From Mobula hypostoma (taxonomy: Eukaryota), in NCBI RefSeq assembly GCF_963921235.1, contig NC_086126.1, positions 18,476,001 to 18,540,000 on the forward strand: a stretch of DNA of 64,000 nt, given 5' to 3'. A program made the position numbers and the translations under genes. The first letter of the stretch is position 1. The number at the start of each line of letters is the position of its first letter. A model generated the notes under the pieces. It was not told the DNA's origin and made no database searches. It saw only the letters and a list, made by a program, of their open reading frames with translations. Positions 1 through 64,000 of this stretch are shown in pieces.

Positions 1-2081
1 AATCGGTGGACTGGTTAGTATTCAAGGACTCGGCAGCTAACCTCGATGACTATGCCTCAGCTGTCATAGACTTTATTTGGAAATGCACGGAGGACTGTTT
101 GTCTCACAAGACGATCCGGGTATTCCCTAACCAGAAACCTTGGACGAATATAAGGTCAAGTCCCTTTTAAAGGCTAGAGCTGCAGCTTCTAGGTCCGGGG
201 ATACCAGTTGCTACACTGAATCCAGGTGTGAACTCCGGAAAGCCATTCAGGGTGCCAAGAGGCAATATCGAGCCAAGTTGGAAGCCCAGGCTAACCAGAG
301 GGATGCCAGTAGACTATGGCAGGGTCTAAATGAGATTACTGGGCGCAAAGAAAAGGCTGGGAATATCAATAACTGTGGCGCTTCTCTTCCTGACGAACTT
401 AACGTATTCTACGCAAGATTCGAACAGAAGAGGAACGTCCAGCTCCCTCCGGATGAACCAGACCTGGTGGCATCGAGATTCATTGTCACCTAGGACATTA
501 GAAGGGCCTTCCTGAAGATAAATCCAAGGAAGGCGATGGGCCCAGATGGCGTCCCAGGACGGCTTCTCCGAGCCTGTGCAAGCGAGCTAGCTAGAGTGTT
601 TGCTGACATCTTCAACTGCTCCTTGCTTCAGTCTAAGGTCCCCTTGTGTTTTAAGAAGGAAACGATAATCCCAGTGCAGAAGAGCAAGGTGGCATGCCTG
701 AACGACTATCGACCTGTGGCTCTGACATCCATTGCTATGAAGTGCTTCAAGAGATTGGTTTTGGCACACATCAACCACAGCCTACTGGTCAACCTCGACG
801 CTTTACAAGTCGCCTACCAGAGCAACAGGTCAACGGCAGATGCCATCTCTCTGGCCCTACGTTCCTCCTTAGAACACCTGGAGAATAAAGATGCATCTGT
901 AAGGCTCCTTTTCATTGACTACAGCTCTGCCTTTAATAACATCATTCCAAATAAACTGATCCCTAAGCTCCGGAACCTGGTCCTCAGCACTCAGATCTGC
1001 AGCTGGATCTTCAACTTCCTCACAGACAGGACCCAGGCTGTAAAAATAGGGGACAAGCTCTCCTCTACAATCACTCTGAGCACTGGTGCCCCACAAGGCT
1101 GTGTACTCAGCCCCCTGCTGTACTCACTGTACACCCATGATTGTGCAGCCAAGTTTCCATCAAACTCAATATGTAAGTTTGCTGATGACACAACAATTGT
1201 AGGCCATATCTTGGGTGATGATGAGTTTGAGTAGAGAGAGGAAATTAAGAACCTGGTGGCATGATGCGAAGACAATAAGCTATCCCTCAACGTCAGCAAG
1301 ACGAAGGAATTGGTTGTTGACTTCAGAAGGTGTAGCAGACCGCACGACCCAATTTACATCGGTGGTGCGCAAGTGGAACAGGGTTAAAGCTTTAAGTTCC
1401 TTGGGGTCAATGTCACAAATGACCTGACTTGGTCCAACCAAGCAGAATCCACTGCCAAGAAGGCCCACCAGCGCCTTTACTTCCTGAGAAAACTAAAGAA
1501 ATTTGGCCTGTCCCCTAAAACCCTCACAAATTTTTATAGATGCACCATAGAAAGCATTCTTCTCGGGTGCATCACAACCTGGTATGGAAGTTGTCCTGTC
1601 CAAGACCAGAAGGATCTGCAGAAGATTGTGAACACGGCGCAGCACATCACACAAACCAATCTTCCGTCCGTGGACTCACATTACACCGCAGGCTGTCGGA
1701 GCAGCGCTGCCAGGATAATCAAGGACACGACCCACCCAGCCAACACACTTTTCGTCCCTCTTCCCTCCGGGAGAAGGCTCAGGAGCTTGAAGGCTCATAC
1801 GGCCAGATTTGGGAACAGCTTCCTTCCAACTGTGATAAGACTGCTGAACGGATCCTGACCCGGATCTGGGCTGTACCCTGCAAATATCCGGACCTGCCTC
1901 TCGGTTTTTTTGCACTACCTTACTTTCCATTTTTCTATTTTCCATTTATGATTTACAATTTAAATTTTGAATATTTACTATCAATTTATAATCCAGGGAG
2001 CAGAAAGCGCAGAATCAAATATCACTGTGATGATTATATGTTCTAGTATCAATTGTTTGGCGTCAATAAAGTATAAAGTAT
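1..2081 (+). mobile_element. Rex1/Babar-clade non-LTR retrotransposon (RT and C-terminus, in-frame stops); 5' end lies outside the window
   Basis: ORFs 140-493, 536-1234 and 1628-1858 share one frame. Motifs [53 protein letters not shown] and the C-terminal LPSGRRLRS...RFGNSF. Ends in an AATAAAGTATAAAGTAT tail. Confidence 0.88.
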
Positions 2082-2189
2082 CATGTACGGCATTGAACTG
2101 CTGCTGCTACATTAACAAATTTCATGACACACGCCAGTGGTAATAAACCTGATTCTGGTTCTGACTCTGAATTTATCCCCACAGATGGC

Positions 2190-4420
2190 TGTGGCCAATA
2201 AATTGGGTTTATTTAACGAGGAGGTTCTTGATTGTGGAGGGGGGGCAAGAGGGTTTGAGAGGGCTAAGAGTTCAGTCATGATCTCTTATCCCTGGTAGAA
2301 TGGTGCAGCAGACTGGATGGGCCAAACGGCCTAATTCTGCTCCTGTGTTTTATGGTCCAATGGTCTCAGAGCAGCTGCAGGACATTTCAAATGGAAGGCT
2401 GAGCAGTCAGACATAGTGGTGGACCGTGCATGTTGGTATTAGCAACGTAGGGAGGAGGAGGGTTGTGTCCTGTGCAGTGAATTTAGAGAAGGAAGAGAGA
2501 AACTAAAAATTGATAAGCTCTATATTACTCCCAGTGACACTTGTTAGTGCAGGGAGATATAGGAAGATACCACTGATGAATGTGTGGCTGAGAAACTGGT
2601 GCAGAGGACAACTTCATGGATCAATAGAATCACCTAGAGATGGACAGGTAGAAACTGTTGAAGGAACAGTTTTCTCATTGCTGAAACTGTAGGGAATAGT
2701 TTTGGCGTGACAGATTGGAGGTTTAAAGGGGATCTGAAAGGTGAGTTGATGGAGGTGGATAAAATTATGTGAGGCATACAGAGGTTAGAGAGGCAGACAC
2801 TGTTTTCCGAGGTGTGGCTGTTTAAAACTAAAGGGAATGGATTTAAGGTGAGGGGAGGAGGTTTAAAGGTGATCTGACGGTAAATATTTCCCATGGGGAA
2901 TTGATTTGAATTGACTATTTCTTACATCCTTCACATACATGAGGAGTAAAAATCTTTTCATCATGTCTCCGTCTAACTATGCAATCACAGTAATTTATAA
3001 TCATTTATTATAAATGGAACAGTCAATGTAACAGAGAATAGCTGGTATCCCCAATGAGCCGCCAGAGGAGGTGGTGGAGGCAGACACACACAAAGTCTCT
3101 GTTCATGAACACTTCTCAGGAACCTGTCATTACTGTGTACATCCTGCCCTGGTTGAACTTCCCAGTGCTGGATCCATTGTTGTTTTCCATCTGTACTAAT
3201 GATCTGGATGAGAATGTGGTAAACTGGATCAGCAAATGTACGGATGACACCAAGGTTAGCTTTCTAATCTTGACATAGGATGTGGACCAGCTGGAACAAT
3301 GGCAGATGGAATTTAAAGCACACAAGTGTGAGGTGTGTGCAACATAAGTTTAACAAGAGAAATGTGAGGTTTAAAGAGGATCTGAGGAAAACTGTTCTCT
3401 CTCCCTAGGAGGTTACAATCTGGAACACACTGCCTGAGGGGGTGGTGCAGGCTGGTATTTAAGGACCATTTGGATGAGTATTTGAATCACCAAGGCAGGG
3501 TAGGAGACAGACCAAGTGCTGAGTTAGTGGAGACAGATTCTTGATGGTCAGTATGGACATGCAGAAACCACTGACTGTGAAAGTACGGTGGGAACCTGAA
3601 ACACAGGACTTCAGGATGGACTCAGCTAAAACATTCAGTACCCAGTACAATGGATTTTTGTTGGATGAAAGTATTAATGGTCAAATATTGAACCAACCCC
3701 CTCAAAAGGCTACTGAAATACTCCCATCCCCCGTGTACCGATAACAGTAATTCTATATGGAAATTTGGTTAACTACTCTGGTTAAGATTAGGAGAGATGG
3801 CTGACACCTTGGTCACAGTGGGAGGGTGCAAATGTCTTCTCAGAGGATAAGGGGTTCACTGGAACAAGCTCACAGCTGAGAATGAAGGTGACAAACCCCA
3901 CTGCAGTGGAGGACTGTTGTGGTCCGGGTTGTACAGGATAGAAACAGACCCTCTGGCCCATCACATTTCTGCTCCCCATCATGCACAGCTATACTAATCC
4001 CACTGTCCTGTATTAGTTTCATATCCCTCTGGGCCTTGCTCACTGAAGCCCCTGTGCATGTGCCTCTAATATTGTTACACAGTTCCCTGTATGTGGCATC
4101 ACAGGTAGACAGGGTTGTGTGTTCCACTTGTCTTCTCAGCCAAAGAACTGCCTCTCATTGGAGTAGAACAAAACTGTTTAAAGACAGATTTAAAGGGGAT
4201 CTGAAGGGTAAATATTTCACACAGAGAATAGCTGGCATCCGGAATTAACTCCCAAAATAGAGTCACTGGTTTATACAGAAATGAAACAGTCCCTTCGGTA
4301 CAACTCATCCACGCCAACCAAGTTGTCGACCTGAACTCGGCCCATCTGCCTGCATTAGGCCCGTATCCCTCTCAACCTTTCCCATCCATGTGACTGTGCA
4401 AATATGTTTTAAATATTGTA
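2190..4420. mobile_element. Patchwork of old, decayed CR1-type LINE fragments
   Basis: Remnant RT (NDLDENVVNWISKCTDDTKV at about 3200-3255) and CR1-like 3' ends resembling those of the intact CR1 at 23201-26120. Confidence 0.6.
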
Positions 4421-4446
4421 CCTGAGGCAGGGAGCCGGTGCAGTGA

Positions 4447-4695
<249 letters not shown>

Positions 4696-4840
4696 AGACA
4701 AGTTTACTGACAAAACAAACCGTCTGTCTGTCTGTCTGTATCTTGTTTTACGGCGGTTGACATCCAGCTTAATGGTGCATTACCGCCACCCTCTGCTCCA
4801 GAATGTGCACTAGACATACATTCTAAATCCCTTCACCCAA

Positions 4841-4841
<1 letters not shown>

Positions 4842-4870
<29 letters not shown>
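4842..4870 (+). repeat. (CA)n microsatellite in the LINE 3' UTR
   Basis: Run of about 14 CA units. Confidence 0.95.
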
Positions 4871-4874
<4 letters not shown>

Positions 4875-5316
4875 CTACACTTCACCCTCCCATCTTTGAC
4901 CATCCTAGTATCCTATTCCTGTTTATTCGTCATATTCTATAAAAAAAACCCTGTACTCCTTAAAAATGCTAAAAATACCCAGACTTGTGCTCTCTCACCC
5001 ATGCCCAGCAACCCTTTTAATGTGAATTCCTGCATCTCCAACTCCCTTAATTTATTTCTCATCATCTCTGTATCCCATACTTCCTGCAACACAAAACTAC
5101 ATGTTCTACTGACTCCTCTTCCTGACATTCCTCACACAATCCTGTCTGGTGTTTCCCTAGCATTTTCAATGTTTTGTTTAATGCACAATGCCCCAGTCTT
5201 AACCTAGTCCACACAATTTCCTCTCTTCTGTTTCCATTACCTACCCTAGTAACTGCAACACTCTTTTGTATTTGATATAAATGCCTCCCTTTCCCCTCCC
5301 TGTCCCATCTTTCTTG

Positions 5317-8300
5317 TCACATTCGGTTGACTTTTTCCCAGATTACACACTTAACCTCTGCTTTACTGATACTAATGTGCATTTCCACATTTTCTTTCTT
5401 TAACACCCTCTTTGCCAACTCATCCACCCTCTCACTCCCCTTCACCCCTACATGTGCTGGAACCCATAGAAATTTTACCTGACCTCCCTGATTTGCAATT
5501 CTTGTAACTAACTGAAGGACTTCATAAAGTACATCTTGCCGACTGTTTGTGTGAAAAGACCTTAAACTTGCTAGAACTGAGGATGAATCTGAACATATCA
5601 ATGCTTTGGCTTGTCTGGCTTTCTGCACCCATTGCAACACAACCAACACTGCCAGCATCTCCACTGTAAACACCCCTAACTTATTAGATGTTCTTCTGCT
5701 GATTCCAATTTCTTTTGCTGGTATTACCACCCCAAACCCTATCACTCCTGTTTCAGGTTCCTTCTCACCATCCGTATAAATGTGAGTATAATCACTATAC
5801 TTTTCCATCACATGGCAGTTAAATGCATTTACCAAATCTGTTTTATATCTTTCTTTCCTTTTCACCTCTCACAAATGCCAATCTATGTCAGGCCATACAA
5901 GCTTCCATGGAGCTACAACCGGATAAACTACTGAAGGACTTATCCTCAGATCAAATACTCCACATTCTTTCACGATATCATTCCCTACCCGACTAAAGGT
6001 ATCCCTCTGAACCCTCCCATTTTCCCAGCACTCCTGCAACACTCCTTTAGTAGGGTGAGAATCATTGTGCCCCTGCAAGTTAGCCCAGTAGTTTGCCATC
6101 ATTTGCATCCTTCTTAGTTCCAAAGGCATTATTCCCATTTCTACCTGTAGGGCTGACACTGGTGACGTTTTAAAAGCCCCACTGCACACTCTCAAGGCCT
6201 GAGCCTGAATCACATCCAGTTTCCTTATAAGAGACCTAGCTGCTGATCCATATACTATATTTCCATAATCCAATACAGATCTTACTAAAGCCACATACAT
6301 TCTCTTCAAAGCTGAACAACTTGCTCCCCATTCCCTACCAGTCAAACATCTTATCACATTTATTACTTTTTTACATTTCTCCTCAACTTTCCTGATATGG
6401 TCTGCCCATGTTAATCGTGAATCAAATATAACTGCCAGAAATTTAAATGATGCAACCCTTTCTAATTCAACCCCATACATCCTTAACTTCTTCCCTACTT
6501 CAACCCTTTTCCTGGTAAAAACTACAGTTTGAGTTTTCTCTACTGAAAATCTACATCCTCAATCATAACCCCACTCCACCACTTCATCAATTGCTTCTTG
6601 TAGTTTCCTGATTATATAATCCATGTTCCTGCCTCTCTTCCAGAAGGCCCCATCATCCGCAAACAGTGACCTACCTTTATCCACTGGTACCTTTGTGAAG
6701 ACATCATTGATCATAATCATGAAAATTAATGGGCTAATCACACTACCTTGAGGTGTGCCATTTTCCACTATGTACTGTTTTGATAATTCTGATCCAATCC
6801 GAACTTGAATTTTTCTACCAAACAAAATATCTTTAATCCAGTTGAAAACTCTCCCACCAACCCCCATCTTGTACAGTTTAATTAATAATCCTTCCTTCCA
6901 CATCATATCATAGGCTTTTTCAATGTCAAAGAACACTGCCACTACTGATTCTCTGTTTGCCTGGGCCTTCCTTATTTCAGTCTCTAACATAATCACTGAG
7001 TCCATGGAATTCCTTCCCTTTCTAAAACCACTCTGATAACTTGCCAGCATTCCCCTTTTCTCAAGCTCATATGATAACCTTTCTGTTATCATCCTTTCCA
7101 TTATCTTACATATACTTGATGTTAATGCAATTGGTCTGTAGCTAGTGGGTGTTGACAGATCCTTGCCAGGCTTCCTTATTGGAATTACTACTGCTTCTTT
7201 CCATGCACTTGGTAATCTTCCCTCCTCCCACACTCTGTTATAAAAATGCAGCAACTTCAAGAGCACTCCTTCTCCTAGATTTTTTAGCATCACAGAGCAT
7301 ATCAGATCTTTCCCTGGGGAGGTTGGTCTCGATCTCTTTATTGCTCTCACCATTTCTGCTAATGTAAATGGATCATCAATTATATCATCTGTTCCTTCCC
7401 TCCTGCTTAACACACCCTGGTGTTGGCTCATTATTCTTTCCCTTCTTCTTCTCCCTTCTTCAGACAAATTTTCTGAACTGTGTATCAGTACAAATGACTT
7501 GGCCATAACCTCAGCCTTATCCCTACTGGGGACTGCAGTTTCCTCCTCAGATATCATTACTGGATATTCCCATTCCCTTCTATCTCCTTCCATCCTCTTA
7601 ATCATTCCCCATCTCTCCCCCACAGGTGTTGTTCTTCCTATCTTGTCGCAAAAACTCCTCCAACTTGCCCTTTTAGCTTGACGCATAGTTCTTCTCACCA
7701 CTGCCTGTGCTTTCTTATATTGAACCAAATGCTGCATATTATGGGTTCTTTTAACTAGCCTGAATGCTCTATTTCTGTTTTTTACAGCCTGACAACATTC
7801 CTCTGTCCACCATGGTACCAGTTTTCTATTCATCCTATTTTTACTCCTAGGTATAGATCCTTCTGCTGCCATGATAATTACTGAAGTCACCTGACTGTTT
7901 AATTCATCTACATTTCCAGAAATATCAATCTTTATCAACCCTTCTTCACTCAACTTCCGGAACTTACCCCAATCAGCTTTTTCAAACATCCACTTTGGGG
8001 TTCCGCCACCTGGTCTTACTTCAACTCTTTCACCCACTGAACACAAAACTGGGTAGTGATCACTGCCTACTGTTGAAGCAGTCCAAACTCCCCAGTTACT
8101 AATGCCAGCCAAGGTATTAGACACTAACGTAATATCTAACACTGACTCAGTTCCTGTTGTTATATCTATCCTTGTGCCGCTACCATTATTCATACACACC
8201 AAATCCCTTTCTTCCATCAAATCTTCAATTTCCTTTCCATTTGGATCTGTAATCTGATCCCCCCATATTGTGCTATGAGCATTGAAATCTGCACACCACA

Positions 8301-8703
8301 CTACTTTACATCTCTTTTGTCCTTGTATCTTTAATAGGCTGTCCAAATCCAACCTTTTACATGGATTGTAGTAGTTAATTATAACCACTCCCTCCCCTCT
8401 CTCCCACACTTCCACCACTATGTATTCCTGATCATCTCCTTTTTCCAGTACCCTATGTGGTATACCCTGCTTGATTAACATAGCACAACCCCCTCCTCCC
8501 CCTAGATTTCTATCTTTCCTTATCATTGTATACCCATATACCACAAAGTCTAAAGTTGGTTTAAACCAAGTTTCCTGAATACACACTACATCCAGTTTTA
8601 CAACCATTTCTTTAATAAAGTGCTTGAATTCCTGGCTATTGGCCAGTAAGCTCCTTGCATTCAATTGTAAAAGAATCACCATAATTAGTATTAACCAACA
8701 CAT
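5317..8703 (-). pseudogene. ORF2 (APE endonuclease, reverse transcriptase, RNase H) of the I/Nimb LINE, split by in-frame stops
   Basis: Pieces 6559-8703, 5869-6480 and 5317-5865 share one frame. LQLNARSL, IQETW, DFNAH, SDHYP; YRPIALTS, FFDIEKAYD, GTPQGSVISP, LFADD; RNase H YTDG...EMLAV...CSDS...WVPAHVGVKGSERVD. Confidence 0.9.
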
Positions 8704-9832
8704 GACACTTCCTGGCTTGACTGATTACTGAGGTTCTCCCTCACTTCCTCCCATGTCAATCCTACTAACCCTAAATGGTTTACTGCTGCTTTTACCACCA
8801 GCTGAATTTTGTCACTTTTTGACTTTACCTCAGCCGTACTATTAATCACTCCTGCAATGAATGTTACTAGAGCCTTTTTGTCTACATAAATCCTGTCATT
8901 TGTTCTTTGTTGCATCTCTCGTATCCCTATTGCTCCCTCTTCATTAGGAGGATTATTCTGTTCTCTTGACATTCTTACAGCTTCTGCATAAGTGATCTTT
9001 CTTTTCACTCATATTTCTTGAATTTTAGTCTCCCGTCTCACAACCTCACACCCACTATATGCAACTTTATGAGCTCCTCCACAATTGCAGCATTTTGGTT
9101 GAACTCCTGTTCCGCACTTTCCATATTCATGATCACCCCCACATCTAGCACATCTCCTCTGCCTTTTACAGTTTTTAGCCACGTGTCCAAACCTTTGACA
9201 ATTATAGCACCTCAGTGGCTTTGGCACATACACCCTTACTGGGTAACTCATGAAACCCAGGAACACCTTCCTTGGCACTCTTTCTTCTTCAAATTCAATC
9301 AATACTGATTCACTTTCCTTTTTCACTCCCTCCTTTGTTTTCAGTCTTTGAACATTCATTACTTTCCCTCTTTTGATATTCCTCTTTATCTCCTCCATAT
9401 TTATACTCATTGGTATCCCCGTGATCACTCCTTTACAACCACTGTTTTGTGCATTCAAGTGTATTCCACCTTGCATTTTTCTATCTCTTTTAGCTTGAGT
9501 GCTTTCTCAAGTTGTTCCTCATTCGCACATCTTACCAATAAGTTGCCATCATTAAGGACTTTTGCAAATACTATTTCCCCTACCTTATTTGTCAGAGTTG
9601 TTGTTAGCACAAACGGGTTAATTTTCTTCATATGTCCCTGAGCCTTCTCATTAAACCTAATTATGACAACACCGCCTCTCTGAGCTTGTTCATCTTCCTC
9701 ACTTTCAGAGCTTTCTCCACTATCATTTCTTATTCTTTTATTCCCTTTGTCTTGGTTTTTATTCATCCGACCCCTCACTACCTCCTCATTCCCTTTATTT
9801 CTCCCTTCACAATAGGCTCTTTTTACAGCCAC
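8691..9832 (-). pseudogene. ORF1 (gag-like nucleic-acid-binding protein) of the I/Nimb LINE, disrupted
   Basis: Three pieces (9455-9832, 9009-9476, 8691-9008). Knuckles CYNCQRFGHVAKNC, CARCGGDHEYGKC, CCNCGGAHKVAYSGC. Confidence 0.88.
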
Positions 9833-9854
9833 TCACGGCTTCATTAAAAGAGTT
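9815..9854 (+). terminator. Displaced, imperfect histone 3' stem-loop plus HDE belonging to the H2B fragment at 4546-4695
   Basis: GGCTCTTTTTACAGCC-ACTCA-CGGCTTCATT-AAAAGAGTT parallels the H2B-A 3' end GGCTCTTTTAAGAGCC-ACTCA-CGATTTCACT-GAGAGAGCTG. Confidence 0.75.
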
Positions 9855-10334
9855 ATTTTCTGTTGATGAGCTCATTCAGAATCTTACCCCCGTTAATCAG
9901 AACTTGCTGTCCGCTGCTCAGTATAATCCCGATTTCTCTGTTAATTCCTGCCAACGGCACAAGACACGGAATCGTTACACACCCGTTTCCCCGTCGCTTC
10001 CTCTCGGTTATCATATTTCTCTGACGTGGACGCTAATTGTTGTTTCTGGTTCAATTACCCGTGGGTTCGTTAAGCTTTGTCCCATTTTGGTTACTTCTCT
10101 TAACCCCATTCCAACGCGAGAGCTGAACATTGTCACGGGTCGTTCAGAGTATTTGTTAAAGCTCCACTTTCTGACGGGTGACCCGTTGGTAAACTGATTT
10201 GAGTTTACACAATGACCGACCGCGAATAGCAGCTGAGAATCAGTTTTATTCCAATCGTTTATCAACTGAAAGATATCGGTGAACTAATGTCCCAGACACC
10301 ATCGCAATATTAACTACACTTTGTTTAAGTGTGT

Positions 10335-10600
10335 CGGAGTCCAGTAACGGGGGTAAAGAGCCGACAAACAAACCTGTTGTGGTTTAATTTCAGCAACAAA
10401 GGCTTTTTTGGCGGTGTTTTGCAAATTTCAGTCTATTTCGGCGGTTAGACGGCATTTTTCGCGCTTCTACCGTTGCTGTCTCTTGATTGGTGAATAAGGC
10501 AGCTCTGTGATTGGAATATTTGCTCTTTCCAATCAGATCAGGCACTGTTTCACCAATCATAAACGCCCCACTACATTCCGCATCTCCCGCCCCGCCTGTA
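10335..10600 (+). promoter_or_regulatory. Orphan H2A-type histone promoter with no downstream CDS
   Basis: Colinear with 19735-19975 (CAGTAACGGGG, TTTTTTGGCGG, CGCGCTTCTACC, CTCTTGATTGGTGA). Multiple CCAAT/ATTGG boxes and a GC box. Confidence 0.72.
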
Positions 10601-10614
10601 TCATAGGGCGATTT

Positions 10615-12600
10615 GCAGAAGCCTGATTCCTAATGGTCAAAACTTCAAGTTTATTTCTGATTTATCAAATCTATGTGATGTTATATGTATCAGGAAACCT
10701 GATTGCTATCGCATTTAAGTTCTTCCTTCCAGTGTTATATTGTAATTAAGCGTGATAGATTAGTTGGTAGAGGAGGTGGTGGTGCAAGTTTTTTAAAGAG
10801 AGGGAGAGGGCATAGAGTTGTGGATGTAAATGAAATGTATGGGGCATTTGAAGACACATTTGATTCCACAGGTAGGTGCAATAAAGCGGTATATTATTAT
10901 AACGTCGACTGGACCTCTTCCGAGAGATGCTGCCTGGCCTGCTGCGTTCACCAGCAACTTTTATGCGTGTTGCTTGAAATTCCAGCATCTGTAGATTTCC
11001 TCGTGTTTGTGTGTTGTTATAATCATTATGGAAAGCTTCCGATTGATTTGCTGGAGAGTATATGTAGCTCTAGCTCACTAAGGGTTGTATGGTGTGGGGA
11101 TTTTAACACATAGTTAGTTCACTGTGGGGTTGTTCTCAGATTGGTGATATTTTGTTTATAGAAGAGTTTCAGATCCTGTTAGTCTTTATAGAAGAGTTTC
11201 AGATCCTGTTAGTCTTTATAGAAGAGTTTCAGATCCTGTTGGTCTTTATAGAAGAGTTTCAGATCCTGTTGGTCTTTATAGAAGAGTTTCAGATCCTGTT
11301 AGTCTTTATAGAAGAGTTTCAGATCCTGTTAGTCTTTATAGAAGAGTTTCAGATCCTGTTGGTCTTTATAGAAGAGTTTCAGATCCTGTTAGTCTTTATA
11401 GAAGAGTTTCAGATCCTGTTAGTCTTTATAGAAGAGTTTCAGATCCTGTTAGTCTTTATAGAAGAGTTTCAGATATTTCATATCCTGTGGTGGGAGAGGT
11501 ACGAAATTTAATGTTCATAATAGTTCTGAAAATGCTGTAAATTTAACTTTAGTTTTGAACATTGGAGTGAGTAGTGGGATGTCATGGGAGATGAAGCATT
11601 GGGGAGTGATCATTTTCCTATGTTTATAAGCTTGGGTTTGGATTTATATAGGGGACATGAGGCCACTTTTAGGAGGTGGAACTCTGGTAAAGCATATTGG
11701 GAGAAGTTTGAATGTTTCATGTGCTGAGCGTCTGTCTGGGCTGAATGGTGAGAATGATGTGGATTCTGCAAAGAAACATTATTCATCAAATAGTGGTGGC
11801 AGAGATTCAATTTAAAAAGTGCATTAGTGGGAGAAAAGCTGTACCATGGTGGACGGAGGAGTGTGCAGAGGCAGTTACTGAGAGAAACGTGGCATTTCTG
11901 AAAGTTAAGAAGTATCACTCTCCGCCTGATCATATTAAGTGTAACAGGTCACAGGCCATGGTGAGGAAAGTAATGAAGCTTGTGAAAAAGATTTACTAGA
12001 GGTCATATTGTGAAAGTATTGGAAGGACTATTAAACTTGAAGATGTTTGGGGAATGACTAAGAAAATGGGGGCGTAGGATTCATAGGGTTCCGAATATTG
12101 ATTAAAGAAGGTAATACAATTGTTCCTGAAAGAGAGACGGTTGAGTCCTGGCTCGGTCATTTGCTGCAATTCATAATCAAAATAGGTAGAGAGACTAAAC
12201 AATGTAGTGATAAGGTTTTACAAAATACCTTAATGTGTTGGAAACCAGCTGTAGCAATGATAGTATTAGTGATGTAGAGTTTCTTTGTGTGAATTTAAGA
12301 AAGTTATTTATAGTACAGGTCAGACGGCTCCAGGAAAGGATGATACATGTTATTGCATGTTTTAACATATGGTCAACAACTCTTTAGAGATAATATTACA
12401 TTTCTGAATTATAATTCAGGCCATCTTCCCTCCTCATGGAAAATGGCAATTCTAGTGTCGATTCTAAAACCTGGGAAACCCCTGTTGGATCCTCCTAGAT
12501 ATAGACCAATATCACTGACGTCCCATTTGTGTAAACTGACAGAATGTATGGTAATAGTGTGGTTGAATTATATTCTGGAAAAGGGAGGTGATGCGCTGTT
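10615..12600 (+). mobile_element. Old decayed I/Nimb-like LINE ORF2 fragment (endonuclease to start of RT)
   Basis: KRDRLVGRGGGG, VVWCGDFN, VPWWTEEC, PSSWKMAILVSILKPGK, YRPISLTSHLCKL; homologous to the ORF2 at 6559-8703. Confidence 0.8.
11155..11474 (+). repeat. 30-bp minisatellite, about 10.7 copies
   Basis: Unit TTTATAGAAGAGTTTCAGATCCTGTT(A/G)GTC, head to tail with no spacers. Confidence 0.97.
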
Positions 12601-12764
12601 GTTAACATACTGGATTAATTTGAGGGGCAAGTGCTGGTTCCACGCCACATGTTTCAAAATCAGTCAATGATTTAATGCAGAAAACTCCGCAGCTACTTGA
12701 ACACAGCAAGCTTCCACAAACAATATACTCAATGGAGATGTCAATCCATGGCCTCACATTCTGT

Positions 12765-13265
12765 CACAATGAGGCCACACTCAGGTAGGAGGAACAACAC
12801 CTTGTATTCTGTCTGGGCAGCCTCCAATCTGATGGCATTAACATCGATTTCTTGATCTTCCAGTCATGCCTCCCCTGGCTCTTCATTCCCAATCCCCCTT
12901 TCCCTCTCGTTGCCTGCCCATCGCCTCCCTCTGGTGTTCCTCCCCCCTTTTCTTTCATCCATGGCTTTCTGTTCTCTCCTCTCAGACTCCCCCTTCTCCA
13001 GCCCTGTATCTCTTTCACCGATCAACTTCCCAGCTCTTTACTTCATCCCTTCCTCTCCCTGTTCCACCTGTCACTTTGTGTTTCTCTCTCCCCTCCCCAC
13101 CTTTAAAATTTACTCCTCATTGTTTTTTCTCCAGTCCTGCTGAAGAATCTCGGCCCAAAACGTCAGCTGTACTTTTATCCACAGATGCTGCCTGGCCTGC
13201 AGAGTTTCTCCAGCATGTTGTGTGTGTTCCTTGGGTTTCCAGCTTCTGCAGATTTTCTCCTGTTT
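12765..13265 (+). mobile_element. Penelope-like element 3' fragment (GIY-YIG C-terminus plus terminal repeat with degenerate hammerhead)
   Basis: EEQHLVFCLGSLQSDGINIDF at about 12790-12850, then a pyrimidine-rich UTR, CAGTCCTGCTGAAGAATCTCGGCCCAAAACGTCAGCTG at 13132-13169, and the GATGCTGCCTGGCCTGC...CCAGC terminus. Confidence 0.78.
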
Positions 13266-13339
13266 ATTACCCAATGTCAACAGGCATTTTGTGTGACAAC
13301 TGTCAAAGTCCCACTCACTTTGAAATGCAGATATGAAAC

Positions 13340-13535
13340 TCGAGGTTCAGCAGATGCTGGGAATAAACTGTAAAGTGACACACACAAAGTACTGTGGGAA
13401 CTCAGCAGGTCAGGCAGCATCTAAGCAGACAAATACACAGTCTAGATAGGATGAAGTGTCTTGGCCCATAATATCAACTATTTATTCCTCTCCATAGATG
13501 CTGCCGGGGCCACTGACTCCCTCCAGCATTTTGCA
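13340..13535. mobile_element. Decayed inverted Penelope-like terminal fragment
   Basis: Inverted arms (CAGGTCAGGCAGCATCT ... AGATGCTGCC) around a degenerate GATGAAGTGTCTTGGCCC core. Confidence 0.6.
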
Positions 13536-14315
13536 AACAAACAACTTTTTTCAGTCAATCAGTTTCCAAATGTCCCTAAACTTTCATTTGCAGCCTCATC
13601 CTCCTGGTCTGATTCCCTCCTCCTACTCCACGTAAACTCGAGCCTCCATCACAACTGGAGCCCCAAAGCCCTCATTTATGCTGACCCCTCTTGTTTCTGC
13701 TCCACCATTCTGCTGTCGTACTTTAGAGGAGAGTGTTGTATTGCAACAGCCTGGCAGTGTGAGGCACAACCCTTCGAAATCGGTGAAAATGACATAAAAC
13801 AATGAATTGAGCAGGAGAGGAAGATTTTAACCACACAAGACTTGGTCCACAGCCGTGACGGATGAGAAATATTTGGGACAAAACCCCAGTAAATTCATCT
13901 TCTGCAGTTTACAGAAAGTCATGAGGTGAATTCAAGGTAAACCTCTTCATCCCCAGACAGGTGACCAGTTACATCCTGAACATTATAGGGTGAGTGAGTG
14001 GTGAACAGCAGGGATGGGTTTGAAAGCTCTGGTGTGGAATAGGAACACAAGCAGGTACCAGCTGGACTGAGTGGCCTCTAGACTGTTCATTAGCCGTGTG
14101 ACAGGGAGGAAGCACCTGAGACACAGGATTTGAAATGGAATTGATTTATTTGTCTATGGCAGATCCACAATATTGAACACCAGTGTATTTTAAGATGGTG
14201 GGATGAACCCCCTCAATGCTCAGTGACCAGGGTTCAGTCCTGGATCTGATGAGCAGCCACAATATCTGTGGAATCTGACATTAACAGTCCCATATAGAGC
14301 TTATTTTAACTTCCT

Positions 14316-14700
14316 CCCTGATGTGAAGTTGCTGGTGTTTCAGCAGGTAGGATGACTTGAGTAAATTTATTTGCTGACTCAGGACAGAAGTGTGTCCTCT
14401 ATGAATTGTAAACTCACTGGAGCCTCACACGGTGGGTGAACTGAATGAATCTCCTCCCACACTTGGAACAGGTGTGAAGCTATACTGAGAGACAGAGACA
14501 ACAGAGCCAAGTCTAGCTGCTCATCGGTGTGAACTGGCTGGTGTTGTAAGAGCTCATGTGACTGAATTAATCCCGTCCCACACACGGAGCAGGTGAATGG
14601 CCTCTCCCCATGTGAACTTGCTGGTGTATCTGCAGGTGCAGTGCCCTGATCTAATGAATCCCTTCGAAAATGAGTGGTAGTGAACGTCAACTCACTGGTA
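14316..14700 (-). pseudogene. C2H2 zinc-finger gene relic
   Basis: HGERPFTCSVCGTGLIQSHELLQHQPVHTDE at 14520-14610, plus two broken fingers in other frames (TCSKCGRRFIQ...; SYLLKHQQLH). Confidence 0.75.
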
Positions 14701-15568
14701 TCAACTCTATGGCCATTTATCAGGTCAGTCCACGGAGAAGTCCACATATTGGGACTCTGGTGTGCTGTCTTCTCAACCATCTCCCCCTTCATATTCAGTG
14801 ATTGGTCGCATTCAAATGCTGGGAACTGACAGACACAGCAGAAATGACACACTGTTGCATTTGAGATTCTCAGACAGAAATTCTTTGCCTTTTCTGCCCT
14901 GTAAAATGTTTGCAAAGAAGATCAACAGGTGAAAGAGAATATATCTCAGTGAGATTATTTTAGTTTTCATGTTGATGTCTGATGTCACACTGTTACAGTG
15001 AGGCTGAACACTGTCCGGAGGATCAACACTTCTAACTGGGCATAGTTCAGGCATAAGGACACAACATCAAATTCTCTGTTTTCCTCTCTGCCCATCAAGC
15101 TGTGACTTGTATCTCTCTCCATAACTATAGCTTCACATTCTGGGTATCTCCCACAGACCTACTCAGCACACAATACAAACAGAGCTGCTTTGTGAGAGTT
15201 TCTGTTGATTGTGACCCTGCTGACATTCGACGGCGGTAAACTCAGAGTCAGCAATGCCATTGAACCTCAGGAGAATGTGATCAGGCTTTCTGGGTGCAGA
15301 TTGACACTGCAGTATTCTTGTGGTGTGGAGGCTATTAAAAATAAAATGGCATGAGGCATTTTCTGTTTCAGGAAAACCATAACAACTCATTAATTGTCCT
15401 CCAAATACAGAAACGTAAAACACAGTTTAAAAAACAACCATGTACTTCCATCGTAACATCAGTCCAGCTTCTTAAAGAGAAACACAACTCAATGTCAGTG
15501 GTCGTTAATTATGCACTTTTCCACCCGTTACATTACTCTGCACTGACACCCTCCCCCCCACTGAATCC

Positions 15569-16305
15569 ACTCCATAGCCAAGAAAGCCCAGCAGCGTCTC
15601 TGCTTTCTGCAACGGCTGAGAAAAGCCCATCTGCCACCCCCCATCCTCACCACATTCCACAGAGGAGGTATCGAGAGCATCCTGAGCAGCTGCATCACTT
15701 CCTGATTCGGGAATTGTACCGTCTCGGATCGCAAGACCCTGCAGCGGATAGTGAGATCAGCTGAGAAGATCATCGGGGTCTCTCTTCCCATCATTACAGA
15801 CATTTACACCACACACTGCACCCGTAAAGCCAAAAGCATTGTGAAGGACCCCACGCACCTCTCATACAAACTCTTCTCTCTCCTGCCATCTGGCAAAAGG
15901 TACCAATGCATTCGGGCTCTCACTGGGCAACAGTTTCTTCCCCCAAGCCATCAGGCTCCTTAATACACAGAGTCTAGACTGACATCTACATCATTTATTA
16001 TTATATTGTAATTTGTCCTCTACTGTGCCTGTTGTCTTGTTTATTATTTATTGTACTGTCCAGCACTGTTTTGTGCTCTTTATGTAGTTCTGTGTAGGTC
16101 TGTAGTCAAGTGTTGTTTTTGTGTTGTTTTACATAGTCTAGTGTAGCCTTGTGTTCTCTCACTTAGTCTTGTCTAGTTTTGTGTTGTTTCATGTAGCACC
16201 ATGGTCCTGGAGGAATACTGTTTTGTTTTTACTGTGTACTGTACCAGCAGTGTATGGTCGAAATGACAATAAAAAGCAACTTGATTTGACTTGACTTGAC
16301 TTGAC
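15569..16305 (+). mobile_element. Rex1/Babar-like LINE 3' fragment, present in copy A only
   Basis: AKKAQQRL...[12 protein letters not shown]...LLPSGKRY, AATAAA, and a (TTGAC)n tail. Absent at the equivalent site near 46386. Confidence 0.85.
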
Positions 16306-16794
16306 TCTGTGATCTTTATAGCAGTTTATTTCCTTTCAATGGCACTTGCAGGATGATACGGACAAACATGTCAAGATCCTTCAGTGTATCAGACAGAAGT
16401 GGATATAGATCAGTTGGAATTCTGTCTGTTTGAAAACTTTCCTCACCATCCACAACTACACCAAAATTCGTGTCATCAGCGATCTCATCAGCCCATGTGT
16501 GTTTTAATCTGATCAGACAGAGGTCCCATCACTGATCACTGTGGACACACTGGTTACATATCTACAGTCAAAATCATTCTCAATTCCATCAGCTCGAATG
16601 TCGCTCCACGATACACACCATTCAAACCCTCCCATGCAGAGACTCGAGGAAAGTGACACATTTATCACAAGACCAGAGTTGGGTTGAATGGTCTGGACTT
16701 GTTACTCTGGATGCTGTGCTCCAAAGTCCATCCAGATTAGTACAATGTAACCAGATACATCATCCCTGATATACCGATGTACAGCATTGTGTCA

Positions 16795-17240
16795 CAAACA
16801 AGAGAAAATCTGCAGATGCTGGAAATCCAAGCCACACACACAAATACTGAACAAACTCAGCAGGTCAGGCAGCATCTATAGAAAAAAAAACAGCCAATGT
16901 TTTGGGCCAAAACCCTTCGGCAGGACTTAAGGAGAAAATGTAAGGAGTAGATTTAAAAGTTGGGGTAGGGGTAAGGAAAATAAGGTGAGTGAAACCTGTA
17001 AGGGGACGATGAAGTAAAGAGCTGGGAAGTTGATTAGTGAAAGAGACAGGAGGCCATGGAAGAAAGAAAAGCGGGGAGGAACACCAGAGGGAGATGGTGG
17101 GTGGGAAAGATGATGGGAAATGGTGAAGGGGAGGGGTGCAGTGGGAGGCATTACCAGAATGTGGGAGTTCGATGTTCATGCCATCAGGTTGGAAGCTACC
17201 CATAAGTTGTTGTCCCTCCAACAAATGTGTGGCCACATCG
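16795..17240 (-). mobile_element. Penelope-like element 3' fragment (duplicate at about 46985-47420)
   Basis: GSFQPDGMNIE remnant; terminal repeat with degenerate hammerhead core (CCTGCCGAAGGGTTTTGGCCCAAAAC). Confidence 0.75.
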
Positions 17241-17358
17241 CATTGTATGATATTGTTTAAAAAGCTAAAAAGAATTCAATTGTGAGGGTGAATCTGAAAG
17301 AACTTATATACACTTACACTGCATGAGAGACTGGGGGAGACACAGTGCCAAGTATCAA

Positions 17359-18108
17359 CTCCCACACTGTACGGGAGACTGACAGGTACAGAATGAACCC
17401 CACACTCTCACACTGTACCAGAGACTGACAGGTACAGAATGAACCCCACACTCTCACACTGTACCGGAGACTGACAGGTACAGAATGAACCCCACACTCT
17501 CACACTGTACCGGAGACTGACAGGTACAGGATGAACCCCACACTCTCACACTGTACCGGAGACTGACAGGTACAGAATGAACCCCACACTCTCACACTGT
17601 ACCAGAGACTGACAGGTACAGAATGAACCCCACACTCTCACACTGTACCGGAGACTGACAGGTACAGAATGAACCCCACACTCTCGCACTGTACCAGAGA
17701 CTGACGGGTACAGAATGAACCCCACACTCTCGCACTGTACCAGAGACTGAAGGGTACAGAATGAACCCCACAATCCCACACTGTACCGGAGACTGACAGG
17801 TACAGAATGAACCCCACACTCTGACACTGTACCAGAGACTGACAGGTACAGAATGAACCCCACACTTCCACACCATACCGGAAACTGACAGGTACAGAAT
17901 GAACCCCACACTCCCACACTGTACCGGAGACTGACAGGTACAGAATGAACCCCACACTCCCACACTGTACCGGAAACTGACAGGTACAGAATGAACCCCA
18001 CACTCTCACACTGTACCGGAAACTGACAGGTACAGAATGAACCCCACACTTTCACACTGTACCGGAGACTGACAGGTACAGAACGAAACCCACACGCTCA
18101 CGCTGTAC
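17359..18108 (+). repeat. 46-bp minisatellite, about 16 copies
   Basis: Unit CACACTGTACCGGAGACTGACAGGTACAGAATGAACCCCACACTCT with point variants. Confidence 0.96.
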
Positions 18109-18584
18109 AAGTACAGTCATTTACGTACTTTAACAAACCCGAACAACACTCCTCTCCACCTCAAGAGAGCACCACTTTGATCAATTTACACTGCAATGGA
18201 CTGCCTTGATATTCACATTCTCTTCTCTTTTTACAATTCTGTTCAAGTTTAGTTCTTGTGAGCGCTGTATCGTGGATACCATGTGTTTATGATGCTGCTG
18301 CAGTAAATTTATCTTTTACCTGGTCCATTTGACCTTCGGTCTCCTGCTGTCCTGTTTCATTACATCAACGTCTGATATTATCAACTGTGTGTTTTTCTCA
18401 TTCCATCTGCTTTTCTAGCAGATACGATGGGCCAAATGGCCGAATACTGCCGCTGTAGTTGGTCCATTTTGTACTTCAGATTTCCTTCCTGCCGAATTAC
18501 CCGGCAGCGGCAACTCACCAGATCAGCGACAGTTCCCAGTCCACGGTGTTACCCAGACCGAACACGGATTCGTGGAGACGGAGT

Positions 18585-18720
18585 TCTGATTGGTTAAACA
18601 AATTTCTTCAGCTATCCAATCAAATGATTTTACTGCGTGAATCTTTGCTTCAAATAGCCATTGAGAATCCTCGGCATCCCATCCCTCATTTGCAAACACC
18701 TCTGGGCGCTGCCTATTTAA
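18585..18720 (+). promoter_or_regulatory. H2B promoter: CCAAT boxes, octamer-like element, TATA
   Basis: GATTGG about 18588, CCAAT about 18616, ATTTGCAA 18688-18695 (7/8 match to the octamer ATTTGCAT), TATTTAA 18714-18720. Confidence 0.75.
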
Positions 18721-18773
18721 TTCGTGCTCCGGGAGGGATTTGCTTATTTCTGGTTCTGAAGCGGTCAGCTGAA

Positions 18774-19148
18774 ATGCCTGAGACAGCGAAACCCGCTCCG
18801 AAGAAGGGCGCCAAGAAAGCTCTGCCCAAACCAGCGGGCAAGGCAGGGAAGAAGCGCAAGAGGCTGAGGAAGGAGAGTTACTCCATCTACATCTACAAAG
18901 TGATGAAGCAGGTTCACCCCGACACCGGCATCTCCTCCAAGGCCATGTGCATCATGAACTCATTTGTCAGCGATATCTTCGAGCGCATCGGGGGCGAGGC
19001 TTCCCGCCTGGCCCATTACAACAAGCGGTCAACCATCACCTCACGGGAGATCCAGACCGCCGTGCGCCTGCTGCTGCCCGGGGAGCTGGCCAAGCACGCC
19101 GTGTCCGAAGGGACAAAGGCGGTGACCAAGTACACCAGCTCCAAGTAA
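18774..19148 (+). CDS. H2B: Histone H2B (copy A, 124 aa)
   Basis: [15 protein letters not shown]...[26 protein letters not shown]...KYTSSK; intronless with a downstream stem-loop. Confidence 0.97.
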
Positions 19149-19179
19149 AGCTCCCCAGGGCGATGATCGAAAACACAAC

Positions 19180-19220
19180 GGCTCTTTTAAGAGCCACTCA
19201 CGATTTCACTGAGAGAGCTG
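19180..19220 (+). terminator. Histone 3' stem-loop plus HDE (H2B-A)
   Basis: GGCTCTTTTAAGAGCC 19180-19195, ACTCA, GAGAGAGCTG 19211-19220. Confidence 0.95.
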
Positions 19221-19894
19221 TACCAGCATTTAGGCAATACATGGCGCATATTTTATGTGTGGTGATTTAAGAGCGAAAGAGCGGTTGGAATATCTGGTTC
19301 ATCTTCCCCGTATAATTCCGGTGTTTATCATTCCTAAAACGGAATTGTTACCTCCCCATCCCCATCAGTCCGTCCCTGCCGGTATACATGTCGAGCGGAG
19401 GACTGCTGCCATTACTGTTTTAGCTGTGGGTTCAGGAGTTTATTGGTTACAGTTAGGTAACTTCTCTGAATCTCATTTCAATGCGAGGCCGGAACGACGA
19501 CACGGTTCTTTCATAGAACAACTTTTCTTTTTAAATTGCAGACTAGACGCTGGGGACAGTTTGAGAAGAGCCGTTTGTCCATAACCTGATAACGTTTACA
19601 CAATCACCGGCACCGGGCAGAAGCTGAGTGTCAGATTTACTCGGTTCCTTTACGAATTTAAAGATGCAGTATTAGAGAATTGAGTTCCCAGACACTCCAA
19701 TATCAACTACATTTGCATTAAATGTGTCCGATTTCAGTAACGGGGAAATGCGAAGACCCAGTCGTCAAACAGATCAGCAGTGATTTAATTTCAGATTAAA
19801 TTTGAACAATAGTTTTTTTTTGGCGGGCTTTTTCCATTTTCCAGTGCACTTTGGGGAGGAGACGGTTACTTTCCGCGCTTCTACCTTTACGGGC

Positions 19895-20009
19895 TCTTGA
19901 TTGGTGATTAAGACAGTTCGTCGATTGGGCCATTTCTTTTCACCAATGAAAACAAGCAGCATTAAACTAATCACAAGCATTAGTTTGCATTTTCAAAGAA
20001 GGTATAAAA
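19895..20009 (+). promoter_or_regulatory. H2A promoter (CCAAT boxes, octamer-like element, TATA)
   Basis: Two GATTGG, CCAAT, GTTTGCAT 19983-19990, TATAAAA 20003-20009. Confidence 0.75.
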
Positions 20010-20065
20010 ATGCGAGTTGGGGCGGGGTGAACATTCCCTCATTCTCGTTGGAGCAGTTACTGTGA

Positions 20066-20455
<390 letters not shown>

Positions 20456-20485
20456 AGCGACGTAAGCTGAACCTATTTACCCAAA

Positions 20486-20526
20486 GGCTCTTTTCAGAGC
20501 CACTCACGGTGTCTGTGGAAGGGCTG
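20486..20526 (+). terminator. Histone 3' stem-loop plus HDE (H2A-A)
   Basis: GGCTCTTTTCAGAGCC 20486-20501, ACTCA, GAAGGGCTG. Confidence 0.95.
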
Positions 20527-21074
20527 AGCAGCGGGTGATTTCCGTTCAGAGTAACTGGGTTGTGTATCTGTCACGGCCCCGACCGGAGCCACCCCTGGTA
20601 ACGTTTTCTCTCCTTCCGTCGTGTTTATTCCGCGAATTAAACCGGTATAAGTCTGCACAGTACGCGGTCCGCTTCACCCTGACTCATTTCCCCTCTCTGC
20701 TGGCTGAATGGAGCTCTCTCCCCTGCGGGATGGGGAAATGAACTTTCAGAGTCAGCCCGCGGAGGGTGAATTTAATCTCCGATCATTGAACGATTCCACT
20801 CTTCATGACCTGAAACCATGTTGTCTGGGTTTCATATTGCGGGTTGACCCTGGACCGTTCCGGTGCGCAGCAGACGGGAACACTGCCTGCTGATCGCTTC
20901 ATGAGCAATTCCCACCGCCTCACAGAACAATATTTGCAGCTTTACATTTATCTACAAAAGTACATTTACCCTGTGGAACTGACAGTATTTACTGAAAATC
21001 TCGTCCACCTGGGTCTCTGAAATATAAATCAACATTTGCAAAGAAGGGGTCAGTTTGGTCAGATCTCCCGAGAC

Positions 21075-21380
21075 ACGGCTCCCTCTGTGAGGCGGTGGGT
21101 CGCTCTGAGAACAGACTTTTGTTTGTGCCAGGGAGAAAAGGGAGGGGGTGGGTGGATCGACAAGGAGGTTCAGTGCTGTCCTGTCTCCAGTAGGAACTTC
21201 TAAACACTGATGGATAAAACCGGACACAGAATAAATTCTGCTCCACTAACCCTTTTGCAGTGCGGCGGTCCCAGTCAACTTGATGGGGCAATCCCCAGGG
21301 ATGTCTTCTCTAAGTACCACTGAGATGTTCTCTCTGGTCAAACACATCTCTTCGTCTCTCTTCCCTCCACTCCATCGTAC
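21075..21380 (-). pseudogene. Relic H4-type 3' end, possibly with a heavily decayed H4 CDS (duplicate at about 50460-50765)
   Basis: 21075-21125 closely matches the H4 3' region at 63471-63520. Upstream minus-strand translation shows only weak echoes such as VLREDIPG versus VLRDNIQG. Confidence 0.45.
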
Positions 21381-22739
21381 CTGTAGCATTTGTACTGTGA
21401 AACTGAGTTGCCGGTCCGGCCCCTCCGACAGTCATTTTTCTGTTGGGGATAACCACACACTGCTCCAGTCCATCCAGTTGAAAATGGGTCCGAGCAAATG
21501 CTGGGGGTTAACCTGGCGATAGACTGGCGTCCTATGGAGTGGGGGGGGGGGGGAGTCTCGTACTCTCAGTCGCTTCACGCCACAGAAACCAGCATAAGCA
21601 CCGGCCTGATGGGCCACAAGGCTCGGGACAGACTTTAACTTTTAAATATAATATCCCAGTCTCATGCAGGCATCCATCCATGCCCAGAGGCCATCTGCTG
21701 TTCAGAGAACAGTACAGGAGTGGCCCTTTGGCCCATCTCTACATATTCCTGTGTCTGTCTAAGATTTCCTTAAATACTCCTGTGCTCTCCGCCTCTGCCA
21801 CCACCCCTGACAGTGCATTCCATGTCTCCATCAATCTGTTGTCTTCACTTTCTTCCTCTGAGCTTAAATACATCCTTTCTGTGAAAAATACTACTGGCTG
21901 TCTACACCAACTATGACCCACAAAATCCCTCAGGTTTCTGTCAAATCTCTCCTGAGCCGACGCCACTTCAGAAGAAAAAGTTTCAGCATGTCGAGCCTCT
22001 CCTCAGCGCACACCTCCTCCAGACATCCTGCTCCAAACCCTCCACATGCTTCCGATAATGAGGTGATCAGAACTGAACACTGTACTCTCAATGTGGCCTC
22101 ACCAGCATTTTATAAACCTGTAACATCATGTCCTGGAGCTTGAACTCAATGCCTTGCCTGATGAAGGTAAACATGCCATACACCGACTTTACCTCCCTGT
22201 CAACCTGTGCTCCCAGTTTTAGGGAACCGATGTCTCTGAACCTCAACATCCTTCTCTTTGTCAATACTGTTAATGTTTCTACCATTAACTGTACACACCC
22301 TTGATGATGGATCTCCCAAAGTGCAGCCCTCCTAGGTATCCTTTTCACCACAACGAATGTATGGAATGCAATGGGATTATCTTCAATCTTACTTGCCGGA
22401 GATTTTTCATCACTGTTTCCAGCTCTCCGAATGTTCTTGAGTTCCCCTGTTTTTTAAATATAGTCCTCAAACACCCTGTTTGATTCTAGCTTCCTAAGCC
22501 TTACTTATGCTTCTTCCTCCTCCTTGATTAAATTAACTTCTTGTCTCATCATCCAAGGTTCCTGAACCTTGCCATCCTTGACCCTCCCTCTCACTGGAAC
22601 AAACTGGGCCTGAAACACTGGACTGGTCTTTAAACAAACTCCAGGTCAGATGTGGATTTGCCTCAAAATCCATCATTACATATTGCTGTGCCTGGCATCT
22701 AACTCAGCTTCAATCTCTCCATTCAGTGACTGGTGTTCT

Positions 22740-23060
22740 GTTTCACATCCCCCTGCCAATCTCATTGCAACCCTCACAGGGAGCAGCAATGAACCTCATG
22801 ATACTGACCCCCCTCCAGTGAAGGTGCAAACTATCCATCTTGTACAGGTCACCCCAGCACCAGAAGAGGTTCCAATGTTCCGTAATCCTGAAACCCTGTC
22901 GCTGTATCAGCTCCTCAGCCACACATTCATCTGCTCTCACTTTCTGTTTGTATCCCTACCACCACAGGGCACTGGAAGTAAACTGGAGATTACAACCTTT
23001 CAGGTTCTACTCTATAACTTCTTCCCTAACTCTCTATATTCACTGTGGGACATCAACCCT
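22740..23060 (-). mobile_element. CR1 ORF1 (SGNH esterase-like) remnant
   Basis: QGFRITEHWNLFWCWGDLYKMDSLHLHWRG resembles the DxLHL esterase motif of CR1 ORF1. Confidence 0.6.
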
Positions 23061-23200
23061 TTTCTACCTGTCCATTTGTATCGACGTGAACCACCATCTC
23101 TGGCTGAATGAACACCACCCCCCGTTCTGTATCTGATCCGAGATGTCCCTGACTCTCAGAGGATTTACAAAAACTTTTTAAACCAACAGAAGGCAACAAA

Positions 23201-26120
23201 GGGCTAAGAGAGTTGTAAAAGAGCGCCTGAAGGCTTTATGTGTCAATGCAAGGAGCATTCGTAATAAGGTGGATGAATTGAAAGTGCAGATTGTTATTAA
23301 TGATTATGATATAGTTGGGATCACAGAGACATGGCTCCAGGGTGACCAGGGATGGGAGCTCAACGTTCAGGGATATTCAATATTCAGGAGGGATAGACAT
23401 GAAGGAAGGGGAGGTGGGGTGGCGTTGCTGGTTAAAAAAGAGATTAACGCAATAGAAAGGAAGGACATAAGCCGGGAAGATGTGGAATCGATATGGGTAG
23501 AGCTGCGTAACACTAAGGGGCAGAAGACGCTGCTGGGAGTTGTGTACAGGCCACCTAACAGTAGTAGTGAGGTCGGAGATGGTATTAAACAGGAAATTAG
23601 AAATGTGTGCAATAAAGGAACAGCAGTTATAATGGGTGACTTCAATCTACATGTAGACTGGGTGAACCAAATTGGTAAAGGTGCTGAGGAAGAGGATTTC
23701 TTGGAATGTATGCGGGATGGTTTTTTGAACCAACATGTCGAGGAACCGACTAGAGAGCAGGCTATTCTGGACTGGGTTTTGAGCAATGAGGAAGGGTTAA
23801 TTAGCGATCTTGTCGTGAGAGGCCCCTTGGGTAAGAGTGACCATAATATGGTGGAATTCTTCATTAACATGGAGAGTGACGTAGTTAATTCAGAAACAAA
23901 GGTTCTGAACTTAAAGAGGGGTAACTTTGAAGGTATGAGACATGAATTAGCTAAGATAGACTGGCAAATGACACTTCAAGGATTGACGGTGGATATGCAA
24001 TGGCAGGCATTTAAAGGTTGCATGGATGAACTACAACAATTGTTCATCCCAGTTTGGCAAAAGAATAAATCAAGGAAGGTAGTGCACCCGTGGCTGACAA
24101 GAGAAATTAGGGATAGTATCAATTCCAAAGAAGTAGCATACAAATTAGCCAGAGAAAGTGGCTCACCTGAGGACTGGGAGAAATTCAGAGTTCAGCAGAG
24201 GAGGACAAAGGGCTTAATTAGGAAGGGGAAAAAAGATTATGAGAGAAAACTGGCAGAGAACATAAAAACGGACTGTAAAAGCTTTTATAGATATGTAAAA
24301 AGGAAAAGACTGATAAAGACAAATGTAGGTCCCCTGCAAACAGAAACAGGTGAATTGATTATGGGGAGCAAGGACATGGCAGACCAATTGAATAATTACT
24401 TTGGTTCTGTCTTCACTAAGGAGGACATAAATAATCTTCCAGAAATAGTAAGGGACAGAGGGTCCAGTGAGATGGAGGAACTGAGCGAAATACATGTTAG
24501 TAGGGAAGTGGTGTTAGGTAAATTGAAGGGATTGAAGGCAGATAAATCCCCAGGGCCAGATGGTCTGCATCCCAGAGTGCTTAAGGAAGTGGCCCAAGAA
24601 ATAGTGGATGCATTAGTGATAATTTTTCAAAACTCGTTAGATTCTGGACTAGTTCCTGAGGATTGGAGGGTGGCTAATGTAACCCCACTTTTTAAAAAAG
24701 GAGGGAGAGAGAAACCGGGGAATTATAGGCCGGTTAGCCTAACGTCGGTGGTGGGGAAACTGCTGGAGTCAGTTATCAAGGATGTGATAACAGCACATTT
24801 GGAAAGCGGTGAAATGATCGGACAAAGTCAGCATGGATTTGTGAAAGGAAAATCATGTCTGACGAATCTCATAGAATTTTTTGAGGATGTAACTAGTAGA
24901 GTGGATAGGGGAGAACCAGTGGATGTGGTATATTTGGATTTTCAAAAGGCTTTTGACAAGGTCCCACACAGGAGATTAGTGTGCAAACTTAAAGCACATG
25001 GTATTGGGGGTAAGGTATTGGTGTGGGTGGAGAATTGGTTAGCAGACAGGAAGCAAAGAGTGGGAATAAACGGGACCTTTTCAGAATGGCAGGCGGTGAC
25101 TAGTGGGGTACCGCAAGGCTCAGTGCTGGGACCCCAGTTGTTTACAATATATATTAATGACTTGGATGAGGGAATTAAATGCAGCATCTCCAAGTTTGCG
25201 GATGACACGAAGCTGGGTGGCAGTGTTAGCAGTGAGGAGGATGCTAAGAGGATGCAGGGTGACTTGGATAGGTTGGGTGAGTGGGCAAACTCATGGCAGA
25301 TGCAATTTAATGTGGATAAATGTGAAGTTATCCACTTTGGTGGCAAAAATAGGAAAACAGATTATTATCTGAATGGTGGCCGATTAGGAAAAGGGGAGGT
25401 GCAACGAGACCTGGGTGTCATTATACACCAGTCATTGAAAGTGGGCATGCAGGTACAGCAGGCGGTGAAAAAGGCGAACGGTATGCTGGCATTTATAGCG
25501 AGAGGATTCGAGTACAGGAGCAGGGAGGTACTACTGCAGTTGTACAAGGCCTTGGTGAGACCACACCTGGAGTATTGTGTGCAGTTTTGGTCCCCTAATC
25601 TGAGGAAAGACATCCTTGCCATAGAGGGAGTACAAAGAAGGTTCACCAGATTGATTCCTGGGATGGCAGGTCTTTCATATGAAGAAAGACTGGATGAACT
25701 GGGCTTGTACTCGTTGGAATTTAGAAGATTGAGGGGGGATCTGATTGAAACGTATAAGATCCTAAAGGGATTGGACAGGCTAGATGCGGGAAGATTGTTC
25801 CCGATGTTGGGGAGGTCTAGAACGAGGGGTCACAGTTTGAGGATAGAGGGGAAGCCTTTTAGGACCGAGGTTAGGAAAAACTTCTTCACACAGAGAGTGG
25901 TGAATCTGTGGAATTCTCTGCCACAGCAAACTGTTGAGGCCAGTTCATTAGCTATGTTTAAAAGGAAGTTAGATATGGCCCTTGTGGCTACAGGGGTCAC
26001 GGGGTATGGAGGGAAGGCTGGGTTCTGAGTTGGATGATCAGCCATGATCATAATAAATGGCGGTGCAGGCTCGAAGGGCCGAATGGCCTACTCCTGCACC
26101 TATTTTCTATGTTTCTATGT
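23201..26120 (+). mobile_element. Young 5'-truncated CR1 LINE, present in copy A only
   Basis: Uninterrupted ORF2 and a TTTCTATG-type tail. The empty site in copy B reads AGGCAACAAAAAAAGTCAT (about 52584-52602). Confidence 0.93.
23269..26028 (+). CDS. CR1 ORF2: APE endonuclease plus reverse transcriptase (919 aa; frame open back to 23203)
   Basis: NARSI, GITETW, VYRPP, GDFN, SDHN; KSPGPDGLHP, NYRPVSLTS, YLDFQKAFDKVPH, GVPQGSVLGP, KFADDTKL, RPHLEYCVQFW, RGHSL. Confidence 0.93.
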   Translation: MDELKVQIVINDYDIVGITETWLQGDQGWELNVQGYSIFRRDRHEGRGGGVALLVKKEINAIERKDISREDVESIWVELRNTKGQKTLLGVVYRPPNSSSEVGDGIKQEIRNVCNKGTAVIMGDFNLHVDWVNQIGKGAEEEDFLECMRDGFLNQHVEEPTREQAILDWVLSNEEGLISDLVVRGPLGKSDHNMVEFFINMESDVVNSETKVLNLKRGNFEGMRHELAKIDWQMTLQGLTVDMQWQAFKGCMDELQQLFIPVWQKNKSRKVVHPWLTREIRDSINSKEVAYKLARESGSPEDWEKFRVQQRRTKGLIRKGKKDYERKLAENIKTDCKSFYRYVKRKRLIKTNVGPLQTETGELIMGSKDMADQLNNYFGSVFTKEDINNLPEIVRDRGSSEMEELSEIHVSREVVLGKLKGLKADKSPGPDGLHPRVLKEVAQEIVDALVIIFQNSLDSGLVPEDWRVANVTPLFKKGGREKPGNYRPVSLTSVVGKLLESVIKDVITAHLESGEMIGQSQHGFVKGKSCLTNLIEFFEDVTSRVDRGEPVDVVYLDFQKAFDKVPHRRLVCKLKAHGIGGKVLVWVENWLADRKQRVGINGTFSEWQAVTSGVPQGSVLGPQLFTIYINDLDEGIKCSISKFADDTKLGGSVSSEEDAKRMQGDLDRLGEWANSWQMQFNVDKCEVIHFGGKNRKTDYYLNGGRLGKGEVQRDLGVIIHQSLKVGMQVQQAVKKANGMLAFIARGFEYRSREVLLQLYKALVRPHLEYCVQFWSPNLRKDILAIEGVQRRFTRLIPGMAGLSYEERLDELGLYSLEFRRLRGDLIETYKILKGLDRLDAGRLFPMLGRSRTRGHSLRIEGKPFRTEVRKNFFTQRVVNLWNSLPQQTVEASSLAMFKRKLDMALVATGVTGYGGKAGF

Positions 26121-26129
26121 AACATAAGA

Positions 26130-26715
26130 AGTCATAAAGAGAGGAAAAAGTTGGAATACCAAGGTAAACTAGCCACAGGTATTAAAGAGGATACCAAAAG
26201 TTTCTTCAGATATACAAAGTGTAAAAGAGAGGCAACAGTAGATATTGGGGAAGTTGTTACTGGAGAGGTAGTAATGGGGTACAGGAAAATGGCAGACAAA
26301 CTGAATAAGTATTGTGCATTGGTCTTCACTGGGGAAGTCATCAGCAGTCTGCTGGAAATTCGAGAGAATCAGGGGGCAGAAATGAGTAATTTTGCCTTTA
26401 CTAGGGAGATGGTCCTTGGGAAACTGAAAGGTCTGAAGGTAGATAATTCACCTGGACCAGATTGTCTACACCAGTGCTATGAAAGATGCGGCTGAAGAGA
26501 TTGTGGCAGTTTTAATAATAATCATTTCCAGAGAACAGGAAAATTGCAAAGGTCATCCACTTTTAAAGAAGAGAGGGAAGCAGAAGAAAGCAAATCATAG
26601 GCCAGTTAGTCCGATCTCAGTGGTTGGGAAGATGATGGAGTCGATTGTCAAGGATGTATTTTCAGGTACTTGGCAACACATGAAAAAATAGGCCAAAGTC
26701 AGCATGGTTTCCTTT
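26130..26715 (+). mobile_element. Old CR1 ORF2 fragment that hosts the young CR1 (duplicate at about 52560-53180)
   Basis: KEDTKSFFRY, KLKGLKVDNSPGPD, HRPVSPISVVGKM with frameshifts. Confidence 0.75.
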
Positions 26716-27780
26716 AATCAGTCCTCACCAAAGACTTGTGTATCTGCAACACGTCTTCTCAACTCTTGTACTCAGTGACATGAATGAGGAAGGCCAGCAG
26801 ATCAAACACCATCTTCACCACCATATCTAGCTGAGATGTCACTTTCAGTGAACTATACATTCACATGGACATTATTTATATAAATTACAAGTAACAAAGG
26901 TCCCGCCACCCAGTGGCACACCACTAGACAGAGACCTCCAGTCTGTGGCACAACCCTCAACCATCAGGCTCTGCCTCCTGTCACGGAGGCAATTATGAAA
27001 TCAATCAACTGTCTCCCCAGATCCTGTTTTCGAGATCTAACCTTCCGGACTATAGTCAAAGGCCTGGCTAATGTCCATATAGACAACATCCACAGCCCTA
27101 ACCTCATCTACGCCCTTGTGAAACCCCTCAAAGGGCTGCAAGAAATTACCAGACATAATTTCCCTTGCACAAAACTGTGCTGACTGTCCTGATTCAAATG
27201 AAATGTTGGTGGATCCTGTTCTTCAGAAACTCCAACAAATTACAGAGTGATAGGCCTGTAGTTTCCACAACCCTTTTTAAACAATGGCACCGCATCAGTC
27301 CTGAAGTCATAGGAGCAGGATTAGGCTTTTTGGCCCATTCAGTCTGTTCTGTTCATCATATATCCCTCTCAACCCCATTCTCCTGCCTTCTACCCATGAA
27401 CTTTGATACCCTTAATAATAATTAAAAATCTACTAAGCTCTGCTTTAAATAAACCTACTGACTGTCTTTATGGTTGCCTATGCAAATGACATCCATTGAT
27501 TCATCACATTCTGACTGAAGAAATTACTCATCTCTATTCTACTTCATTTTATTGAGGGAGTGGTTTGGTTCTAGATTCCTCCATTATTGGAAACATCCTC
27601 TCACATCAACACTATCTAGGCCGTTCAATATTCAATGTGTTTCTATAAGATTCTCCCTCATTCTTCTAGACTCCAGTGACTACAGGCCCAGATCATCAAA
27701 TGATTATTATATCCTAACTCTTTCAGTCCTGGGATCATTCACTTGAATTTCCACTCCAGCCTCTGCAATGCCAGCACATC

Positions 27781-29296
27781 CATAGAACCACAGAAACTAC
27801 AGCACAGAAATAGGCTCTTTGGCCCTTCTTGGCTGTGCCGAACCATTTTCTGCCTAGTCCCACTGACCTGCACACGGACCATATCCCTCCATACACCATG
27901 TATCTGTCCAATTTATTCTTAAATGTTAAAAAAGAACCCGCATTTACCACCTCGTCTGGCAGCTCATTCCATACTCCCACCACTCTCTGTGTGAAGAAGC
28001 CCCTCCTTAATGTTCCCTTTAAACTTTTCCCCCCTCACCCTTAACCCATGTCCTCTGGTTTTTTTCTCCCCTTGCCTCAGTGGAAAAAGCCTGCTTGCAT
28101 TCATTCTATCTATACCCATCATAATTTTATATACCTCTATCAAATCTCCCCTCATTCTTCTACGCTCCAGGGAATAAAGTCCTAATCTATTCAACCTTTC
28201 TCTGTAACTGAGTTTCTCAAGTCCCGGCAACATCCTTGTAAACCTTCTCTGCACTCTTTCAACCTTATTTATATCCTTCCTGTAATTTGGTGACCAAAAC
28301 TAAACACAATACTCCAGATTCAGCCTCACCAATGCCTTATACAACCTCATCATAACATTCCAGCTCTTATACTCAATACTTCGATTAATAAAGGCTAATG
28401 TACCAAAAGCTCTCTTTATGACCTTATCTACCTGTGATGACACTTTGAGGGAATTTTGTATCTGTATTCCCAGATCCCTCTGTTCCACTGCACTCCTCAG
28501 TGCCTTACCATTAACCCTGTATGTTCTACGTTGGTTTGTCCTTCCAACGTGCAATACCTCACACTTGTCAGTATTAAACTCCATCTGCCATTTTTCAGCC
28601 CATTTTTCCCGATGGTCCAAGTCCCTCTGCAGGCTCTGAAAACCTTCCTCACTGTCTACTACACCTCCAATCTTTGTATCATCAGCAAACTTGCTGATCC
28701 AATTTACCACATTATCATCCAGATCATTGATATAGATGACAAATAACAATGGACCCAGCACAGATCCCTGTGGCACACCACTAGTCACAGGCCTCCACTC
28801 AGAGAAGCAATTCTCTACTACCACTCTCTGGCTTCTTCCATCGAGCCAATGTCTAATCCAATTTACCACCTCTCCATGTATACCCAGCGACTGAATTTTC
28901 CTAACTAACTTCCCATGCGGGACCTTGTCAAAGGCCTTACTGAAGTCCATGTAGACAATATCCACTGCCTTCCCTTCATCCACTTTCCTGGTAACCTCCT
29001 CGAAAAACTCCAGTAGATTGGTCAAACATGACCTACCACGCATAAAGCCATGTTGACTCTCCCTAATAAGCCCCTGTCTATCCAAATGTTTGTAGATTCT
29101 GTCTCTTAGTACTCCCTCCAATAACTTACCTACTACTGACGTTAAACTCACCGGCCTATAATTTCCCGGATTACTTTTCAATCCTTTTTTAAACAACGGA
29201 ACAACATGAGCCACTCTCCAATCCTCCGGCACTTCACCCGTAGACAGTGACATTGTAAATATTTCTGCCAGGGCTTCCGCAATTTCAACACTAGTC
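27781..29296 (-). mobile_element. CR1 LINE 3' fragment (RT), nested in an older CR1
   Basis: 317-aa RT piece (YMDFSKAFDKVPH, GVPQGSVLGP, KFADD), a C-terminal piece at 27964-28254, and a 3' tail at about 27781-27810. Confidence 0.9.
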
Positions 29297-32200
29297 CTTT
29301 CTTAGAAAAGTTACCCAAACCTGCTCATGATACTCCAAATAAGGTCTGACCAAAGCCTCAGCATTAGATCCTTGTTTATATTTTCTAGTTCTCTTGAAAT
29401 GCATGCAAATATTACATTTGCCTTCCTCACTGCCAAGGCAATGTGTACATTAACCTTTAGGGAATCGTGCACTAAGACCCTTTGCACAACTGATTTCTGT
29501 TCTCTCCCTGATTAGAAAGAGCCTAGGCTGTTTTCCTCCTACCAGAGTACATGACCACACACTTCATTACACTGTATTTCATCTGGCACTTCCTTGTCCA
29601 TTCTCCAAATCTGTCCAAGTGCTACTGCAGACTCCCTGCTTCCTCAACACTGCCTGCCTCTTCATATCATCCACAGTCTTGGCCTTAAAACTATCAGTTC
29701 CACATTAGTCACCCTGTCCAATCATGTGCAACCTCAACTGGTGCCTGAGATCGAGCAAAATAATCTCTCCCCTGGCCTCCACAGTGTATTCTCCAGCTTC
29801 CCACAAAGTACGAGAATGTACCTGATAAGGCCCTGGAGATTTAATAACCTTAAAGAATTTTTGCAATGGTGAAATAACTGTCAGAAATATTCATGGAAAG
29901 CCTCTCCTATTTCATTTGCCTCCACACACAGTTGGCCATGTTCACCTCCAAGGGGAACGATTCTGTGTCTAACTTACCTTTTCCTATGAATATACCAAGA
30001 GAATCTCTTGGATTTTGCTCACTTTGCCTTCTGAATCATGATATCCTCCTTTTACCCTCCTAACTTTTATTAGAGATCCTATCTCTAATAATATTCTCAA
30101 ATAATTTCCCGAGCATTGATCCAAGTCTCACCAATCTATAATGTCCGGTTTGTCTCTATTGCCTGAGGAACAACATGCCCTGGAATATCAGCATTCCCTT
30201 CTCTGATCTCACTATCCTCCACGACCACATTGATGAATACTGATGAGAAGAACTGGTTTAGTCCCTCGCACACTTCAGACATAAACTCTCTCCTCTGTGC
30301 TTGTGTTATCGTACCCTCCCCGCAGTGCCCCTTCTCACTAAAGTTATTTCTTCTTCCCGTTTCACACTTCTGATTCTCTCTAACTTCTCTCTTGCTTTTT
30401 CATGTTGCCAGAGGCTTTCTCCAATTTCTACTTCTGAAGTATTCCTTATCCTTCATTTTATTTCCGTCTGAATTCATAACATCTCTCACTATGCCCCTCT
30501 GCCAGACTTTACCATCCTTGTCTTTCCTCCTCATAGAAGCAGTTCTGTCTGAATTCTGACCCAATTGCTTTTAAACATCATTTACATGTTCAATGTAGAC
30601 AGTTGCAATTAACTGTACCCCAAATGACCACATTATCACCAGGTCCAGTCTTGTCCTTATTTACTGTTCCCAAAATGAAACTTCTGTCAATGGCCAGGCT
30701 TATTTCCCAATACAATGTTTTCTCTGACCCCCTTCCCAGGCTAGACTATCCACTTCTATGTTAAGTAACATCCCAGTATTCTTCTAACATATTCAGTGAT
30801 ATCTGAGCCCCTGACTCTAAGGGAGTCCCAGTCAACATTGGGGAAATTCGTCACCCACTACAACTACCCTGTTGCTTTTACATCTTTCATTACCTGCTAC
30901 ATTTCTGTTCCTTTATCTCCTGCTGGCATTTGGGAGGCCTGTGGTATAACCCCATCAGGGAATGCACCTCTCTTATCCCGAGCTCTATCCACATTGACTC
31001 ACTGGATGAAACCTCCAGTGTGTCCTCTCTTAGTCCCTCACCCACAATTCCATATAAAGGCTGATCTGCCATCAGCCTTCCTTGTATGTCAATCCCACTT
31101 CCCTGATTTTACAAAACATTTATCTTCCTTCTCTTTGAATCTTTTCAATTATCCAGCCTCCCTATTCATCTCAGTTGGGGAATTCCAGTGTTTGTTATAC
31201 AGTGTTTTTTTATCATATGTGGCCTTGTAGAACAGTGCAGGCGTGTACTTTGGATTCCTGCAGTCCACAATTTTGAGTGCCACAGCCCTACACAGTCATC
31301 AGATTATGTAAAGGGAGAGGGAGTTTGAATGAAGTGAACATGAGCAGTTGGCACATTTTACATGTCACAGTTCCCAAAGAAACGTTCGATTGCCCATAAT
31401 TCGGAATGTGGCAAGACGCAACAAAAAGAAGTTAGACTTAACCAGAGCGGTCATTGTATGAGTGGGCCAGGATTGGAGTGGGGAGTTGAGGTTTCGTCTC
31501 TTCTGAGAGATGTTGGCCGTAGGTAGATATATTTTGGTTTAATATTTATTTCTTTTGTATTACACATTTAGAACAGAGGGGATGCCAGACAAGATACTTG
31601 TCTTGATGGAAGGAGACAGAGGGTGGTCGTGGCAGCTTGTTATTCAGGTTGGAGGCCTCTGACCAGTGACATCCACAGGGATCGGTGCTGGTACTGTCAT
31701 TTGTCATCTATGTTAACAATTTCTCTGACATTGTAGTGACAGTGAGTTTGCAGATGACAGCAATGTTGGTGGTAGTGTGGACTGTGAAGATGGTGTGAGA
31801 TTACAATAGGATCGAGATGAACTGGGGAAGTCGGCCAAAGAATGGCAGAAGGATATTGATGTGGACAAGTGTGAGGTGTTGCATTATGAGAAGTTCAACC
31901 AGGGAAGGATCTGCACAGTAAATTCTTGTCCCTTGGAGAATATTACAGAACAGAGGGTCCATGAAATACAGAAACATCATTCACTGAAAGTGACAACACA
32001 GGTAGTCAGGATGGTGAAGGTGGTGTTTGGCATATTTGTCTTCATTGATCAGGGAACTGAGTAGAGGATTTGGGGTGCCGTATGACAACCGTAAAAGTCA
32101 AAGTGAGACCAGACTGTATTTTGCACAGTTCTGGTCATCCATTTGCAGGAAGGATGTCATGAAGCTGGCAAGTGTGGAGGGAAGTTTGATGAGGAGGTTA

Positions 32201-33852
32201 CAGACACTGGAGGACTTTAATTATCAGCAGAAGCTTGGACAGACTGGGACTCTCTTTCTCTCTCCTGAGAGAGTAAGGAGCTGTCTGGTGACCATCCAGA
32301 GGTTTACAAAATCAGTAGGCGAGCACTCTTTTTGCAGGGTAGGGAAGCCTAAATTTACAGGGTAATTGTTTAAGGTGAAGGGAAAACATTTAAAAGCTAC
32401 CTTATGGGTGGGGGATGTTGCATCTTTGATTAAGGAGACCAACACTGCAGGAATAAGAGGGGTTTTGATGAGGTCTTGTAAGTAGAGGTTTTAAATAAAA
32501 TGGTGAATGATAATTTTGATGGGATTATACTGCCGGCCTCCCAATCAGCTCAGATATTGTGCAGCAGATATGTTGGTAAATCACACAGAGGGGTCATGGG
32601 AACAAGCTTACAGCAGTTGGGCATTTCAATTTCCTCAGATTACCTTTGTATGAAAAGTTTCAGTCTCCAGGAGAAATTTGGCAGACACATGATCCGTTCA
32701 TCCCTCAGCAGAAACAGTATTTAAAAGGGAGGATGAGGCAAACATCACTAACAACAGAAGACAAAGGCAGCATAAAAGAACATGATAGGGCAAAGGATAT
32801 CATCAAATTTAACCGGAAGCTAAAGGATTATGAAACTTTAAAAAAATAGAGCACAACTATAATAACAATATGCAGAAGTCAGATGAATTATGAAAGTAAC
32901 TGGCCCATAATATAAACAAGATACAAAAAGATTTATTTTCAGATATATGAAGAGTAAAAGAGGCAAGAATGGACAAGGTTTTAGGTTTCCTATTCTCATC
33001 TTCGGACTTACGCCCCTCCCTGATCCTCTTTTTACACGATTTATTTTATTCTGTATTTCTTATTTTAACTGGTATTTTTTTTTAGAAATTGCTCTGTACT
33101 GCTGTAGCAAAACAACAAAGTTAATGACATATGTCCGTGATAATGAACATGATTTTGATACTAATCACCTTCACTGATCAATGCCAGTGCACAAAAGATT
33201 CATTAATGAGTTGGAATAACTTCCCTCAAGTTTACTTGGTAGGTTGTCGCAGATTACAGGGTGATCGTGATCACTTAGGGAAGAGGGTCAAGTGTGGCAA
33301 ATGCATTTCAATACAGATAAGTGTGAGGCGGTGCATATTGGAAAGTCAAACCAGTGTAGAACTTACACAATGAATGATCGGTCATTGGGGAGTGGAATGG
33401 GCCGGAGAGATTTAGGGGTAAAGTGCACACACAGTTTATCGAAAGTTGTGTCACGGTGAAGAACGGGGTTTAACATGCTGGCCTTCATTAGTCAGGGGAT
33501 AGAGTATATCAGTTGTGACATTATGTTACATTTGTGTAAGTGACTGAAGGCCACACTTGCCGATTTGTGTACAGCTCTTGTTACCGTTATAGGAAACGTG
33601 GTTAAACTAGGGAGAGTGTAGAAAAGATTTCCAAGGTATATTTCCCGGACCTGAGGTTCTCAGTCACACAGTCAGTTTGGCCAGACAATGTCCTTTGTCT
33701 TATTCCTTGGAATCAGAATCAGATTTATCACTGTGTTATATGACGAGGAACCTGTCGTTTTATTCTGACAGCAGTACACGCCTCTGAAGGTGCAGATGTG
33801 AACATTGTGTCAGCATAACGTCAAGAGATTCTGGGAATCGCGAACAACGCGG

Positions 33853-33972
33853 ACAAAATGCTGGAGGAACACAGCAAGTCAGGCAGCATCTCCCACCAGA
33901 GTCCTGATGAAGGGTCTCGGCCCGAAATGTCGACTGTTTATTCCCACCATTGATGCTGCCTGACTTGCTGAT
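33853..33972 (+). ncRNA. Miniature Penelope-derived hairpin insert carrying a minimal type I hammerhead ribozyme motif
   Basis: AGTC-CTGATGA-A-GGGT(CTCG)GCCC-GAAA-TG-TC-GACT at 33900-33935, inside a perfect 19-bp inverted repeat (33872-33890 / 33952-33970). Confidence 0.75.
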
Positions 33973-34372
33973 TCAGAGACAGTGTTTTAAAGCGGCGGGT
34001 GGATTAGACGAGTATCACTGTGTTTGTGGGTCCGAACACATCGCCGGATTTCCCAGCGCCTCCTGTACAAAAAGAAAAGATTTCTCTGTTACGGGATGGC
34101 CCCACTCCCCAGCTCAGTCCCGAAGCGGGAATTAACCGCAAAGTTTTAGTTAGTCTCAAAATTTCAGCCGGAAAGCAGAGAACAGGTCGACAAAATGGAG
34201 AGAGATCGCGGGCAGTGCAGTAATGAAACGGGTTAAGATAGAAAGTGCTGCCTTTAATCCCGATTAAACTCTCTTTCCAGCGAACTTTCCGGCCTCAGTG
34301 ACGGACAGGGACCAGTCCGAGTCCCCGGAATGTCCGATTTTAATTGGAATCGGAGAGTTTTTGAGGAGAGAG

Positions 34373-34444
34373 AAACACAGAAAAATGAAATCTCCGGGAG
34401 CTGACAGCAGGATGTCTCCGCCCCGTCCGCTCGCTGCCTTTAAA
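34373..34444 (+). promoter_or_regulatory. H1 promoter: H1 box, GC box, CGTCCGC element, TATA-like box
   Basis: AAACACA 34373-34379, CCGCCC about 34418, CGTCCGC 34424-34430, TTTAAA 34439-34444. Confidence 0.7.
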
Positions 34445-34519
34445 TTGCTCTGTATCGCCGCCTTTCGCTTCATTTCTCATTCAGTCTGATTGTGAGAAGG
34501 ATTTTCCAGAGTCGCCGAC

Positions 34520-34996
34520 ATGACCGAGACAGCACCCGGCGAAACGGCTCCTGCAGCCGCACCCGCCGCCGCAAAGAAGAGTCCCAAGAAGAAGGCGGCC
34601 GGCCGGAGCAAACCAGCCGGTCCCAAGCTGGGCGAACAAATCGATAAGATTGTGGCGGATTGTCGCGATAGGAAGGGTATGTCCGCTGTGGCCATCATGA
34701 AGGCTCTGACCAGCAGCGGTGTCGATGTGGGGAAACGTCGCGCCCAGATCAGGATGTGCATCAGGAAGAGAGTGGAAAGCGGCTCCCTGGTTCAGACCAA
34801 GGGCGCGGGTCTTTCGGGATCCTTTAAATCCGGTCAAGGAAAAAGTGCCGTGAAAGTGATGAAGAAAGCGAACGAGCCATCGGCAAAGAAATCTCCCGGC
34901 AAGAAGTCTGGCGCCAAGAAACCAGCGGCTAAGAAAGCGGCAGCGAAGAAACCAGCGGCGCCGAAGCCAAAGAGCCCAAGAAACTCGCAGCCCTGA
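34520..34996 (+). CDS. H1: Histone H1 copy A; C-terminally frameshifted (158 aa as assembled), possible pseudogene
   Basis: MTETAPGETAPAAA, globular domain ending GSLVQTKGAGLSGSFK, K/A/P-rich tail. 1-bp deletion at about 34977 relative to copy B; original stop changed TGA to CGA at 35032. Confidence 0.85.
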   Translation: MTETAPGETAPAAAPAAAKKSPKKKAAGRSKPAGPKLGEQIDKIVADCRDRKGMSAVAIMKALTSSGVDVGKRRAQIRMCIRKRVESGSLVQTKGAGLSGSFKSGQGKSAVKVMKKANEPSAKKSPGKKSGAKKPAAKKAAAKKPAAPKPKSPRNSQP

Positions 34997-35070
34997 AGAA
35001 GAAGGCGGCCAAGAAGACAGCAGTAAAAAAGCGAATTGAAATATACCGTTTGTTAGTGTTTCAACCCACC

Positions 35071-35109
35071 GGCTCTTCTCAGAGCCACCCACATCTCAGA
35101 AGAGAGCTG
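35071..35109 (+). terminator. Histone 3' stem-loop plus HDE (H1-A)
   Basis: GGCTCTTCTCAGAGCC 35071-35086, ACCCA, GAGAGCTG. Confidence 0.93.
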
Positions 35110-35891
35110 ATCATGAATATTGTGATTCCCGCTGCGGGTCCGACTGAGCTTTGCGGGGGAACTTCTCGCATAAAACCCGATATTCCCGGTACCTCTCTGA
35201 CATTCAGTGCGGCCGTGGCGTCCCAGACTTGAAGTGAAACACTGCGTTTCACTCGGGCTGTGTGAGAGAGTGAGACCAGTGGGGTGGTCAGCAGGCCCAC
35301 TTCCTTCTCCCGCTCCAGGAGAGCGTGACTGAGATTCCGCACCTCGCATCCCAAAGCCCAATTCAGCTGAGTTGATTGGGAACTGCTGGAACCTATGTGA
35401 GAGGGGAGGGGCGTCTTGAGAGAGGGATCTGTCTCTGGGGATGGACTGCAGGGGGAAGATATATGATAAACTACCCGGCGACTTTGCCGACTGACCTTCA
35501 ATCAGGTACCATCTACAAATGTTTATTTACATAACATATACAAGAGTAAAATCAAAAATATATAATTACCGCTCTCGGAAATTCCCCTCTGTACCCATCG
35601 CGACCGCATGCTCCCACTCCAAGGACAGCCGGGCATGTCCAAAGCAAACAAAACGGTAACAGCTGCAGCAGCTGTTCATGGCAGGTTTATGGGAGAAGTG
35701 AAAGGCCAGGTGAGACCCTGACGGGGAGGGAGCGCGTTCATCTGTCTCTCGCTGAATCAACCTGTCGGCACAGAACAGCTGATGATCACGGTCAGTCAGT
35801 GCAAAACCGAACAACGCCATCAAGAAGGCAGATCGCCACTACAATAATACAGTGATCAGCAAACGACAACCCTTTCCTTTGCTGTGGTAGT

Positions 35892-35907
35892 GGCTCTTAA
35901 AAGAGCC
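35892..35907 (-). terminator. Histone 3' stem-loop (H3-A)
   Basis: Minus strand reads GGCTCTTTTAAGAGCC. Confidence 0.95.
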
Positions 35908-35936
35908 TTTTCTTGTGTTTGTTGTGGAGGCCGGGT

Positions 35937-36353
<417 letters not shown>

Positions 36354-36839
36354 TCAGAACTGAGAACACAGGCTGAAACACAGGAACAAGATAGACGGAA
36401 CGTCCTCCGGGACAGGATTTTATACTGTTGGAAAGGGTCTTCCCGTCAGCTCTGATTGGCTGAACCAGGTTCCTTACTGCGATTGGTTGATTCATTTCCT
36501 GCAGGCTGGGGGCGAATAACAATTTACGACAAAATAGGAAACTGACCGGCGGTCGGATTTCATTCATCCAGTGTGATTGGCGCAGAATTATTTAAAATCG
36601 CCCGCCAATTTCAGAGCACCCAGCAACGGTCCTAATTACATTTTATTTACAATTAATTGTATGACGGATTATACAATTTCAGTGTTTAAACGAGTAGGGA
36701 TGAGTTCCTGCACAGTTATTTTCGGGAACAAGGTTAAAAAAATCAGGACTTCCAGGATTGTATTACGACGCAAAGTATGTGGCTGTGGGGTGGGAAATCG
36801 ATATTTCATGCAGTTTAATATGTCTCTGAGGAACTGACG

Positions 36840-39140
36840 CGGGAGGGAGGTCTTCATGGATCAATGGGCTCCCTTCCAGGCAGGTGGGAGACCGGGACGA
36901 ACAAGACTATTTGCATCTGAACAGGAGGGGAACCAACATTTTCGTCAAGAGGTTTGATGGTGTCACTTGGCAGAGTTTGAACTAGAGTAGCAAGTGGGAG
37001 AATGTATGTATGACAAGACCGTCTGAAAAGAACGCGAGCCAATGTGAGGCCAATAAACATGGTGGGACTGATTGGCTGAAATGAGTTTATTTCAACACTA
37101 CGAGTGTTACATTAGCAGAGGGACAGGGCTGGCAGCTCAACATTCCTGGGTTTGATTGTTTTACATGTGAGTGGGGGGCGGGGGTGTTAAAAGATGCAGA
37201 GGTTACCCCACTGGGAATGTCACAGCAAACTGGAAGGCTCATCTACAGAGGCATCCTGCAGTTACACTGATGGGATTATCGTATTGGTCCCCAATAACCA
37301 CCGGGAGGTGGAGGATCGGATATGTTGATGCTTATGGAGAGGTGCAGAACAACAGGGTTGTCATAGTGAGGGATTTCATCTTCCCTGGAAACGACTGGAT
37401 CTTGCTCAAATGCACAAGATTTGTTCAGTGAATCCGAGGAGTGTTTGAAACCTTATGTACAGGGCCCAACCAGAGCTGAGAACAGACGGGAATTAGTTTT
37501 GGGAAATGGGCCAGGCCAACTGACAGCCAAGAGTCAGCGAACATTTTGGGAACAGTGATCACAACTTTATTTAAAGTTATGAGTAAGAATAAAATTATAT
37601 CTTGTATGAAGGTACTAAATTGCAGGAGGGCAAGTCAGGACAGAAGAAGACAGGAACCAAGGGGCATTGATTGGGAGCAGCCACTGTCAGACAAGTCCAC
37701 ATCTGACGTGGGAGTTGTTTAAAGACCAGCAACTCTGAGTTCAGGATCAGCATGTTCCGGTGAGGAGTGAGAAGGATGGTAAGTAAGGGAACTTTGGATG
37801 AGCTGAGAGATCCTAAATTTAGTCAGAAGGATATGGAAGGTTTGTGAAGCTAAAGTCAGACTGGGTACCTTTGGAATATAAAGATAGCAGGGAAATGCTA
37901 AAGCAGGTGATAGGAAAGGCCAAATGGGGCCACAAACTGTACTTGTGGAGTGGGACCAAAGATGATCCCAAGGCGTGGTGATTTGTATTAATAAGGCGAG
38001 GATAACCAGAGAATGGAAAGGTTGACTCAAGATTAAAGGAGGAATGTTGTGGTTGAAGTCAGACCAAGTGACTGAGGTACTAAATGAGTATGTTGTGTCA
38101 GTAATTATGAGGAGAAGGAATTGAATGACAATGAAAACAGAGTGAGACATGCTAATGTGCAGAGAGGTGTTGAGATTAAGGAGGAGGCTGTGCTGGGACG
38201 TCTGAGAAGCAATGAGATGGATAAGACTCTAGGCCTGAAGGCATATATCCTGCAATAGTGAAAGAAACAAGTGAGCAGATTGCTGGGGATTTGACAAGGA
38301 TCTACGTGTCCTCGATCACAACACGTGAGGTCCCACAGGACTGGAGTGTCGCAAATGTTGCAGCTTTGATCAAGAAGGGAAATAACAAGAATCCAGGAAT
38401 CTATAGGCAAGGCAGCCTCATTTCAGTGGTAGAGAAGCTCTTGGGGAGGATATTGAGGTACAGGATTTATGCACATTCAGAAAGGCATGGCCTGCTTAGG
38501 GACAATCAACATGGTTTTGTGTGGGCAGATCACGCTTGATAATATTCATTGAGGTTTCTGAGGAGGTGACACAGACTAAGATATTGGAGCAGAATTCGAC
38601 CATTTGGCCCATCAAGTCTGCTCTGACATTTCTTTATGGCTGATCTATTTTTCTTCTCAGCCCCAGTCTCCTGCCTTTCCCCTGTATCCCTTCATACTCT
38701 GACCAATCAAGAATCTATCAACCTCTGCCTTAAATATACATTAAGTCCTGGCTTAACAGCTTCCTTTGGCAATGAATTCCACAGATTCACCACTCTCTGG
38801 CTAAAGGAATTCCTCATCTCCACATTCTACAAGGATGCTCCTCTATTCCGAGGCTGTTCCTCTGATATTAGACACTCCCATCTTCTGCACATCCACTTTA
38901 TCATTGCCTTTCACACTTCGATAGGTTTCAATTGGGCCACTCCTCATTGTTCAAAAATTCCAGTGAATACAGGCCCAGAGCCATCAAACACTCTTCATGT
39001 GGCAACCTGTTTCATCCTGCAATCAACCTGGAGAACTTCCTTTGAAAGCAATCCAGTTTCAGCCCATCCTTCATGAGAAAAAGGGCCCAAATCTGCTCAA
39101 GATACTCCAGTGAGACCTCCCCAGTACTTTATAAAGTCTG
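36840..39140. mobile_element. Decayed CR1 remnants (ORF1 end, endonuclease and RT on +; a 3' fragment on -)
   Basis: EVPQDWSVANVAALIKKG...NPGIYRQGSLISVVEKLL...QHGF; CR1-type 3' end on the minus strand at about 38580-39140. Confidence 0.65.
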
Positions 39141-39369
39141 ATCATTATGATGATTGGCACAGATATTGTGGGCCGAAGGGCAGGTTGCCATCTGCTCCAT
39201 ATTGTGTACTCATGAATATGTTTGATCTGACAGCTATTGCAGGGACATGGTTACAGAGACTGGGACTGGGAATTCGACATTCCACAATATTCAATATTCC
39301 ACACAGAATCAGCAAAATGGAAAGGAGCAGGGTGGATTTGTTCACAATGTGCTGGTGAAGGAGCGGATA

Positions 39370-40966
39370 CAGTTCCTATAAAAAAATGTTCAGTCTCCTT
39401 CGAAGTTATTATGTTTTATTGTTTTGCAATGGATTTAATTTGGCTTTTTTTCACACTAATCAACAGAAAAGACTCCACTTTGTCAAAGTGAAAACAGATC
39501 TCTACAAAGTGATCTAGATTAATTGTAAATATGAAACAAAATAATTCATTGCCTTTGCATTCACCTCCTTCTAATCAGTAATTAGTTGGTGCACCTTTGA
39601 CAGTATTTACAGTTGAGTCTGTGTGGATAGGTGTCTATCAGCTTTGCACGTCTGAACACTGCAATTTTCCCCATTCTTCTTTACAAAACTGCTGAAGCTC
39701 TGTCAGAATGCATGGGTTGGTGAGTCAACAGATCTTTTCAAGTCCAGCCACAAATTCCCAATTGGATTGAGGTCTGGACTCTCACAAAACCACTCCAGGA
39801 TATTAACTTTGTTGTTTTATGGCATTCCTGTGCAGCTTTGGTTTTATGCTTGCGGTCATTTTCTTGCTGGAAAATTAATTTTCTCCAAAGCCGCAGTTCA
39901 CTTGAAGACTGAATTAGGTTTTCCTCCAGGATTTTCCTGTATTTTGCTGCATTCATTTTACCCTCTACTTTTATGTGCCTTTCAGGGCCTGCTGCAGTGA
40001 AGCATACCCACAGGATGATGCAGTCTCCACCATGCTTCACGGTAGGGATGGTGTGTTTTTGATGTTGTGTGGTGTTTGGCTTACTCCAAACTTAGTGTTT
40101 GTGATGGTCAAAAAATTCAATTTTGTTTTCGTCAGACCATAGAATCTTCTTCCAACTAACTTCAGAGTCCCCCACAATCCTGGCAAACTTCAGGCAAGAT
40201 TTCATGAGAGCATTTTTCAACAGTGGCTTTTTCTTTGCCACTCTCCCATAAAGCTGTGACTGGTGAAACACCTGGGCAACAGTTGATGTATGCACAATCT
40301 CTCCCACAACTGAAGCTTGTGACTCCTCTAGAGTTATCATAGGTCTCTTGGTGGCCTCCCTCACTGGCCCCTTCTTGCATGGCCACTCAGTTTTTGAGGA
40401 TTCCCTGCTCTTGGCAGATTTACAGCTGTGCCATATTCTTCCCACTTCTGGATCAGTGACTTAACTATATTCCAAGGGCATTCAGTGACTTTGAAATTTT
40501 CTTGTATCCATCTCCTGGCTTGTATTTTTCAATTACCTTTTTGCACAGCAGCTCAGAGTGTTGATTTGTCTTCACGGTGTAGTTTCTCCCAGGATACTGA
40601 CTCACCAGCAGTTGGACCTTCCACTTACAGGTGTATTATTACTACAATCAATTGAAACACCTTGACTGCACACAGTCATCTCCAATTAACTGATTATGCA
40701 ACTTCGAAAACTAATTGGCTGCACCACTGATGATTTGGTGTGTCATATTAATGGGGGTGGATACTTGTACAGAAAATTATTTTGTGTTTTAGATCTGTAA
40801 TTAATTGAGAGCATTTTGTAGAGATTTGTTTCCACTTTGACACAAAAGAGTCTTTTTCCATTGATTAGTTTCAGAGAAAGCCAAATTCAATCCACTGAGA
40901 TTCAATGTTGTAAAACAACAAAACATGAAAACTTCCAAGGGGTGTGAATACTTTTCATAGGCACTT
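39370..40966 (-). mobile_element. Tc1-like DNA transposon, decayed full-length copy (about 1.6 kb)
   Basis: Transposase pieces WKKILWSDENKIE, KHGGDCIILWVCF, KMNAAKYRKILEENL, IFQQEND.KH. Imperfect terminal inverted repeats of about 200 bp, flanked by TA on both sides. Confidence 0.88.
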
Positions 40967-41699
40967 TACATGTAGGGACAGTGATGGTGAAAGGGGGAGG
41001 GAAAGAAGACATGGGGAGGAGTGGCCTCAAGATCCTGAGGTGTGGTCAAAGGCATTCAAGGAAATATTAAATCAAAGAACATACAAAGAGGCAAGGGCTG
41101 GTGGTAGACAAGAGAATCAGGAATTTTCTAGGAACCAGTGATGAGATAAAAGCTAAAAGTAACAAGGAACACACAGAGAAGTTAACTCAATAATTTGCAT
41201 TAGTGTGCACAGTGGGTCACAGCAAACATCCCACAGATATCTAACGGTGACATTTCAACATTGTGCCATAATGTGTAACGATCGCCATCACAAGGGAGAA
41301 ACTAATGGGACTAAAAGCAAACTTTACCAGGTCCCAATGACCTGCACTGGAGGGTTTCACAGGAAGTCTGGAGAGAAAGTAGAGACATTGAAGTTTGTCA
41401 AAACTCACTGTTACAGAAAGGTCCCAGTGGAGTTGAAAACCATTGTTGAAGAAGAGTGGAAGATGAAAAGCAGGTAACTGTAGTCCTGTTAACTTCACTT
41501 CAGCTACTGGAGTCTATAATCTATGAAGAAATAACAAGTCGTTTGGAAAAGTTTAATACCACTGAACTAACTCAACAGGGTCTACAGTCAGATTCACACA
41601 GATTCCACGATGACCAAAGTTCCCATCTGAGCTTGTGGTCTGTAACTCCCTCACCACCCTATTATGAACAAGGCTATCCTCCCTCCTTGTCCCATTTCT

Positions 41700-44600
41700 C
41701 TGCAGTTGGCCCATGTACTGAAAACCTTTCTTTTCCATCTACCTGTCCAAGTACCTTTTTAATGTATCTGACTCAACCACTCCCCCTCGCAGCTCATTCC
41801 ATTAACTGACCAGTCTCCAGGTCCCTCATGATTTTATACACCTCTGCAATATCAGCACTCATTCTCCAACATTCCAGGGAACATTGTCCGAAACACCTTT
41901 CCACAAATCCTTTGAGATCCAGTAACATCCCCGTAAATCTCCTCTGCACTCTTTCCAGCTTAATGGTGTCTGTCAAAAAGCAGGGTCACTAAAACTAAAC
42001 ACTATTTGCGAAATGCGGCCAAACCAACGTGTTGGACAACTGCAACATTTCATCCCAGCTTCTATATTCGGTGCCCTGACTGAAACCAGTGTTCCAAAAG
42101 CCTCTTCACCACCCTGTCCATCTGGAACCTGGTCTCGGACCCTGTAACCTGGGTTGTTGAATGTTAAGTCATGTTTGACAAACATACCAGAGATTTGAGA
42201 CTTCACAGGGGAAGTTGGAGAAGTGGTGTTTTTGGATTTTCAGGAGTCATTTGCCAAGGTGCCACATGTAAGGCTGGTGGACAAGACCAGAGCTCAGTAC
42301 TGGGAAGGAAGTGTGTTAATACTGACTGAAGACTGGTTATCATACTGAGACTGATTAACAGGTCTGTTTCAGACTGGGATGATATAACTAGTGGAGTAAC
42401 CCAGCGACCAGTTCTGGATTGTTGGTGATTTATTATTGATATTAATGACCCAGAGGAGGGGCAGACAGTGAGGAATCCACAGTGGCAATGACAGGGAATG
42501 TGGCAGATTACATGTTGTGTTTGGACATTTCATCTCTCCAACGGGACATGGGGAAGCTGGTGAGCAGAATACTTGGTGAATGGAGTTTAATGTGGTGAGG
42601 TGTGATGGCATGTAGAGTGGTAGGAGGAATCAAAAGTCAAACTATGATTTATGTGGAGATAAATTGTAAATGAGAGAAATAGAGAGGGGTCGAGGTGCTG
42701 AACTACACAACAAAATAGAGACGGGAGCAGTGAGTGGTTCATAAAACCATATATGACCAAGGTTCAGAGGTGAATGGTTCATTGACATTTACTGCTGGGG
42801 TGTTGGTGCAGAGAAACAGAGGAGTGTTGTTACTGTGACAGACAAGTGCACAATGAAGGATTTTGGGAAGTTAAAGCAGGTCAGGACATACCCAGTGAAT
42901 GGAGGGTCCTGAGGAGTGTTGATGAAAGAGAAACCTGGGACACAGGTACGTAACTCCCTGAAAGTGCCAACACAGGCAGACAAGGTGGTGAAGAAGGAGC
43001 ACAACATGCTTGTCTTCCTCGGCAAAGGCTCTGAGAGGAGTTGGGACATCACATTACAGTTGTACAAATCAATAATTACACCACACCAGGAGTACCCTGT
43101 GCAGTTCTGGTCACATGAAAGGAAGGATGTGATTAAGCTGGAAAGGCACAGAAACAATTCACAGGAATGTTACCTGGACTGGGAGCTTGAGTTACAAGGA
43201 AAAATCAGACCGACTGGGACTGTTTTCCCTAGAGTGAAGGAGACTGAGGGGAGACCTGACAGAAGTTTATAAAACTATGAGAGGTGTAGACAAGGTAAAC
43301 AGGCAGAATCATTTTGCCAGGGTAGAAATATCAAATATGAGAAGGTGAAGCTTTAAAATGCCAGGGTGAGAATTTAAAGGTGGATGTTAGGGCAGGTAAG
43401 ATTTCTGTTTCCGTGCAGATAATGGTGAAGGCCGGGTATGGGCTGCATTGGGGAGTGGTGGAAGCAGATATGATAATGACATTTAACAGGGTCTTAGACA
43501 AGTCCATGAATATTCAGAGAATTTAAGCACATGAATTATAAGCAGGCAGAAGAGATTTAGTTTCATTTGGCTTCGTGTTCAGCACAGACATCATGGGAAG
43601 AAGGGTCTGTTCCTGTGCTGTACTGCTCTGTGTTCTCGGTGAGCCTCATGACAGGGGAGTCTTTAGCCAGGGTCACAGACAGGTGTATCTGTGGTAAGGA
43701 GAGAGACTGCAGGATGGTGCATTACCTCCCTGGCACCAGGGCCAAGGATGGAACTGAACAAGTACAGGCCATTCTAAAAGGGCAGGGTGAGCAGCCACAA
43801 TTGTGGTCCATATTGGCACTAACAAAAGAGACAAAGTCCTGCAAGGAGAACTTAGGGAGTAGGGGAAAATGTTAAGTAGAAACTCTGTGGTGTAGTGGGG
43901 GGGTGGATAATCCCAGTGCCACCTGCTTGCGAGGGAAGAAATAAAAATGGTATTATAGTTCCGGTCCGAAATGTTGACTGTTCGTTTCCACGGATGCTGC
44001 CTGACCTGCTGAGTTCCTCCAGCGTGTTGTGCATGTTGCTTTGACCCCAGCATCTGCAGAGTATTTTGTATTTACAGAGATCCAGCTGAGAGAAGGGCAG
44101 GACTGACAGATAAACATTCCAGGATTCATATGGTTCAGACAGTCCAGAGGGAGGTGACTGAGGGTGGGGATCTGTACTGCTGATCAGGCAGAATGTCATA
44201 AGGTCGAGGTCATCCCAGAGGCGCCTCCACTAAGACAATGTGGGTAGAGTTCAGGAATAAGAAAGGTGCAATCACCGTGATGGGATTATACTGTAGGCCT
44301 CACAGTAGCCAGTAAGAGAGGAACAGATATGTCGGCAGGTTATGGACTGATGTAAAAAGTACAGCGTAGATATGGTGAGTGAATAATCTCCACAGAGTAA
44401 CTGGGACTCCGTTACGCCCTGAGGCTTGGATGGGGCATTATTTGTGTTCAGGAAGGTTTCCTGAAACAATATGTGGTCCACCAGGGAGAGAGACATTCTT
44501 GACTTCACCTTGGGAAATATGGGACTCAGCAGAGTGGTGGCAGGAACAACCAGTGTTCAAAGAGGAATTAGACAGGTCCTTCAGGGGAAATGCCCTGCAG

Positions 44601-45950
44601 AGCTGCGGGGACAGAGTGGGGAATGGGATTGTGGAAATGTTGTAGCAGGAGTTGGTATAAATTTGATGGGTCAAGTAGTCTCGACGATCACAGAATGATT
44701 CTCTGCCCAATAATAGTCTGAAAAAAATTACTCTGGTCGCCAGTGAATCTTCCAAGCTCCAGGATGGACAAGATCAATTGTGTAATAAGGACACACTTCT
44801 GTCAAAACACTGACACTGTATACCAAGCACACTGAGCTGCCAGAGAACAGCACCGGCCAGCAAGGACACAGACCAGTACAACACCCAGCTCTCCACTACA
44901 AAGTTCAAAGCTGAACGTAAATATATTATCAAAATACATTTTGGTCACCATATACAGCCCTGAGATTAGTTTTCTTGTGGGCATACTGCTGGTTTGTTAG
45001 AGCGGTTGGGGAGGGTTTAAACTTATTTGGCAGGGGCGTGGGAACTGGTGTGAAAGGATGCAGCATAGGACAGATGGTGAAAAAGCAGAGATCGCATGCA
45101 GTCACACTGTCAGGAAGGGCAGGCAGATGATAGGACATAACTGCAGCCAGCAGGGTGAGCATCAGTGCATGAGGGATGGAGAATCAATAAGGGTAGCAAA
45201 TGCAGAACTCAAACTGTTATATCTCAATACACGGAGTGTAAGAAATAAGGTGGATAATCTTATTGCCATATTACGGATTGTCATGTCTAATGTCACTGAA
45301 TCACGGCTGAAGGATGTTTCTAGTTGGGAGCTAAATGCCCAAGGTGACACGTATCAGAGGGGTAGGAAGGTAGGCAATGGGGATGGCATGGCTCTGCTGG
45401 TAAAGAATGGTAACAAATCAGTAGAAAGATGTGACATAGGATCGGAAGATGTTGAATCCTTGTGAGTTGAGTTTAAAAACTGCAAGTGTAAAAAAGACGT
45501 TGATGGCAGTTGTATACAGGCCTCTCAACAGTTGCTGAGATGTGGACCACAGATTACAGCAGGAAACAGAAAAGGCAGGTCAAAAGGGGAATGTTGTGGG
45601 AGATTTCATCGGAGTCATGGGAGATTTTTAACATGCGGGTCGATTGGGAAAATCAGGTTGGAAATAGATATGAAGAGAGTGAGTTTGGTGAATGCTGAAG
45701 AGATGGCTTTTTAAGCAGTTTGTCATTGGGCTACTTGGGGATCAGCTATACTGGATTATGTGTTATTGAATAAACTGGAGGTGATTAGGGAGCTTAAGGT
45801 AAAAGAACCCTTAGGAGGCAGTGATCTCAGTATCACTGAGTTCAACTTGAAATTGGACAGGGAGAATGTACAGTCTGACATTACAGTGTTTCAGTGGAGT
45901 AAGGGCAGTTACAGTGGTGTGAGAGAGGAGTTGGCTAAAATAAATTGGAC
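41700..45950. mobile_element. Patchwork of decayed CR1 fragments, with a Penelope-like terminus at about 43960-44075
   Basis: IKLERVQRRFTGML, PHQEYPVQFWS, LYLNTRSVRNKVD, VHYLPGTRAKD. Confidence 0.65.
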
Positions 45951-48350
45951 AGACCTCCCACAGTCTGTCTCCCACAGACCTACTAAAGCACGCAATACAA
46001 ACAGAGCTGCTTTGTGAGAGTTTCTGCTGATTGTGACCCTGCTGGCATTCGACGGCGGTAAACTGAGTCAGAAATGCCATTGAACCTCAAGAGAATGTGA
46101 TCAGGCTTTCTTGTTGCAGATTGACACTGCGGTATTCTTGCAGTGTGAAGGCTTTTACAATAAAATGGCATGAGGCATTTTCTGTTTCAGGAAAACCATA
46201 ACAACTCATTTATTGTCCTCCAAATACAGAAACATAAAGCACAGTTTAAAAAAAACTTCACATACTTGCATCATAACAGCAGTCCAGCTTCTAAAAGAGA
46301 AACACAACAGAATGTCAGTGATCATTAATTACGCACATTTCCAGCCATGACATTACCCTACAGTGACCCCACCCCCCACTGAATCCTCTTACTGCTCCCC
46401 CTCTGTGATCTTTAGAGCAGTTTACTTCCTTTTAGTGACACTTGCAGGATGATACAGAGAGTTCTCTCGTGTGTTAGTGCTCCTAAGGGTGCTGCCATTT
46501 ACTGTGGAGTTTCTTCCAACATTTTACCTGTAAAACTCCTCGCACTTGTCCAGATTAAAATCCATTTCCTCCATTTCTCCATCCATGATTCCAATTGATC
46601 TATATCCACTTCTGTCCATTTAAAAACTTTCCTCACCACCCACAACTACACCAACATTCAAGTCATCAGCAATCTGATCAGCCCATGTGTGTTTTGATCT
46701 GATCAGGCAGAGGTCCCATCACTGATCACTGTGGACATACTGGTTGCATATCTACAGTCAAAATCATTCTCAGTTCCATCAGCCCGAATGTCGCTCCACG
46801 ATACACACCATTCAAACCCTCCCATGCAGAGACTCGAGGAAAGTGACACATTTATCACAAGACCAGAGTTGGATTCAATGGTCTGGACTTGTTGCTCTGG
46901 ATGCTCTGCTCCAAAGTCCATTCAGATTAGTACAATGTAACCAGATACATCATCCCTGAGATACCGATGTACAGCATTGTGTCACAAACAAGAGAAAATC
47001 TGCAGTTGCTGGAAATCCAAGCAACACACACAAAACACTGAACAAACTCAGTGGGTCAGGCAGCATCTATAGAAAAAAAAGTACAGCCAATGATTTGGGC
47101 CAAAACCCTTCGGCAGGACTTAAGGAGAAAATCTGAGGAGTAGATTTAAAAGGTGGAGAAGGGGAGAGAGAAAATAAGGTGAGTGTGAAAGCTGTAGGGG
47201 GCTGGGAAGTTGATTAGTGAAAGAGACAGGAGGCCATGGAAGAAAGAAAAGGGGGGAGGAACACCAGAGGGAGATGGTGGGTGGGTAAGATGATGGGAAA
47301 TGGTGAAGGGGAGGGGGGCAGTGGGAGGCATTACCAGAAATGCGAGAGTTCGATGTTCATGCCGTCAGGTTGGAAGCTACCCATAAGGTGTTGTTCCTCC
47401 AGCAAATGTGTGGCCACATCGCATTGTATGATATTGTTTAAAAAGCTAAAAAGAATTCAATTGTGAGGATGAATCTGAAAGAACTTATATACACGTACAC
47501 TGCATGAGAGACTGGGAGAGACACAGTGCCAAGTATCAACTCTCACACTGTGCCAGAGACTGAAGAGTACAGAATGAACCCTGTACGTAATGTACAGACA
47601 TTACGTACTTTAACAAACCCGAACAACGCTCCTCCCCACCTCAAGACAGCACCACTTTGATCAATTTACACTGCAATGGACTGTCTTGAGACTCGTTCAA
47701 ATTCTCTGCAACACACATCAAAGTTGCTGGTGAACGCAGCAGGCCAGGCAGCATCTCTAGGTCCAGATCCTTCGTCAGGACTAACTGCTAACTGCTCTTC
47801 TCTTTTTACAATTCTGTACAGCAACTTTAGTTCTTGTAAGCGCTGTATCGACGATACTATGTGTTTATGATGCTGCTGCAGTAAATTTATCTTTCTCCTG
47901 GTCCATTTGACCTTCGGTCTCCTGCTGCCCTGTTTCATCACATAAACGTCTCATATTATCGAGTGCGTGTTTGTCTCATTCCACCTGCTTTTCTAGCAGA
48001 TATGACGGGCCGAATGGCCGAATACTGCCTCTGTAGTTGGTCCATTTTGTACTTTAGATTTCCTTCCTGCGGAATTAACCGGCAGCGGCAACTCACCAGA
48101 TCAGCGACAGTTCCCAGTCCACGGTGTTACCCAGAAAGAACACTGGGTAGTGCAGAACGAGTTCTGATTGGTTGAACGAATTCCTTTAGCTATCCAATCA
48201 ACTTATCTCACTGCATGAACGTTACTTCAAATAGCCAATGAAAATCCTCGGCATCCCATCCCTCATTTGCAAACACCTCTGGGCGCTGCCTATTTAATTC
48301 GTGCTCCGGGAGGGATTTGCTTATTTCTGGTTCTGAAGCGGTCAGCTGAA

Positions 48351-48724
48351 ATGCCGGATCCAGCGAAACCCGCTCCGAAGAAGGGCGCCAAGAAAGCTCT
48401 GCCCAAACCAGCGGGCAAGGCAGGGAAGAAGCGCAAGAGGCTGAGGAAGGAGATTACTCCATCTACATCTACAAAGTGATGAAGCAGGTTCACCCCGACA
48501 CCGGCATCTCCTCCAAGGCCATGAGCATCATGAACTCATTCGTCAACGATATCTTCGAGCGCATCGGGGGCGAGGCTTCCCGCCTGGCCCATTACAACAA
48601 GCGTTCAACCATCACCTCCCGGGAGATCCAGACCGCCGTGCGCCTGCTGCTGCCCGGGGAGCTGGCCAAGCACGCCGTGTCCGAAGGGACAAAGGCGGTG
48701 ACCAAGTACACCAGCTCCAAATAA
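48351..48724 (+). pseudogene. H2B: Histone H2B copy B, frameshifted
   Basis: GAGAGTTAC in copy A is GAGATTAC at about 48453 (1-bp deletion). Stem-loop is mutated to GGCTCTTTTATGAGCC (48756-48771). Confidence 0.9.
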
Positions 48725-49292
48725 AGCTCCCCAGTGAGATGATCGAAAACACAACGGCTCTTTTATGAGCCACTCACGATTTCACTGAGAGAGTTGTACC
48801 AGCATTTAGGCAATACATGGCGCACGTTTTATGTCTGGTGACTTTTACAAGAGCTAATGTGCGGTTGGAATATCCGCTTCATTTCCCCCCTATAATCCTG
48901 GTGTTTAACATTCCTCCCACTCCCGTTGCTGTTTTAGCTGTGGGTTGATGAGTTTATTAGTTAGTTAGGTAACTTCTTTGAATCTCATTTTAATTCGAGG
49001 CCGGAACGACTTCACGGTTCTTTCATAGAACAGCATTTTTTTAAATTGCAGACTAGCCGCTGGTCACAGTTTGAGAAGAGACGTTTGTCCATAACCTGAT
49101 AACGTTTACACAATGACCGGCACTGGGCAGAAGCTGAGTGTCAGTTTTACTCGGTTCCTTTACGAGTTGAAAGAAATTAGAAATTTGAGTTCCCAGACAC
49201 TCCATTATCAACTACGCTTGCATTAAATGTGCCTGGTTTCAGTAACGGGGGAAATACGAAGACCCCAGTCATCAAACAGATCAGCAATGATT

Positions 49293-49390
49293 CAAGCAAC
49301 ATATATCAAAGTTGCTGGTGAACGCAGCAGGCCAAGCAGCAACTTTGACGTATGTTGCTTGAATTTCCAGCATCTGCAGAATTCCTGTTG
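49293..49390. mobile_element. 98-bp Penelope-derived fold-back insertion with a 12-bp target-site duplication
   Basis: TCAGCAATGATT at 49281-49292 and 49391-49402; internal inverted arms; absent from copy A at about 19774. Confidence 0.82.
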
Positions 49391-49624
49391 TCAGCAATGA
49401 TTTAATTTCGGATTCAATTTAAACAATAGTTTTTTTTTGGCGGGCTTTTTCCATTTTCCAGTGCACTTCGGGGAGGAGACGGTTACTTTCCGCACTTCTA
49501 CCTTTACGGGCTCTTGATTGGTGATTAAAACAGTTCGTCGATTGGGCCATTTCTTTTCACCAATGAAAACAAGCAGCATTAAACCAATCACAAGCATTAG
49601 TTTGCATTCTCAAAGAAGGTATAA

Positions 49625-50074
<450 letters not shown>

Positions 50075-53000
50075 AACGACGTAAGCTGAACCTATTTACC
50101 CAAAGGCTCTCTCCCCTTGCGGGATGGGGAAATGAACTTTCAGAGTCAGCCCCCGGAGGGTGAATTTAATCTCCGATCATTGAACGATTCCACTCTTCAT
50201 GACCTGAAACCGCGTTGTCTGGGTTTCATATTGCGGGTTGACCCTGGACCGTTCCGGTGCGCAGCAGACAGGAACACGGCCTGCTGAGCAATTCCCACCG
50301 CCTCACAGAACAATAATATTTGCAGCTTTACAATTATCTACAAAAGTACATTTACCCTGTGGAACTGACAGTATTTACTGAAAATCTCGTCCACCTGGGT
50401 CTCTGAAATATAAATCAACATTTGCAAAGAAGGGGTCAGTTTGGTCATATCTCCCGAGACACGGCTCCCTCTGTGAGGCGGTGGGTCGCTCTGAGAACAG
50501 ACTTTTGTTTGTGCCAGGGAGAAAAGGGAGGGGGTGGGTGGATCGACAAGGATGTTCAGTGCTGTCCTGTCTCCAGTAGGAACTTCTAAACACTGATTGA
50601 TAAAACCGGACACAGAATAAATTCTGCTCCACTAACCCTTTTGCAGTGCGGCGGTCCCAGTCAACATGATGGGCCAATCCCCAGGGATGTCTTCGCTAAG
50701 TACCACTGAGATGTTCTCTCTGGTCAAACACATCTCTTCGTCTCTCTTCCCTCCACTCCATCGTACCTGTAGCATTTGTACTGTGAAACTAAGTTGCCGG
50801 TCCCGCCCCTCCAACAATCATTTTTCTGTTGGGGATAACCACACTGCTTCAGTCCACCCAGCTGAAAATGGGTACGGGCAAATGCTGGGGGTCAACCTCG
50901 CGATAGACTGGCGTCCTATGGAGTGGGGTGGGGGTGGGGGGGGGGGGAGTCTCGTATTCTCAGTCGCTTCACGCCACAGAAACCAGCATAAGCATCGGCC
51001 TGATGGGCCACAAGGCTCGGGACAGACTTTAACTTTTAAATATAATATCCCAGTCTCATGCAGGGATCCATCCATGCCCAGAGGCCATCTGCTGTTCAGA
51101 GAACAGTACAGGAGTGGCCCTTTGGCCCTTCTCTACATATTTCTGTGTCTGTCTAAGATTTCCTTAAATACTCCTGTGCTCTCCGCCTCTGCCACCACCC
51201 CTGACAGTGCATTCCATGTCTCCATCAATCTGTTGTCTTCACTTTCTTCCTCTGAGCTTAAATACATCCCTTTTGTGAAAAATATTACTGGCTGTCTACA
51301 CCAACTATGACCCACAAAATCCCTCAGGTTTCTGTCAAATCTCTCCTGAGCCGACGCCACTTCAGAAGAAAAAGTTTCAGCATGTCGAGCCTCTCCTCAG
51401 CGCACACCTCCTCCAGACATCCTGCTCCCAAACTCTCCACATGCTTCCGATAATGAGGTGATCAGAACTGAACACTGTACCCTCAATGTGGCCCAACCAA
51501 CATTTTATAAACCTGTAACATCATGTCCTGGTGCTTGAACTCAATGCCTTGCCTGATGAAGGTAAACATGCCATACACCGACTTTACCTCCCTGTCAACC
51601 TGTGCTCCCAGTTTTAGGGAACCGATGTCTCTGAACCTCAACATCCTTCTCTTTGTCAATACTGTTAATGTTCCTGCCATTAACTGCACACACCCTTGAT
51701 GATGGATCTCCCAAAGTGCAGCCCTAGGTATCCTTTTCACCACAACGAATGTATGGAATGCAATGGGATTATCTTCAATCCTACTTGCCTGAGATTTTTC
51801 ATCACTGTTTCCAGCTCTCCGAACATTCTTGAGTTCCCCTGTTTTTTTAAATATAGTCCTCAAACACCCTGTTTGATTCTAGCTTCCTAAGCCTTACTTA
51901 TGCTTCTTCCTCCTCCTTGATTAAATTAACTTCCTGTCTCATCATCCAAGGTTCCTGAACCTTGCCATCCTTGACCCTCCCTCTTACTGGAACAAACTGG
52001 GCCTGAAACACTGCACTGGTCTTTAAACAAACTCCAGGTCAGATGTGGATTTGCCTCAAAATCCATCATTACATATTGCTGTGCCTGGCATCTAACTCAG
52101 CTTCAATCTCTCCATTCAGTGACTGGTGTTCTGTTCCACATCCCCCTGTCAATCTCATTCAACCCTTACAGGGAGCAGCAATGAACCTCATGATACTGAC
52201 CCCCCTCCAGTGAAGGTGCAAACTATCCATCTTGTACAGGTCACCCCAGCACCAGAAGAGGTTCCAATGTTCCATAATCCTGAAACCCTGTCGCTGTATC
52301 AGCTCCTCAGCCACACATTCATCTGCTCTCACTTTCTGTTTGTATCCCTACCACCACAGGGCACTGGGAGTAAACTGGAGATTACAACATTTCAGGTTCT
52401 GCTCCATAACTTCTTCCCTAACTCTCTATATTCACTGTGGGACATCATCCCTTTTCTACCTGTCCATTTGTACCGATGTAAACCACCATCTCTGGCTGAA
52501 TGAACACCATCCCCCTGTTCTGTATCTGATCCAAGATGTCCCTGACTCTCAGAGGATTTACAAAAACTTTTTAAACCATCAGAAGGCAACAAAAAAAGTC
52601 ATAAAGAGAGGAAAAAGTTGGAATACGAAGGTAAACTAGCCACAGGTATTAAAGAGGATACCAAAAGTTTCTTCAGATATACAAAGTGTAAAAGAGAGGC
52701 AACAGTAGATATTGGGGAAGTTGTTACTGGAGAGGTAGTAATGGGGTACAGGAAAATGGCAGACAAACTGAATAAGTATTGTGCATTGGTCTTCACTGGG
52801 GAAGTCATCAGCAGTCTGCTGGAAATTCGAGAGAATCAGGGGGCAGAAATGAGTAATTTTGCCTTTACTAGGGAGATGGTCCTTGGGAAACTGAAAGGTC
52901 TGAAGGTAGATAATTCACCTGGACCAGATTGTCTACACCAGTGCTATGAAAGATGCGGCTGAAGAGATTGTGGCAGTTTTAATAATAATCATTTCCAGAG

Positions 53001-54247
53001 AACAGGAAAATTGCAAAGGTCATCCACTTTTAAAGAAGAGAGGGAAGCAGAAGAAAGCAAATCATAGGCCAGTTAGTCCGATCTCAGTGGTTGGGAAGAT
53101 GATGGAGTCGATTGTCAAGGATGTATTTTCAGGTACTTGGCAACACATGAAAAAATAGGCCAAAGTCAGCATGGTTTCCTTTAATCAGTCCTCACCAAAG
53201 ACTTGTGTATCTGCAACACGTCTTCTCAACTCTTGTACTCAGTGACACGAATGAGGAAGGCCAGCAGATCAAACACCATCTTCACCACCATATCTAGCTG
53301 AGATGTCACTTTCAGTGAACTATACATTCACATGGACATTATTTATATAAATTACAAGTAACAAAGGTCCCGCCACCCAGTGGCACACCACTAGACAGAG
53401 ACCTCCAGTCTGTGGCACAACCCTCAACCATCAGGCTCTGCCTCCTGTCACGGAGGCAATTATGAAATCAATCAACTGTCTCCCCAGATCCTGTTTTCGA
53501 GATCTAACCTTCCGGACTATAGTCAAAGGCCTGGCTAATGTCCATATAGACAACATCCACAGCCCTAACCTCATCTACGCCCTTGTGAAACCCCTCAAAG
53601 GGCTGCAAGAAATTACCAGACATAATTTCCCTTGCACAAAACTGTGCTGACTGTCCTGATTCAAATGAAATGTTGGTGGATCCTGTTCTTCAGAAACTCC
53701 AACAAATTACAGAGTGATAGGCCTGTAGTTTCCACAACCCTTTTTAAACAATGGCACCGCATCAGTCCTGAAGTCATAGGAGCAGGATTAGGCTTTTTGG
53801 CCCATTCAGTCTGTTCTGTTCATCATATATCCCTCTCAACCCCATTCTCCTGCCTTCTACCCATGAACTTTGATACCCTTAATAATAATTAAAAATCTAC
53901 TAAGCTCTGCTTTAAATAAACCTACTGACTGTCTTTATGGTTGCCTATGCAAATGACATCCATTGATTCATCACATTCTGACTGAAGAAATTACTCATCT
54001 CTATTCTACTTCATTTTATTGAGGGAGTGGTTTGGTTCTAGATTCCTCCATTATTGGAAACATCCTCTCACATCAACACTATCTAGGCCGTTCAATATTC
54101 AATGTGTTTCTATAAGATTCTCCCTCATTCTTCTAGACTCCAGTGACTACAGGCCCAGATCATCAAATGATTATTATATCCTAACTCTTTCAGTCCTGGG
54201 ATCATTCACTTGAATTTCCACTCCAGCCTCTGCAATGCCAGCACATC

Positions 54248-55763
54248 CATAGAACCACAGAAACTACAGCACAGAAATAGGCTCTTTGGCCCTTCTTGGC
54301 TGTGCCGAACCATTTTCTGCCTAGTCCCACTGACCTGCACACGGACCATATCCCTCCATACACCATGTATCTGTCCAATTTATTCTTAAATGTTAAAAAA
54401 GAACCCGCATTTACCACCTCGTCTGGCAGCTCATTCCATACTCCCACCACTCTCTGTGTGAAGAAGCCCCTCCTTAATGTTCCCTTTAAACTTTTCCCTC
54501 CTCACCCTTAACCCATGTCCTCTGGTTTTTTTCTCCCCTTGCCTCAGTGGAAAAAGCCTGCTTGCATTCATTCTATCTATACCCATCATAATTTTATATA
54601 CCTCTATCAAATCTCCCCTCATTCTTCTACGCTCCAGGGAATAAAGTCCTAATCTATTCAACCTTTCTCTGTAACTGAGTTTCTCAAGTCCCGGCAACAT
54701 CCTTGTAAACCTTCTCTGCACTCTTTCAACCTTATTTATATCCTTCCTGTAATTTGGTGACCAAAACTAAACACAATACTCCAGATTCAGCCTCACCAAT
54801 GCCTTATACAACCTCATCATAACATTCCAGCTCTTATACTCAATACTTCGATTAATAAAGGCTAATGTACCAAAAGCTCTCTTTATGACCTTATCTACCT
54901 GTGATGACACTTTGAGGGAATTTTGTATCTGTATTCCCAGATCCCTCTGTTCCACTGCACTCCTCAGTGCCTTACCATTAACCCTGTATGTTCTACGTTG
55001 GTTTGTCCTTCCAACGTGCAATACCTCACACTTGTCAGTATTAAACTCCATCTGCCATTTTTCAGCCCATTTTTCCCGATGGTCCAAGTCCCTCTGCAGG
55101 CTCTGAAAACCTTCCTCACTGTCTACTACACCTCCAATCTTTGTATCATCAGCAAACTTGCTGATCCAATTTACCACATTATCATCCAGATCATTGATAT
55201 AGATGACAAATAACAATGGACCCAGCACGGATCCCTGTGGCACACCACTAGTCACAGGCCTCCACTCAGAGAAGCAATTCTCTACTACCACTCTCTGGCT
55301 TCTTCCATCGAGCCAATGTCTAATCCAATTTACCACCTCTCCATGTATACCCAGCGACTGAATTTTCCTAACTAACTTCCCATGCGGGACCTTGTCAAAG
55401 GCCTTACTGAAGTCCATGTAGACAATATCCACTGCCTTCCCTTCATCCACTTTCCTGGTAACCTCATCGAAAAACTCCAGTAGATTGGTCAAACATGACC
55501 TACCACGCATAAAGCCATGTTGACTCTCCCTAATAAGCCCCTGTCTATCCAAATGTTTGTAGATTCTGTCTCTTAGTACTCCCTCCAATAACTTACCTAC
55601 TACTGACGTTAAACTCACCGGCCTATAATTTCCCGGATTACTTTTCAATCCTTTTTTAAACAACGGAACAACATGAGCCACTCTCCAATCCTCCGGCACT
55701 TCACCCGTAGACAGTGACATTGTAAATATTTCTGCCAGGGCTTCCGCAATTTCAACACTAGTC
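54248..55763 (-). mobile_element. CR1 LINE 3' fragment (duplicate of 27781-29296)
   Basis: 317-aa RT piece differing from copy A at one residue. Confidence 0.9.
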
Positions 55764-58700
55764 CTTTCTTAGAAAAGTTACCCAAACCTGCTCATGATAC
55801 TCCAAATAAGGTCTGACCAAAGCCTCAGCATTAGATCCTTGTTTATATTTTCTAGTTCTCTTGAAATGCATGCAAATATTACATTTGCCTTCCTCACTGC
55901 CAAGGCAATGTGTACATTAACCTTTAGGGAATCGTGCACTAAGACCCTTTGCACAACTGATTTCTGTTCTCTCCCTGATTAGAAAGAGCCTAGGCTGTTT
56001 TCCTCCTACCAGAGTACATGACCACACACGTCCTTACACTGTATTTCATCTGGCACTTCCTTGTCCATTCTCCAAATCTGTCCAAGTGCTACTGCAGACT
56101 CCCTGCTTCCTCAACACTGCCTGCCTCTTCATATCATCCACAGTCTTGGCCTTAAAACTATCAGTTCCACATTAGTCACCCTGTCCAATCATGTGCAACC
56201 TCAACTGGTGCCTGAGATGGAGCAAAATAATCTCTCCCCTGGCCTCCACAGTGTATTCTCCAGCTTCCCACAAAGTACGAGAATGTACCTGATAAGGCCC
56301 TGGAGATTTAATAACATTAAAGAATTTTTGCAATGGTGAAATAACTGTCAGAAATATTCATGGAAAGCCTCTCCTATTTCATTTGCCTCCACACACAGTT
56401 GGCCATGTTCACCTCCAAGGGGAACGATTCTGTGTCTAACTTACCTTTTCCTATGAATATACCAAGAGAATCTCTTGGATTTTGCTCACTTTGCCTTCTG
56501 AATCATGATATCCTCCTTTTATCCTCCTAACTTTTATTAGAGATCCTATCTCTAATAATATTCTCAAATAATTTCCCGAGCATTGATCCAAGTCTCACCA
56601 ATCTATAATGTCCTGTTTATCTCTATTGCCTGAGGAACAACATGCCCTGGAATATCAGCATTCCCTTCTCTGATCTCACTATCCTCCACGACCACATTGA
56701 AGATTACTGATGAGAAGAACTGGTTTAGTCCCTCGCACACTTCAGACATAAACCCTCTCCTCTGTGCTTGTGTTGTCGTACCCTCTCCGCAGTGCCCCTT
56801 CTCACTAAAGTTATTTCTTCTTCCCGTTTCACACTTCTGATTCTCTCTAACTTCTCTCTTGCTTGCTTCATGTTGCCAGAGGCCTTCTGCAATTTCTACT
56901 TCTGAAGTATTCCTTATCCTTCATTTTATTTCAGTCTGAATTCATAACATCTCTCACTATGCCCCTCTGCCAGACTTTACCATCCTTGTCTTTCCTCCTC
57001 ATAGAAACAGTTCTGTCTGAATTCTGACCCGATTGCTTTTAAACATCATTTACATGTTCAATGTAGACAGTTGCAATTAACCGTACCCCAAATGACCACA
57101 TTATCACCAGGTCCAGTCTTGTCCTTATTTACTGTTCCCAAAATGAAACTTCTGTCAATGGCCAGGCTCATTTCCCAAAACGATGTTTTCTCTGACCCCC
57201 TTACCAGGCTAGACTATACACTTCTATGTTAAGTAACATCCCAGTATTCTTCTAACATATTCAGTGATATCTGAGCCCCTGACTCTGAGGGAGTCCCAGT
57301 CAACATTGGGGAAATTAGTCACCCACTGCAACTACCCTGTTGCTTTTACATCTTTCATTACCTGCTACATTTCTGTTCCTTTATCTCCTGCTGGCATTTG
57401 GGAGGCCTGTGATATAACCCCATCAGGGAATGCACCTCTCTTATCCCGAGCTCTATCCACATTGTCTCACTGGATGAAACCTCCAGTGTGTCCTCTCTTA
57501 GTCCCTAACCCACAATTCCATATAAAGGCTGATCTGCCATCAGCCTTCCTTGTATGTCAATCCCACTTCCCTGATTTTACAAAACATTTATCTTCCTTCT
57601 CTTTGAATCTTTTCAGTTATCCAGCCTCCCCATTCATCTCAGTTAGGGAATTCCAGTGTTTGTTATACAGTATTTTTTATCATTTGTGGCCTTGTAGAAC
57701 AGTGCAGGCGTGTACTTTGGTTTCCTGCAGTCCACAGTTTTGAGTGCCACAGTCCCACACAGTCATCAGATTATGTAAAGGGAGAGGGAGTTTGAATGAA
57801 GAGAACATGAGCAGTTGGCACATTTTGCATGTCACAGTTCCCAAGGAAACATTTGATTGCCCGTAATTCGGAACGTGGCAAGATCCAATAAAAAGAAGTT
57901 AGATTTAACCAGAGCGGTCATTGTATGAGTGGGCCAGGATTGGAGTGGGGAGTTGAGGTTTTGTCTCTTCTGAGCGATGTAGGCCGTAGGTAGATATATT
58001 TTGATTTAATCTTTATTTCTTTTGTATTACACATTTAGAGCAGAGGGGATGCCAGACCAGATACTTGTCTTGGTGCAAGGAGACAGAGGGTGGTCATGGC
58101 AGCTTGCTATTCAGGTTGGAGGCCTCTGACCAGTGACAGTCACAGGGATCGGTGCTGGTACTGTCATTTGTCATCTACGTTAACAATTTCTCTGACATTG
58201 TAGTGACAGTGAGTTTGCAGATGACAGCAATGTTGGTGGTCGTGTGGACTGTGAAGATTGTGTGGGAGTACAATGGGATCAAGAGTTACTGGGGAATTCA
58301 GGATCTGCACAGTAAATTCTTGTCCCTTGGAGAGTATTACAGAACAGAGAAACCATGAAATACAGAAACATCATTCACTGAAAGTGACAACACAGGTAGT
58401 CAGAATGGTGAAGGTGGTGTTTGGCCTATTTGTCTTCATTGATCAGGGAACTGAGTAGAGGATTTGGGGTGCCATATGACAACTATAAAAGTCAAAGTGA
58501 GACCAGACTGTATTTTGCACAGTTCCAGTCATCCATTTGCAGGAAGGATGTCATGAAGCTGGAAAGTGTGGAGGGAAGTTTGATGAGGATGTTACAGACA
58601 CTGGAGGACTTTAATTACCAGCAGAAGCTTGCACAGACTGGGACTCTCTTTCTCTCTCCTGAGAGAGTAAGGAGCTGTCTGGTGACCATCCAGAGGTTTA

Positions 58701-60261
58701 CAAAATCAGTAGGTGAGCACTCTTTTTGTAGGGTAGGGAAGTCTAAATTTACAGGGTAATTGTTTAAGGTGAAGGGGAAACATTTAAAAGCTACCTTATG
58801 GGTGGGGGATGTTGCATCTTTGATTAAGGAGACCAGCACTGCAGGAATAAGAGGGGCTTTGATGAGGTCTTGTAAGTAGAGGTTTAAAATAAAATGATGA
58901 ATGATGATTTTGATGGGATTATACAGCCGGCCTCCCAATAGGCTCAGATATTGTGCAGCAGACATATTGGTAAATCAAACAGAGGGGTAATGGGAACAAG
59001 TTTACAGCAGTTGGGCATTTCAATTTCCTCAGATTACCTTTGTATGAAAAGTTTCAGTCTCCAGGAGAAATTTGGCAGACACAGGATCGGTTCATCCCTC
59101 AGCAGAAACAGTATTTAAAAGGGAGGATGAGGCAACCATCACTAACAACAGAAGACAAAGGCAGCATAAAACAACATGAGAGGGCAAAGAATATCATCAA
59201 ATTTAATGGGAAACTAAAGGATTATGAAACTTTAAAAATAGAGCACAACTATAATAACAATATGCAGAAGTCAGATGAATTATGAAAGTAACTGGCCCAT
59301 AATAGAAACAAGATACAAAAAGATTTATTTTCAGATATATGAAGAGTAAAAGAGGCAAGAATGGACAAGGTTTTCGGTTTCCTATTCTCATCTTCGGACT
59401 CACACCCCTCCTGATTCTCTTTTTACACGATTTAGTTTATTCTATATTTCTTATTTTAACCATTTTTTTTTAGAAATTGCTCTGTCCTGCTGTAGCAAAA
59501 CAACGAAGTTAATGACATATGTCCGTGATAATGAACATGATTTTGATTTTGATACTAATCACCTTCACTGATCAATGTCAGTGCACAAAAGGTTTATTAA
59601 TTAGTTGGAATAACTTCCCTCAACTTTACTTGGTAGGTTGTCGCAGATTACAGGGTGATTGTGATCACTTAGGGAAGGGGGTCAAGTGTGGCAAATGCAT
59701 TTCAATACAGATAAGTGTGAGGCGGTGCATATTGGAAAGTCAAACCAGTGTAGAACTTACACAATGAATGATCGGTCATTGGGGAGTGGAATGGGCCGGA
59801 GAGATTGAGGGGTAAAATGCACACACAGTTCATTGAAAGTTGTGTCACTTGTAGACAGGGTCGTGAAGAACGGGGTTTAACATGCTGGCCTTCATTAGTC
59901 AGGGGATAGAGTATATCAGTTGTGACATTATTTTACAGTTGTGTAAATGACTGGAGGCCACACTTGCCGATTTGTGTACAGCTCTTGTTACCGTTATAGG
60001 AAACGTGGTTAAACTGGGGAGAGTGTAGAAAAGATTTCCAAGGTATATTTCCCGGACCTGAGGTTCTCAGTCACACAGTCAGTTTGACCAGACAATGTCC
60101 ATTGTCCTCTATTCCTTGGAATCAGAATCAGATTTATCACCGTGTTATATGACGAGAAACCTGTCGTTTTATTCTGACAGCAGTACAGGCCTCTGAAGGT
60201 GCAGATGTGAACATTGTGTCAGCATAACGCCAAGAGATTCTGGGAATCGCGAACAACGCGG

Positions 60262-60381
60262 ACAAAATGCTGGATGAACCCAGCAAGTCAGGGAGCATCT
60301 CCCACCAGACTCCTGATGAAGGGGCTCGGCCCGAAATGTCGACTGTTTATTCCCACCAGTGATGCTGCCTGACTTGCTGAT
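60262..60381 (+). ncRNA. Duplicate miniature Penelope hairpin with hammerhead motif (weakened stems)
   Basis: CTGATGA 60313-60319, GAAA 60333-60336, GTC; mismatches in stems I and II relative to copy A. Confidence 0.6.
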
Positions 60382-60928
60382 TCAGAGACAGTGTTTTAAA
60401 GCGGCGGGCGGATTAGACAAGTATCACTGTGTTTGTGGGTCCGAACACATCGCCGGATTTCCCAGCGCCTCCTGTACAAAAAGAAAAGATTTCTCTGTTA
60501 CGGGATGGCCCCACTCCCCAGCTCAGTCCCGAAGCGGGAATTAACCGCAAAGTTTTAGTTAGTCTCAAAATTTCAGCCGAAAAGCAGAGAACAGGTCAAC
60601 AATATGGAGAGAGATCGCGGGCAGCGCAGTAATGAAACGGGTTAAAATAGAAAGTGCTGCCTTTAATCCCGATTGAACTCTCTTTCCAGCGAACTTTCCG
60701 GCCTCAGTGACGGACAGGGACCAGTCCGAGTCCCCGGAGTGTCCGATTTTAATTGGAATCGGAGAGTTTTTGAGGAGAGAGAAACACAGAAAAATGAAAT
60801 CTCCGGGAGCTGACAGCAGGATGTCTCCGCCCCGTCCGCTCGCTGCCTTTAAAATGCTCTGTATCGCCGCCTTTCGCTTCATTTCTCATTCAGTCTGATT
60901 GTGGGAAGCATTTTCCAGAGTCGCCGAC

Positions 60929-61534
60929 ATGACCGAGACAGCACCCGCCGAAACGGCTCCTGCAGCCGCACCCGCCGCCGCAAAGAAGAGTCCCAAGAAG
61001 AAGGCGGCCGGCCGGAGCAAACCAGCCGGTCCCAAGCTGGGCGAACAAATCGATAAGATTGTGGCGGATTGTCGCGATAGGAAGGGGATGTCCGCTGTGG
61101 CCATCATGAAGGCTCTGACCAGCAGCGGTGTCGATGTGGGGAAACGTCGCGCCCAGATCAGGATGTGCATCAGGAAGAGAGTGGAAAGCGGCTCCTTGGT
61201 TCAGACCAAGGGCGCGGGTCTTTCGAGATTCTTTAAATCCGGTCAAGTAAAAAGTGCCGTGAAAGTGGTAAAGAAAGCGAACAAGCCATCGGCAAAGAAA
61301 TCTCCGGGCAAGAAGTCTGGCGCCAAGAAACCAGTGGCTCAGAAAGCGGCAGCGAAGAAACCAGCGACTAAAAAGGCGGCAGCTAAGAAACCAGCGACTA
61401 AAAAGGCGGCAGCTAAGAAACCAGCGACTAAAAAAGCAGCAGCGAAGAAACCAGCGGCGCCGAAGCCAAAGAGCCCCAAGAAACTCGCAGCCCTGAAGAA
61501 GAAGGCGGCCAAGAAGACAGCAGTCAAAAAGTGA
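60929..61534 (+). CDS. H1: Histone H1 copy B (201 aa)
   Basis: Complete ORF with a KKPATKKAAA-type repeat tail; stem-loop at 61571-61586. Confidence 0.93.
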   Translation: MTETAPAETAPAAAPAAAKKSPKKKAAGRSKPAGPKLGEQIDKIVADCRDRKGMSAVAIMKALTSSGVDVGKRRAQIRMCIRKRVESGSLVQTKGAGLSRFFKSGQVKSAVKVVKKANKPSAKKSPGKKSGAKKPVAQKAAAKKPATKKAAAKKPATKKAAAKKPATKKAAAKKPAAPKPKSPKKLAALKKKAAKKTAVKK

Positions 61535-61570
61535 ATTGAGATATACCGTTTGTAAGTGTTTGAACCCAAA

Positions 61571-61609
61571 GGCTCTTCTCAGAGCCACCCACATCTCAGA
61601 AAAGAGCTG
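61571..61609 (+). terminator. Histone 3' stem-loop plus HDE (H1-B)
   Basis: GGCTCTTCTCAGAGCC, ACCCA, AAAAGAGCTG. Confidence 0.94.
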
Positions 61610-62422
61610 ATGATCAATATTGAGATTCCCGCTGCGGATCCGAATGAGTTTTGCGGGGGAACTTCTTGCATAAAATCCGATATTCCCGGTACCTCTCTGA
61701 CATTCAGTGCGGCCGTGACGTCCCAGATTTGAAGTGAAACACAGCGTTTCACTCAGGCTGTGTGAGAGAGTGAGACCAGTGGGGTGGTCTGCAGGCCCAG
61801 TTCCTTCTCCCGCTCCAGGAGAGCGTGACTGAGATTCAACCGAGATTCCGCGCCTCGCATCCCAAAGTCCGATTCAGGTGAGTTGATTGGGAACTGCTGA
61901 AACCTATGTGAGAGGGGAGGGGGCGTCTTGAGAGAGGGATCTGTCTCTGGGGGTGGACTGCAGGGGGAAGATAAATGACTACCCGGTGACATTGCAGGTT
62001 GACCTTCAATCAGTTACCAGCTACAAAAGTTTATTTACACAACATTTACAAGAGTAAAATCAATTTTTAAAATTATAATTACAACCTGGGGGAGTCACCA
62101 CTCCAGGAAATGCCCCTCTGTACCCATCGCGACCGCATGCTCCCACTCCAAGGATAGCCGGACATGTCCGAAGCAAACAAAACGGAACAACCGCAGCAGC
62201 TGTTCAGGGCAGGTTTGTGGGAGAAGTGAAGGGCCAGGTGAGACCCTGACGAGGAGGGAGCGCGTTCATCTCCTGTCTCTCGCTGAATTAACCTGTCTGC
62301 ACAGAACAGCTGATGATCGCGGTCAGTCAGTGTAAAACCGAACAACCCCATCTGGAGGGCAGATCGCCACTACAATAATACAATGATCAGCAAGCGACAA
62401 CCCTTCCCTTTGCTGTGGTAGT

Positions 62423-62438
62423 GGCTCTTAAAAGAGCC
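62423..62438 (-). terminator. Histone 3' stem-loop (H3-B)
   Basis: Minus strand reads GGCTCTTTTAAGAGCC. Confidence 0.95.
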
Positions 62439-62467
62439 TTTTCTTGTGTTTGTTGTGGAGGCCGGGT

Positions 62468-62884
<417 letters not shown>

Positions 62885-63497
62885 TCAGAACTGAGAACAC
62901 AGGCTGAAACACAGGAACAAGATAGACGGAACGTCCTCCGGGACAGGATTTTATACTGTTGGAAAGGGTCTTCCCGTCAGCTCTGATTGGCTGAACCAGG
63001 TGTCTATTAAGGTTCCTTTCTGCGATTGGTTGATTCATTTCCTGCAGGCTGGGGGCGAATAACAATTTACGACAAAATAGGAAACTGACCGGCGGTCGGA
63101 TTTCATTCATCCAGTGTGATTGGCGCAGAATTATTTAAAATCGCCCGCCAATTTCAGAGCACCCAGCAACGGTGCTTGATTACATTTTATTTACAATTAA
63201 TTGTATGACGGATTATACAATTTCAGTTTCATTTAATATCTAATTTCCTCAGTTAAGATTTAAATGCACAACCACGGAATCGTTCTCTGAACGAGTGAAC
63301 TGATTTCTGTTGGAAACTGATAGAGGATTAAGATCGATCGTAATGCAGATTTTGTGGTAATCACCGACTGGAAAGGCAGAATTGAAGTATGTTTCGAGCG
63401 GCACCAATCAATCTGTTTAAAATGCAACTCAGCTGAGTATAAAATTTAAAAATACCTAAAAGTCTGTGGATACGGCTCCGTCTGTGAGGCGGTGGGT

Positions 63498-63513
63498 GGC
63501 TCTCAGAAGAGCC
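63498..63513 (-). terminator. Histone 3' stem-loop (H4)
   Basis: Minus strand reads GGCTCTTCTGAGAGCC followed by ACCCA. Confidence 0.92.
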
Positions 63514-63546
63514 TTTGTTTTGCGCTCGGGAGGAGGTGGGAGTTTT

Positions 63547-63858
<312 letters not shown>

Positions 63859-64000
63859 GATGCTGCTTCACTCAGGTCGCTGCTCACTGACAAACTGCCT
63901 GCTGCTGTCTCCTTTTATACACAGCGCCCCGACCTGCCCGAGAAACGCGCAGAGGGACAGAGGCGGGAAGGGGAGGAGACAGAGTCAGAGTGACGGACAG

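Follow-up and report, generated by a model that had tools for sequence, protein, structure and literature searches.

An I/Nimb-like LINE copy, truncated at its 5′ end, within a decayed histone H2B gene copy

Results

A fragment of a histone H2B gene lies on the plus strand at 4546-4696 of the window (the whole 64-kb stretch of DNA that was analysed). Direct reading and BLAST to the intact H2B genes identify it as the last ~44 codons followed by a TGA stop (4694-4696), with intact counterparts at 18999-19150 and 48575-48726. Homology to H2B begins at 4546; the gene has lost its 5′ two-thirds, and the break adjoins a (CT)7 run (4531-4545). Downstream, the H2B 3′ UTR (4697-4722, plus strand) aligns without gaps to the intact H2B 3′ ends as far as the 5′ foot of the stem-loop, ending ...CAAAACAAACC(G) at 4721/4722. 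Directly after it comes the 3′ tail of a LINE on the minus strand (4723-4739), read directly as (TCTG)4T on the plus strand, which is (CAGA)4 in LINE sense. The base G4722 is ambiguous: it may be a target base, the final base of the tail, or a 1-bp target site duplication (TSD) that duplicates G9815.

The LINE occupies 4723-9814 on the minus strand (~5.09 kb), and its Pfam domains and homology to related elements indicate a dead, I/Nimb-like copy with ~200 nt missing at its 5′ end. ORF2 (5065-8703, minus strand; Pfam and tblastn) runs in a single frame throughout and matches Exo_endo_phos_2 (1.4e-18), RVT_1 (3.9e-29), and RNase_H (2.5e-12). Its 1213-codon frame contains three stops, with in-frame stops near 6480-6559 and at 5866-5868, and there is a frameshift near 5065. 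The ORF1 remnant (8691-9814, minus strand) begins where the relatives' 435-aa ORF1 has reached about codon 50, and carries a CCHC knuckle (zf-CCHC, 2.7e-5, in the piece at 9009-9476, per Pfam). It is disrupted once by a frameshift, near 9440-9467, and once by an in-frame stop, at 9009-9011. The copy thus shows both features by which we recognised the I group, namely APE, RT, and C-terminal RNase H in ORF2 and CCHC zinc knuckle(s) in ORF1; RNase H is among the traits of that group (PMC4640811). Judging from these predicted domains, the LINE is an I-group member, where "I/Nimb" is the label of an earlier reading. The end of the LINE 3′ UTR holds a hairpin, GGCGGT...ACCGCC (4752-4787, minus strand), whose folding energy (-15.4 kcal/mol, z = -0.7) is not significant by itself. 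Its sequence is kept in all relatives, and we infer that the hairpin is a putative RT recognition element.

On the far side of the LINE, a decayed histone 3′ stem-loop stands at 9815-9830 on the plus strand (GGCTCT TTTT ACAGCC), located by Rfam, pattern scan, and fold. The sequence GGCTCTTTTTACAGCCACTC at 9815-9834 matches the stem-loop region of an intact H2B gene (19180-19199) at 18 of 20 positions. At 9810-9854 the Rfam Histone3 model (RF00032) scores 24 bits (E = 2e-4 for a search of 501 nt). Its gathering score is 34, and the shortfall is due to one broken stem pair. One loop base is changed as well, the minimum free energy fold is not the canonical hairpin, and the one non-standard pair departs from the model's 6-bp stem and 4-nt loop. 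The surroundings are those of a histone gene: the hairpin lies 3′ of a histone CDS, ACTCACG stands directly after the 20-mer, and next comes an HDE-like purine-rich element, AAAAGAG...CTGT (9846-9863, plus strand), whose aligned counterpart in the intact H2B genes is GAGAGAGCTGT. Further downstream, a spacer with a CCAAT-box promoter region (10203-10562, plus strand) is paralogous to and colinear with 19594-19976 below H2B-A (68% identity). Two further stretches at a colinear offset, 49104-49254 and 49433-49593, are 70-71% identical to it. The element at 9815-9830 is a histone stem-loop by descent, now decayed, and the host H2B copy, its 5′ part gone and its hairpin mutated, is a pseudogene. 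In the 64-kb window, the stem-loop 18-mer pattern with up to three mismatches occurs nine times, against 0.14 expected; a single LINE copy is present, and the other eight stem-loop sites are uninterrupted.

When 4694-4721 is joined to 9815-9905 to reconstruct the empty site, the product aligns to both intact H2B 3′ ends with no gap across the junction. The TSD is at most 1 bp, and no target DNA was deleted. The anatomy described in the earlier note, namely a ~5-kb LINE on the minus strand, an H2B 3′ UTR that ends where the stem-loop should start with a (CAGA)n tail from that point, no TSD, and a normal spacer and HDE beyond the right junction, was confirmed; the sequence beyond 9835, which the note had proposed to check, aligns to the H2B 3′ spacer and not to the LINE relatives.

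A template switch producing a chimeric retrocopy (U6/L1-like) was also considered and is ruled out, since the histone part adjoining the LINE 5′ end runs antisense to the element and contains the HDE and spacer, neither of which is present in mature histone mRNA. Likewise, 3′ transduction of the H2B fragment is ruled out, since the left and right flanks rejoin as one continuous H2B 3′ end.

The right junction had been read in two ways at once, as ORF1 codons and as the stem-loop. We judged this question against individual relatives. Homology to the LINE, in DNA and protein and across five related elements, stops at 9809-9814. The BLAST match to one relative (L001) begins at window position 9809, and a MAFFT alignment with four relatives gave 71-79% identity below 9814 but 50-55% above it, with large forced gaps. 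With tblastn, ORF1 is covered from residue 56 onward only. The related ORF1 proteins have ~45-50 extra N-terminal residues with no match to VAVKRA; where the window reads VAVKRA, they read ...W(A/P)EMD, with ~45 more codons before it. Full-length relatives measure 5.32 kb with a 5′ UTR of ~45 nt and, given this short 5′ UTR and their ~50 more ORF1 codons, the window copy is short by ~200 nt at its front. Since the homology stops at 9809-9814 and the relatives carry different codons beyond, 9815-9834 is host hairpin only, and the LINE is 5′-truncated. The minus-strand frame does remain open from a GTG at 9832 (six stop-free codons), so that the stem-loop match and the open frame of the double reading stand, but its claim to native ORF1 identity does not. 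The VAVKRA frame is open across the hairpin by chance and carries no weight as coding evidence.

The same open frame can be enlisted for a quite different view, in which the stem-loop-like 20-mer belongs natively to the 5′ part of the LINE and its likeness to a histone hairpin is chance, the H2B 3′ end having been deleted rather than split. An ungapped hand count against the relative L012, with 9/20 matches above the junction where 5 are expected, also speaks for this view. It is nevertheless opposed by the 18/20 match to the histone hairpin, by the ACTCACG, the HDE, and the colinear spacer that come next, this spacer sharing homology over 360 nt with the stretch below H2B-A, and by the different sequence of the relatives at this place. 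We regard it as refuted by the colinear spacer together with the gapless reconstructed empty site, and its probability as negligible.

In LINE sense, GAGTGGCTGTAAAAAGAGCC stands upstream of TATTGTGAAGGG in this copy. Full-length copies of the same family are expected to have GAAATGGA(C/T)-like ORF1 codons upstream of TATTGTGAAGGG and not the hairpin. As judged from the aligned junction, microhomology between LINE and target cannot exceed 1-2 nt, which is chance level, and with so small an overlap the earlier proposal that the cDNA was resolved by annealing to the stem-loop through microhomology is not supported.

The closest elements reached (in Logan, ENA, and NCBI contigs, from other hosts) are 77-84% identical to the LINE at the nucleotide level; the full-length relative L011:4098-9140 has 77.5% identity over 5 kb. 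ORF2 is 62-77% identical in amino acids to teleost proteins, and its comparison, made with horizontal transfer in mind, with a relative that has carp cluster neighbours gave a dS of 0.89, a dN of 0.15, and a 4-fold-site p-distance of 0.405, which is unsaturated. At the place where the window copy has its (CAGA)4 tail, the relatives have (GAA)n-type tails. Same-family copies were sought by a word-based protein search with ORF2 (714 aa), the N-terminal part of ORF1 (125 aa), and RNase H (182 aa), and the best matches had 62-82% identity. An exact look-up of the window's ORF1 piece retrieved no match, nor did a degenerate pattern, drawn from the 3′ hairpin that the relatives share, in metagenome contigs. 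Sequencing runs of four organisms contain 23-43% of the sampled words of 9300-10300.

The relatives were also compared for their insertion sites. TSDs of 12-13 bp in unrelated targets are present in L011 ((ga)ACTGTATGCAG) and L022 (ACTATCAAAGAT), and the 3′ flanks of L024, L026, and L027 are unrelated. No histone hairpin was found in the flanks of six independent related insertions (L001 on its 5′ side only; L024, L026, and L027 mainly on the 3′ side), the Histone3 scans giving no match at E <= 0.1 in L011 and L001 and none at E <= 1 in the loci of a further scan.

Discussion

The locus very probably records a single insertion of an unremarkable and familiar type, that of a 5′-truncated LINE into a decayed H2B copy. 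The I-group LINE was reverse-transcribed from a nick in the plus strand directly after ...CAAAACAAACC(G), at the last unpaired base ahead of the H2B 3′ hairpin. Its cDNA ended ~200 nt before the 5′ end of the RNA, within ORF1 at about codon 50, and was joined to the far side of the break with a target duplication of 0-1 bp and no target loss. The second-strand break probably fell almost opposite the first nick, and the 5′ end was presumably attached through end-joining in which microhomology was scant or absent. This pattern has been described for 5′-truncated L1 copies, which go with short or absent TSDs (PMC2912911). The earlier note's proposal that priming took place at the foot of the hairpin is supported by the junction anatomy, which puts it on the plus strand and precisely at the 5′ foot; the position at the hairpin foot would be a coincidence and not a property of the family.

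We would like to note that two observations count against this explanation. The lack of a TSD is atypical next to the 12-13 bp TSDs of the relatives, and a base-exact coincidence with a landmark is improbable for one random insertion, given roughly 9 sites of ~3 positions each in 64 kb. This coincidence was singled out post hoc, from a scan of many windows. Reading it as coincidence rests on relatives from other hosts at 77-84% nucleotide identity and on one 64-kb window.

An unlikely alternative, which would still make the insertion a one-off, is that a double-strand break already present at the hairpin foot was mended with the LINE cDNA, without use of the LINE's own endonuclease; the palindrome, or the intense transcription of the histone cluster, may have favoured this. 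Endonuclease-independent L1 insertions often lack the element's 3′ end; here the 3′ end is complete with its microsatellite tail, and no target was lost. Such L1 events are described in PMC1920257 and would agree with the present locus in that a TSD is lacking (though the relatives make TSDs of 12-13 bp) and in that the nick site, AAACC^GGCTC, is unlike any relative's junction. However, the L1 events of that paper are associated with target DNA deletions, and 5′-truncated L1 copies with short TSDs have been judged endonuclease-dependent (PMC2912911).

A bolder proposal was that the LINE belongs to a family directed to histone 3′ ends, which would recognise the stem-loop as DNA or RNA, nick its foot, and anneal its cDNA to the hairpin. 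The insertion point is indeed base-exact at the hairpin foot, and such an element would be new, no histone-directed LINE being reported in PMC4640811. However, the supposed homology between LINE and hairpin is absent, as LINE homology ends at 9809-9814, and the closest elements reached lie in unrelated DNA, two of them with normal TSDs and none beside a histone hairpin (0/6 independent related insertions in the available flanks). Within the window, one of the nine stem-loops is occupied, and that one belongs to a pseudogene. A target-specific element would be recognised by independent copies at the same target position, and here there is one copy. The relatives and the window thus give no sign of histone targeting, which is unlikely for this LINE family, and we consider the full proposal highly improbable.

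There is likewise only a slim chance that a (CAGA)n-tailed I-group family prefers histone hairpin feet, e.g. through palindromic DNA, with this copy as one of several. If true, no LINE directed to histone genes would have been known before it, and the I/Nimb clades would gain their first target-specific lineage. Target-specific LINEs are reported from the early-branched, Tx1, and R1 groups, with no mention of histone genes (PMC4640811). Repeated insertions at histone hairpins would matter because no histone-directed retrotransposon was found in the literature searched; if found genome-wide, they would give the locus significance, but the current evidence points the opposite way. As it stands, the locus is a textbook case of a 5′-truncated LINE that lacks a TSD and lies within a dead histone gene. 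Its use is limited to annotating the histone cluster and the LINE family.

Among known systems, the target-specific APE-type LINEs of the R1 and Tx1 clades (e.g. Keno in U2 genes) likewise occupy a precise position in a multicopy gene. In contrast to those, which have many independent copies at the same target nucleotide, the LINE described here is one copy in a pseudogene, and its relatives are scattered over unrelated DNA. With the endonuclease-independent L1 insertions of Sen et al. 2007 (PMC1920257) it shares the lack of a TSD and a junction unlike that of its relatives, but it differs in its complete tail and in the lack of target deletion or rearrangement. Its composition is that of the fish I and Nimb LINEs, with a CCHC ORF1, an APE/RT/RNase H ORF2, a short-repeat tail, and a conserved 3′ hairpin, although its tail unit is CAGA where the I-group relatives reached have GAA or GAG. 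In comparison with the 5′-truncated L1 copies with short or no TSD (Kojima 2010, PMC2912911), it is an I-group element with RNase H and a microsatellite tail instead of poly(A), its host is a cartilaginous fish, and its truncation is short (~200 nt of ~5.3 kb). Nevertheless, it resembles those L1 copies in that the 3′ tail is kept, the 5′ end is lost, the TSD is 0-1 bp, and microhomology at the 5′ junction is slight or absent.

Structure of the interrupted H2B locus

A minus-strand LINE (4723-9814) splits the 3' end of a 5'-truncated H2B pseudogene, and reading 3800-5200 and 9400-10600 confirmed the earlier note's placement of the element at the foot of the H2B stem-loop. The plus-strand H2B fragment runs from 4546 to its TGA at 4694-4696 and retains only the last ~44 codons, per BLAST to the H2B genes taken as intact (~18.8-19.15 kb and 48.3-48.7 kb). 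Its 3' UTR was read directly as 26 nt ending ...CAAAACAAACC(G) at 4721/4722, after which the tail of the minus-strand LINE appears on the plus strand as (TCTG)4T from 4723, followed by 5.1 kb coding on the minus strand for a non-LTR retrotransposon.

The H2B homology begins abruptly at 4546, where the truncation abuts a (CT)7 run (4531-4545), and the missing 5' two-thirds of the gene are absent from the 4.5 kb upstream of the fragment. Candidate causes of their loss are a deletion and a different, CT-tailed element. The truncation point is 177 nt from the LINE, on the side of its tail, and is most simply explained by an event separate from the LINE insertion. The second H2B gene (48350-48790) is likewise a pseudogene, in which a 1-nt deletion near 48453 leaves one ORF of 70 aa and another of 82 aa; its stem-loop, GGCTCTTTTATGAGCC, has a 5-bp stem and scores below the Rfam gathering threshold.

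The right junction

From 9815 the plus strand reads GGCTCTTTTTACAGCCACTCACGG..., then AAAAGAG...CTGT. The Rfam histone stem-loop model Histone3 matches 9810-9854 at 24 bits (E = 2e-4 for a 501-nt query); a broken stem pair keeps the match under the gathering threshold of 34. The 9815 site is also among nine in the window that fit the stem-loop pattern with at most 3 mismatches, against 0.14 expected, and 18 of its 20 positions agree with the intact H2B hairpin region, as counted in the earlier note. When folded, the junction hairpin has lost the canonical structure, which fits pseudogene status.

With 4694-4721 joined to 9815-9905, the reconstructed site aligns to the 3' end of each of the two other H2B genes and needs no gap at the joint (TGA..CAAAACAAACC|GGCTCTTTT in the reconstructed site vs TGATCGAAAACACAAC|GGCTCTTTT). 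About 390 nt onward, 10203-10562 is colinear at 68% identity with the spacer (19594-19976) below the H2B gene near 19 kb. This places the LINE precisely where the last unpaired base meets the stem. By these alignments the sequence from 9815 onward is that of the histone gene and not of the LINE; beyond 9835, where the earlier note had allowed for LINE sequence, the region aligns to the H2B 3' end and spacer instead. Nothing was lost from the target and the duplication is at most 1 bp, in agreement with the target-site duplication (TSD) reported as not visible; G4722 may be either a 1-bp TSD or, in the LINE sense, the closing C of a CAGA-C tail. Further along the spacer downstream of the pseudogene, 11155-11474 is a tandem array of period 60 bp with copies 97-100% identical.

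Identity and 5' end of the LINE

ORF1 contains a CCHC knuckle, and ORF2 contains APE (Exo_endo_phos_2, 1.4e-18), RT (RVT_1, 3.9e-29) and RNase H (2.5e-12) domains. This architecture places the element in the I group, which comprises I, Nimb, Ingi, Loa, R1, Tad1 and others, with RNase H a trait common to them (PMC4640811). The copy is dead: compared with an intact relative, ORF1 carries one frameshift and one in-frame stop, and ORF2 carries in-frame stops plus a frameshift close to its end.

No second copy was found within the window, so the end of the LINE was determined with relatives from public contigs. These are the nearest elements fetched, at 77-84% DNA identity to the window LINE, and they come from other hosts; no match in protein collections exceeded 82% identity to the LINE proteins. 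ORF1-like proteins retrieved with the 125-aa open frame align onward from "CEGRNKGNEE...RGRMNKN", and related ORF1 proteins have ~45-50 extra N-terminal residues, MAA(T/S)SAG...W(A/P)EMD, where the window has VAVKRA. The BLAST alignment to L001 (a related locus) begins at 9809; a five-way alignment with L001, L011, L012 and L022 holds 71-79% identity at positions up to 9814; above it, identity falls to 50-55% across 56 nt and large gaps have to be forced. In tblastn, the match of an intact 435-aa ORF1 to the window starts at its residue 56. Full-length relatives measure 5.32 kb, of which about 45 nt ahead of ATGGCGGCG are 5' UTR. Since the relatives' homology ends at 9809-9814 while full-length relatives extend further, the window copy is 5'-truncated by roughly 200 nt, with its last LINE base at 9813-9814.

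The junction was previously thought to be both ORF1 and hairpin, a reading that these relatives, taken individually rather than as a consensus, contradict: none has VAVKRA as native ORF1. The frame reading VAVKRA, open as far as the GTG at 9832, amounts to six codons of host sequence without a stop and carries no weight as coding evidence. Native LINE sequence (GA(C/T) TA(C/T) in relatives) and the target can share no more than 1-2 nt, the chance level, which leaves the proposed resolution of the cDNA through annealing to the stem-loop without support. In the intact relatives L012-L018, the common sequence begins only ~5 nt ahead of the ORF1 ATG and the contigs diverge over the preceding 40-240 nt, reflecting either variable 5' UTRs or contig ends in flanking DNA.

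Flanks and 3' ends of related elements

Both junctions are visible in L011 (TSD (ga)ACTGTATGCAG) and in L022 with its corresponding locus in a second assembly, L023 (TSD ACTATCAAAGAT); all have (GAA)n tails, TSDs of 12-13 bp, and lie in unrelated DNA. Three further 3' flanks (L024, L026, L027) are likewise unrelated, and L001 contributes a 1.1-kb 5' flank. Histone3 had no match in any of these loci, permissive thresholds included, and the 8 other stem-loop sites in the window are uninterrupted. According to PMC4640811, which leaves histone genes unmentioned, most of the target-specific transposable-element families reported are non-LTR retrotransposons of the early-branched, Tx1 and R1 groups. 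We consider the histone-directed family proposed in the earlier note very improbable. The full-length L011 element (GCA_977066305.1) is flanked by 5S rRNA(-like) sequences at 2531-2647 and 10718-10834 (57 and 43 bits), and may lie inside a 5S array or have 5S-derived SINEs on either side.

Just ahead of the tail is a hairpin, GGCGGTAATGCACC...CAACCGCC, at 4752-4787 (minus strand), L011:9090-9140 and the L024, L026 and L027 3' ends; a pattern scan for it in metagenome contigs was empty. The hairpin sequence is conserved between the ray element and the carp-like and ENA relatives, whose tail unit is a different one (CAGA vs GAA/GAG), and it is probably a 3' recognition element for the RT.

ORF2 (5065-8703, minus strand) shares 74% protein identity with L015:1364-5143, an intact element found in Logan contigs that has Cyprinus carpio sequences as cluster neighbours. 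The distance (dS 0.89; 4-fold-site p-distance 0.405, unsaturated) is rather close for the split between cartilaginous and ray-finned fish, and horizontal transfer is possible on these values.

Insertion mechanism

Priming took place at the plus-strand 3'-OH after ...AAACC(G); the tail is complete, the cDNA is 5'-truncated at about ORF1 codon 50, the TSD is 0-1 bp and no target was deleted. The second-strand break would have fallen nearly across from the first nick, with the LINE 5' end attached by end-joining with little or no microhomology. An endonuclease-independent patch of a pre-existing break, of the kind described in PMC1920257, would account for a TSD of 0-1 bp where relatives have 12-13 bp, but the tail is intact and the target shows no deletion, both of which speak against it, and we regard this minority alternative as unlikely. 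The locus is most probably an isolated case of LINE insertion by a known mechanism, which left a 5'-truncated I-group element in a decaying H2B copy. In being 5'-truncated with a TSD of 0-1 bp, this element resembles the short-TSD copies of L1, where short TSDs were found only with 5'-truncated copies and were judged endonuclease-dependent (PMC2912911).
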